From Eledone cirrhosa (Eukaryota): a stretch of 64,000 nucleotides of DNA. The translations under genes and the position numbers were made by a program. Shown here in pieces: positions 1-64,000 of this stretch. The stretch spans positions 212,164,001-212,228,000 of the forward strand of contig OZ024742.1 in the NCBI GenBank assembly GCA_964016885.1, in the 5' to 3' direction. Each line of letters starts with the position of its first letter. Within the stretch, counting starts at the first letter, position 1. The notes under the pieces are model-generated. The model had not been told where the DNA came from and made no database searches. It saw nothing but the letters and a program-made list of their open reading frames with translations.

Positions 1-325
1 CACAAAAGGTTAATATCATTTCCCCTTTAAATGTTTTTAACACAAAGTTACTGAATGGTAAAACTAAATATTTTCTTTTACATGAATGTTACATACTTTA
101 ATAATACTTTGAATCCCAGTAGTCAACTGTACATTTATCAGACTTTGTTGTTAGTCAGAACTAAATACTGTTGCACAAAAATCAAAAATGAAAATAATGT
201 TATGACCATTATTGGAATAAACAGATTAAATTAAGTAGCATAATATTTCCTACATTTTGAAAATAAATGGGTGATATGGATAGCCAAGAAACTTTCTTTA
301 TGCCAGCTCAAATTATGAAAGTATT

Positions 326-415
326 AATAATTGTTTCTACTTTAGGCACAAGGCCAGCAATTACCCAGTGCATTACTGGTACTTTATTTTATCGACCCCG
401 TAAGGATGAAAGGCA
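326..415 (-). mobile_element. SINE 3' fragment (tRNA-type SINE family with GCCTTTCATCCTT..GGTCGATAAAAT..GTACCAG central domain)
   Basis: Near-identical to the tail portion of the copies at 19510-19696, 41746-41885 and 46852-47033. Confidence 0.8.
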
Positions 416-995
416 ATAATGATATATAAGAAATAAACGGTAATACTAAGGTGGGATCTAATTAATTTGTAATTTGAAGTCATAGATGCCAGAGAAACAT
501 TTCCCCACTAAAACTACTTTAGCATTTTATTTATTTTGTTATTATTTTGCTTATCTTTAATCATTTACATATATTTGATTACTATTATATGGCTGCAATT
601 TCAATTTAAATAAGAATAAACCTTATACATTAATATAGAATTTATATTTTTATTTATATAACCTGGGCACTTCCATTAGTCGATGAACATTTCACTGCAA
701 TTTAATTAAGTAATATTTTGCATCATTGATGCCATTAGAACAAGATAGCTAGTCTGTATCAAAATGTCAGGTATAACCTTAGGGTCCATCCAGATCAATT
801 AAAATTGTCAAACCAATCTGTCAATAATAATCTTGATTATAGATACTCGAGATCACAACTCATAACACAAGATGAAGTTATAACAATGTCCCTACCATCT
901 AAAAGACATTGTCTTCAAACTACACATACGGCAATATGTTAATGTTTTCTGTGTGCATATGTGCATGTGTGTGATTTGAATATACCACTCACTGT

Positions 996-1165
996 TCAAG
1001 AGTCAGTTGGCCTTGTGGTCCTGGCCAGCAAGATGGAGAAGACATTGCTCTGGAGGATGGCAAAGGAGACGCACTGAGACTGCCACTCCACCTCACGATA
1101 GTAGTGAGTAGGAATGTAGTCCAGGGTGGCAAAAACGCCAGTAGGCTCAACGTAGAACTGTAGCA
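996..1165 (-). pseudogene. Fossil C-terminus of a CRE-like (restriction-like endonuclease) non-LTR retrotransposon
   Basis: Translation FYVEPTGVFA...REVEWQSQCVSFAILQSNVFSILLA resembles the CRE-type C-terminal pattern (F.P.AVET.G......RE..WL.QR.S.AI.RGNA.SIL). It is a GC-richer island in AT-rich DNA. Confidence 0.55.
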
Positions 1166-2650
1166 GTGTAAAGTAAACAATTAAACTGAACAAGTTTGGC
1201 TCCCTCTTACGTTAGGCAGGAGAAAAATAAAATGTATAACTTGTTTATCATATCTTCCTTATTTACTAAGGTTTTTTTATTTGTTTATATAAGAGAGGCT
1301 TCTTATTCAGGTTACAAATATCGACATGAACTTTAACAGACTGAATTTTTGCTGAACCTAATCCCTGTTATATATAAACTGAAGATTATCAAATGCAATC
1401 TGAGAAACTTTTATTAGAAGCAAATTAGTATTTATACATATTAAATGTTATTGTATAGAAAAAAAACAACTAAAAGAATAGAAAGTAACTAAATTAATTT
1501 ATAATACAAAATAAGCCATTTAAATAGTTTTAGCATTTCCTAAAAATATTTCTTTTAACTAACAAGTTAAGAGAATAACATTTCACAAAAAAAAAGAAAA
1601 AAAAAAGCCAAATTGAAAGCAAACTTAGTATTACAGGAGAGAATCTTCACACAGCTAATAACAAACATGATAAATAACAATAACTCATAGACCAGTGTAG
1701 CTATCAGAAAGGCTATTGCCAGTATCAGAACTTAAACTGTGTTTTGGCAATTCTAATTTAGCTTAACAGCTAGCAAATGATGGGCAGCAGGCAGTAAAGG
1801 GAAAATGTGAACAGCAATGTTTTTGTTTATATAAAAGAAAGAAGAGAGAAGGGCTGTAGGAAGGTTAAGATCTGAGAAATTTAGACTAAATGAAATAAAG
1901 CTATAATGAACATCTTTGTTTGAAATAAAATATAGACAGTAATCTGTTGTTTGTATAGTTCTTGAGTTTCTTAAATATAGATTCAGATTCTATTCTAAGT
2001 AAGTAGCACTAGCAAAGAAAGAAAGTAATACAAGACATAAGCAGCCACCAAAATATGTGCAAAGTATGTGTGCGAGTCAATAAATTACTCACAAACCAGG
2101 CTAGAGAAATTTACTAATAATACACACTTTGCAACCAAATGTGAAAGTAAACAGGGAAAAGGTTTGAGAAGTATCAGTTATGCAACAAGTAGTTGTTTTG
2201 AAAGCCAGCAACAAAAGGTAAGACTTTAAAGTGAAATATTATATAGTGAAATATTGTATAGATCACTCACTACTATCCAACCTCTTCCAGCAGAGTAAAC
2301 AGGCATTAGATGATAATGACTACTTACTTTTATCACCATTAATTTAAAAAGTGTTATATTTCTATCAGAAAGACCATTTTCTATTTGACTAAAATTTTTA
2401 TTAGTATATACATTAGAGTACCGTGCAGGAACGTAAGCAAAATGCAGGCCCCTGGTCCATCTTTGAGGTCAGTAGTTCCACTTGAATACTGATTCAGTCA
2501 GTGAAGACCCATCCAACCCTTGCTAGCAGAGAAAATGGATGTTAAGTGGTGATGATGATGATAATGATACAGTAATTATTTGTATAAAATGTTATAATAC
2601 TAATACTAATACTAATTTTAATAATAATACTAATTTTAATATAAAGATAT

Positions 2651-3090
2651 ACCTCCAATAATAATAATAATTGTTTCTACGTTTGGCACAAGGCCAGCAA
2701 TTACCCAGTGCATTACTGGTACTTTATTTTATTGACCCCATAATAATTGTTTCTACTTTAGGCACAAGGCCAGCAATTACCCAGTGTAATACTGGTACTT
2801 TATTTTATCGATCCCATAATAATGAAAGGCAAAGTTAACCTCGGCAGGATTTGAACTCAGAATGGCAAGGGCCGTAACTCTATACGTCAAAGCATGGCGT
2901 CCGACCCTCTACCGATACTGCCAATCCACCTCCAATAATAATAATTGTTTCTACATTAGGCACAAGGCCAGCAATTACCCAGTGCATTACTGGTACTTTA
3001 TTTTATCGACCCCGTAATAATAATAATTGTTTCTACTTTAGGCACAAGGCCAGCAAATACTCAGTGCATTAGTGGTACTTTATTTTATAT
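2651..3090 (-). mobile_element. SINE cluster: one near-complete copy plus three tandem copies of the 3' module
   Basis: Module ttgtttctac..ggcacaaggccagcaattacccagtg..ctggtactttatttta occurs 4 times. The head with a B-box-like gagttcaaatcc (minus strand) is at about 2847-2930. Confidence 0.85.
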
Positions 3091-3385
3091 GAATCCTAAT
3101 AATTAACTGACTTACTTAAAACCCTATTTCAACAAACTGATCTAAATTAACTCAATGATAGTACATTGTACAATACAGTATATAAAACGCAAAGCACAAA
3201 AGTTGATATGATTTCAATCTTATGTTAAAAAAAGAAAATTACAAATTTTTAGTATAACTATAATATATTTGACATTAGTCACAAGTATAAAAAGAAGTTC
3301 TACTTTCACCAGAAATTTACACTTATTTTTACCAATAACGAAAATATGAAAGGCTAAATTGATTTTGATTGGAATTGAACATGTT

Positions 3386-3613
3386 TTAACCCTTTAGCAT
3401 TCACATTACTCTATATATACTATTATATTTTCATGGTAAAAGCTTTACCTTGCATAATTATCTCACATAATATCGAATCTATTAGATTTTGAAAGTATTT
3501 ATTTTGAGAACAATACCTTAACATCAGTTTGAGTGACCAGTTACAGCCAGTTTCAACAGAAAAAGGTAGAGAATTCTGGTCGGTTTTGGCCGGTTTGAAT
3601 ATTAAAGGGTTAA
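3386..3613. mobile_element. piggyBac-type MITE
   Basis: TTAA-CCCTTTAGCATTCA ... TGAATATTAAAGGG-TTAA: terminal inverted repeats beginning CCC, flanked by a TTAA duplication. Confidence 0.8.
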
Positions 3614-3896
3614 GCTTAATACTTTATTACAGAGAGAGAGAGTGAGTGAGTGAGGGTGTGTGTGTGTGTGTGTGTCTGTGTGTGTGTGTGTTTTTTACAT
3701 GTGCCCATGCACAAAATGAAGATTACATGAAGAAATTTAATATCTATATGCTAGAAAATATTAGATTTCATCATTTAATGTTCAATTGCCTTGCTATCAA
3801 GGGTTGGATGGGTCTTCACAGTTTGAGTCAGTACTGAAGCAGGAATACTGACCTCCTTAGTTAAATATTTATCTTTTATTATTAAGATACATGTTT

Positions 3897-4275
3897 AGGC
3901 AGTATTAGAGTGACAGACATCATGCATTGCAGCATAGAGTTATGGACCTTTATGTTCTGAGTTCAAATTCCGCCAATGTTAACTTTGCCTTTCATCCTTA
4001 CGATAAAATAAAGCACCAGTAATGCACTGGGATAATTGCTGGATTATTAAGATACATGTTAAGACGGTGGATTGGCAATATTAGAGCGACAGACAGAATG
4101 CTTTGTGGTATTAGTTACAACTGTCTACATTCTAAGTTCAAATCCCGCTGATGTCAACATTGCCTTTCATCCTTCTGGGATCGCTAAAATAAAATACCAT
4201 TCAAGTACCTAGCTAAGTATAATTGACTTTTCTCTTTCCACAACCTGTTGGCCTTATGCTAATGTTAGAAACAAT
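3897..4275 (+). mobile_element. Two tandem tRNA-type SINE copies
   Basis: Each has a g/agttcaaat B-box-like motif and the gcctttcatcctt domain. The sequence ttattaagatacat recurs before, between and after them. Confidence 0.8.
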
Positions 4276-4667
4276 TATTAAGATACATAAAATTTCACCT
4301 AAATCACAAAGGCAGCATATTCTTGTTAGAAAAGGGTTAACCAATTACATCTACTTGTCCTATACAGTTTTCACAAGACCTCTCCAACTACAATCAACAA
4401 ATTGCCCAGTTGCTTTTGTTTCAAAATTTGCATTCTTTTCATGTAAATTAATATTCACTGCCATCATGACCAAAGCAAACTACATGCGAGTATCTAGATG
4501 GCCAATCAACCTGCTAGAAATAGCAGTCAAACCACTACATCCACCTTAGAAATCAACATATTGTATAACATGGTCCTGGGTTCCTAGGCAATAATAAAAA
4601 GACAGAATGGTCACAGATGGAATAGCTTTGGTTTGGTTTTTCTTCACAAATCAAGTATTTATATAAC

Positions 4668-5672
4668 ACTAGCATTAAAGCCCAGCGTTGCTCGGGGTCA
4701 GTAAGTTACCAAAGTTAGGTTGCACCACCCATTTTATGGCAGCACTTTTTTGTCTGCCAGGCACTGGGTGAATGAATTGCAGACCTGGAAGCATGAGCTG
4801 TGCCAGCAGTGACAATTTTAGTTTCGCCTATGGATATTATCTCTGTGCAAAGAAGTGTTGAAATTTATTGTTTCACAGTACTTGCGCAACACGTGCGTAG
4901 ACAATGCCAGCCGAACAACAGAGCTGCGATGGAGTTGTTCTGCATGGTTGTCTAATGTGTGTTTTCTAAATTTAAGACAGTAGGGAGGGGTGTGATATGG
5001 GGGAGAGTTAGCTGCTGTTTCTAGCAGGTTTAGTGACCTCATAGAGGATATGTTTTCTAAATTTAAGACAATAGGGAGTGGTGTGATATGGGGGAGAGTT
5101 AGCTGCTGTTTCTAGCAGGTTTAGTGACCTCATAGAGGATATTATTGTGTATAGTAAATGAACTGATACTTCTTTCTTCCACGTTCGTTGATAGATGTTT
5201 TAAAAAAGATTTATCGCTATTTTTTTTGTTGTTGAATAAATTTATCTGTTGCTTTTGAATAATTGTTGTTTCATATGAAATGTAATAAGTTCTCTTTGTC
5301 GAAGTAAATAAATGTTTGACCGTTCCACACTCAAAAACAAACGTTCTCTCTCTCTCCCTCTCTTAAAGTTTGTAAGTTTAATCGTATATCAGAGAAAATT
5401 GCAGCATGTATGTAGTTTTATCGAATTTTAAGAGGAGTAGAGAGAGGTAAACTGATTGTATTAGAGGGGTAAAGCGTCATGTATTCAGTTTTATCGATTA
5501 TTTCCGTAATTGTGGGTGAGTGTGAATGAAATAAATAGTCGTTGACCTAAGTTGGACCATTTACAACATTCTTACAGACTTTGAGTCGAATCGGTTTGAA
5601 ATTGTGCAACTGTATAAACATGGAACATGCACACACACACACAACAACAACAATCTGCCTTTTATAGATAAT
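4668..5672 (+). mobile_element. Non-autonomous Helitron/Helentron-like element
   Basis: The 5' end ACTAGC..CCCAGCGTTGCTCGGG has a short hairpin. The 3' end has aatcggttt..(CA)n..tctgccttttataga, as in DINE-1/Lep1-like elements. There is an internal 91-bp tandem duplication (4960-5141). Confidence 0.6.
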
Positions 5673-6984
5673 TATACACAACTACTAAAATATGGTTTTC
5701 TAAGAGTGATTTTTATTCAGTATACAAGTTATAGGAAAGTGTCTATACTTTAAATAGTATGAGGAATTCATAAATCATTGACAATGTATTAATTGGTTAT
5801 TTTCTCTACAGAGTTATTCAAGTCAAGAAGAGAATTATAAAGCAAGTCAAGAAGAGAATTATAAAGCAATGGTAAGCATTCTGTTTTAGTAATTATCATG
5901 AATCATTGTTTTTAGATACAGCCTGGAGAAGTGATAATAGTATAGAAAGTGCAGTCATATTGCTAGAACACTGATCAGTTGATCTTAACCGAAGTGGCTT
6001 CTATGCGGTCACTAAATTTATGAGCAATAGTAGCCAAATCTTCCTCAAATAATACTCAACCATCTTTAAAATAGTTGGAATGCTTTTGATCACAGGTTTG
6101 TCTTTAAAAAAGGGAAGGGAACATTAGATAATGTACCTCTAGATGCATTATGTGTGAATAAAAAGATGGGGTGGTCATAGTTGGAATGCTTTTGATCACA
6201 TGCCTGCTGGATCAGGGCTGCACTGGAGCTAAACAACAACAACTAAGATGATGAAACAATCTGCAATTTTATAATGTTGCCAGTGTTTGTAGCAATGATT
6301 CATTTTACTTTTACAACCAGGTGGCCATTGACATAGCATAAGTGGTGAACGAAAAGAAAGTGCTAACCCTCATAACTGATTACCAGATACACTATTAACT
6401 CAGTCAGCTGCAGTTCACCTTAACAATCACATGAATAAATGTTTAAAAGAATTGTAAAGAAAGATTCCATGTATTTGACAAATTAACTGACAGTTGCAAC
6501 TGAAGACTAAATATATTTTGACAAAAGGAAAGTTATATCATGACTTATGCACTGTTCATTTTCCTGACGTTTGTACATTACCCTATGTACTATACATACA
6601 CTTTTGATGAGTTGTAGTGCACCAGAGCACTCTACACAATATTTTCATTATTATTTTTCATTATTATTATTATTATACAAATACCAAGATTAATATGCTA
6701 TCTGAACGTAATGTGCCATTCTATATTTATTAAGAGATTAATTTTTTAAAATAAGTGCTGGTGCCATGTTAAAATACACCTAGTACAGTCTGTAAAGTTG
6801 TTAATGTTAGGAAGGGCATTTAGCTGTAGAAACCATGCCAAAACTAGAATGTATATAAGCAAACTGTCTAGGACAGTAGCTACAATTAAGTACTGCTTTG
6901 GCGAATAATGACTCGTCCAACCTATACTAGCATGGAAAAAACAGATGGAAAATGATTATAATGGTGAAGTTAATCAGAAAAGGA

Positions 6985-7340
6985 GTAGCAGTGCCCATGA
7001 CCTATGCAGCTCTTCTAAGACTGGTGAGATTGATGTTGTTGATGTTCAGTATAAAATCCTGTAGTTCAATAGGAGTGTAGTTGTAAGCTGTAATGATTCA
7101 GTAAAGTGTTTAGATCTAGGTGAGGACATACAGTGGAGATGACAAGGCGAGATAAATTTCATGAGTAGAGGTCATTGTAGTATTGGTGATACATCTGTAG
7201 AGCTAGAGATTATTGTATGTTGATAAGTCAGTCTTTATTAATGAACAAAACAGCATAATGGCCTTGTTTTGGAAGTTTATGTGTAGCAGCACCACCATCC
7301 ATTTGAACAAATTTGAATATATTAGAAGGAAATTTCCATG
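6985..7340 (-). pseudogene. Highly degraded CR1-like LINE 3' remnant
   Basis: Fragmentary translation LQMYHQYYNDLYS*NLSRLV resembles the CR1 ORF2 C-terminus (LFYRYYHG.CS.EL..LVP); many stops. Confidence 0.35.
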
Positions 7341-8010
7341 TTCTGACTGTATTTAATGAGCAACGAATATCAAGTAATTAAAAAAAAATTAATGGCAAAG
7401 CATTCGTTATAGATGCTATTGTAGGCTACAAAGTTTTTAAAATTCTAAATCCGTCAGAATTTGGAGAAACTCATGTTAATGCTACCTCTCAGCTAAATTT
7501 CTTCATGTACTTAATGCAATCTGTTGGGGGATTCATTCTACTAAGATATTAGATAGTTATGTTTACAAAATATGTTGCCTTCTGTTCACAAAATATTAAC
7601 TTCTGTTAAGTTGTTAGATAATTCAAAAATATTAAAATCGATCTGTTTATGAAATATATTTATTTCTGTTAAGATGGTAAAAAGATATATTAAAAATGCT
7701 TTCAGAGATAGCAAAAAAATCTTTTTAATAACATCTTGTAATTTACTAGACATCAAAAGCAGTTAACCCATAACAGTAAACATTTTATAAAACAAGATAC
7801 TAGAAAATGTGACAAGTAGATCAGTCATTCATAGTTAAGATATCACACCGTACAGTATTATGAAGGTATAATCATTTGTATTCTACATAAACACTGGATT
7901 TTTTTAAAAACCTTTTTATGTGAAAAAAAAAAAAATGCTGGTAATTTATGGTAGAAAAAAAAACATAACTAAAAGAATAAATGAATTTCATTAATATATA
8001 TATATATATA

Positions 8011-8385
8011 AATTCCGACCTCACACACTTACACCTCTCCAAGACAATGTCACTTGACCGAGATCTTTGGCGCTACACAGTAATACAGAAGACCCGTCTT
8101 GCCTAAGTACAAAGCGAAACCTACAGTCAGTAGGCACCTCTAACAAAAATACACCCCTGTCCCACTACCCCCACCCCAATACACCACCCCTTTCAATGTG
8201 AAGTTATGTTGGTACCACAACATCCAGTCCGAAACAAATGAGGTCATGTAGGTGTCACGACAAAAAAACACACAGTCCACGCTGTAATGTGGCCATGTAG
8301 GTAACACGGTAAAAACCTCCCAGTCCACACTGTAAACGTGGTTGGTGTTAGGAAGGGCATCCAGCTATAGAAAACCCGCCAGACA
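8011..8385 (+). mobile_element. RTE LINE 3'-region fragment (family A)
   Basis: Nearly identical to the reverse complement of 23905-24283 and to 16138-16405. Confidence 0.85.
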
Positions 8386-8449
8386 GCATTAGGCGATTTA
8401 GCGATGTCTCTCTATAATTCTTAGTCTTTCTTTTTAGATAGATACATAG

Positions 8450-9095
8450 ATATGCTCCGATGGATGTGTAACAGTAATATACGTGAACGACAAAGCATAA
8501 ATGAATTGAGAGAGAGACTGAGCATAAGAGGAATCAAATGCTGCGTGCAGGAGAGGCGGTTACGCTGGTATGGACATGTGATGCGTATGAAGGATGACAG
8601 CTGCATAAAAAGGTGCAGAGCACTAGAAGTTGATGGAAACCGCGGAGTGGGGAGACCCAAGATGACTTGGGATGAGGTGATAAAAGCCGACCTTACCCAA
8701 CTACACCTCTCAAAGTCAATGACACACGACCGTGACTTCTGGCGTCACGCAGTAATACAGGGTACCCGACCTCCCATGGGTACATGCTGAAGCATATAAA
8801 CAATATGCCCCCCCCCCCCCCACCGCAAGGTGGTCGTGGAGGTGCCACGGCAAAAAAGCACCCAGCCCACACTGTAAAGTGGACGTGTAGGCGCCACGAA
8901 AAAGCACCCAGCACTCACTGTAAATGAGGTTGGTGTTAGGAAGGGCATCCAGCTGTAGAAATCAAGCCAGATCAGTTCCTGTATGAGCAAGGCATGGTCA
9001 GCCGACCAGACACTGCCCACAACAGGACAACCCGTCTAACCCATGCTAGCGTGGAAGAACGGACGTAAAACGGTGATGATGATGATGATGATGAT
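8450..9095 (+). mobile_element. 5'-truncated RTE LINE: RT C-terminus, downstream UTR and (TGA)n tail
   Basis: ORF MLRWMC...ERRLRWYGHVMRM...RGVGRPKMTW is the typical RTE thumb/C-terminus; the element ends in gatgatgat. Confidence 0.9.
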
Positions 9096-9198
9096 ATAAC
9101 GTTGCGCCCTTATAATATCTGTCTGTATGTCTGTTGTCTGCATGTGTATATATGTATATATAGCGTGTGTATATATATATATCATCATCATCATCATT

Positions 9199-10882
9199 TC
9201 ACATCCACTCTTCCCTGCTTGCAAGGGTGGGACGGGTCTTATTCAGCACAGCATCTCTCCACTCGTCACGGTCCTTCGTCATCTCCACCGTGAGCTTCAA
9301 CGATCTGAGGTCTGTTCTCACCACCTCCGCCCATGTTTTTCGTGGTCTACCTCTACCACGTCTTCCTTCAACTGGCATTTCCTGGCACTTCTTCACCCAT
9401 CGGTCATCCTCTTTGCGCATCACATGTCCATACCACCTCAGTCTCCTCTCCCGTACACTACATTCTATCCCTCTCAGACACAATTTCTCTCTCAACACAT
9501 TCATGTTGGGTCGTTCACGCACATTTACACTGCACATCCAACGGAGCATGCTTGCCTCATTTCTCTCTAGCCATCGCATATCCTCTGCAGTTGCTGCCCA
9601 TGTCTCACTACCATGCAGCATCGTGCTCCTCACAGAGGCATCATACAACTGGCCTTTCGTACGCAGGGAGAAACCCTTCTTCGTCAGCAGAGGAAGCAGC
9701 TCCCTAAACTTCTTCCAACCCGTCCTTATTCTAGATACTATGGCCTCGGAACACCCTCCTCCCATGCTAATCTGATCTCCTAGGTACTGGAAGCTATCCA
9801 CCACTTCTATAGCACCCTCCTGCATTTGAAAAATGTGTCTATCAATGCGACTTCTACTGTCTAATTTCCCTGTACATCTACTGCATACATATTTCTCCCT
9901 ACCTGTTAGTTTGCCTGCTATCCCGCTACATCTCTTGTGTACCCAGGATCTGCATTGTGTGCATTTTATAGAATTTATGCCAGTTCCTTTTCTGCATATC
10001 AAACATGGCCATTTCCCTGACGGAATCAGAGTTTTGTCCCCTTTTCTACTCATCAACACTTTTGTCTTAGCTAGGTTCAATCTCAGTCCTCTTGCTTACA
10101 ACTGCTGTTTCCATAGCCAGAATTTATTCTCTCGCTCCTCTACTGATTCTGCTATAAGAACCAGATCGTCAGCATAAGTATAGTGGCTTATTTTTCTCTA
10201 AGAACCTCTCTTGCAATTGTCTCACCAAGAAGAGGGCATCTGTTGTACTCTTCCCAGGCACAAAACCAAACTGCATCTCATCTAGTTTGACCCTTTCTCT
10301 AATTAGTTGTGCTAATATCCTTTCTGCCACTTTCATAACCTGATCCATCAGTTTTATACCCCTATAATTGCTCCTCTCCAGAGCATCCCCTTTACCTTTG
10401 TAGCAATTTATGAGAATACTGCTGCACCAGTCTTTGGGTACGACACCACCATATATAGCCTGATTGATGATGCGTGCAACCAGTTTAGTGCCTACGTCCC
10501 TTGATGCCTTCAGCATCTCAGCAACTATTCCCGATGGTCCAGCAGCCTTACCATTTTTTATTTCCTTAATCGCCTCTTGGACCCTATATTCGTCAATCTC
10601 AAAAGCTGGTCCCTCTGTCGGATCTACTAAGGGTAATTTCTCTCTCTCCCATTCGTTCTCCACATTCATCAGTCTCTCATAATGACATTTCCAGGCCTCC
10701 TTTTTCTGGTCATTCGTGACAGTAAGTACACCGGCATCATTCCGGACACATTTATCTCCAACAACATCCTGATTTGCATTGACACACTGCCTTGCAATGT
10801 GGAACACTGCACGCCTCTGATCTTCCCGTCGCAGAACATTGGCAAACCGCCTACTCTCAGCCTCCCTGCGTGCTAAGTACAC
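9199..10882 (-). pseudogene. RTE ORF segments 2-3: reverse transcriptase with inserted PHD-like Cys/His finger
   Basis: Two ORFs in different frames. CLIC..CTQC..WVHKRC..CSRC lies between the YADD region and YLG. Confidence 0.9.
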
Positions 10883-10998
10883 CTGACGTCTCGCTTCTCT
10901 CTTAGCGGCTGTATATTCTTCCCTACTCCCACCCTTTTTCCAAGCCTTCCATGCTAGTCTTTTGTCTCTAATGGCCTATCTACTGTGCTGTTCCACCA

Positions 10999-11967
10999 TC
11001 AGGTCACTCTCTGTCTGGTTGGAGCTCTGCTCCAGCCACAAGTTTCATCAGTAGCCTGTAGCAAGTTGTCACGTAAGAAATTCCAGTTATTATCTATGTC
11101 ATACATCTCTAAATCGTCATATACATCTTGAAGGGCTTTCCTAAATTTGTATTTTAGTGAAAGGTCTTTTAGCTTCCAGACCTTTCTTCTCCACACCTTC
11201 CTGTATGTCTCATTCCATCTCTTGCATACTGAGATATCACTAACGACTAACTTATGCTGTGGAGTACATTCTTCCCCAGGGTATGCCTTGGTATTAGACA
11301 CTATCTGCCTGTCCCGCTGCCTAACTAGTAAGAAGTCAATCTGGCTTATGTGCTCACCAGATTTGTAGGTTATTAGGTGATTGGCAGGTTTCTGGAAGTT
11401 TGTGTTGCAAATAGTCAATGTACCAGCATCACAAAATTCAAGAAGTCTCACTCCTTCATTTCTTGAACCGTAACCGTGCCCACCATGTACCCCAGTGTAA
11501 CCATCCTGGAGCTGTCCAACATGACCATTGAAGTCCCCTGCTAGCATAACGATGTCTCCGTCCTCTGTCATTGCGGTTGTTTGTAAAAGTTGCTCGTAAA
11601 AGCAGTCTTTCTCCTCTTTGCCTAGGCCTGCTTGGGGAGCATAGGCAGAGATGATTGTCAGTAGTCTCCTGCCTACAACTAATCTAAGCTTAATTATTCG
11701 ATTACTAACTCGAACTACCTCTATTGTCTTACTGATCCATTTCTCAGCCAGGAAAATGCCTACTCCCCCTAACCCATCATCCTTACCTACCCATAAACTA
11801 AAGCTAAGATGTTTGCCTACAAGTCTCGCAGAGGCACCTCTCCATCTCACCTCTTGCAGGCAGCACACATCCACATGCCTTCTCTCCAGCATCTCCGCTA
11901 TTTCAGCAGATCTACCTCTGAGAGTGCCAACATTAAGTGTTGCAACTCTGAGATGCGACATCTTCAT
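10999..11967 (-). pseudogene. RTE ORF segment 1: apurinic-like endonuclease domain
   Basis: 322-aa ORF with exonuclease-endonuclease-phosphatase motifs; ends by frameshift at the RVT/WW motif. Confidence 0.92.
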
Positions 11968-12442
11968 ATTTTATTGTTGTTCCTATTTGTTGCTGTGCTG
12001 ATAAGCGTTTTGGCATTGATACACTGGTTGGATGCCTTTCCTAACACCAGCGCCACTTTACAGCATGGACTGGGTGCTTTTATTTGTGCTACCAGCACTA
12101 GAGAGGATGTATTACTAGACTCAAGGGCCCTCTCTACCCCTCCATTTTACAGCACGGTCATAACCCCCCACCCCCCCAAAAAAACCCATTTATTGACACG
12201 ACACACACAAACACTCATGCATACAAACTACAAACACACACGCCACTCACACACCAACACTCATTCATGCATACAAACACACACACCACGCACACACACA
12301 CATATATATATATATTACCAGCAGTACTGATACAAAATCAAAATCATGTCAACTGTTGACTTTTCCCAGTCCAGTTCAGTTTTTATATAATAATAATAAT
12401 AATTATTATTATATATAATATATATATATGTATATATATATA

Positions 12443-12498
<56 letters not shown>

Positions 12499-12578
12499 TG
12501 TGTGTGTAACATTTTTCGAAATATTTACTTCTGCGTTCACAGATTGATTTTTTTAGTTTCAGAAAATCCCGTTAAGGG

Positions 12579-12801
12579 TGAAAGCAGCGATTCTTTGCTT
12601 AAATTTTAATCTGTTACTTTAATATATATATATTCGTGTACAGATATTTTTGCATACACAATAACAAAATATAAAGAAACGTATTTATTTCACGAGGCTC
12701 AATAAGGATAAATATATCTGTACATGAATATATAATTATATATATATATATATATATTAAAATAACAGATTAAAGTTTAAGCAAAGAATCACTGCTTTTA
12801 C
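12579..12801. repeat. Foldback/MITE-like inverted repeat
   Basis: aaagcagcgattctttgcttaaattttaatctgtta..gtacagatat is mirrored by atatctgtac..taacagattaaagtttaagcaaagaatcactgcttt; part of the arm recurs at 52891-52915. Confidence 0.75.
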
Positions 12802-12894
12802 GGGTGTACAAAAATAATCCAATTAACATCAACAATACTATGGCTTGAAGTACTTAAAGATTGCCTGTAGTTTTCAAACTTTCATGCAAATCAG

Positions 12895-13250
12895 GTTAGA
12901 ATAATCATCATTTTACTGCCACATTTCCAGACTTGCATGTGTTGGACAGGTCTTCTACAATACAGCTTGCCTACATTGTTAAATTGCTTTATCATCCTCT
13001 CTGTGAGATTTAGGGTTTCAAGATCAGCTCACACCACCTCTGCCCAGGTCTTTCACAGTAATCCTCTTCAGCTGTTTCTTCCCACTGGAATCTCTTGATA
13101 CTTCTTCATCCAACAATCATTATCTATATGCATCATGTATCCAGGTCAAACTTCTTTCTTGCACACAGCAGTTGATTCTCCTTATTGCATGGTTTCTTTC
13201 TCAATTCATTCATGCTACATCATTCATGCATAATAACATGAAATATATAG
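12895..13250 (-). mobile_element. Degraded RTE 3' fragment
   Basis: Colinear similarity to 9190-9545. Confidence 0.65.
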
Positions 13251-13476
13251 CAGTATAAATTATTTCAAATTGGCAGGTTTATCTTATATTGTTAAAATTC
13301 AGCTTACATTATCAAATAACTAATGTTAGAAAAAATAAATAATTGAAATTTAAGATATGCAAAATATCATATTCTTTATATTAACTATACCCAGATAAAA
13401 TAAATTATGGCTGTCATTTGCAATCAAGGACTACTTGATAGTATGAACCATGCTTTCATTAAGAGACATCCAGGAT

Positions 13477-13707
<231 letters not shown>

Positions 13708-13905
13708 TGCACTATCACTGGCTTGGTACTTTCTTTATTGACCTGAGAAAGACAAAAGGCAATATGGCTCTTAGCAATATTTGAATGCTAAGTGCAGAGA
13801 ATCAAAATAAATATTGCAATACATTCTGCCAAATTGAGCTTTCAAAATACCATCATCTTGTAGCCTGAAATGATTTCATAAATAAGTTTTAAAATATTTA
13901 CTTAC

Positions 13906-14090
13906 ATCAATAGTAATATCTTTATCTTGTTTGTCGGTTTTGGATCCTTCATTGAGACTGTGTGTTCTGTTGAGGCTCTTGCTTTTGGACTTTGGTGACT
14001 GACTAGGAGCAGATGGTCTTCGTTTTATCATTGCCTTAATATCATCTCGGAATGATGGTTTCTTTTTTATTTTAGAACCACTGGATTTTT
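13906..14090 (-). CDS. Internal coding exon (185 bp) of an unidentified host gene; Lys/Ser-rich, probably disordered segment
   Basis: Polypyrimidine tract plus tttctAG acceptor at 14091-14092 and GTAAGT donor at 13900-13905. The open frame reads KSSGSKIKKKPSFRDDIKAMIKRRPSAPSQSPKSKSKSLNRTHSLNEGSKTDKQDKDITID (phase 1 to phase 0). Confidence 0.75.
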
Positions 14091-16137
14091 CTAGAAAACA
14101 AAAGAAATTTAACACATTAGGCACAAATTTTGTCATTCAAATTCTAAATTAATATCAGAAAAACAAAACAAAAAAAATAATAAAATGGGGGCAAAGGATG
14201 TAAATTTCCCTAACTATATAAATTGTATAGTACAAGATACTAAAAAATATAAATCGTGTATATTCTATAAACAAAAGGATGAAGATAAGTATCAGTATAA
14301 AATGATTACTGTATAAATCCCACCTTCAATATAAATATATATATATATATGGTCCTACAGTATTTATATTCCACATGCTTATATTTTTAAAGAGACCATA
14401 AATAAGACTCATACAGTGGGTACGTCTACAAAAATTAATAAAAATGTAAAATATATATAAATCTTAATTTCAACTATGGTTTAAGAAAAACGAAATTGAA
14501 TTGACTATTCCTTTTCTTAAATTTCCAACTTGGAAAGAGCAAGTGATAGGGGACATAACTTTTGTAGACAATATTTTATCTCCCTTTTATATTTGCATTA
14601 TATTTTTAATGTTATGGAATCTAATCCTGGTTTAATTGTGGCGCAATGCCTTCGCTATTTTGTCCGCAGAGTGCAACTGAGATAGACCGCCTAGACTAGT
14701 AATGTAGAATTTGCTTCATCTCCGCCTTTTCTTACTTTCGCTATTTTATTTTCTCGTATTTTTTTAAATTACTCAAACGTTAATGAATTGTAAATTTCTT
14801 TGAAGATGAACTGAGGAGCATATGCCTCTTTTAAAACTGTTGGTCTTAAAATCAGAGTAAAGGCACATTTATAATTTAAAAAAAAACAACAACAACAACA
14901 ACAAAAAACCCAATAAATCTTACATTTCAATGTAACATACTTAAATTAAATCTGATACAATTATTCACACTCACATATTTGGGAACTGATGTGATCTAAG
15001 ATCGTGTATTGAAACGTGGAAGGATCGTATCATTTAACAACACAAACACTGGAACATTCATTTTTAGTATTGTTAATATGAAGCACCGTGAGACACCACT
15101 CTTTTATTCATTTTTAGTTTATTTATTTATAGTACTGTCTACTTTGAAGTCACCAAAAGTTTCATAGTATTTCTGCGGCCTGGTCATCGACAAGGGTTTG
15201 GGGGGGGGGGGGGGGTTTACACTTCGTAGTAAGCAGTACTATTAAGAAAACGTATGAACAAAAAGTTAATGTAACTATTTTTGCATATTTTTAATAGTCA
15301 ATATGATTGGTCTACTCTATGATTGCTTAAGTTCCAACATACGGTCTCAGATCAAGTCACTTGTCAAACAAATACTACAGATTTTACATACATTATATAT
15401 ACAAGTACAACATTTATTTTCCGGCAACTGATGATCCAGCACTTCCGTTAATCCGGATATAATTATGAGAAGACACTAGAATTTCATACGAATCCCCAGA
15501 GTAATGCACAATGTAATCACATTTGTCAGGAGAGTACAAATAGATAGATAAGAAAATGTAAAAAATAAATAAAATAAGGGGGGGGGGGGGGTACAAACAC
15601 CCACATGTCCCCCTTTCTTTTATTTTATTTTCTAATCTATCTATTTGTTCTCTCCTGACGAAAGACGTAATATCCGATACATTGAACTTCTTTTCCCCTC
15701 TTTCATCCAAATGCGAACCTAATAACGATAATTGTTTTTGTATATCTGTGCTTGACATTTTTTTAATTATATGTGTGTCAACGATCAGGTCTATTCTTAT
15801 TTAGTCACTATTTCACATTCAATTATCAAACACAATAATGTTATTTTTATATATTCTAAACATATATTGTTGTCTTAAAGCGCACCCCATCCCCTACTCC
15901 CACAAATTGCATTAACTAATTCTATTGTTATTGTATTCGAAACAAGGGAAATAACTTATACAAATAATGAATTATCTTTCTTGGAAATTCTCATTTGCTG
16001 GACATTTATGACAATTTTTATTCATTCATACTGTTCTTTTTCTCAATTCAAACAGAAGACATAGTAATATAATTTATTTTATGAAGGAAAGTTTTAATTT
16101 GAATATGAAAAATGTAAAATGACAGATTTTATATTAC

Positions 16138-16510
16138 TACTACAGTCAGTAGGCATCTCTAACAAAATACACCCCCGTCCCACCACCCCCACCCCATCCA
16201 CACCGCCCCTTTCAATGTAAAGTTATGTTGGTGCCACAACATCCAGGCCGAAACAAATGAGATCGTGTAGGTGTCACGACAAAAAAACACACAGTCCACG
16301 CTGTAATGTGGCCGTGTAGGCAACCCGGTAAAAACCTCCCAATCCCACACTGTAAATGTGGTTGGTGTTAGGAAGAGCATCCAGCTGTAGAAAACCCGTC
16401 AGACAGTCCTATGCGAGCAAGACAACCACTCTTGCCTCAAGTGGGAAAACTCCCGTCCAAACCCATGCAAGCGTGGAACATGAACGTTAAATGATGATGA
16501 TGATGATGAT
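16138..16510 (+). mobile_element. RTE family A 3' end with (TGA)n tail
   Basis: Near-identical to the reverse complement of 23807-24172. Confidence 0.9.
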
Positions 16511-18514
16511 AATCATGGGTGATCTCATGTGGGTTGGTATTAAAAGAGTTATATCTCTCCATCTCGTCTTCTGTATTACTTAACATGAACATGTCCCTCT
16601 CAATTACCCTTCAAAAGACAAATTTTGTAAGCTTGGCAATGGGCTTGCGACCTGTCCTGGGAGGCATGGGATGGAGGTACAAAGGTTGCGTATCCTGAGA
16701 CCTCAGAGAGGGTCTGGAAGGTAGTAAACGTTGACAATTGATAACTGAAACGTTACAACTCTTACAAAATATCTATATGTAACATTGGAGTCAACTATAA
16801 GTCCCTGCCTAATAATATTTGGCATTGCAAAAAGTAAGAAACGAATAATTCAAACAGTTACAGATTTTTCTTTACAAAAACAATTTATTACTTCTATTTT
16901 AGCAAATACATTTCATGTTACTCTACTATTACTGATATTTCCACTAATGAATAACATTTATGGTTACTCGTCCTGCCAATCATATCCAAATTTGCAAACT
17001 TCACTATATAGAATGTTACAATATATCATCCTTTTTATTCTAATATGTTGGATTCCTTTGTCAGTCTCACAACTCTTATGTATTCCAGAAATTTAACAAA
17101 TACTTAGTAAATAGTTACCAAGCGTTATCTACTCATTAACTTTTCAGTATGATTTTAATCAAAATTATTCTTGTTAGCATGAAAATATGTATCTGCATGC
17201 ATGCTTTCATGCACGTGTGTGTGTATGCATGCAACTATGTGTGAGCAAATAAGATGATCTCCAATGTGTCATATAAGCTATTATAAAACCAGTTCTGTAT
17301 ATGTTAATCATATTGCAGCATGCACAGATAAAGTACATAAGATAATTTTAGTGTTGTAGCATTATTACAATATATATATATAGACACAAGACTAGTTGTA
17401 TGGTTAGGAAGTTTACTTTCAACTTCATTGTTCTGTGTTCAATCTTATTGCTGAAGTGACCACTACTGTATTCTTATAAGTGGAATTTGTGCAGAAGCCT
17501 GTTGTATATATCTGTGCTTGTGTGTGGCCATGGTACTTATTCTGTGAGATGTATATAACTATGTTTTTAATGTAGTGGTGTAAAATTGTGTATCAAATTG
17601 CTCACTTTACATAAAAATGTAACAGCCATTTAATACAGATTGATAAAATAAGTATTGGGAGGTTGATAAATCGACTCCCCCACCTCCACCGCAGCACATA
17701 CATTAAAGGTGGTGCTCCATCATAGTAATAGCCCAATGACTGAAACCAGGAGAGATGGGGAGATAATATGCAATGCTGTCAGTGAATTTGAAAAGCATAA
17801 GATTTGAAAATGATCTTTAAAAATAACTGCCCTTGGTTTTCATATTGGAGGAGCTGAAATGTTTTGTCTTTTATTCTCCACATGATTCTTTTATTTTGTA
17901 CAAAACAAATCTAATAATGGTAATTAAATTATCTAAAGCTTTCATATAGTTTAAAAGATAAAATGTGTTGCTACACACCAACATGCACAAGCTGCTGTAA
18001 TGTAAGCCCTCCTCCTTTTTAGGAAAAAAATAAAGTTCAAAGAAAAACAAAAAATATGAACAATATTAGCTGAATCTTCTTTTCTATGTGTAGTCATAAC
18101 ATTGATAGTTTTGTAGAAACAACAGGAAGGGTGTGGGAGTGTACAAGTGTGTGTCAGAAAGGAACAGGCAGTAATTTAACACCCTGTGAAGAGTGCAACC
18201 TGTGGGTGTACAAAAGAATATAGTGATATTCATGGTTAACTGACAGAAGATGCCCTTTAAGTATATTAGGAGCAGGAGATAATATATTTGACAGTGGGAC
18301 CACCATCAGAGACTATGGGCTCCTGTGTACAACCTCTAGATATAAGAGATAAGATATGTTACATTATAACAACTGAATGAAGCATTGTTAAACTTAGTAT
18401 ATATTTTAGAATCAAATCTCTCAAGTGTTGCTTCAGGTGTCATGGTTACATAGAATGAGAAAATCTCAGAAGATGAACTACTTACAAAACATGTGAAACA
18501 AAGATAAATATTAT

Positions 18515-18746
18515 TCAATCCTTTTGTTACCCAATGGCTAATGCAAGACACTGCCTATGTATTTTAAATAATCAAGAATTTGGAAAGATTTCAAAATATA
18601 CCCAACTTTCTTATTATTAATCTAGTGTATGGAGCATAACATAACAAAGGTTCTTGAATAAAATTATGATGGTGTTTAGATAAATAAATGATTCTGTATC
18701 ATAAAACTGGGGAAGGTTTCAGGTGGTTTTGTATCAAAACGGTTAA
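18515..18746. mobile_element. Degenerate piggyBac-type MITE
   Basis: Ends tcaatccttttgttacc ... gtatcaaaacggTTAA; the interior is homologous to 36314-36562. Confidence 0.6.
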
Positions 18747-19509
18747 GCATATTAAATTACAGAAAATCTGAGACAAGTAAAGGACCAATTGGTAGGATCT
18801 TTTTATAAATTTGGAGGGAATGAAGACAATGTGACAAAATAAAAAAATTGTATACAAGTGACTAAACACGGCATCAAAAATAACTAGTGGAATTTGTAAA
18901 AAAACAGGTCTACATCAAAGAAACATAAAAGTAAGAATAAACAAAGCAGCATTAACTAAAGTAAAAATGTCATTCCACTACAACAGTATTCACAATATGA
19001 TCAATTGATTCTAAAACATTACTTCCCGTCATATTTGATAGATCCAACAGGGTTATGAAGTAAATAGTTAGATACCTAATTCTTGTGTTAGTTAAGTATC
19101 AATAAATATTCAACTCAACAGTATGAATTGTTCATCTTAAACTTTCTGAATATAAAAATAAACGTGGCACTAGAGAAACTTAGGAGAGGTTACCGACCTC
19201 ATTGTATATATAGTTTTGGTGTGACAGGAAACATGGCTATATTTTATATATTCAGGAAGATATTTCAATAATGTTTCATCTATTTATATTTCATATTTAA
19301 CTTTTTGTATACAGCATAAGTAAATCATTTATTTTTTCGCAATAAACTGAGAAGTAGATGTTTAAAAAAAAGTTGTTCATAGCTGAATCTGTTTTCCACC
19401 TTCAATAATATATTTGTATTGCTATTACAATTTAACACAATCCATAATAGAAGAAACCCACGACCACCGTCACACACAAGTTAGGAGCTATCACTTTAGT
19501 ATAATATAG

Positions 19510-19696
19510 TTGTTTCTACTTTTGGCACAAGGCCAGCAATTACCCAGTGCATTACTGGTACTTTATTTTATCGAACCCGTAAGGATGAAAGGCAAAGTTA
19601 ACCTCGGTGGGATTTGAACTCAGATCATACAGGGAGGTAACTCTATGCTTCAAAGAATGGCGTCCGACCCGCTACCGATAATGCCAATCCACCGCC
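19510..19696 (-). mobile_element. Full-length tRNA-type SINE with target-site duplication
   Basis: Flanked by ttta(g/a)tataatatagt at 19495-19510 and 19697-19712; has A/B-box-like head on the minus strand. Confidence 0.9.
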
Positions 19697-19884
19697 TTTA
19701 ATATAATATAGTGGCAGTAAAATAATGCACTCTCCTCCCGCCCTCAAGCAGGGAAAAGTGGACGTAAAATGATGATGAAGATGATATTTTATATATATTT
19801 ATATATATACATATTTATATATATTATATATATACATATATATATTATATATATACATATATACATTATTTATATACATATGTA

Positions 19885-20370
19885 TTTAAGTAACAGCTGT
19901 ACTAAGAGTGGGAAATGAAATTTTGTTTCATTTTTTCCGTTTATAGTTTTCGGTGCACCCGGCCGATTAACCCACTCGATATGCAAATTGGGCTACTCAG
20001 CCATTAATATGCATAAGGAAAGTATATACTTTCGGACGTTCAACTATCTGACAGTAAGGTATACGTTGCTGACGATAGCTAACAAGCTAGAAACTAGTAC
20101 AGCGTTCCTTTGTCAGTGTTGAACAAACGAGCAACGGTGGTTGCCAGACACTACGGCTTAATACGGGATGTTTGTTTACAAACACACCGAGCATTATAAT
20201 AAATGTTCGGTGAATCCAGACGTACATATATATATATGTGTGCATGTATATATATATATATACATACTACTGTACATCTGTATACATATATGTATGTACG
20301 TGTACATACTTATATTTGAGTAACAGCCTTACTAAGAGTGGGAAATGAAATTTTGTTTCATTTTTCCATT

Positions 20371-20374
<4 letters not shown>
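19885..20374 (+). mobile_element. 430-bp-period non-coding element with terminal direct repeats and one hammerhead (retrozyme/Penelope-associated type), inserted in (TA)n
   Basis: taacagc..actaagagtgggaaatgaaattttgtttcatttt at 19891 and 20321; CpG-rich interior; HHR at 20063-20105. Confidence 0.75.
20038..20124 (+). ncRNA. Type I minimal hammerhead ribozyme
   Basis: Stem I ACGUUG/CAGCGU; core CUGACGA (20069-75); stem II UAGCU-AACA-AGCUA; GAAA (20090-93); palindromic stem III A-CUAG-U; predicted cleavage after GUA at 20099. Stem I is extended by AAGG/CCUU, CUGACA/UGUCAG and GUUCAAC/GUUGAAC. Confidence 0.9.
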
Positions 20375-21880
<1,506 letters not shown>

Positions 21881-22322
21881 AAGGCGGGTAAAATTCCCGA
21901 GATCCATGGACGCGTTCTCTCCAGCGGTCTCTGTCCCTCATTATCACTGCCATGTCCTGCATCTCCAACAGACCAGTGTCTGACCTTAGGGCATCAACAT
22001 ACGTCAACCTTGGTCTTCCTCTTCCAGTGTGTCCATGTAGGGGCTCCCAAAGGAGCACTGAGTGCAATGTCAACTCTGGATGTCGGTGAGCATGTCCAGC
22101 TAACCTCAGTCTCCTGTGTCACTTTTGAGCTGATTTTTGGGATGCTCCCATATAGCTCTGAGTTTTTCATCCTAAAAGACCAAGGTTAACATATGTTGAT
22201 GCCCTAAGGACAGACACTGGTCTGTTGGAGACGCAGGACATGGCAGCGATAATGAGGGACAGAGACCGCTGGAGAGAACGCGTCCATGGATCTCGGGAAT
22301 TTTACCCGCCTTAGATAGATAG
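21881..22322. mobile_element. RTE-like LINE 3' end (second family) present as an inverted duplication
   Basis: The minus strand encodes [36 protein letters not shown]. 21881-22017 is mirrored by 22176-22312, followed by an (AGAT)n tail. Confidence 0.85.
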
Positions 22323-22884
22323 AGATATATATTATATATATACATATATATTATATATATACATATATATATTATATATATACATATATATATTATATAT
22401 AAACATATATATATTATATATAAACATATATATTATATATATACATATATATTATATATAAACATATATATATTATATATAAACATATATATATTATATA
22501 TAAACATATATATATTATATATAAACATATATATATTATATATAAACATATATATATTATATATAAACATATATATATTATATATAAACATATATATATT
22601 ATATATATTTTATATATACATTATATATATTATATATATACATTATATATATTATATATATACATTATATATATTATATATAAACATATATATATTATAT
22701 ATATTATATATATACATATATATATTATATATATACATATATATATTATATATATACATATATATATTATATATATACATATATATATTATATATATCAT
22801 CATCATCATCGTTTAACGTCCATGTTCCACGCTTGCATGGGTTTGGACGGGAGTTTTCCCACTTGAGGCAAGAGTGTGTATATA

Positions 22885-22949
<65 letters not shown>

Positions 22950-23048
22950 GTATATGTATATATATGTATATATATATATATGTATATATATGTATATATA
23001 TATGTATATATATATGTATATGTATATATATATGTATATGTATATATG

Positions 23049-23129
<81 letters not shown>

Positions 23130-23147
23130 GTATATATATATATATGT

Positions 23148-23178
<31 letters not shown>

Positions 23179-23263
23179 TATATATGTATATATATATATA
23201 TGTATATATATATATGTATATATATACATATATATACATATATATATATATGTATATTTATAC

Positions 23264-23330
<67 letters not shown>

Positions 23331-23353
23331 CATATATACATATATATACATAC

Positions 23354-23386
<33 letters not shown>

Positions 23387-23397
23387 CATATATATAC

Positions 23398-23462
<65 letters not shown>

Positions 23463-23545
23463 CATATATATACATATATATATATACATATATATACATA
23501 TATATATATACATATATATACATATATATATATACATATATATAC

Positions 23546-23640
<95 letters not shown>

Positions 23641-23800
23641 CATATATATACATATATATATATACATATATATACATATATATATATACATATATATACA
23701 TATATATATATACATATATATATATATGTATATATATATATATGTATATATATGTATATATATGTATATATATCTGTATATGTATATATATATGTATAAT
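22323..23800. repeat. (TA)n-rich microsatellite containing a short RTE family A 3' tip (22797-22875, minus)
   Basis: Directly visible; the tip is identical to 23807-23882. Confidence 0.95.
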
Positions 23801-24830
23801 CATCATCATCATCATCGTTTAACGTCCATGTTCCACGCTTGCATGGGTTTGGACGGGAGTTTTCCCACTTGAGGCAAGAGTGGTTGTCTTGCTCGCATAG
23901 GACTGTCTGGCGGGTTTTCTACAGCTGGATGCCCTTCCTAACACCAACCACATTTACAGTGTGGGACTGGGAGGTTTTTACCATGTTGCCTACACGGCCA
24001 CATTACAGCGTGGACTGTGTGTTTTTTTTGTCGTGACACCTACACGATCTCATTTGTTTCGGCCTGGATGTTGTGGCACCAACATAACTTTACATTGAAA
24101 GGGGCGGTGTGGATGGGGTGGGGATGGTGGGACGGGGGTGTATTTTGTTAGAGATGCCTACTGACTGTAGTACGTTTTACTTTGTATTTAGGTAAGGCGG
24201 GTCTTCTCTATTACTGAGTACCGCCAAAGATCTCAGTCCAGTGAAATTGTCTTGGAGAGGTGTAAGTGTGTGAGGTCGGAATTTATCAGGTCGTCCCAGG
24301 TTTTTCTGAGTCTGCCTACTCTGCGGCTACCGTCTATCTTTATTGCCCTGCACTTTTTTATACAGCTGTCGTCTTTCATGCGCATCACGTGACCATACCA
24401 ACGTAGCCTTCTCTCGAGTAAACAACATCTGATCCCTCTTATTTCTAATTTTTCCCTTAGTTCGTTTATGCTTTGCCGTTCGCGTATATTACTGTTACAC
24501 ATCCAGCGGAGCATGCAAGCTTCGTTCCTCTCTAGTCTGCGTATATCCTCTGCACACAATGCCCAGGTCTCACTGCCATGCAACATTGCTGTTCGTATGC
24601 AGGCATCATACAGCCTGCCTTTCATTTTTAGGGAGAACCCTTTAGCGGCTAATAGTGGTATAAGCTCTCTGAACTTTTTCCATCCAGTTCTGACTCTAGC
24701 TACTGTACTTTCAGAGCACCCTCCCCCACTGCTGATTTTGTCACCCAGGTAACGGAAGCTGTCCACTATTTCTATAGATCCCTCTGCGCAATTGAAAGAG
24801 CTAGTATTTGGTGGGCACTTGCTGCTACTT
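23799..24830 (-). mobile_element. 5'-truncated RTE LINE (family A): RT C-terminus, UTR and (TGA)n tail
   Basis: ORF 24233-24841 IEIVDSFRYLGD..ARVRTGWKKFREL..MLHGSETW..RLRWYGHV. Confidence 0.93.
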
Positions 24831-25172
24831 ATAATATACAATATAATATATATATATATATATATAATATATAATATATATAATATATAATATATATAAT
24901 ATATATATATATAATATATATATATATAATATATATATATATAATATATATATATATAATATATATATATATAATATATATATATATAATATATATATAT
25001 ATAATATATATATATATAATATATATATATATAATATATATATATATAATATATATATATATAATATATATATATATAATATATATATATATAATATATA
25101 TATATATAATATATATATATATAATATATATATATATAATATATATATATATAATATATATATATATAATAT

Positions 25173-25235
<63 letters not shown>

Positions 25236-25262
25236 TAATATATATATATTATATATATATAT

Positions 25263-25296
<34 letters not shown>

Positions 25297-25309
25297 ATAT
25301 ATATTATAT

Positions 25310-25374
<65 letters not shown>

Positions 25375-25382
25375 ATTATATA

Positions 25383-25425
<43 letters not shown>

Positions 25426-25445
25426 ATTATATATATATATTATAT

Positions 25446-25479
<34 letters not shown>

Positions 25480-25823
25480 ATATATATATATATTATATAT
25501 ATATATTATATATATATATTATATATATATATTATATATATATATAATATATATATATATTATATATATATATTATATATATATATTATATATATATATA
25601 TTATATATATATATTATATATATATATTATATATATATATATATTATATATAATATATATATATTATATATATATAATATATATATATAATATATATATA
25701 TAATATAATATATAAATATATATTATATATATAATATAATATATATATATATATTATATATATAATATAATATATATATATATATTATATATATAATATA
25801 ATATAATATCTATATATCTATAT
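24831..25823. repeat. (TA)n/TAA compound microsatellite
   Basis: Directly visible. Confidence 0.97.
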
Positions 25824-25872
25824 AGGGAGACACAAAGCAGGCTTTGTTTAGAAACAGCTAATGAATTTGAAA

Positions 25873-26133
25873 ATTAGGTAGTAACATTTACTTATGTCTT
25901 ATTTGACTAAATAGAATTAGCCTGTTAGTTGGGATTTTAAAAAACCCTCTGAATGGACCAATGTGTGTTACCAGTAATGGTAACACATTGGTCTGGCAAA
26001 CCAAAAATGTGGGTTTGTGTCCCATGTACGTCAATACTCATCCTTTTTTCGATTCAGAGGGTTTTTTAAAATTCCAACTAACAGACTAATTCTATTTAGT
26101 CAAATACGGCGTAAGCACATGTTACTACCTAAT
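25873..26133. mobile_element. Foldback MITE-like element with about 82-bp inverted arms
   Basis: attaggtagtaacat..tttgactaaatagaattag..aaaaaaccctctgaat is mirrored at 26052-26133; there is an inner hairpin at 25957-25993. Confidence 0.8.
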
Positions 26134-26592
26134 ATATATATATATAGCATGCATGTATACACACAAAATTAACAAATATAAACTATTGAGGCAGCTTCTT
26201 TTGTGCCAAAAAAAGATGACTAGCGGCAAGATACTTCTCAGTCTTAAACACAAGCATTGGTGTCAAAAAGGGCATCTAAATATTAAAAAACCTCTTGCAT
26301 TACAAACAGAGACTACATACCAAAAATGTAATAAACAAAACAGGGGTAAATCACAACAAACAGGGAAATAAGGTAAAGAAAAATGATACAAAAGAATAAT
26401 GCTAATTAAATGTTTCTTTGGAGGAAAAAATTCTCGACATTATTAATTTTTATTTTATTTCAATTCTTATTTATATATTTATTTGGTAGATGTTTAGATC
26501 AACAAGCCTTCTCATCACTTTCCCCAACCTACTCTATGCATAACTTCTGCTAGCTTCCCTTTCCTGGTAATTACCATACTTTACCAGATTTT

Positions 26593-27260
26593 ATATTATT
26601 ATTATTTTCTTCTCTTTTACTCAGCTTTTCATTGTTCCTATGCTGCCATTTAGATTACTAGATATCAAGCTGTCTCTTGCAACCTTAGGTATCTAGCATC
26701 TTTCATATGGCTCTTACTGTGCCAAGCAAACAGTAGAGTCAGGAAATTAACCTTTATATTCAACATCTTCAACTAACCATTCAAACTTCTCACCATTGTG
26801 CTTAAGGCTCCTATTAGATACTTTTGCGACAATTCCAGATTTGCTGCATTTTGTACTTCATATTTTGGTACTTTTCTATTTTCTTCAGTTTTTTGTCTAC
26901 TACTTTAGTATGAAATGGGCAAGCAACATTGATTTAACCTTTATTGAGTATAACAATATCTGAGCATGAATGCTCCATTTGCTTATCTGTTTGAATCTTA
27001 ATGTCCCATAATACTTTACTTGGTTGTTTTCAAGGACACATTCTGGTTTGTAGTCATATCACTTAATTACATCCTAAAATTCAAACTTTTTCCACACTTA
27101 AGATTGTGGTAACTTTATTAATTCTCCAGTTTTTGTAATGTTTCTAAGACCATTTTACATTCAGAGACATGTGCCACTGTTTCTTCTTTTTCACCATAGG
27201 ATGTCTTCCTTATCTATATTCTTTCTGCTATATCTTGTTCAGGTTGCCTGATCTTGCATG
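26593..27260 (-). pseudogene. R4/Dong-clade non-LTR retrotransposon fossil (zinc knuckle + restriction-like endonuclease), (AAT)n tail
   Basis: With frameshifts: QDQA..GEKEETVAHV.SECK..YDYKPECVLENNQVK/LWDIKIQTDKQMEHSCSDIVILNK..INVACP..KKIEKYQNMK..IW..IGALST. Confidence 0.8.
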
Positions 27261-28179
27261 GCTCAGATTAAGCCCCCCTCCTCCTCCCTGTCCCTCTCTT
27301 CAGACCTCCCATTTTTAGCCACTGGAATGACTTTTCATCTTGATGCCCTTCAATATTTTGGAAAAACTTTCATATTGTTACTTTCTAGCTTTCAGGACAT
27401 CACTTTTTTTTCTTCTTTCACTTAGTATCTCTTCTCTTCATAACTGCTAAAACTATCAGCACCTCCAAAACTATCAGCAACATTCTTCCTCCAGCTTACT
27501 ACCCCTATCCACACACAGTCCTCTCTAGATCAACCCTTGAAACAGTGGATATCGATACATCTGGTTTTGAGATAATCTTTGTTCAAATCCTGGATAACAG
27601 CATGTCTGGTATTGCAATAACATTTCTTCAAATCAATTCACTCTATTTTTAAAGGAACATTAGATAACACAATGTCCAGTATTGAAATAATGTTTCTTTA
27701 AATTGTTTCATTCTATTCTCAAAGAGACAATGGGTAATGATATTTATTATTATTATTATTATTATTTTAGTTAACTATTAACTTTGTACTCTGCCTTTAA
27801 AACTTACAATGAAATGGAGTAGTTGAAATAAAAATTGAGCTGCAGATATAGAGCTCTGTATATGAAAACACATTTTTTTTTTCTGAGAATAATTTTACAA
27901 TAATGAGGCTAATTTTGTAGGATAGAGTGTATAAATCAGGGAATCAATCCCATATTAGTGGAATTATCTTAAATATATTTGAGAGATCAAAGAATAAGTA
28001 ATCCCTGGTATAATTTCAGCTTAGAAAAATATATTTCCATAAAACATTTAAACTTCATGGCACAAAAATCTACAATAGCAGTCTTAATAAAACTCACTAG
28101 AATCAACTAAGGGCCATAATAAAATTATTTATGTCCAGATATTTAAAACACTGATTGATGTCCCATGCTTAACAATGAA

Positions 28180-28800
28180 AACATCTCAATGAAAGAGCTT
28201 GGAGAATTTTCAAAGGTAAAGTGGTTGAAATAAAAAAAAAATGAAAATGAAAATTGTAATAAGAATAGTTTTTATGATTAAAGGACTTCTAAGGTCAATT
28301 TGAATGCAAAATTGAAGTTGGAGGATTTCCTGGTAAGTAGACCTTCAAGAGATGTACTCATTCTTAGGAAAATGCTATTTATAAAAAAGCTTATAACCAT
28401 AAATTAACCCCTAAGATTACAGAATTTCCCCAATAGTACACAACTTAAACTGAACAGAAAAGTACAGTATCGGAAACAACAAAAGTAGTCATTTGAAACT
28501 TTACCTGTCTTAGAAAATGACAAAGTACAAATCCTTCAGAACTACAGGAAGACCAGAATAAGTTTGACATCATTTTCCATGACAAAAATGACAACAGTAT
28601 TTTGATAATTGACATAGCAAATATTGAATGACTATAATTTCACACAGAAGGCAGCTGAAAAACTAAGGAATTATGTTGACATATTACATCAAAGACATTA
28701 GGGCATGTAAGAAATGTATCTATCATCCTATTTGTAATTGGTACAACTAACACAATCGTTTTTGTAAAAAGATTAACAAGTTACTTATAAAGATACAAGG
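28180..28800 (+). pseudogene. Second R4/Dong-like fossil (restriction-like endonuclease region)
   Basis: VLENDKVQIL..QNKFDIIFHDKNDNSILIIDIA..KAAEKLRNYVDI..NVSIILFVIGT. Confidence 0.7.
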
Positions 28801-29939
28801 GTCTGCAAAACGTTGTCAGAACATTTTTACAATGTATTTGTTAATTTTGCCTGTTTTCCAGAATGTATTTAATAATTTTTTTATGTAAGAAACTCTTTAT
28901 GTATCATTCAAGCCATACATAATATTAGTGATGATTTCTGACAGCACAAAGCCAAGCACTTTTGTGGGTGGAGGCAGGGTACAATGAAGCAACACCAGTA
29001 CCCAACTAGTACTTTTTATATTGTCCCTGAAAGGAAAAATAAATAAATAAATAAAGTTGATCTTGAAAGTATTTGAATTTAAATCTACTGATTATACTAA
29101 TCTGCTACTCTTTATAATGATGATATAGCATTGCAACAAATTTAGGGCCAGAGGCAGCAAATTAAAATGAGGGTGGTACTCGAGTGGTACTTATGTTATT
29201 GACCCTGGAAGAAAAAATAACAGATTTAACCTCAACAGAGTTTGAACTCAAGCATTCTGTCTGGTGCACTACCAAAGCTCTTCAAATTAATCCTAGATTT
29301 CAGCTATCTTCTTAAAAAAGAGCAAAAAAATCCCTTTTCACATTGGCACAAGACCACAAATTTCTAGAGCAGAGATATTATCAATTGAATTAATTTTTGG
29401 ATGCTCATTTTATCTCTCTGAAATGGTCAAGTGAAGAAAGAATTGAACTAAAAACAAAAGGATGAATCTAAATAGAAGCCTGTGTATTTTTATGTTACAA
29501 TGTAGATCTTGCAGAGGACATGACAAACTCTAGTGCTAGTGCAACAATGAAATGCACCCACTACACACTGTAAAGTAGTTGCTTTGAAGAAGGTCATCCA
29601 ACCATAGAAATCTTACCCAAAATGGAACTCACAAGCAAGACATGAGACATGATCCTCTGACACATCCAGGGCAGCAGTAATTTCAAATAAAAACTGACTT
29701 GGACCATGACTATCCAATCCATGCCAGCATACAAAACAGACATAAAATGACATGTTAATGAAAAACATTACATTCTTCTATGTGATTAAGGAAACAAAGA
29801 GGAAAAGAGTACTATGAACAAGCAGTTCTGGGGAGGAAGAATTAACTAATGTGTTTGGAATGTTCTCTAAGGAGATGAGACACAATGGCACTGATGAGAT
29901 GAGGAGAGATGGACATCAGATTGGTGTAGGCAGGGGAAT

Positions 29940-31020
29940 ATAGTCGTACATCTAATTGCAATATCAGTAAAAGAAACAAAGTTAATGCAGTTTAAATGTA
30001 GGATAATATTTTAATTTATTATTTTGCATAGGAGAGTAGATCTTAGGGCTAGCTTTTTGTTAAATTAAATCTACATATGATATACAAACCATCTCAAATG
30101 TGCTGAGGATATTCTAGTGAAGTTATATTGATATTTTGTAAAGGATTTGACTATAAAGATAAAAACCAGTTTTTATGGTGTAGTCTACACTAAGTAGAAA
30201 ATATATAGTTTTCATGAGTGGCTGTTAGAGACTAAAAAAACAAAATTTATATGAAGCACTATGTTCAAGTTGTATATTGTTTGTGAGTGGAAGAGATACA
30301 ATCTTATGAGTTTGTGTCCTTGAAATGTTTTAGATCTATTAAAAGAAAGTCAGTTATCAGGTCAAAATTGCAAGATGTTTTGGAGGTACTTATTTCTTGT
30401 GGGAGTGGTTGAAGTTACACAAGGTTGATGTTTATGTGTGAAAAGTGAGGTAGGATGAAGAGTGAGGTCAACAAGGCAAGAGTGTACAGTGTACATAACT
30501 TAAGGTAACTGCACTTAAATAGATGTAGAGAAAAAAGAAGACAGAGGGTAGCTTGGGAGCTTCTAATCCAAATGTAACAATGAACCAAAACTTCTTTTTC
30601 CAAAGATATGTTCAAAAGCTTTTCTTGTGTCAAGAGCAACAATTTGCTCTTGCCAAATTTCTTAACAGCAAGTGGCTATAAATATCTCCAGTAGACATGA
30701 TTTTATAAAATTCATGGTAATGGTCATTGAGTAAGGAAAGAGATTTAAAGTGATTTAAGAGGTAGAGGATTATGAACATTGCTTTAAAAGTGAGAACAAC
30801 AAGTAGTTAAAATTTGAGAATATTGGGCTGCTAATTTAGAAAGATTGTATTTCTTAGTCATGGAATATATAGATGCATGTTGAAATATGTACCAAAGAAG
30901 AAGCAAAATTAAAGAGTTTGGTGAAAGAGTTTAGACCTGTAGTTTTAGAGTCATAATGTTTGTTGAGTCCAGTTGCATTTTAGAGACTTTAGAAAATGTT
31001 GCACTAACCATTTGTGAACA
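29940..31020 (-). pseudogene. Very degraded CR1-like LINE remnant
   Basis: ALDTRKAFEH (about 30610-30640) resembles the RT motif ALDISKAFD; the rest is heavily decayed. Confidence 0.4.
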
Positions 31021-34000
31021 TAGTTGGTAGGGAAGGTAGGTTATGGAAGAGAAGTCTAGAAGAGGTATGGTGTATATATATATGAAGGGTGGGGTTAGAG
31101 TAACTATTGACTTTAGCTACTGGTGTACTACTTAAAAAATAATTTGTGTTGAGAAGCAGTGGGCAGAAAAATTCAACAAAATTGGAGCAATGAAAAAGAA
31201 TGCATTCATTGCTTTAAATAGAGAGTGTAGAACTCATGCATTATAGAAAGAAATGTTTTGCTTACTAGCTGGTCATATTGTACAAATTTTGCTTGCATAT
31301 GGATGCCATATGGTTGTTGTCAGTGGGTAATTTCGTCTAAATATTATAAGCAATATATTCTCTTGTACAGCAGCAACAAAACCTCCAGTAAATTGTTTAA
31401 AAGTTGGTTTATCAGATTTGATAGTGCATGGGATCTGGAGTGACATGACATACTTAAGAATGTCTCCATCACTTACTTGGCCATCTAAGTCGGGTAAGGA
31501 ACAAAGGATATTTACTTTCATGAGTAATTAGTCAAACATCTGACCAATTAGCTAACTTTAATAGCCACATACTTGGAGAGGAGATGTGCTCTGCGAGATT
31601 TTTGAAAATGCCTAAGAAACACCTCAAGTTTGTGAAATGATAAATTTTGAACAATTAACTACAAACAATAAAATAATTTTAATGTTTGATTAATTGATAC
31701 ATTTAAAAGAAACCAAATACCAACATTTTAACTAGTTTTTTTGTTTTTTTTAGATTTAAATTTCTACAAATGATTTGTTAGCACCCACTCTCTTTAAAAT
31801 ACTTTTTTTTTCTAACGCAACAATTAGTTTTTATAAATTATAAAAAAGTTAAGAAAAAAGTTGTTTCATATAAGGAAATGTGAAAAGAAATTTGTTGGTT
31901 ATTAAATTGAGTAATATGAATGTACAATATATAGGTTAGAAACATCCTTGCATACTGTGTTTCTAATTTGAAAATAATTCTAAAATTAGTTTACATTTTA
32001 AATTTTCCATTGATTACAACTTTAGAAATTCCAGTTTTCTAAAGGAAGCAAATTAATGACTGGTGTATTATCAATAACAGTTGTGTCTTCATGCTAGCAT
32101 TGATTTAAACAATCCTGTCTGGATTGCTTTTGAATTCATATAATAGAACCTAGATCACTTTTAATTATGAACTTACACACACACACACACACATACAATG
32201 ATTAAAAGAAAATCCAATTGCAAAACATTTGCTCTTTTTTCACATATATTACAATATTTGTGATTAAAAGTGATCTATGTTTATATTATTTGGATTCAAA
32301 AGCAATCCAGTCAAATTGTCTTAAAGATATGGCTATTATTTGACACATAAAATGAGGAAATTGTATTCTCCTTCCTTATACAAACAACAACCATGAGTCA
32401 ACGAGGGGTGGGGGCTTACGTGGATGATTGGTCTGTTAGAAATAACAACCAAATTCTCTCAAATCACACCATACCAACTTAGTTAAGGAAAGGACATAAG
32501 AAAATGTAGTCCTACATAACTCTAAAAAAATTTATCATGGCTAGTATACTTCTGATAACAGGTCTACTTTATTAGCTCAGACATTGGGTTAAACAACTAG
32601 GAAATGAATAACAAAATTCATGCTATTTCATATTAACACAACTGCTACTGTAGTCACACAAACACACATCCTATACAAGTACACTACCTGCAGGACCTGT
32701 AGGCTTTCAGAATACAACCTGATATCTAGATAAGTTTTATAATGATTTGCTTGAGGAGGTATAATGAGGCTATATGGTTAGGAATTATTTAGTATTTATA
32801 GAGAGTTTATGAAAAATACCTTTCTATGATGGTACCTGAGGCTTAAATTTAAGATTGATTTGTATCTCAGACTGAGAAGGGACTTTATGGTAATGAATTA
32901 ATCTACATTTAAATAATTTTAATGTGATTTGTATAGCGAGATTTGAACCAAGTCTTGGAAAAAAATTATGCGAAAACCTCTATTCAACTGTACTTATGTC
33001 TTGGGTTGTGAACATAAGCCATTGTTCATTTAAACATTACCAAGTAGCCCTCGTTTGCCTCTAGTGGAGTTAGCTCTGTTGCAAACTTTTAGACCATGCC
33101 TCTAATCTGAAAATAATTTCATATCTTCATGTGCTATCTCCTATTACAGTCAGCCATAAGTCATCATTTCTTTTTACTCTCACGCCACTAGTCTTGGCAA
33201 CTGACTATGCCATGAAAAAAATTAGAAAATTACTGGTATTTTATCATATGTCAAGATCTAGAAGGTATCTTATGGCTATGCACTATTTACAACTAACACA
33301 CATCTAATAGTATAATAATCAATCAACAAGTGTTCACACTGTCATTTAACCTGCAAGAATTAGAAGCAAAATCTCCCTCATATCATACCTTACTATCTTA
33401 AAAAAGATACTAACATTGGATAAAGCAGTAAAAAAATATATATATATATATATAAGATGGCCATGGGTAAAATGCTTTTCATAAGTCTCCTTGTTTAGGC
33501 TTGACTCAGTGCATCAACAATCAACCCTAATCTACAGAACACATGGAATGCCATAAACTGTAACATTTGATCAGTACTCATGTTAATAAATTATGTTAAA
33601 AAATGATGGATGTCACTCAGAATACTCCAGAAAACCATAATATTGGTTGTCTTATTTCCAATCAATATGAAAAATATGCTCTATTGACAAATCAACCACA
33701 GGTTGTTATAAATTTTACATAAATTAATGAGAGAGTCAGTCATCATCATCATCATTCTGTGCCTGGTTTCCATATTGGCATGGGTTAAATGGGTCAGTTT
33801 ATATTCTGAGTTATTACCTTCCTTGATGTAGAGAAGGACCACAGTTCACATATATATTTCAATCTTTGGCATGATTTTTATAGATGGCTGCCCTTCCTAA
33901 CACTAACTAATTTAAAGGGTGTAATGAATGCATTTTATTGTGTCACAACACTAGAAAGATTTTAAACTCCTCAATATGACTTAAGAGTTCTATCGACAGA

Positions 34001-35461
34001 ACGTAGTCTCCTTTTCATCATCAACTACATTACAGAGAGTACTGGGTGTATTTTATAACAGCACAAACAATGTTGTTCAGTAGCTTTGAAATGTTGCCAC
34101 ACACATCAAAAGTTGCAGTATAGTAGTTTTGAAATGTTATAGTGCAGTATCTTTGAATTTAAAATATTTTTGCTTAGTTCCCTAAAGTGATTGGGAAAAA
34201 GTTGCGGGAGCATTGCTCTCAGATGAAAGGCAAAACCTGAAATACTAAATTCCTAATTTGCTCGTGGTCACTGAACTCATGAAACTCTTCTTTAAACTCT
34301 CCTATCAATTAATTATTGCTGATGCAGCCTTTCTTTGGATTCTGAATTTTTCCTATTTTAGCTAAAAGATAGCAACATCTTTCTAATTAAGAACACCTTT
34401 GTTAAATGACTAGAAAATATCTTGATTGAGATTAACCTTAAATCAAAATTCAAATGTTTGAGCCATTTAATTTCAAAATATATTTATGCAACTAGCTCAA
34501 TTCTAAATCAAAGCCTCATCTAGAAGTTAATGTTGAGCCCTGTTTCTGTATATTACAACTTGCAATAAAATCTATTCAAACTGCTATTAATTTCCCATCA
34601 ATATTGTGAAATGACAAAAATTTCACAGCATCTTTTAAGACATACTAAGACTAAGATATAGAACATTGATCTTAGTGAAATATTTTTACCATATTTAGAT
34701 GTGAGGCTAGAAATAAATTTTCAGGGAAACAGAAAAAAAAAAAAGATTAAAAAAAAAAAGAACCCCACCCACATCTTAACTCCACAAGTTAGATGGGTTG
34801 AGTAATTGCTTCCAGGTTTATTGTAGTTTAACATTTTCTTCTTTTCTAAATTTAGGCAACAACACTACAAATTTATTTAGGCAAGTGATGTAACAGTAAC
34901 ACTTTTCTTTAGCTTTTTACAAAGAGAAAATGTTTAAAACTGTTTTGCAAATATATCATCTGTATCACTTTCTTGGTTGCTGACATAAAAATATAAACTA
35001 TTTTTCAAATTGCCAAATCTACCCAAATCTGATGATTTAGAAATTTCAATTAAACATAAACATATATAAATTTTTCCAGGAAAATATTCATTAATTTACT
35101 AAATGTAATGAATATGAAGAGAACACTTTAAAAGTCATTAATGTAGGGACAGAAGAGGTTTTAAATGAGTGAGTTACAGAATAGATATTAATACTATCAC
35201 ATTTTATCATTCTAGTTTATATAATTATTTTCTACTAGTACACCCATGTCATAAAAATGATAATTACAGAGAATGATTTTCGATATGAAAAACAAATTGG
35301 GTGCAAAAAAATGCAGGCCACTTATCTAATGAACCTGGCTCTGAGCTTGAAATTCCCAGCACTCACTAAAAGATACAGATGGTTGAGTATGCAGAGAGAG
35401 TTGGTCATATCATATTAATACTTACTATATGAATATCACAATAAACAAATAAATGCTGATG

Positions 35462-36085
35462 ACATCATCATCTTCTTTGCTCACTTATTCTTGGGAGGGT
35501 CGTGGGAGCAGAGTCTTCAAGTACGCCTTCCAGCAGGTCCTGTCAGAAGCAACTGTCTTCAATTGATCTGGCTGGATCCTCAAGTGAGACCCTGAGCAAA
35601 TTGTTATCCAACTATCTTGCTTAAGGCCTACACCTGGGTCTCCTGCCAGTTGGTTTTGCACGCAAAATTTGTCCAGCGATTCTTAGACATTCTGACCACA
35701 TGTCCGTAGTATTAGAGCAGTGATCTCTCAATTTGGAGGAGTAGCAACTCTCAGATCTCCGAGCTACACACACTATCCAGTAATGCAACACCAAAGATCC
35801 TTTGGAGGAATCCTATTTTGGCCGCTTGTATTTGTGGCTTTTACGCCTACCTCCCTTCTTCTGATGATCGAATGCTGAAGCTGGCACATTACTGCACTAA
35901 CTACTGCAATTCTTGCACTTAATTCAGCCTCCTGTCTTGTATCACTCATGAAAACGGCCCCAAGATACTTGAATTTCTCCATTTGTTTCAGTGGAACTCA
36001 CATGTAAAGAGCACTGTGCAGGCTTCCTTGAGAGGACGAGTGCCTTAGTCTTCACAGCACTGATTTTCATTCCTACCGTGTAACC
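35462..36085 (-). mobile_element. Degraded RTE-like LINE 3' portion (third family)
   Basis: ISAVKTKALV..MEKFKYLGAVFMSD..ELSARIA..L*YYGHVVRM..RRPRCRP. Its 3' end recurs at 40250-40385 (+) and 51220-51300 (-). Confidence 0.8.
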
Positions 36086-36313
36086 TATCAAGTTAAAACA
36101 TGGGAGGACTTAGTGTCCATCATTCATGGGTAGGATGGATTGACCATTGTTTAGCTCACCCGAGGCAGATTTTGGCTTGGTTTCTACAGCTGGGTACCCT
36201 TCCTACTGTCAACCACACATTTACAGTGTGTGCTGGGTGCTTTTTGTTGTGACACCTACATGACCACATTACAGTGTGGACTGGGCATACTATTAAATTT
36301 CAGTCTTTTCTAC

Positions 36314-36562
36314 TTAACCATTTCATTACCATATTTCTAGTGAAAGACATGGCTTATAGTTTTCAAATAATTTTGAAAATGATCAAGAATTTGGAGGGAT
36401 TTAATAATATAACTAATTTTTTCATTATTAAGCTGGTGTTTGGAACATAACTTAAAGAATCTTACATAAAATGAAGATGGAAGGTAAATATAAACTCTTT
36501 AAAATAAACAGCTTTTTATCATAGAAACAAGGGCAGTTTCAGGTGAATTGGTATCAAAAGGG
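36314..36562. mobile_element. Degenerate piggyBac-type MITE
   Basis: TTAAccatttcattacc ... ggtatcaaaaggg; homologous to 18515-18746. Confidence 0.6.
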
Positions 36563-39500
36563 ATGAAGAATCTGGATAATCTTTTTTTAAGTTTCTGTAA
36601 ACAAACCATTCTGGTATTATATAAAATATTTTTAAATCCTTTGGATTTCCAAATCGATTATAATGTTATAGGCCTTCCAAATGCACAACTATTTTTGAGG
36701 CAGTTAATAATACTTATTTATATTTAGATATTTTGTGTGATTTTTATACTTCATTAATCAATTAATAGCATATAAACTCCTGCAAAACATGTAACATATC
36801 AATAACTAAAAGAGAATACCACCGCACAATGTAGTTTTTAATTTACAAACTATTGCATTAATCTTTTGTAAATAGATATGCTTTACATTTTCTTTCCAAT
36901 CATCTTCAAGTACCTTTGAAATATAATTCTCAGTTCAAACCCAATCTAGAATGTGTTTATATACAGGACTTAGACATCTAGCATTGACAAGAGGACTTAC
37001 TGATTAAAATTGAAATAAAGAAATGTAGTTAATAGTCAAGAAAATTAATTTTACATAATTTAAACAACTGCTGAATGAATCTGTATAGTCTCTTGACCTG
37101 CTTGTATCACATCCTACCATCTTAAAAAGGTTACATTAGATAACACTTCTAGATATGCTATGTCTGAAGAAAAAAAGATTGATTGCTCACACTAGTACAG
37201 TTTTGATCATCAGAGTTAACAACAATAACTTATCTAAAAAGATATGTTATGCTCAACAATGATTTACAATTTTGTTACTTTACTGATTATTTTAATACAA
37301 ATATTGATTTGATCTGTGTAGCTGACTTATTTTCAATTGATAAATTCATGGTACAAGTAACTATAGTTAACTTTTCATTATAACCAGTAATCTTGTTGCA
37401 ATATCTGTCTTGCTAAATCTTTGATTCTCCATCTGTTGAACTATCCTAAATATTTCACAAAACTTTTCCCACCTTCAGAAGGTTCATACTTTTCTTTCTT
37501 TTCTATTTCACAAGGTTGTTTGTGACTTCATCAAATAATTCTAAGAATTACTCAACTTCTCTGAATGTTTGTTTCATTGGCTATAATGATAATAAAATAT
37601 AGCTACTTTTAGTAAGTTATTCAACTGTTCCTTGTTGACAATCTTTTATCAGCAAATCATTAATATAAAAGAAAGGTTTTAATCATATGCAAACGTTACA
37701 ATTTTAGTGTCACATTGAATACTTTGGATAATTAATTATATATTCAACATGTTATAGCATACATTATTTAGAATATAATCAATCAAAATGCCTGCATCAT
37801 ATGAATCTGCAGTTATTGCTTTCCTGAAAAGCTTGATACCACACTACACTGCTACAAACAACATTGTTGAGTGCTCTATAATGAAGTATTTAAAGACAAC
37901 TGCCAGTCTAATAAATATATTTTGGTTGTTAGCCAGTTTTTGTCAATCTAGGATGTGTTGATAAAATGAGGCATATAGAGTAATAGTCGAGCAGATAAAC
38001 AACAAAATTTACTTTATAAGAGCTGAAAGGCTAAATTAACAATGATAAAATTGGAATAAAATAGTGTGCTTCTAAGCAACTTCTCGGAGTTCCCTGTCTA
38101 CACTAACATTTTATCACTCAGCTATTATACAACCTTTAAGTAAAAAAGAAAAGCCTTAAACTTTTTGTTTGGTCAACCTATATTATAATAACTGTATGAG
38201 CTTTTTGTCCATCTGTCACATAAAGGCTACAATCTGTCATCTGTCACATAAAGGCTACAATCTGTCATCTGTCAAAATCGTTCTAAAAATTTTAATATAG
38301 AATTCATGGAATACAAATGTAAGTTTTAAAAAAGGTGTGGAGGGGGGGGGGGGGCTGCTTTAGAATGCTTTCATTTATTCCAAAAATCTAGGTTTTCTGT
38401 CAATAATATTCTCTCTCTGAAGTATGTATATATGTACATGTACACATATAATTCACAAACATAGCTTTGTTAGAGTTTGATGGAAAAAAACTGAATATTG
38501 CTTATACCATCTGTAAAACAATGGTTTATGTACTACTTGTGAATAATATCTGTGAGACAGCTGTTTAAAGGCAAATTATAGAACATGTCATGATTTGTGA
38601 GCCATTTTAGTTTGCATTGCTTATTCAAACAACTTTTCATCTGCCATTAAAATTGCCATTTACTTTTTTTTTTTTTAACATGTTTCCAGTTCAACTACTA
38701 GCTAATCAGTATAGCAACTCTCAGCTTCAATGCTGTTCACAGCTTAATCTTTATATATTTTGTGACCATTCTTACAGATGCACTCATTTTTATCTCAGTG
38801 CTTGCATATATGTAACATATATCTACATGTCTACATTTTATGGTATCAATTACTTGCCAAGATCTAGTTCACAAGGTCCCAGCATTTATATTTGCTATGC
38901 TGCAAAGAAAGATGTAATAACTGAATATGCAGGATTTTCCTATTCTACATCATTCTTAATGTATGTAATATTAGACTAGAAAGTGCCAGTCCCATTAATG
39001 AGGCTAACATTATATCTAAGGGACAGGCAGAATATCTTAGTTCTCAGGATATTAATTATAAGAAAGTATTTTATAGTTGCCAATCACTATGACAAGAAGT
39101 GGGAGAGGGATATTTATTGTGGCAGATATTTCAAAAGTCCTTCAGCAGGGATTCTACTTCCCAGCAACATTGCTAAAATTTTGACTTTGAATTTCATATC
39201 CTGTCAGGGTTGACTTTGCCTTTCATTTCTCTAGGGATGACAAAATAATTACCAGTAATATAGTTGATTTATCAACTATATTCTCCCCTATAAATTAGTG
39301 TCTTTGAGCTGTAAGAAATCAATATTTTGACTATAAATTAGTAGTGTTCCAACATAAGTTCCTTTTCTTATATCTAAAGATACTGCCATTGACTTGTATG
39401 ATTATTAAGTGTCTATTTTTCAAGATAGGCTCATTATTCAGAATTTCTAGAGTTAGGCTTCATTTAAAGGTTTGCAGTATGTGAGCAACTTAAAGATTTA

Positions 39501-40779
39501 AGAAGTAGTCTATTATGGAATAAATATCTGTTGGATAAAGAGCTATTGTTAGGACTTTTTCACAAATAGCAGAAGCGTTGTAATACTCCATTCTTTACTT
39601 TTAGAATGCATGCTATGTAAACACTCCTTTAATATTATGCATTTCATCTAAAAAATGTTCCTACTTTTCAGTAATTAAATCGTGACAGGGGAAAATTTCA
39701 GGTCTATTTTTATCATATAATCATTCAATAACATTTTATTGTGGCCTTATAAAGATATTGCATCTTCCAGTAATTAATACACAAAATTTTAAAAGCTTAT
39801 CTTATATTATATATCCTGAATTTTAGTTTATTTTTAAAGAATATTGGAAAAAACAAATTGAAAATATATGAGTCATATGTATCTAACAGGATCAAATTAC
39901 AAATTATAAGAAGATCAAGGATGGTTTAATATATGAAAATTACAATAGCATCAATTAGTCAGCAATGTGACCTCAAAAACAATATGCTTACTGACATTCA
40001 TATATTCACAAACTGACAAAAACAAAAGTCGTATGGAGTAATGTTTGGTACAAATCAAGAATCAGTAAAATATTTAGGAAATTTTAAGCCAGTAAAAATT
40101 GTAAGGGTTAAAAATTCAGTATATATGAATAATATTTGAAATTGCAAATTGAATCATTGCAATTTTATAAGTTTTATCTAATCTGTTTCACTTGATCATG
40201 GCCAGAACACCTAAGATTATAGATTTGCTTGTTCAGAGCTGTTTGTAACATCCATGAGCTTGGCTGGTCTTGCTTAGTGATCCAGCCAGATCAATTAGAG
40301 ACAGTTGCTTCTGACAGGACCTGCTGGAAGGCATGCTTGAAGACTCTGCCCCCATGACCCTCCCAAGAATAAGTGGGCAAAGAAAAAATGCTGCTTATAT
40401 TCCTTCAGCAAAGGTCATAAATAATTTGGACAGGTTATGTCTTAATGACCTGCAACAATGTCTTCAGTTACCCATTGTGACATCATGGCACAACCAAATA
40501 TAGATTGATTTAATGGCAACTTGGATAGGGAGGGAATTTTAGAGGGATGCAGCACTAAAGAAGAAGATTTGGTGAAGGTGTTTAGTGCAGTATTTGAGGT
40601 GGGGAGCGGTGAATACAGTAAAAATGAAGAGAGGAGTGGAAAGTATAACAGGTGAGCTGGAAAGGGGGAGGGGGTATACAGCTAGATGGTTCGGAAAAGA
40701 GCTAATGTTGAAGTAGTGGAAGGGGCATAGAAGAGACAAAAATATGTATATATGGGCTCATATTGCAGTGTTGTTGTGA

Positions 40780-41000
40780 GTGAATCTTTGCCAATTAGTT
40801 GGCTGAACTTCTTTTAGCTGTGGCCTAAGATACATATATGAGCAGTACTCCAATATGGATAACACTTAAGCTTTGTAGGGGGTCAATATCTGATTAGAGC
40901 TAAAATTTTCTGGCCCTGAAGAAGAAGCCTTATCTTTAAAATGCAGTTTTTGGCAATGTTATATGAAGTTGCCATAAGTGTGAGGCAATGTTAGTTCATA
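40780..41000 (-). pseudogene. CR1-like RT thumb remnant
   Basis: GFFFRARKF..YKA*VLSILEYCSYV resembles LYKAQ.RP.LEYCSH.W. Confidence 0.55.
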
Positions 41001-41745
41001 ATAGTGTATACCATAATCTATTACATAGAAACCCCATAATACAACTGTTACAGCTTGATGATGTCTGTCATCCCAATACCAGTAACTGGTGTAGGCTAGT
41101 GGTTGGTATATTGGGAGGTGGCGGCAGAAAATGGCATACATAGTTTAACTCTTTTTTTAAGTGCTCTGGATCAGATCTTTAGGGTTGATTGTAGGAGTAT
41201 GGTTTACATTTGCTCAGGTTTGTGGTTGGCTTTAGTTTAATTCTGGTTGTATTTACATTCAAGTTAAGATAATTGGTGGTCTTAGTTAAATACAGACAGA
41301 AATATGTGTGATCCTGGTTATAAGCATAATTATTGTTCTGATAGAACTATTATTATTTTAGAAATAGTGTGAGAATCACAATTTGTTACAATGTCTTCCT
41401 TGAACAAGAACTCTAGTCATTCTAAATTAATGGCCATAAAATGAAAAAAAAAATATGGAAAGTTACAGCTCACACCTATGCAGGTTTAACTGGCCTTCTA
41501 CAAAGTTGCATCTCATAGGAGGTTTCTTTGGAGTTTTAATGTTAGGAACACTCAGAGCTATCACGAAAAACAATATGAAATTAAGCATCTTGCTCAAAAA
41601 CGCAATGTGCTGCCTGGTCCAAGAATCAGACCCACAATCCCATGAGTCCAACATCCTAACTGCTAGGCCATACACTTTCACTAATGGGCATGTGTTGAAT
41701 TGAAGCTCCAAATATTTTTCTTAGTTAGCTTCCATTTTGCAGCAC

Positions 41746-41885
41746 AGTTACGTCCCTTTACGGACTGAGTTCAAATCCTGCCGAGGTTAACTTTGCCTTT
41801 CATCCTTACGGGGTCGATAAAATAAAGTACCAGTAATACACTGGGATAATTGCTGGCCTTGTGCCAAAAGTAGAAACAATTATTT
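41746..41885 (+). mobile_element. 5'-truncated tRNA-type SINE
   Basis: Reverse complement of 46852-46985. Confidence 0.88.
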
Positions 41886-43899
41886 TAACTGCTTTTCTTT
41901 CTAGCTTTAGGCCACACCACACACATGGCACATTGATAGAAAGATAATAAAAAAAAAAGTTATCAGTTCAGGTAGCAACCAACCAACTGGGAAGTATACA
42001 CTATAACTTCTGCATTTTTTTTTTTCTATTAGTTTAAACTAAAAATGGAAAAACAATAACGGCTTTGTTCTGAATTAAGATATTATCTATAATGTCCAAC
42101 TTATACAATATTATTTTTTATTCATGCAATTATAAACCAGAATGATATAAAAATGGTGAATATCTTTTTTTTAATGCTGACTTTATTTCAGAAAGGGAGC
42201 TTTAAGAAATAATGATATAAATAACTTAAACTTAATGCATAACACCTATTACCAGCTTAGCATCTGGACCAAAGGGGTTTATTTATTTATCATATGAATT
42301 ATGGTTTATGATTTCCTGTTCAGTTTATAGAGAAAAATATCTATCAACATTAATGCTTCACTTCTCACTCTTCCAGGGTTCCTGAAAAAGTGGGAAAGCG
42401 GGGAAAAAAAAATGAATAAAAAGAGAAAACAACAATTTTGTAACATTCTTTCTGATTTCCTTGGAGGCAAAAAGCAGCAGGCTGTTGTAGACAATGTGAT
42501 TTTGTTGGTGTTTTACTGAGAGACACTTCAAGAAAATGTTTCTCAGCTGTGCAAAGCTTACTCATATGTTCTTAACACCCCCACCCAAATAACAAATTTT
42601 GTTCTTTTGCAGCACCCAAAATATAGTTCCAGGGGAAATTGTGTTAGGGGGTTTTGGTAACATAGGAATGATAGTAGTAACATTTAATGAAAAGAGAAGC
42701 AACAACTATTTACATGTAGCATACACCTTTAAATATTGTAATTTATTTTCTAGTTATTAAGAATTAATTGAAAACACATATTCTTATTTTTTATGAAGGC
42801 TTGCAGTAAATCGAAATAGGAAATAGTTGCAAATATAAGTATAAAAAAATAAACCCTATCTGTCATTTATTTATTACTGATGCTATATATTGAATGAATA
42901 CTTTTAAATAGAAAGTAAATAATGTTCATTGTGGAACTGAGCATGGACTTGAAACATTAGTAATAAAAACAAAAAGAAATAATAATAATAATCATAATTA
43001 TTATTATCATTATCGTGTTACTATTACTACTATTTATTAGTGTTGCTATTTTCACTACTATTTTCATGTATGACTCATCCAGATTGGCATCAATGCAATA
43101 GCAAATAACCCAGTGATGCTGTAGCTATAGCTGTGACTGCTAAAATCAGTAGTAGTAGCAGCAGCAATGGTAGTCCATTCAGCTTTTATCTGCGCACCTT
43201 TTCAACCTTTTCTCTGAAGAATAAATGTTTACACCCAACATACACTGAGAAAGAAAATAACTAACTACCATCTTTAAATCATTGATAACTTTAGTTATGG
43301 GATAGCAAGATAATTTAACTTGAATTGATTTCTTAATTTAAAAATGGGGCAAATATTAAAATTCCATGTTAACATTAGTATGTGATAATATTGTTAAATG
43401 CCGCAATGATTTTACTAAATTCAGGAAATAAATGTGAAAATGTTTTAATTCAGACAGCAACAATTAAATTTTAAAGGATAACTTATTAGCAAACAAACGT
43501 CTTGTATACAACTATTGTTATTTTTCTTTCTATTCAAGGGAGGTTAAATGAAATCAATTGATTGGAATTGCATAAGCCAAAACCATAAATAACACTTGTA
43601 TTTCTAAGTACACAAAACATTTTTATTTATAGAATTAAATTAAACTAATTATAGACACAACTATATATTGACAAGTTAAAAGTTTGTTAGGTAGTGAGAC
43701 TAGATATAAACATAGATTTGATTACAAATAGGAAGAAAGACTAGCACAACATACAGTATTAAAAATAATTGTGTATACAAGGCTAATATCAACTATGTTA
43801 GTGCTGTGCACGGTAGTTTAGTGGCTACTCTAGCAAAGTGTGAGAACCTTTCAATCATCATTAAGTGATTGTGCAATACCTTTCAGATACACAGAGCTA

Positions 43900-44570
43900 C
43901 TTCCAAAAGATGACCCAACCCCCAAGGACTACCCCTATTGTAAGGTAACCCAATTCAGAGCTGCCATACTTAACATAGACACACTAGAAGCAAGATCGAG
44001 GAAAATTGTGGAGATGCTTGAGAGGAAACAGGTAGACGTTTGCTGTGTGCAAGAGACGAGATGGAGGGGTACATCAGCCTGAGCCTTCACAGGCAAACAG
44101 TATAGTTATAAGCTCTTCAGGATAAGAAATGAAAATGAAGTAGGTGGAGTAGGCATTGTACTAGCTGAGAAGTGGATGATAAAGTAATTGAATGAGATAG
44201 AGTAAATGACAAAATTATCAAGCTCAGAATAGTTAAAGATGACAGAATTACAACTGATTTGTACACACGCACCACCATCAGGGCTAAGTAAAGAACAGAA
44301 AGACCATTTCTATGAGGGCCTCTTAAAGATGACTTCAATAACAGATGACAGACCTATTCATCCTGGCAGGTGACTTCAATGGGCATGTCAAGCAGCACCA
44401 AGATGGCTACACTGGAGTGTGCAGTGGTTATGGATATGGCTCAAGAAATGAAGAGGGATCAAGGCTCCCAGAATTCAGTGATACAAAAAAACCTATTTGA
44501 AACACTAAGTTCAGGAAACCATAAAGAATGGAGAAACAAACATAAAAAAGATGACAATGAAGATGATGAA
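43900..44570 (+). pseudogene. RTE APE endonuclease remnant
   Basis: LNIDTL..IVEMLERKQVDVCCVQETRWRG..LAGDFNGHV..FRKP; homologous to 10999-11967, with stops and frameshifts. Confidence 0.85.
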
Positions 44571-45639
44571 TAAAAGAACATATATCTATTTTATTTAGAT
44601 AACTGACTTTCAATAGAGATAGTTTAACACAGTAGTCTATTTTCAAGCTTACACACATTTAAATATATCAAATTCAAAAATATTTTTATGCAACTGTGTT
44701 TATCCAGGTTTTTAGAACAGATAACAAAAAGGAGCTGGCAAAAGGAATGACATCCAGTTGTAAAACAATCCCTCAAAAAGTCCTGTCAAGTCAATACCAG
44801 AATAAAAAGGATGATGTTATATATGACAAACCACCCAAAGAACCTTCAACAGTTTGCTTAATAATTAATTAAACAAATACTTTTTATTTTATTTTTGAAA
44901 ATAATATATATTATAAGCAACCTTTAAATCTATTAATATGAATCACTAAAATATGAAAGTCCTGAAACTTCACTTCATTAAATTAACTTTCAACAACAAA
45001 TGAAAAGAGGAAATCTTCCTTTCTTTATCTGCCTAGAAATAAATACAATGTCTTGTCAGCAATTTTATGCCATGATTTATATTTGAGAGTTACAATAATA
45101 AAAATAGCATGTTACACATCTTTTATATTATATAAATAGACACATAATATAACCCCCCCCCACCCCCACCCCCCAAAAAGGCAGAGAGAAAAGGGAAAGG
45201 GAAAATATAGTTTAAGAAGCTTTTTGTCTACTTTTCACTCAGTTTTAATTTAACTTTTGATCATGATATTCTTCCTCTGGAATTTATTTATAGAAAATAA
45301 ATAAAATTACAGGCATTTTTATTATTATATACAAATTTCTTTTTCAGAATACTCTTTTGTGACCATAGTCTTGTTACTGACTATTACAGTATAACAGGCA
45401 AATATAACTAAACAAGTGCACTATTCATATATATAAAAGATTCATAGTAATTTGTTTGTGAATTATTATATTTGAGAAGGGTCATGTTATCCTAATATTG
45501 CCGGAAAAAAAAAAAAATAGTAAACACTCACTGTTTGGTTTGGTTTTCGCTTCAGTATATTTTTTTTACTTCTGTAAATAATTTAGCTGGCAATCAATAT
45601 TTATCATTGATTGACCAACAGTTACAAATATAAATATAG

Positions 45640-46181
45640 TTTCTCAAAGTTCTTTTGTCAAACATATCGTTGACATCTTCAGTGATTATCATGTTTCCTC
45701 CTGTTTTGTTCCTATAACGTTATTTATTTATTTATTTTTGTTGTCTCTATTTGCACATGCATTTGTGTGCATGTATTCTGTTTGGTGCATGCTTGTGTGT
45801 TCGTGTCTGAATCTCTGTGTGTTTATGTTTATCTTTAGTCACTAGTGTGTTTGTGTGTGGACATTGTTATTGCATCTGTGTATATTTATATTCTATCTTA
45901 GATCACTAGTCTGTGCTTGTGTATGCTTGTTGTTATTCTATTCATGTTTTCTGTTCAGCCTAGCTTTTATTAATTCTATTTCTGTAGCCTCCCTAGTTTG
46001 TCTAATTTTTTAGTCATTCCTATGTTTAGATATTATTTTAACTTCTATGTTGTCTATTTTACTATCATGTCTTAGTTGGGCATGTTCATATAGTACTGAA
46101 TTCTCTTTTTGTCCTTTTAGTTCATGCCAGTGTTCAACTATCCTCTTTTCTATATATATCGTTGACAACATTTCTAGTTTT
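45640..46181 (-). pseudogene. Penelope-like element fossil: GIY-YIG endonuclease C-terminus plus downstream UTR
   Basis: KRIVEHWHELKGQKENSVLYEHAQLRHDSKIDNIEVKIISKHRND*KIRQTREATEIELIKARLNRKHE* (46181-45938) fits the Penelope pattern R..EH....S.LY.H...H......RQ..EA..I.....LN.K.EW. Confidence 0.7.
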
Positions 46182-46851
46182 ATCATTTATTTGTAGACTT
46201 ACTCTATATATTTTTTCTCTGGCAATATTAGGACAACATGACCCTCCCCAAATATAACAATATCTGTTTCAACACACGACTTCATATCAAAAACCTTGCA
46301 AAACAAATACATTGCCGCTGTTTGTAAATTAATTTTCAAACATAACTAGAAACAAAAGGTGTTGATATAACTGTGTAACACCTTGGGTAAGTACCTGTTA
46401 GTATAGCCTTGGGCTGACCAATGCTTTGTGAGTGAATTTAGTATCAGAAACTGTAAGGAAACTTGTATAAATGTATTCATTTTGCATTTCACGTTGCCAG
46501 CACAGGCAGTGATGTTTGTTTATTTCCCACATAAACAGTTGTCCTGATGATGATGATTTGTAACTAAATAAGAATTACTATTTATAAATAAGCAACCTAT
46601 CTAAATTTACTTTCACCTTATCAGCTAACACAGAATTTCTTTTCCAAAGCTCCCCAGTGTGACAAGCGCATATACTATGGAAGACCATACTAGATACAAA
46701 TATGTTTCAGTAATACTAACCTGAAGATTTACATGATAAACACATGGCAGATAATATATAATACATTTTATACTCGGAAACTATGGCCATTATGGAAAGG
46801 AATGCATAATTTGAATCATTAAAATGCATAAAAGAAGTTAAAAGTAATAAT

Positions 46852-47033
46852 TGTTTCCACTTTTAGCACAAGGCCAGCAATTATTCCAGTGTATTACTGG
46901 TACTTTATTTTATCGACCCCGTAAGGATGAAAGGCAAAGTTAACCTCAACGGAATTTGAACTCGGGCCGTAAAGGGACGTAACTATGCTAGAAAGCATGG
47001 CGTCCAACCCTCTACCGATACTGCCAATTCACC
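46852..47033 (-). mobile_element. tRNA-type SINE with 17-bp target-site duplication
   Basis: aagttaaaagtaataat at 46835-46851 and 47034-47050. Confidence 0.92.
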
Positions 47034-48044
47034 AAGTTAAAAGTAATAATACCTTGTGATGTGAGAAGATATGCTTAATTTCATTTGGAATTTTTCTCTT
47101 TTAGAACCAAACAATAAAAGACATATGACTTTTATTGTATTGAAACATTTTAAAGCCTCTTGTGTTAAATTTAGCAAAAATATGAATAGGAATGCGGTTT
47201 TTTAGCAAGACAGTTAAAACATTTTCTAAACAATATTAGTTATGAATAAAAAATCCCTCCATACCATTATTTAATTTCTCTATGCGGTTAAATGATTTCT
47301 TTTTAATTTAAGATTTCTTATAACTCATCAATGATTCAACTATACATACATATATATATATATTGAAAATTTTATTAAAAATATCTTTATAGCAGTGGTA
47401 TAATTTTCATAATAAAAATAAACCATTTTAAATTACCATATATACTTAAATAAAAGTCTTGTGCTTATAATATTTTGGCTTAAGTTTTTGACCCATATAT
47501 AAATCATATGTTGAATTCCAAATATACTGTTTGCAACTTCACTTGCAGTTGTGTTTAAATTTAAAAAAAAAAACCATTTAGCTCAAATAATTACAAAGAT
47601 TGCAAGTAGTTTAGCAAAGTTCCAGAATCATAGAGATCATAGCAAATTATCTTTCTCAGATTGATTGGGGCTTTTAAATCACCATCCCTAATTGACTGAC
47701 AAGCTATGTAACATCTAATGGACATTAGGATTACAGCTAACTGATAAAAAAAACAACTACACAAACATGTTTTAAACTCAGAGCAAAGTTCAGTAGATAA
47801 GTTGCATGCAGGGTTTTCTAAATCCAATTTCTTAGTATAAAAAAAAAAAATTTGGATTAGCTATAAGTATATTCAGTATCCAATTTGAAAGTTGTGTGTT
47901 TATAAAAGACAGTTTCAAATCCTATTTCATTGTTACAAACACTACTTTAGAGTTCAGTAGTTAGTATTGCTAAATATAGGCCCAAAAGCCCTAGACTGTT
48001 TCAAAATAGAATAACATTTTTATTTATTGCAAATTAATTGTAAA

Positions 48045-48200
48045 AAGCTGGTGAATTGGCAGAGTTGTTAGAACATCAGATAGAATGCTTTGCAGTATTC
48101 ATTCTGGCTCTCTGAGTTCAAATCTCACCAAGGTCAACTTTGTCTTTCATCTTTCTGAGGTCAATAAAAAGATTACCGGTCTAGGATGGGGGTTGATTCT
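48045..48200 (+). mobile_element. Older tRNA-type SINE copy
   Basis: ggtgaattggcagag..gagttcaaatc..ggtcaactttgtctttcatc. Confidence 0.75.
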
Positions 48201-50439
48201 CCCTCAATAACTCTTTTTCACTTCCTCTCTCTCACTTTCTATTCTTCTCTGGAAAAATTCTGCTGTGTTCAAACCTGTGTTCAAACCATCAGGCTTAAAA
48301 ATGCCCCAAAACACTATATGTCACTACAACGTGCCTACGATTCCATCAGGAGTTACAGGACCACCCATCCAATTGTAAAAAAATGTTATATTTTAAAATG
48401 GTTTAGTGACTTTTGGACAAGCCTATAGATTTAGTTAAAGAAGTTTATTAAAGTCTACATATAGCCAAAGAAAGAAGAAAATTAAAAAGGATTGATGACA
48501 AAGGACTGCATGGATTGTTGACATGCTGTTCTAGTGAAGACCTGCCTACTGACCCATCCACACCCCTCTCCTATCACTGAACATCCTATTCACCCCCTCC
48601 TCAATTACCTCGTAATAGTTATTCTCACCAGCACTGTACACCTCTACCCATATCCTCCCTTCAGATCCTAACACCTACAATATCTAAGTAGGCATCACCT
48701 TTCCCACTAAAATCTGACATATCAGTCTTAACCCTTTAGTATCTGTGGAACATCATATCCTCTCCTATTTTTTACCCACTTAGATTCCACCACACTTGTT
48801 ATACACCTATGACACCACACTCATCATCCCTGTTACCCTCCCCCCACTTAGGGTAAAGAGGGCTCCGGTTGAGTAAATGACCAACAACCACACTAGTACT
48901 GGCATCACAAGGGGTACGCTCGGTGTGCCCTGTAGGGTGGTTGGGGGACAAGAGCGGCATCCCACTGTAGAAACCATGCCAAAAGTGGGTCAAGCAAACT
49001 CTTCGATTGTGTCAAAGGGATGACAGCTTCTCTAGTATTGGTGAGCTACACAATGAAAGCACACAGTACACTCTGTAAAGTAGTTGGTGATAGGAAACCT
49101 GCCAAAGAGTCAGGAGAACTCCCTAGCTTTGGTGATTTACATGATAAACACATTCAATACACTGTAAAGTGGTTGGCGATAGGAAGGGCACGCTAAACAA
49201 ATGGTTAGGAGAATTTTTCAGCTGTGCCAAAGACATGACAACCTCCCTAGTGTCAGGAAGACTCTTCAGTTAACCTTCCTAGAGTTGGTGACTTACACGA
49301 TAAATGCACCCAGAGCTAGGAAGAAACTTTAGCTATGTCAAGGATATGAGAACCTCTCTTGTGCTGGTATCATGATAACATGCACTTAGTAGTGCACGGG
49401 ATTGTATGTAAGCATGTCACTGACCAACAGACTATCTGAGCATTTGACAGGGTGCAGGAATGTGAGCTGCAGGTTCCTGGCCCATCATGGAGTCAATACC
49501 TACCCTTGGACTACCAGCCTGGTCAGCTGGTGACCCATTCAACCTCACTAGCAGAAAGAGTGAATGTGAAATGATAATGATATGTGTGTGTGTTATGTTA
49601 TATGATTAAATCTATTCAGTTATTGTTGCATCTTCAAGAATGACAAATTAATCTAACAGGTTACAATAACCCAAAGCCATATTTACTCTGTAAAAGTAAT
49701 GCCCAGTTCCAACTATCAAACAATAAGATATTTTATATATCAATATTCATTTTTAGTCAAACCTATTAAGTAGGCACTATTTTTTTTAACTGTGAGCAAA
49801 GCATAGTTGTGTAGATAAATAGATAACTGATCTTAAAATATAGCATTCTTTAGAATAAGTAATTGATAAGTTATCTATTACCGCTATATATAATCTCTAT
49901 GACTTCACTGCACTTGCTGTATTGCCAACCTTTTATATAAGCTTTAAAGATTAGTTTTCTAAACTACAAAAATGTTTTTACCACACAACATTGCCAACTG
50001 CAATATGATGTCTGTCCAAACATTTCTACTTCCTCTTCCTTTTAAAACTCATCACAAACTGGCATAAAACTATTTTACATAAAGTAACACACAAAGTATA
50101 TTAATTGTGATATACAATTGTGGAATAGATAATTCTGTTAAATTAATGAATTTTAAAGATGAAGACTTACTTTACTATCTTTATGAGAAATAATAAGTTT
50201 CTATAAAATCTATAAACATTCATTACATTTTAAATGCTACGCCTAGATTTTTATTATTATCACCAGTCTTGATCTTTCAACTACAAAGGGTACATTTTCC
50301 TCTATATTTCTCTTACCCTCATGACCTTGATAGATTTGAGACCTTTTCTCATTAATAACGGGATAACCTTTAGAATTTTAGACTATTGAAGTGAGGTGAA
50401 AATAATCAAAACAGTAGATTATCAGACTAAATAAATTAT

Positions 50440-50765
50440 AGGCACAAGCATAGCTGTGTGGTTAAAGAATTCATTATGCAATCACATGGTTTAGGTTCTG
50501 CCTCACTGCAGGACATTTTGGGCAAGTGTCTTTACTATAACCTCAGGTTGATCAATGCTTTGTGAGTGAAATTTGGTAAATGGAAGCTGTGGAAACCTGT
50601 CGTATGTGTGTGTGAGTGTGTGTTTATGTTTAATATTAATAGCTCAATAAACAAAGATCGATAAAATAAGCATCACACTTGAAAAACAAAATTCTGGGGT
50701 CAATATGATTGACTAAAACCCTTAAAAGTGGTGTTCCAGCAGTCGTAATTTAATGACTGAAAACA
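50440..50765 (+). mobile_element. Second tRNA-type SINE family with internal (GT)n
   Basis: gctgtgtggttaaag..ggttc..ttgggcaagtgtct..ccaatgctttgtgagtgaa; related pieces at 17385-17745, 46375-46470 and 52045-52200 (minus). Confidence 0.65.
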
Positions 50766-51988
50766 AATTAGTGTAAAAGAAAAAAATAGCATTTAGTTTC
50801 ATCTTTCTCAGTTCCAAACTTAAATCCCACTGCATTCATCATCTTTCACCACAAAAAGATTGACAAAACAAATGCCAATCAACAAAATGTGGTTTTGTGC
50901 TTAAGAAGGAAATCAATATTAAAAAAGTCAACTAGTCACATTTGCCTTTTATCCTCTTGGGAGTTGATAAGGAAGTACCAGCCAAGTACTGGAGTCAATC
51001 CAATTGACAATACCATAAACCTAATGAGTGTGGGCATGTGACAATGTTAGATATTAACACTGAAAGTGCTTTCTTGCTACATCAAGGACAGTGAATACAT
51101 AACTAGGTGACTGTAGGTATATCTGTGATGGAAGAATAGAGTTCTAATGAATTACTTTATAGTAATTAAAACATTTGAAAATATATCCAAAGTTTGTATT
51201 AAAAGGAATCTATCTCTTCTTTGCCGACTTATTCCTGAGAGGGTCATGGGGGCAGAGTCCTCAAACACTCCTTCCAGCAAGTCCTGTCAGAAGCAACATT
51301 CTCCAAGTGAACCCATACCATGTTATTTCAAACATAATTCTACATCTAAACATGCTAGCTTACAACTTAAAACACTTCATGCTACACATACTCTATGCGC
51401 AAGCATTGGCAAACTTCCTACTGTTTTCTCTTCTACCTACATAGTTTTCAGGTATCTTTCCCTACAATCCATTTTTGTCCCTTTCAAAATCAGCCTCTTA
51501 TCTCTCATACCCTTATCTACTACACTTTTCCACCCACCATGTCATCCACTGACTGACTGCAATAAGTCTCCAACTATGAAACTTGAACACTTACAGTAAA
51601 TAGTTTTTGTAAAACACTTGCCTTTTCTTTGCTCTAATGGAGTTCCCCTGTCTATTTTTATATAAATATTTGTAAGTTAGTGGAGTTGACCTTCAGAAAG
51701 GTGTTTTTCAGCATGCACAGCCTCTGTATCATCCTTTATTTAAATTATTGCAATTGCTCATCATCTACTTTTCCATGATAACATGGTTTGGACAAGAGTT
51801 GATTTTAGACAGTTTTTCTATGGCCAGATACCCTTCGTGAGATTAATCCACATTATAATTTTATAAATATAATATATACAATCAATCTTTATTGAACTGA
51901 TAAGCTGCACAATGTATTGTTTATGCAGGACATAAATAATTATCACAACTTGCCTTAAATGGTGTTGATATGAAGATGCCAGAAGGGA

Positions 51989-52041
<53 letters not shown>

Positions 52042-52419
52042 TTCTTTTTTCTCATAGTTTCTATCTTCAAAACCCACTCACAAGACATTGGTTGGCCTGA
52101 GGTTTTAGTAGGACATACTTGCCCAAGGTGTTATGCAGTATGATTGAACCCAAAACAATGTGGTTTTAAAACTAACTTTTCACACCTATGTCTGCATCTA
52201 AAAGTAAATTGTATGAGCCACTAAGGCCAAATAAAGGAATCCTTCATTGAAATTTGAAAAATAAATGACATTGAGTAAATGAACTTCTAAAGTAATTGAG
52301 AAATGGATATATGGTAAATGAAAGTAGCAATTACAAATTTATATGCTGCTCAAAAGATAAATAAATTAGAAATAACTTAAAGGAGTACACAAAAGATGTA
52401 GTGGGATCTCAGAGGGGCT

Positions 52420-52689
52420 AACAAAGAATGTAGGTTTGACTTGTGGTCAGTTCACAAGGGCAATAAGTAGCAAGAACCCTCAATATACAACCGCCTTCAA
52501 ATGCTCAGAGGGTTCGGCCAAAGTGGTAGATAGTTTCCGTTGCCTGGGTGACCAAATCAGTAGGAAGGGTGTTCTGGAATTACAGTAACGAGAGTGGTTG
52601 GAGAAAGTTCAGGGAGCTACTACTGTTACTAACTACAAAGGGGGTTTCCCTCAAAATGAAAGGCAGACTGTATGATACAAACAGTAATG

Positions 52690-52747
<58 letters not shown>

Positions 52748-52865
52748 CCGCCAGACAGTCCTATGCGAGCAAGACAACCACTCTTGCCTCAAGTGGGAAA
52801 ACCCCCGTCCAAACCCATGCAAGCGTGGAACACGGACGCTAAACCTGATGATGATGATGATGATA
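52420..52865 (+). mobile_element. RTE RT fragment interrupted by (TA)n and followed by a family A 3' tip
   Basis: VVDSFRCLGDQIS..GWRKFRELLLLLTTKGVSLKMKGRLYD; 52746-52863 matches 16393-16510. Confidence 0.85.
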
Positions 52866-52984
52866 TCTATATATGTATATATATATTTATTAAAATAACA
52901 GATTAAAGTTTAAGCTTATCGAGCCCTCTTTCGATTTTAGTTTTCAATTTTATTATTATTACTATGTATATATATATATGTATA

Positions 52985-53301
52985 TACAATATTAAATAAA
53001 TGGAAACTATATTTATAAAACCATATTTATTTCATTATATATATTTCAGGGATATCATATTAACAATATGCTATGCCTTCCTCAGAAAAATACAATATAA
53101 ACAGTTTTGAATCTGCCAATTCAACTTTTCAAATACAAGTCGATGTTGTTACGGTATGTCAAATCTATTTATCTATAAAACTGTTTATATTGTATTTTGT
53201 CTGAGGAAGGCATAGCATATTGTTAATATGATATCCCTGAAATATATATAATTAAATAAATATGGTTTTATAGATATAGTTTCCATTTATTTAATATTGT
53301 A
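52985..53301. repeat. Foldback with about 124-bp inverted arms, each carrying a hammerhead-like motif
   Basis: 52985-53108 is mirrored by 53177-53301. CUGAGGA (53201-07), long stem II, GAAA (53239-42), then UAUAUAUA. Confidence 0.8.
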
Positions 53302-53387
53302 AATATACTCCAAATACTTGTCGAGTGCTTTTATATCAGTTATAAATATTTACTAGTTGTAACCCAACAATTTAAATATAACTTTCC

Positions 53388-54616
<1,229 letters not shown>

Positions 54617-55517
54617 GTTGGCAGACCTCGCAAGGACTCTATATCTTTGATATATTGTTTTTGTTTATGCCACGAAACTACGTAGTCGAGGAATTTAGGA
54701 GCAGTTTAGGTATGATACATTTTATTACCAATTATATCTAAATGTTTCTTCTCTCTTCATAATGTATTTTTAACTCTGATACTGGTTCAGTCTGGTTCAA
54801 ACTGAACTGGTCTGTCCCAGTCATTCATTGAGCAACATCGGTGAAGTTGGCACCCTTAACTCGCAGTTGGGTGCGGATGCATTCATGTATATATGTGTGT
54901 GTCCGCATGTATCTGTGTGTTTCTAAATATATTAATAACTCCCTCTGGTCGAGCAATCTTTGAAGTGTGGGGACAACTGGAAAGCTTCCATTACTCGTAC
55001 TTCTCGCCTTCTTCACTACCTCTTCTACGGCCTCGATATGAATACCCCCTCCGCCTCCGTGGTATTTTCTTCGTGGTTATAAGAGGCTTAGCTCTGTTTC
55101 TCGACCGTTATATCGCGTGACTATCTCCCCCTCCGCCTTTTGGGATTCTTTCTCACGTCGTGTAGACGCGTTCTTGAGACTAGTAAAATGAGGTATCCTC
55201 TTGATAAGTTGGCAGACCTCGCAAGGACTCTATATCTTTGATATATTGTTTTTGTTTATGCCACGAAACTACGTAGTCGAGGAATTTAGGAGCAGTTTAG
55301 GTATGATACATTTTATTACCAATTATATCTAAATGTTTCTTCTCTCTTCATAATGTATTTTTAACTCTGATACTGGTTCAGTCTGGTTCAAACTGAACTG
55401 GTCTGTCCCAGTCATTCATTGAGCAACATCGGTGAAGTTGGCACCCTTAACTCGCAGTTGGGTGCGGATGCATTCATGTATATATGTGTGTGTCCGCATG
55501 TATCTGTGTGTTTCTAA

Positions 55518-55523
<6 letters not shown>
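54617..55523 (+). mobile_element. 1.5 tandem units of a 591-bp non-coding hammerhead-containing repeat, inserted in (TA)n
   Basis: 54617-54932 appears identical to 55208-55523 (offset 591); HHR at 55196-55283. Confidence 0.85.
55196..55283 (+). ncRNA. Type I hammerhead ribozyme, U3-A8 core variant
   Basis: Stem I UCCUC/GAGGA; core UUGAUAA (55201-07); stem II GU(U)GGCA/UGCCAC with a long loop; GAAA (55265-68); palindromic stem III A-CUACGUAG-U; predicted cleavage after GUC at 55278. Confidence 0.75.
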
Positions 55524-55560
<37 letters not shown>

Positions 55561-55567
<7 letters not shown>

Positions 55568-56376
55568 TGGAATAAATGCTCTGAAACAGCGATATATATG
55601 TGAATATAGACATAGAATATTCGAAAATATTCTGTATGTTTATAATAAACATTTTGAAGACCCAATCGCTATAGAATAGAATACGTCACGTATTACAATT
55701 AGATTCTCGATAAAAGCAAGGGAAGTAAATCTACGCGTTTCATTCTTATTAGAAATCGTCAGGACTACATATCCAGTGCTTTCATCGAGAATGACACAGC
55801 TAGAGACTTATAGAACACTTAGCTGTGTACAGGAACTGGTTTGAAAGAGCGGTTGCCGGTCCGGCAGAAATTAGAAATTGGAATAAATGCTCTGAAACAG
55901 CGATATATATGTGAATATAGACATAGAATATTCGAAAATATTCTGTATGTTTATAATAAACATTTTGAAGACCCAATCGCTATAGAATAGAATACGTCAC
56001 GTATTACAATTAGATTCTCGATAAAAGCAAGGGAAGTAAATCTACGCGTTTCATTCTTATTAGAAATCGTCAGGACTACATATCCAGTGCTTTCATCGAG
56101 AATGACACAGCTAGAGACTTATAGAACACTTAGCTGTGTACAGGAACTGGTTTGAAAGAGCGGTTGCCGGTCCGGCAGAAATTAGAAATTGGAATAAATG
56201 CTCTGAAACAGCGATATATATGTGAATATAGACATAGAATATTCGAAAATATTCTGTATGTTTATAATAAACATTTTGAAGACCCAATCGCTATAGAATA
56301 GAATACGTCACGTATTACAATTAGATTCTCGATAAAAGCAAGGGAAGTAAATCTACGCGTTTCATTCTTATTAGAA
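55561..56376 (-). repeat. 2.6 inverted copies of the 311-bp hammerhead unit
   Basis: Reverse complement of the downstream array. Complete HHRs at 55725-55768 and 56036-56079; a third is truncated in stem II at the junction. Confidence 0.95.

Positions 56377-64000: not shown

Follow-up and report, generated by a model that had tools for sequence, protein, structure and literature searches.

We consider it probable that the 490-base insertion described here, 1.14 units long and decayed, stems from a very abundant, non-coding type I hammerhead family, likely a non-LTR retrozyme, and that it was probably placed into a TA microsatellite by a Penelope-like reverse transcriptase-endonuclease. The insertion lies in a stretch of 64,000 nucleotides, the whole of which was analysed and is referred to below as the window. 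That a repeat family with a conserved hammerhead exists is well supported, and in terms of classification it is a new family of the already known non-LTR retrozymes. The copy itself is probably a dead-end offspring, because it has decayed by ~3–4%, holds one ribozyme and, by prediction, can close its helix III only in a dimer. As a class, such hammerhead repeats come as no surprise, being known across animals. What the family adds is anatomy bearing on an open step of the life cycle: contigs share a 3' end into (TA)n, a partial tandem extends across the cleavage site, and there are covarying subfamilies.

Anatomy and folding of the insertion

The insertion consists of one full unit of 430 bp (19945–20374, + strand), which is non-coding, strongly folded and has a GC content of 36.7%. 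Ahead of it lie 62 bp (19883–19944, + strand) that repeat the 3' end of the unit in part, being truncated on the 5' side; the left edge of this pseudo-LTR-like repeat is blurred by the adjoining TA tract. The counterpart of this piece is the 3' terminal repeat (20313–20374, + strand), recognized from the direct repeat and from contig exits, whose end is the family's common 3' terminus into (TA)n. The two direct repeats start at 19883 and 20313, 430 bp apart, end at 19944 and 20373, and differ by four substitutions and one indel in 62 columns. As target DNA we regard the TA microsatellite on the left (19790–19885) and the TA-rich tract on the right (20371–23798), which contains other insertions further along. 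A preliminary description of this DNA had already pointed to imperfect direct repeats of ~60 bp at a distance of 430 bp, to flanking TA tracts and to an insertion of about 1.1 units of a retrozyme-like family, all of which is borne out. A target-site duplication, which exceeds 4 bp when present in retrozymes, would be masked here by the TA tracts on both flanks. The unit contains a TA-rich hairpin segment (20217–20314, + strand); judging by the depth of the public sequencing run X1, at least 20276–20314 is family and not target DNA. The depth at 20277–20310 (1.4–2.2 million) is as high as elsewhere, so this TA-rich stretch is at least partly family sequence; 20217–20272 was skipped by the mapping as repeat.

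Even the TA-tract-free part of the element (19886–20216) is strongly structured, with a folding z of −6.6 against 60 shuffles. The ribozyme sits in an extended stem I arm (20038–20124, + strand), in which the 6-bp helix I is followed by a 3-nt/1-nt internal loop (loop 1), as seen from the pair probabilities and from comparison with the 311-bp ribozyme described below, and by three further helices (20056–59/20107–10, 20048–53/20111–16, and 20038–44/20118–24). The pair probabilities of these three helices are mostly 0.94–1.0, with one pair at 0.53. When folded as a circle, the 430-bp unit is predicted to reach −133 kcal/mol with 65% of its bases paired, with stems I and II formed and the hammerhead free. 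A cofold of two copies of the arm is predicted to yield a double-hammerhead with a 6-bp helix III (−61.2 versus 2 × −29.3 kcal/mol), and the palindrome pairing between the two ribozyme copies would be the 6 nt at 20093–20098 (+ strand). The 430-nt monomer, in contrast, is predicted to be unable to close helix III, in a folding program that also forbids a 2-nt loop. No Pfam match was obtained for the 67-aa frame at 19919–20119, and a tRNA gene search yielded none.

Two further sequence matches within the element were noted. The octamer ATGCAAAT occurs exactly at 19981–19988 within the unit and five times in the window (both strands), with no variant among those listed for the family; newt satellite 2 has an snRNA-type promoter. 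At 19888–19902, 15 bases equal the 3' half of the Hydra-2_Ajap hammerhead in the available part of a published table (PMC8557442 supplement). This match is probably due to chance, because the family majority differs at 19898 and the 5' half is absent.

The hammerhead motif

The hammerhead at 20063–20105 (+ strand) is real, beyond chance. It consists of a stem I of 6 bp (one of them U.G), the core CUGACGA, a stem II of 5 bp with a 4-nt loop, GAAA, and a 2-bp helix III inside the palindrome 20093–20098; the cleavage triplet is GUA, and the hammerhead consensus position predicts self-cleavage between 20099 and 20100 (+ strand). The type I signature of CUGANGA, GAAA and a UH core with three helices is thus complete, with helix I open and helix III closing in the dimer fold alone. 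A type I descriptor (stem I of at least 6 and stem II of at least 4 bp) run on both strands had its sole match in the 64-kb window at this site, and zero matches in 400 dinucleotide shuffles of the 47,837 non-microsatellite bases (both strands). For the motif and the three helices extending its stem I, both named in the preliminary description, sequence, descriptor and folding agree, and the assignment as a type I hammerhead of canonical metazoan form rests on pattern search, parse and the covariation at 20066/20102. The attribute "minimal" given there does not apply: the helix lengths are those of the canonical metazoan hammerhead, for which the available part of the source gives a helix I of 6 bp, a helix II of 4–5 bp and a 2-bp palindromic helix III (PMC4209133). 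The min-HHR of Penelope-like elements (PLEs) is characterized in the same part by a short helix I, a long helix II, G10.1-C11.1 and little or no helix III (PMC4209133). Measured against these characters, the 430-bp motif is no min-HHR, having 6 bp in helix I, 4–5 bp in helix II, U-A or U.U at the base of stem II, and 2 bp in helix III.

The base of stem II, U-A in this copy or U.U, lacks the usual G10.1-C11.1. A U10.1-U11.1 combination is reported from active natural hammerheads (PMC3088659, available part), and U.U at this place is also listed for the axolotl HHR_Amex2 (PMC7229834, available part). An Rfam search of the 430-bp element identified no hammerhead family at the gathering score or at E values up to 10, and the hammerhead motifs of the 311- and 591-bp units of the window are likewise missed by Rfam. 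The matches that were obtained are TA-hairpin microRNA models, all under the gathering score, and were rejected. A back-splice-like junction at 20099/20100, which had been suggested as a check, would be invisible, because cleavage and religation restore the genomic sequence.

Family abundance in public sequencing runs

Homologous copies, on whose existence the preliminary description had made its reading depend, are abundant in the public runs X1 and X21. Four of the 23 listed runs (X1, X4, X6, and X21) were mapped on 19886–20370 at 80% likeness, the small-share runs X5 and X7–X20 being left out; 53–55% of 47 sampled words were found in three runs, from one sample of organism A. Run X1 contains 9,594 matching contigs among 17,142,217, with a summed depth of ~1.3 million that is not a copy number, as overlapping contigs inflate it, and the single contigs listed mostly have a depth of 10–27. 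In run X21, which comprises raw RAD reads under the same species label as X1, 74,205 of 12,467,656 reads match (0.6%, in a type of library that is biased), and 79% of these continue unlike the element. Matching contigs number 124 in run X6 and 31 in run X4 (organism B); the X4 matches are partly near-identical (3 other letters in 148), a degree of likeness at which related species and shared material are indistinguishable. From these counts we infer a family size in the order of magnitude of 10^4 to 10^5 units. The element had been called solitary, which is correct within the 64-kb window and incorrect as a property of the family. The exact copy at 19883–20374 was not seen in the four mapped runs because no matched piece spans the stretch, and these runs likewise showed no long tandem array of the 430-bp unit.

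At least 46 X1 contigs and two X6 contigs exit the element at 19945 into (TA)n. This exit site is where the right end of the present copy lies, since 19944 matches 20373. At the same position the X1 depth is 614,826, which means that many family units read through their own 3' terminus into their own start. The terminal repeat segment, with a summed X1 depth of 1.1–1.3 million versus a median of ~1.3 million (range 0.66–1.9), is not over-represented. The read-through at the terminus and the near-even depth fit arrays, without proving them. Joints that appear to go back from 20306–20309 to 19886 were rejected as proof of arrays, as they are explained by the direct repeat itself, and the piles of X21 read ends at 19919, 19986–19989, and 20352 were put down to restriction, as they coincide with three AATT sites. 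Contigs of X4 and X6 ending at 20098–20100 were rejected as a cleavage signal because contigs cannot show RNA ends, and the depth of X6, a run of unrecorded kind, was not read as expression.

At 19945, directly after the family's 3' terminus, this copy has A where 99.7% of the X1 depth has C; the A may have arisen by private mutation, or it may be a scar left when the template switched from one unit to another. In one X6 contig, the sequence before 19946 is unrelated.

Variation and age

The analysis of variation covered 40 of 80 variant positions, without the columns of X4, whose depth was low. Five of the variable places listed are inside the motif, namely 20066, 20102, 20073 (N7), 20083 (loop II), and 20089 (11.1). 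The helix I partners 20066 and 20102 change at matching frequencies (35%/37% in X1, 86%/86% in X6, and, for the two directions of X21, 93%/91% and 45%/46%), and the pair occurs as U.G, A-U or G.U. As judged by these frequencies, the pair covaries across the family in three runs. Position 20089 (11.1) is U in 95% of the X1 depth, giving U.U at the base of helix II. No variant of the invariant core bases is among those listed, an absence that is weak on its own because 15 of the 49 X1 variable places are outside this set. At least two to three subfamilies with linked variants are visible (for example at 20055–20062 and 20110, and a different stretch after 20127), and their shares differ between runs X1, X6, and X21.

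Both terminal repeats carry T at 19924/20354, where C makes up 92% and 86% of the X1 depth; sharing T against the family majority suggests that both repeats stem from one template. At the three differing repeat places covered by the listed variants, the family state is found in one repeat each. Private variants of this copy, defined by another letter in at least 90% of the X1 depth, are present at 11 of the 40 positions, a lower bound of ~2.6%. Together with the divergence of ~8% between the terminal repeats, this places the decay of the copy since insertion at about 3–4%. By the same kind of sequence evidence, the 311-bp array, in which 19 of 19 units are identical, and the 591-bp pair are younger than the 430-bp copy, in line with the greater age that had been ascribed to the latter.

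Other hammerhead units and repeats of the window

The 311-bp hammerhead array (55561–62590) contains 20 + strand ribozyme sites from 56376 onwards and includes a portion in inverted orientation, which extends 40 nt beyond the main 3' terminus, an overrun resembling the 30–40-bp PLE tail described in the available part of PMC8557442. In its youth, homogeneity and organization as a 20-unit array with an inverted part it is unlike the 430-bp copy. The 591-bp unit (54617–55523) is present in 1.5 copies, which as a pair are identical over 316 bp, and ends in TA with a microhomology of 6 nt. Its hammerhead has a long stem II insert, a palindromic helix III and the variant core U3-A8 for C3-G8, a variant that is on record (PMC4209133, available part). 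On the 3' side of the ribozyme strand, each of the window's three hammerhead units runs out into TA. In addition, a head-to-head inverted pair is present at 52981–53305. Both arms contain a CUGAGGA...GAAA core together with an AT palindrome, and the pair resembles two truncated ends of PLE type whose hammerhead is degenerate.

Whole-unit alignments of the 430- and 311-bp units did not score above shuffles, 35 of 200 and 24 of 200 of which reached the same score, and the sole score above all shuffles (430- versus 591-bp unit) is due to a 25-column TA/TG-rich patch. At the level of whole units, the family is therefore separate from the 311- and 591-bp units, as the preliminary description had it. 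Its stronger claim of independence holds in so far as whole units are unalignable and fails for the ribozyme, whose build is common to the 430- and 311-bp units: both have a 7-nt core, a 14-nt stem II domain, a 3-nt/1-nt loop 1, a palindromic 4-nt insert and GUA, and the U.U stem II base of the 430-bp family majority is shared with the 311-bp ribozyme. The two differ at 8 of 31 positions (20069–20099); two of these differences vanish with the family majority, four make up two double-sided changes within helix II, and the remaining two fall in the palindrome. A 30-letter pattern built from both ribozymes, which it matches by construction, has 1 + 22 sites and none in shuffles, and zero matches among metagenome and viral contigs. 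The common build may reflect either kinship or the shared constraint of the canonical type I form, in which loops 1 and 2 interact according to the available parts of PMC4209133 and PMC6155905. A cofold of the 311-bp ribozyme gave no clean double-hammerhead in the model.

The window further contains a broken RTE-like LINE (9199–11970, minus strand) with fragments at 8008–9095, 16138–16513, 23796–24830, and elsewhere, and dispersed copies of a SINE-like repeat (320–416, 2651–3088, 19506–19707, 41736–41896, and 46830–47033). The SINE-like repeats of the window (e.g., 19506–19707) may resemble octopus repeats, which would point to an octopus as the possible host. The middle of a minus strand frame at 15417–15800 reads like a protein exon, with no Pfam match.

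Alternative origins

Instead of belonging to a free-standing non-coding family, the insertion could derive from an autonomous Penelope-like element, as its truncated 3' end (pseudo-LTR). Such ends are known to carry type I hammerheads, to form 5'-truncated partial tandems and to prefer (TA)n (PMC4209133, PMC8557442, available parts), and a U.U-based stem II is common among those of the Hydra clade (14 of 25). This origin is nevertheless unlikely. The 430-bp period has no coding frame, beyond the 3' terminus the sequence resumes at the unit's own start (X1 depth of 614,826 at 19945 versus a median of ~1.3 million), and the depth does not rise towards the 3' end. Moreover, the 2-bp helix III and the extended, structured stem I are retrozyme-like, whereas most Hydra-clade ends have a helix III of 4 bp.

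A second explanation treats the unit as a satellite monomer that spread at the DNA level, by unequal exchange, extrachromosomal circles or microsatellite-mediated recombination, with the hammerhead as a conserved passenger. The high and near-even depth along the unit would fit large arrays, TA-rich segments occur inside and around the unit, and the ribozyme of an Anolis PLE was dispensable for insertion in vitro (PMC11167929, available part). However, the common 3' end into (TA)n (at least 46 contigs) together with a variable 5' end fits target-primed reverse transcription better, and each of the three hammerhead units has TA at its 3' end, as read on the ribozyme strand, which makes a spread at the DNA level quite unlikely.

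It is very unlikely that a LINE of the RTE type, and not a Penelope-like element, mobilized the retrozyme, even though the RTE-like element at 9199–11970 has endonuclease, RT and PHD domains, its fragments are found across the window, and LINEs have been named as possible helpers (PMC7229834, available part). In a self-comparison of the window the unit shares no sequence with LINE ends, and the partial tandems, the fixed internal start and the inversion with a 40-nt tail in the 311-bp array are PLE traits. Finally, an AT-rich region full of microsatellites might yield motif and repeat by chance, a notion that the missing Rfam hammerhead match and the low-complexity surroundings might favor; it is refuted by zero matches in 400 shuffles, the z of −6.6 without the TA part, thousands of related contigs and the covarying pair.

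Proposed mechanism and candidate helper

For the preferred reading, a retrozyme placed by a Penelope-like enzyme, the following life cycle can be envisaged. Tandem copies elsewhere would be transcribed into multimeric RNA, in which neighboring hammerheads would pair via the palindromic helix III; cleavage after GUA would then set free monomers of 430 nt, as the cofold and the example of related repeats suggest. A host ligase may then close these monomers into circles. A dimeric double-hammerhead mode of this type is described for newt and axolotl repeats in the available part of PMC7229834. A Penelope-like enzyme would nick (TA)n, and its reverse transcription would begin internally at a fixed position, which is 20373/20374 in this copy. 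Copying would then pass the cleavage site and one full period and halt after 1.14 units, leaving the 62-bp direct repeats, after which the single-ribozyme copy would drift. Having one ribozyme only, the locus is unable to release a monomer by itself. Because the cDNA extends over the cleavage site, which lies 274 nt from the point where it starts, a linear monomer that had been cut should not have served as template, and either a circle or a multimer left uncut should have done so; a circle is not established as the template, since uncut RNA is the main substrate in the available part of PMC11167929. Activity of the 430-bp hammerhead is also not a given, because its stem II lacks G10.1-C11.1 and eight of nine Xenopus retrozyme dimers showed no cleavage in vitro (bioRxiv 2026.07.22.740005, available part).

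The insertion follows the PLE type in its pattern: a partial tandem creates a pseudo-LTR, the 3' end is fixed, and the target is (TA)n. Partial tandems and (TA)n targets are described for PLEs (PMC8557442, available part), and the enzyme of an Anolis PLE initiates internally on AT-rich targets in vitro (PMC11167929, available part). PLEs have also been proposed as helpers of animal retrozymes, without demonstration, and a vertebrate-centered preprint of 2026 states in its available part that other groups were not tested (bioRxiv 2026.07.22.740005). No Penelope-type RT or GIY-YIG match was obtained in 143 of the 192 candidate frames of the window, nor in the element. As for the type of PLE, the available part of the PMC8557442 supplement gives U.U above a short (4-bp) stem II in 14 of 25 Hydra-clade families, as counted by eye, and a (TA)n preference for nearly all Hydra-clade families tabulated. 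Hydra-1_Obim, the sole octopus Hydra-clade family tabulated there, is outside these 14 and has a different ribozyme (PMC8557442), and a comparison by eye of the 3' ends of two families, Hydra-1_Obim and Naiad_Obim, with the 430-bp unit gave no match. Cephalopod Naiads have long been inactive, according to the available part of a published account. The Hydra clade as helper of the 430-bp family is a lead, no more.

A bolder reading, possible in our view yet rather doubtful, is that the element belongs to one of several unreported, probably cephalopod retrozyme families, with tens of thousands of copies, a common fixed internal start of reverse transcription and (TA)n as target. Their U.U hammerheads would point to a Hydra-clade PLE as helper, and copies longer than one unit with once-identical ends would record the copying of circular RNA. 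If true, the question of how animal retrozymes move would gain a template site and a target, both defined, and a candidate enzyme. Whether or not this reading holds, the anatomy of the family and the presence of two sister families within 64 kb make the form of the template (circle or uncut multimer) and the identity of the helper testable. In addition, ~0.6% of the reads in one reduced-representation library amounts to a large part of a genome that is unrecognized by Rfam. No earlier report of a cephalopod hammerhead retrozyme family was found in a partial literature search, two relevant supplements lying outside it; in its available parts, a paper on O. vulgaris repeats (PMC13282606) does not contain the word "ribozyme" in text or supplement, and a paper on the giant squid counts 235 Rfam hammerhead hits without describing them.

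Comparison with known systems

Like the min-HHR (Cervera & de la Pena 2014, PMC4209133, available part), the 430-bp motif has a type I topology, a palindromic 15.2–16.2 region and a predicted action as dimer. It differs from the min-HHR by its helix I of 6 bp, its defined loop 1, its helix II of 4–5 bp and its U-A or U.U. With PLEs, above all those of the Hydra clade and Naiad/Neptune, the element shares the partial tandem or pseudo-LTR, the (TA)n target and the fixed internal 3' end (Craig et al. 2021, PMC8557442; Frangieh et al. 2024, PMC11167929; available parts), as well as a sense-strand type I hammerhead upstream of the fixed end (PMC8557442). Unlike the PLEs described there, the 430-bp unit has no RT or GIY-YIG frame, and its helix III comprises 2 bp and not ~4. 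Neither a PLE tail nor an inverted 5'-truncated copy was identified at this locus, nor was a tail found in the family among the loose ends listed, a check from which 547 were left out.

The closest resemblance is to the non-LTR retrozymes; a fixed 3' end into (TA)n, as in this family, is not described in the available parts of PMC7229834 and bioRxiv 10.64898/2026.07.22.740005. The present locus, with one ribozyme in 1.14 units, corresponds to a "monomer" and is unlike the "active" retrozymes of Li, Clavereau & Pollet 2026 (bioRxiv 10.64898/2026.07.22.740005, available part), as retrozyme arrays carry two or more ribozymes head-to-tail. Retrozymes are furthermore expressed as linear and circular monomeric RNA. 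In other respects the family agrees with them: non-LTR retrozymes are non-coding, measure 150–450 bp, have a GC content below 50% and contain one canonical type I hammerhead per unit (Cervera & de la Pena 2020, PMC7229834, available part), all of which is also true of the 430-bp unit with its GC content of 36.7%. A short palindromic helix III, a hammerhead that is free in the circle (for the 430-bp unit, in the predicted fold), a very high copy number, here apparent from the matches in X1 and X21, and the occurrence of solo copies, in the known families beside arrays, likewise belong to the known retrozymes (PMC7229834; bioRxiv 10.64898/2026.07.22.740005; available parts) and link the 430-bp family to them.

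Follow-up and report, generated by a model that had tools for sequence, protein, structure and literature searches.

A 907-bp insert in a (TA)n tract of Eledone cirrhosa, carrying the same non-coding sequence at both ends, raises the question of how a unit came to be copied into the genome slightly more than one and a half times. The first-pass annotation had attributed the duplication to reverse transcription around a circular RNA or to the formation of a Penelope pseudo-LTR. We examined the insert within the window, i.e., the whole stretch of 64,000 nucleotides that was analyzed. Self-comparison of the window recovered a direct repeat identical at 316 of 316 positions (54617-54932 versus 55208-55523) with a lag of 591 bp and a single-copy spacer of 275 bp (54933-55207), as had been claimed. 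The insert corresponds to 1.53 units, and the predicted unit has a GC content of 42%. The fusion of both ends to TA runs and the coordinates of the two GUC sites (54687 and 55278) were also confirmed. No other non-simple match to the 591-bp element and no second copy of the unit were found in the 64-kb window, and the evidence base is thus one locus. The features are as follows.

53388-54616, no strand: (TA)n tract on the left, interrupted by scattered G and presumed to be target DNA (1229 bp; 559 A, 615 T, 55 G and 0 C)
54617-54932, + strand: first copy of the 316-bp repeat (copy 1), which lacks everything 5' of G10.1 in helix II and comprises half a ribozyme (helix II, GAAA, palindromic helix III, GUC at 54687 and the 3' arm of helix I) plus tail A
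54688-54932, + strand: tail A, the 245 nt 3' of the predicted cut site, with a strong fold predicted on the + strand only
54927-54932, + strand: internal 6-nt alternating AT run, predicted to be unpaired, at which copy 2 ends in the target
54933-55207, + strand: spacer B, single-copy and CpG-rich, its last 12 nt being the 5' arm of helix I and the ribozyme core
55196-55283, + strand: complete predicted type I hammerhead (descriptor scan and constrained fold, without an Rfam match)
55208-55523, + strand: second copy of the 316-bp repeat (copy 2), with which the insertion ends on its 3' side and which has 6 nt in common with (TA)n
54688-55278, + strand: predicted 591-nt unit between the two GUC sites
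55524-55560, no strand: 37-bp TA spacer, followed by the inverted arm of a 311-bp array

Spacer B contains 17 CpG dinucleotides with an observed/expected ratio of 1.14 (versus 0.17 for positions 26001-52000), and none of the 197 tiles of 275 bp in positions 1-54000 reached this count (maximum of 12). The spacer is therefore CpG-rich as reported, but this property is not specific to it: the unit of the neighboring 311-bp array is CpG-rich as well (ratio of 1.35), and we thus take the CpG content as a sign of the youth of the insertion. A putative promoter role for spacer B is possible. Two exact copies of a 12-nt C-rich word occur in the spacer near 55045 and 55127 (55045-55138), which we take to be GC-box-like on the minus strand and, presumably, possible promoter elements.

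The claim that the element bears no credible ORF held. In the circularized unit, each of the six frames is interrupted by 6-14 stops per turn with the longest stop-free stretch being 86 codons, and no Pfam match was detected for the frames of the element. Protein searches returned nothing for the 86-aa frame on the + strand, compared at similar lengths, or for the 83-aa frame on the - strand, compared at longer lengths. In a full-library scan, the former gave two weak matches to repetitive bacterial-type proteins (E-values of 3e-4 and 8e-4), both of which were rejected as chance. The Pfam scan covered 145 of the 191 frames of at least 45 aa to the right of 26 kb, two short frames of the element, and 109 of the 155 frames to the left of 26 kb. 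Among these 256 frames, neither a GIY-YIG domain nor a reverse transcriptase (RT) of Penelope-like elements (PLEs) was detected; the scan yielded the remains of APE-type LINEs and weak sub-threshold matches only. The ORF with RT and GIY-YIG that characterizes an autonomous PLE is accordingly absent from the frames scanned, and the 275 bp upstream of the ribozyme contain no ORF remnant. PLEs are able to retain introns. A donor-like GT is located 22 nt past the cut site, and a candidate branch point and acceptor follow approximately 81 nt on (54710-54790); the GT-AG intron candidate starting from the donor-like site at 54710 gave no PLE-like frame with any acceptor and was discarded. A scan for sigma-70 promoters, which are irrelevant to this host, stayed at the chance level, and the exact 25-nt pattern of the ribozyme had no match in prokaryotic genomes.

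The predicted hammerhead, for which we presume the position numbering U3-A8 and G10.1-C11.1, possesses a helix I of 5 bp (55196-200/55279-83) and a core at 55201-55207, in which U3-A8, a rare variant, replaces C3-G8. Helix II comprises 6 bp with G10.1-C11.1 and one bulged U, and is closed by a 44-nt loop 2 with a hairpin inside; GAAA and a helix III made of a 10-nt perfect palindrome follow, and the cut is predicted after C55278. As the 5' arm of helix I and the core constitute the final 12 nt of spacer B, the ribozyme straddles the boundary between the spacer and the repeat, implying that the start of the repeat is a truncation and not the end of a terminal repeat. One complete ribozyme is predicted, not two: only the GUC at 55278 is accompanied by a complete predicted ribozyme, while copy 1 lacks the 5' arm of helix I and the core.

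The descriptor used to search for the hammerhead was composed after the motif had been seen. In 3000 shuffled units, it found no match when the helix lengths were set as observed and 2 matches when they were relaxed. No match was found in the whole window at the Rfam gathering threshold. When E-values up to 10 were allowed for positions 52000-57500, 79 matches were returned, none of which was a hammerhead and all of which were under the gathering score; most were TA-driven miRNA models. A relaxed window-wide descriptor scan gave 24 matches, all of them within three repeat elements that are embedded in TA and exceed one unit in length (22 in the 311-bp array and the others in the 591-bp element and an element near 20 kb). 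A stricter scan missed the ribozyme of the 311-bp array and produced an extra weak match at 30103-30212, which was absent from the relaxed scan and was treated as chance. The constrained hammerhead fold lies 1.6 kcal/mol above the local optimum and costs approximately 8 kcal/mol in the full unit. With only one complete ribozyme, the release of a 591-nt monomer from this locus requires that one core cuts both sites. The fold models leave it possible that the single core could reach the upstream GUC via paired palindromes (fold energies of -282.8 for the double-hammerhead, -284.5 for the cis fold, and -292.9 without constraint), an arrangement described in PMC4209133. As it holds a single catalytic core, the 591-bp copy is probably a dead-end daughter.

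The RNA of the unit is predicted to be more structured than its shuffled versions, with a z-score of -5.9 for the linear + strand and, in the circular form, -5.6 for the + strand versus -0.9 for the - strand. Tail A carries this signal (z of -6.7 on the + strand versus -1.9 on the - strand; 19 of the 87 pairs are G-U), which persists after the removal of a hairpin of TG repeats (z of -5.4), and none of the 80 background tile-strands reached a z of -4. These predictions support a function of tail A as + strand RNA. On the other hand, spacer B is no more structured than shuffles (z of -0.8), and joining it to tail A gains -4.9 kcal/mol, a value equaled by 33 of the 100 shuffled spacers and thus not significant. 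Folding models therefore give no support for tail A and spacer B being one natural RNA.

The 3' end of the insert falls on the internal alternating AT run, predicted to be unpaired and located directly after a long hairpin, 239-245 nt past the cut site; alternating AT runs of at least 6 nt cover 22 of the 591 break points of the unit. The 5' end is found at G10.1, the base of helix II, where the target and the unit match at 5 of 6 nt, and the boundary is consequently ambiguous by a few nt. It had been claimed that copy 1 starts exactly at stem II. The copy does begin at G10.1, but the exactness is lost in this ambiguity, and microhomology explains the position equally well. Comparable target microhomology is available at 42 of the 591 positions of the unit, including G10.1, and we thus do not take the coincidence with stem II as evidence of a mechanism; target microhomology is the simpler explanation. 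Microhomology-mediated 5' joining has been reported for a rotifer PLE (PMC3846280). A target-site duplication is unreadable within (TA)n. Fixed ends of homologues had been proposed to count against the involvement of a circular RNA or a PLE, but this expectation was mis-set, as PLE copying is expected to leave fixed 3' ends and variable 5' ends even from a circle.

Two further hammerhead elements reside in the window.

55561-62590, no strand: 311-bp hammerhead array of 20 direct units plus an inverted arm of 2.6 units (descriptor scan and tiling)
approximately 19890-20374, no strand: third, older hammerhead element between TA tracts (motif at 20069-20099; period of approximately 430 and a short diverged terminal repeat)

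Among the direct units of the 311-bp array, 19 of the 20 tiles are identical and the last tile differs at the junction. The outer ends of the array differ by 40 nt (31-40 nt given the TA ambiguity), the outer end of the inverted arm being the longer one, and this 40-nt tail extends through the internal TA run of the array, which shows that TA runs can be present where a true unit ends. PLE hallmarks are partial tandems, inverted 5' copies and a tail of 30-40 bp (PMC8557442; PMC3846280), the last of these reflecting two sites within the RNA at which the RT starts (PMC11167929). The 311-bp array shows both the inverted arm and the 40-nt tail. These two features are optional in PLE-derived insertions; the 591-bp element itself ends in a single 3' terminus and lacks an inverted copy. 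The two units have no common sequence beyond chance words. As the two elements point towards each other with their 3' ends, a common event would call for nicks on both strands of the target; separate insertion events thus appear more likely than a shared one. The folded tail of the element at 19890-20374 has a z-score of -5.8 on the + strand and -3.9 on the - strand. Altogether, PLE-type copying has likely acted at this tract, recently so for the 311-bp array. An inverted repeat at 52981-53305 with arms of approximately 130 bp contains a degenerate hammerhead-like motif that was recognized by eye and had no scan match, and it is possibly a decayed pair of PLE ends.

More probably than not, the 591-bp unit is young, non-coding and dependent on a PLE, and its template was an RNA that was continuous across the cut site. 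The insertion into (TA)n was likely recent and carried out by the RT and the nickase of a PLE, and the partner was probably of the Hydra clade or similar, with Neptune as another candidate. In this process, a source locus elsewhere would be transcribed as a multimer, which might be cut by the ribozyme and ligated into a circle of 591 nt. The GIY-YIG nickase of the PLE would nick (TA)n, and reverse transcription would initiate internally, on the unpaired UA run that directly follows the structured tail (239-245 nt beyond the cut site). Copying back through the ribozyme would yield one full unit and 71 nt beyond the next cut site, and the cDNA would finally be joined to the target via the microhomology of 5 of 6 nt, truncating copy 1 at G10.1. 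In a published system, nicking of AT-rich DNA by the PLE RT and initiation at an RNA-internal position on the downstream side of the ribozyme have been described (PMC11167929).

If the insert arose in one copying event, it crosses the cut site twice without a mismatch, and a single cut linear monomer of 591 nt is thereby excluded as the template. A circle and an uncut multimer are about equally probable as the template; the two give identical DNA, and the locus thus cannot show a circular RNA. The original inference of circular RNA or Penelope-type copying therefore stands in part: the PLE-like ribozyme and target and the exclusion of the cut linear monomer agree with it, but the circle itself does not follow, as a multimer or a template jump gives the same DNA. 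A more specific scenario, in which the PLE RT ran 1.53 times round a 591-nt circular RNA, primed by nicked (TA)n on the unpaired UA run, with the single core of the divergent hammerhead cutting both sites, is put forward tentatively. A circle model for PLE copies of more than unit length was proposed in PMC4209133, and circles of retrozymes have been demonstrated in coral, mussel and axolotl (PMC7229834). The circle step is weakened by the anole PLE, which mainly used uncut RNA in vitro and of which ribozyme mutants inserted normally (PMC11167929), and by the Xenopus dimers, 8 of 9 of which showed no cleavage in vitro (bioRxiv 10.64898/2026.07.22.740005).

A rather unlikely alternative, although the most serious one, is that the insert consists of two 5'-truncated 3' ends (316 and 591 bp) of a longer, probably autonomous PLE, which came to lie head to tail either through a template jump or because a second insertion entered the TA beside the first. 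The internal AT run would then be leftover target and the 591-nt period accidental, though it could seed a new retrozyme. The junction between tail A and spacer B lies exactly at the 6-nt AT run and the two show no structural coupling, both as expected under this alternative, and the predicted fold of the ribozyme, which has no extended helix I, corresponds to the minimal PLE type. Most PLE insertions are 5'-truncated (PMC8557442), and retrozymes have been proposed to arise from PLE ends (Li et al., bioRxiv 10.64898/2026.07.22.740005). This explanation is opposed by the lack of an ORF remnant upstream of the ribozyme, by the two other hammerhead elements of the window, both of which are also short copies of more than unit length, and by the tail of the 311-bp array, in which a true unit ends with a TA run. 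A local DNA-level duplication with a deletion, or an assembly error in this microsatellite-rich region, is improbable. Identity is 100% at a single locus, and the flanking (TA)n of more than 1 kb and the perfect 6-kb array are hard to assemble, but a simple tandem duplication produces an AA rather than an ABA order, both junctions show target microhomology, and there are sibling elements of the same design. A TRIM or a plant-type LTR retrozyme, with two 316-bp LTRs around a 275-bp internal region, is largely refuted and can hardly be the answer: the size suits TRIMs, which are shorter than 1 kb with two identical repeats (PMC10886601), and the minus strand has a purine run of 8 nt at a distance of 6 nt from the repeat, but the ends and flanks on both strands do not present the combination of TG..CA, PBS and PPT (TG..CA ends common to both 316-bp copies are lacking on the two strands, the 5' repeat is not followed by a TGG-type primer site, and no tRNA gene was found), and the ribozyme, which is of type I, is interrupted by the boundary of the repeat.

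Copying of a non-coding unit by a PLE, the reading that we prefer, can be compared with the known systems. The (TA)n target is reported for the Hydra, Neptune and Naiad clades; Naiads are described there as lacking canonical hammerheads and as leaving old remnants in cephalopods. In the supplement of PMC8557442, 26 of the 27 listed Hydra families target (TA)n, 23 of the 26 ribozyme rows have a 4-bp helix III starting with AC and a loop of 1-2 nt, and Octopus bimaculoides possesses a complete family, Hydra-1_Obim. The 3' ends of the Hydra clade (Craig et al. 2021, PMC8557442) resemble the 591-bp element in the (TA)n target and in the sense-strand hammerhead near the 3' end; our motif can be parsed with a 4-bp helix III starting with AC and a short loop, and the base of its helix II (G-U...A-C) is as in several Hydra rows. 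On the other hand, the 591-bp element lacks the RT-GIY-YIG ORF, its U3-A8 has no counterpart among the 26 rows, its loop 2 is 44 nt long versus 3-10 nt, and its end, 245 nt past the cut site, is further away than in the listed families. The ribozyme of Hydra-1_Obim, like those of all the other rows, differs in sequence from our motif, and short-motif searches of the supplement, in which line wraps may hide matches, gave no true match to the 591-bp unit.

PLE hammerheads include those with U3-A8 cores, palindromic helices III and bulged helices II (PMC4209133). Cercyon of Schistosoma (Cervera and de la Pena 2014, PMC4209133) shares U3-A8, a short helix I (4-5 bp), the conserved G10.1-C11.1 and a palindromic helix III region with the 591-bp element. 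The latter differs in a longer helix III and a much longer loop 2, and has a bulge just inside helix II in place of the extra nucleotide that precedes helix II in Cercyon. Poseidon PAc of Anolis (Frangieh et al. 2024, PMC11167929) likewise targets AT-rich DNA and has the 3' end of its inserts at an RNA-internal position past the ribozyme, but the end of the 591-bp element differs in being 239-245 nt past the cut site and in sharing 6 nt with the target.

Like the metazoan non-LTR retrozymes (PMC7229834; bioRxiv 10.64898/2026.07.22.740005), the 591-bp unit is non-coding, has a GC content below 50%, bears a predicted type I hammerhead, lacks LTR, PBS and PPT, and is predicted to form a self-paired monomer RNA, the signal for which comes from tail A; mobilization of circles by PLEs has been proposed for those retrozymes and may apply to this unit as well. 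However, the 2026 preprint requires two complete ribozymes, while the locus presents 1.53 units with a single complete one, and the ribozyme is of a minimal, PLE-type design with U3-A8 and a 44-nt loop 2. The 311-bp array fits the definition of non-LTR retrozymes better than the 591-bp element does. The unit, said by the first-pass annotation to be larger than the other units here, does exceed its neighbors and the 150-450 bp of PMC7229834, but lies within the 51-972 bp reported for retrozyme families in the preprint (bioRxiv 10.64898/2026.07.22.740005). The partial tandem with a 5'-truncated upstream copy, the PLE-type hammerhead in the sense orientation and the (TA)n target are all as in PLE-derived insertions. 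Thus, we classify the locus as a non-coding PLE-type partial-tandem insertion, neither an active non-LTR retrozyme nor an autonomous PLE, and predict from the models that it works like a PLE-mobilized unit of the retrozyme type.

Pseudo-LTR partial tandems, circles as templates for copies of more than unit length, and retrozymes as PLE derivatives have already been published. In the literature library that was searched, we found no description of hammerhead-bearing non-coding units in octopus. If the proposal is true, octopus has several recently mobile and mutually unrelated hammerhead-bearing non-coding units that depend on the PLE machinery and target (TA)n. Circular and multimeric templates could be told apart with the help of identical young copies whose ends can be read, and the natural U3-A8 core, named in a single paper of the library searched, offers material for assays. 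If the circle reading is true, octopus, with the 311-bp array only 37 bp away, would allow a test of the proposed step from circle to genome in animal retrozymes.

Regarding the genomic context, a coding exon of RAPGEF1 (C3G) was identified at 14091-13906 on the - strand, encoding residues 9-70 with 98% identity to the Octopus vulgaris protein, which marks the window as octopod. A search that tolerated up to 3 mismatches did not locate the codons for residues 1-8 anywhere in the window. A first intron longer than 50 kb is thus implied, and we infer that it probably houses the 591-bp element, in the antisense orientation relative to RAPGEF1. The inverted arm of the 311-bp array contains two ribozyme motifs, both on the strand of this gene. 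Among the other repeats, a broken APE-RT LINE with a PHD-like finger occupies 9199-11970 on the - strand, and many short 3' fragments are found elsewhere, at approximately 8.0-9.1, 16.1-16.5, 23.8-24.8, 43.8-44.5 and 52.5-52.9 kb. A dispersed SINE-like family is represented at 320-416, 2660-3100, 19500-19700, 41740-41900 and 46840-47030, some copies having short tandem duplications of the head. The regions 12597-12782 and 52863-52915 have a short sequence in common that abuts TA runs in inverted and direct copies, and these are possible termini of another TA-targeting element. Finally, a GC-richer segment between TA tracts at 21882-22312 contains an apparent head-to-head inverted pair of a LINE-like 3' fragment.

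Follow-up and report, generated by a model that had tools for sequence, protein, structure and literature searches.

The 64-kb window, which is the whole stretch of Eledone cirrhosa DNA that was analysed, carries at 54617..55523 (+ strand) a non-coding, 5'-truncated insertion of about 1.55 head-to-tail 591-bp units. It lies in a (TA)n microsatellite, with the left part of the target at 53388..54616 and the right part at 55518..55562, and TA microhomology leaves the limits of the insertion uncertain by a few bases. Self-comparison of the window showed 315 identical bases at an offset of 591. One full unit (54933..55523, +; 42% G+C), whose base 591 is the outer 3' end, contains a type I hammerhead motif with a U3-A8 core at 55196..55283 (+). 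The upstream copy is a truncated hammerhead half (54617..54692, +) that has helix II, GAAA, helix III and the site C54687 and lacks the helix I 5' strand and the core, so that, if a dimer formed within one molecule, cutting by the intact core would be expected at C54687, not C55278. The preliminary description overlooked the carrier element, which explains the motif: the latter is one copy within a large repeat.

Every part of the hammerhead listed in that description was found in place on the + strand. These parts are the helix I 5' strand TCCTC (55196-55200), the core TTGATAA (55201-55207, UUGAUAA in RNA), the helix II 5' strand GTTGGCA (55208-55214) with T55210 bulged, 44 nt separating the helix II strands (55215-55258), the helix II 3' strand TGCCAC (55259-55264), GAAA (55265-55268), the helix III octamer CTACGTAG (55269-55276), TC 5' of the cleavage site (55277-55278) and the helix I 3' strand GAGGA (55279-55283). 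Cleavage is predicted after C55278, which is unit base 346. Hammerhead numbering and topology are established, and the order of helix I 5', core, helix II, GAAA, helix III, UH and helix I 3' is that of type I. The motif has the hammerhead elements NUGANNA, GAAA and UH with a Watson-Crick pair between positions 3 and 8. A strict type I U3-A8 descriptor matched the window once (55201) and gave no match in 150 block-shuffled windows. Rfam returned no hammerhead family match for the whole window at the gathering score or for 54600-56400 at E<=10, which agrees with the earlier expectation that standard searches miss the motif; CUGANGA descriptors and Rfam overlook the hammerhead of the 591-bp unit. 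The motif had also been called unrelated to its neighbours, and BLAST indeed found no similarity to the adjoining 311-bp array or to the element at about 20 kb. The isolated 101-nt motif region is not unusually stable (fold z -1.08 against shuffles), so support for the motif comes from comparing copies. The long loop II described earlier exists as a 44-nt span, but it folds as a two-part stem behind an internal loop. This extension of helix II consists of two stacked stems (55221..55252, +) and shows many G-U/A-U exchanges between subfamilies.

Exact patterns for the UUGAUAA-type core gave at least 7,152 matches in the 3.0-Gb assembly, 772 in which the helix II bulge is U and 6,380 in which it is a different base, all counted as motif copies and not as insertions. 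Reversed control patterns gave no match in the same genome. A 161-base query returned 917 candidates in the 3.0-Gb assembly, 40 of which were scored, with 41 full-length matches that were 100% identical; many of these were spaced 591 bp apart. About 210 loci were read out of the thousands of matches. The repeats are dispersed tandems with one type I hammerhead per unit, as is required of retrozymes, and the unit codes for no protein, as is required of the non-LTR kind; no long ORF belonging to it was found in any subfamily examined. The 591-nt monomer lies outside the 170-400 nt of retrozymes, which is a typical range and not a strict definition. Contigs from four sequencing runs (type unrecorded) cover the unit and show the head-to-tail joint, in which tandem DNA and a circle are indistinguishable. 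These contigs contain no variants at >=2% at 55201 or 55206, and the bulged base 55210 is mostly C in them. A metagenome scan gave no matches.

The conservation of the U3-A8 core was followed in older subfamilies with 67-80% unit identity. One older set was obtained with a helix III anchor (30 of 203 loci fetched, six dropped as young or duplicate), and two others by similarity to diverged copies (30 loci each), with queries that included the core and thus brought a mild bias. Copies with U3 number 49/50, 23/25 and 37/37 in the three older groups, and those with A8 51/51, 25/26 and 37/37, counts in which overlapping loci may enter one copy twice, while the flanks differ by 21-35%. The majority base is unchanged in all three at U3, U4, G5, A6, A8, A9 and G10.1, and likewise at C11.1, G12, A13, A14, A15.1, U16.1 and C17. 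These 14 core and closing positions are constant, whereas the flanks changed at 16/75-26/75, 56/261-77/261 and 43/163-49/165. The unconstrained N7 changed from U to A in the oldest group. The claim that the type I fold is under selection, with the U3-A8 pair kept, is thus upheld by three older groups with flanks 21-35% different, and the U3-A8 core is old and has become fixed in the lineage.

The genome search for core variants that had been suggested as a check showed changes at positions 3 and 8 to be rare and scattered. Single changes at position 3 gave 18 matches (9 C, 5 A and 4 G), none of them with G8, and those at position 8 gave 14 matches in 12 places; these single changes are scattered decay. 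In hammerheads in general, U3-A8 can replace C3-G8 as a compensatory double change. Three genome patterns for a C3-G8 relative, with three anchors, gave no match each, and a C3-G8 sister or ancestor was rejected on this basis. Since the C3-G8 form was not found, the U3-A8 swap is fixed and the covariation step is not visible in this family. Of the proposed compensatory double change, the keeping of the U3-A8 pair is supported, while a change within the family is not seen. Two tandem pairs (G000:C5:39920687-39921301 and C19:18237722-18238330) have the same A8 mutation in both units, which implies that copying, at least on a local scale, took place from a unit whose 3-8 pair was disrupted.

The helices were compared in an alignment of 28 copies picked by hand, where 97.4% of cells are paired in the hammerhead structure, against 37-56% for slid controls, and five pairs change on both sides. 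Two of the two-sided changes lie in helix I and one in helix III, while proximal helix II is invariant; the result is a three-helix fold, open at helix I and backed by covariation. This covariation represents few subfamily-level events among related sequences, so shuffle counts overstate it. Among 170 copies, helix I occurs as TCCTC/GAGGA in 126, TTCTC/GAGAA in 10 and TTCCC/GGGAA in 12. In the same set, the helix III octamer is CTACGTAG in 127 copies, CTGTACAG in 17, CTGCGCAG in 7, CTGTGCAG in 3 and CTGCGTAG in 3, so that these five octamers, all self-complementary, account for helix III in 157/170. A hand count of the helix III variants from the older-set anchor search found 90/100 of those listed to be self-complementary.

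The self-complementary helix III strand ACUACGUAGU (55268..55277, +) would pair with its counterpart from another copy in the predicted dimer, forming a 10-bp duplex of -12.9 kcal/mol. The centre of helix III changes from CG to UA between subfamilies. A central UA is unpairable inside one hairpin and pairs between two copies, which argues for a dimer. Self-complementarity down to the two central bases, as read from the sequence, therefore points to a dimer, and the predicted dimer accords with the known hammerhead dimer model (PMC4209133, PMC6765202).

Two further pairings were considered around the motif. The distal pairing of the preliminary description involves the strands AGTAAAATG (55182-55190) and CATTTTATT (55309-55317), which are present and complementary; its conservation failed, because young subfamilies keep the pair and older ones have the strands changed or shortened. 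It was rejected for this reason, for its low stability (-5.9 kcal/mol), and because it shares bases with the leader of a predicted pseudoknot that is better conserved. In this pseudoknot, the leader UGAGGU (55189..55194, +), as the 5' strand between stem I and stem II, would pair with ACCUCG in the stem II internal loop (55216..55221, +). Of 170 copies, 159-167 retain any given one of the 6 bp; the pair at the end is U-G in 90, U-A in 72 and C-G in 5, and a seventh pair, G-U, is present in 7 copies of the oldest group. In the 28-copy alignment, one pair is two-sided, and the score was reached by 6/500 shuffles, a figure inflated by kinship.

A hairpin is predicted 3' of the cleavage site (55279..55350, +), ending shortly before the first fixed 3' end of insertions genome-wide. 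It was predicted in 15/15 representatives folded and stops a few bases before unit base 426; its changes are mostly of the wobble type and two-sided in 1/17 pairs. Once the monomer has been cleaved, this hairpin would inactivate the ribozyme by taking up the helix I 3' strand. Folded as a circle, the unit reaches -171.6 kcal/mol, compared with -136.0 +/- 5.5 for shuffles (n=40) and -126.7 kcal/mol for the antisense circular unit. A GAGG/CCUC hairpin across the leader and helix I appeared in the circular fold, is absent from the oldest subfamily and was discarded as incidental.

Insertion ends were mapped in copies at least 93% identical to the unit of the window. The 5' ends are spread over the unit. 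In contrast, the distinct 3' ends outside tandem joints (n=84) fall at unit base ~426 in 43 cases, at ~591 in 37, two of which are variant tandem joints, and elsewhere in 4. TA-rich sequence follows in 73/80 of the fixed 3' ends at the cut-off of the script. In 25/26 inverted insertions with both outer ends visible, one arm ends at 420-426 and the other at 591. Both fixed 3' ends lie away from the cleavage site (unit 346), which the arrays cross. In the window, the first fixed 3' end corresponds to 55358 (+), and the 165-nt 'tail' from the first to the second occupies 55359..55523 (+), the insertion ending at the second. Microhomology alone was rejected as the cause of the 3' ends, since a TA-rich stretch near unit base 550 was used by 0/84. 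Published insertions of Penelope-like elements (PLEs) consist of partial tandems plus an inverted 5'-truncated copy, have a tail of 30-40 bp at one end and favour microsatellites (PMC8557442); the PLE tail is equated with the interval separating two internal RT start sites (PMC11167929). The family likewise has tandem and inverted 5'-truncated copies, a one-ended tail and a microsatellite target, as expected for non-autonomous PLEs, and the two fixed 3' ends in inverted insertions match the Penelope 'tail' signature.

These ends bear on whether DNA-level recombination has spread the unit as a satellite-like repeat, in which case the hammerhead would be a chance or dead look-alike. The tandem organisation, the unremarkable local fold and the lack of an Rfam match would suit such a repeat, but the arrays are short and dispersed, with variable 5' and fixed 3' ends and inversions, the folding is strand-specific, and covariation is combined with no descriptor match in 150 shuffles. 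This explanation is largely refuted by covariation, core conservation and fixed ends, and is given almost no credence.

Units within an insertion differ at 84/24,959 bases in tandem and 75/15,165 in inverted insertions, while insertions differ from each other by a median of 1.7% and from the nearest other insertion by 0.39%. Several private variants are common to all units of an insertion and others occur in some units only; in the loci L007 and L032 they occupy only part of the array, which a single circular template does not predict. Judged by the variants within arrays, a circular template and a linear multimer look alike.

A helper PLE can be inferred from the insertion footprint, and PLE ORFs are abundant in the genome. 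A tblastn search with five PLE fragments on 190 loci found PLE protein remnants in 34/190, as expected because TA targets are shared, and placed none as a pLTR-ORF unit; placement was judged by position, with L036 and L050 read base by base. BLAST of the unit against four PLE loci showed no similarity, and no pLTR of an autonomous PLE sharing the unit sequence was found among the 190 loci and these four. The unit could still be the pLTR of an unsampled autonomous PLE, with the copies seen being truncated ends. The other U3-A8 family of the genome is such a pLTR (L205), and the loci read are only about 210 among thousands of matches. Against this, head-to-tail joints at 591-bp spacing have nothing between them, both in the assembly and in the contigs of the four runs, where an autonomous PLE would carry RT and GIY-YIG between pLTRs, and a long ORF is absent from the unit in the subfamilies examined. 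A pLTR origin is therefore improbable.

The L205 locus (G000:C1:36502500-36511000) contains a near-full-length PLE with RT and GIY-YIG Pfam hits and a broken frame, and L210 is a further case. A different U3-A8 hammerhead, with a UUGAAAA core, is present in both pLTRs of the L205 element, which shares no sequence with the 591-bp unit by BLAST. The L205-type hammerhead has 6,229 exact genome matches, often as inverted pairs. The genome thus holds at least 13,000 U3-A8 motifs in two families.

Together, the U3-A8 hammerhead very probably belongs to a 591-nt element that is likely self-cleaving as a dimer and likely mobilised in trans by the reverse transcriptase/endonuclease of a PLE, which would make it a non-autonomous PLE or non-LTR retrozyme. 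In the proposed cycle, a read-through transcript of tandem units would fold helices I and II, made parallel by the leader/stem-II pseudoknot. Two adjacent self-complementary helix III strands would then pair, and each core would cut after C17 of its partner. After release, the 591-nt monomer would take up helix I into the 3' hairpin, and ligation would close it to a circle. Nicking of (TA)n by a PLE protein would let cDNA begin at unit ~426 and 591, one start per target strand, giving 5'-truncated arms of opposite orientation that pass the cleavage site more than once. The direct observations are the number of copies, their tandem and inverted arrangement, the target, the two 3' ends and the conservation and covariation of the fold, and self-cleavage of the unit as a dimer is likely under this model. 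As counterpoints, cleavage in vitro is reported for only 1/9 Xenopus retrozyme dimers (bioRxiv 10.64898/2026.07.22.740005), and the hammerhead of the anole PLE is reported as protein-assisted and, in vitro, as dispensable for insertion (PMC11167929).

Alternatively, uncleaved linear tandem transcripts may be copied, in which case the element would be a non-autonomous PLE derivative whose fold serves as a protein-binding or folding signal or cleaves weakly, and no circle would form. Such copying would fit insertion ends that lie off the cleavage site (unit 346), arrays that cross it, the partial variant sharing in L007 and L032, and the normal insertion of hammerhead mutants in vitro (PMC11167929). 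The two tandem pairs with an identical A8 mutation point the same way, although a mutant core could be carried along if the partner core cuts. However, the catalytic G5, A9, G12, A13, A14 and C17 are kept while N7 is free, and the helix III centre stays palindromic, which is expected for dimer catalysis and not only for shape. Linear copying is therefore regarded as rather unlikely, and the self-cleaving retrozyme is preferred. The constancy of the core and the dimer helix through about 30% divergence argues that cleavage matters in vivo.

Metazoan non-LTR retrozymes form a recognised class (Cervera and de la Pena 2020, PMC7229834), in which PLEs are named as candidate movers, and they have recently been argued to be non-autonomous PLE derivatives (bioRxiv 10.64898/2026.07.22.740005). 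The 591-bp family shares with them non-coding tandems, one type I hammerhead per unit, thousands of copies, a G+C content below 45% and PLEs as the proposed helper (PMC7229834). Unlike the retrozymes described there, with units of about 170-400 nt, its unit is 591 nt long and has a U3-A8 core, a long helix II and a predicted Watson-Crick pseudoknot. Linear and circular monomer RNA is a trait of the class (PMC7229834), and for the 591-nt unit a circular RNA is predicted. In structure, the element agrees with retrozymes except for size.

The U3-A8 core variant is already published, including for Penelope-associated hammerheads. Natural U3-A8 covariation is reported as active in vitro (Perreault et al. 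2011, PMC3088659), and the PLE-related Cercyon variant of Schistosoma mansoni was described in 2014 with about 1,300 hits (PMC4209133). Like the pLTR hammerheads of Cercyon, the present motif has U3-A8, a 5-bp helix I, a long helix II, G10.1-C11.1, a palindromic helix III and a predicted dimer (PMC4209133). Those hammerheads are described as mostly single motifs of truncated autonomous PLEs, whereas the 591-bp units are tandem and ORF-less and have a full 4-bp helix III and a predicted pseudoknot (PMC4209133). Stem I/II pseudoknots are predicted for about 40% of hammerheads, and the tested examples given in that report are type II metagenomic monomers, whereas this motif is an animal type I hammerhead predicted to be pseudoknotted and dimeric (PMC3088659). 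The insertions resemble those of canonical and non-autonomous PLEs in their partial tandems, inverted 5'-truncated copy, microsatellite target, one-ended tail and two fixed RT start sites (PMC8557442, PMC11167929). They differ from the PLE insertions described in these sources in a tail of 165 nt against 30-40 bp and in lacking an RT or GIY-YIG ORF.

The contribution of the family lies in its large graded series, in the covariation of its dimer helix, in the predicted pseudoknot and in a PLE footprint with two clean ends. A joint report of a fixed U3-A8 core, a leader/stem-II pseudoknot and a centre-covarying dimer helix was not found, Lunse et al. aside. It may tentatively be proposed, at somewhat less than even confidence, that this is an unusually large retrozyme with a three-feature ribozyme, whose footprint would be direct evidence, at the genome level, for the mobilisation of retrozyme circles by PLE proteins and not by LINEs, from two fixed priming sites. 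The family bears on which enzyme moves animal retrozymes and on whether hammerheads matter for the cycle; as a substrate it is young and very abundant, both of its ends are mapped precisely, and its subfamilies are graded.

Other hammerheads were seen in the window and in the fetched loci, and the genome is rich in PLE and retrozyme ribozymes. Next to the insertion, at 55561-62599, a 311-bp unit forms an inverted array between TA microsatellites, with about 2.6 copies one way and 20 the other. It has a canonical CUGACGA hammerhead in 20 copies on the + strand (56514-62423) and 2 on the - strand, with a U-U opposition at 10.1/11.1 by eye, and looks like a second retrozyme family. A canonical CUGACGA hammerhead with a 4-nt palindromic helix III at 20063-20105 is a third family, since near-identical motifs occur in many fetched loci. 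Candidate U3-A8 hammerheads with unrelated helices occur at L010:2026, L096:701 and L103:781, and a relaxed scan of L001-L130 showed more than 10 distinct hammerhead families near TA repeats, several with a long helix II. A PLE remnant at L036:1438-3400 has an apparent C-terminal GIY-YIG (by eye; Pfam gave no hit), on account of which its assignment to 'Naiad' was rejected. The 3' repeat of this remnant contains a canonical CUGAAGA hammerhead, and elements closely related to the remnant are present in many loci. The window also contains a broken LINE at 8425-11970 (- strand piece 9199-11970) with endonuclease and RT frames, which we take to be RTE-like, and shorter pieces at 24233-25261 and 52530-52898.
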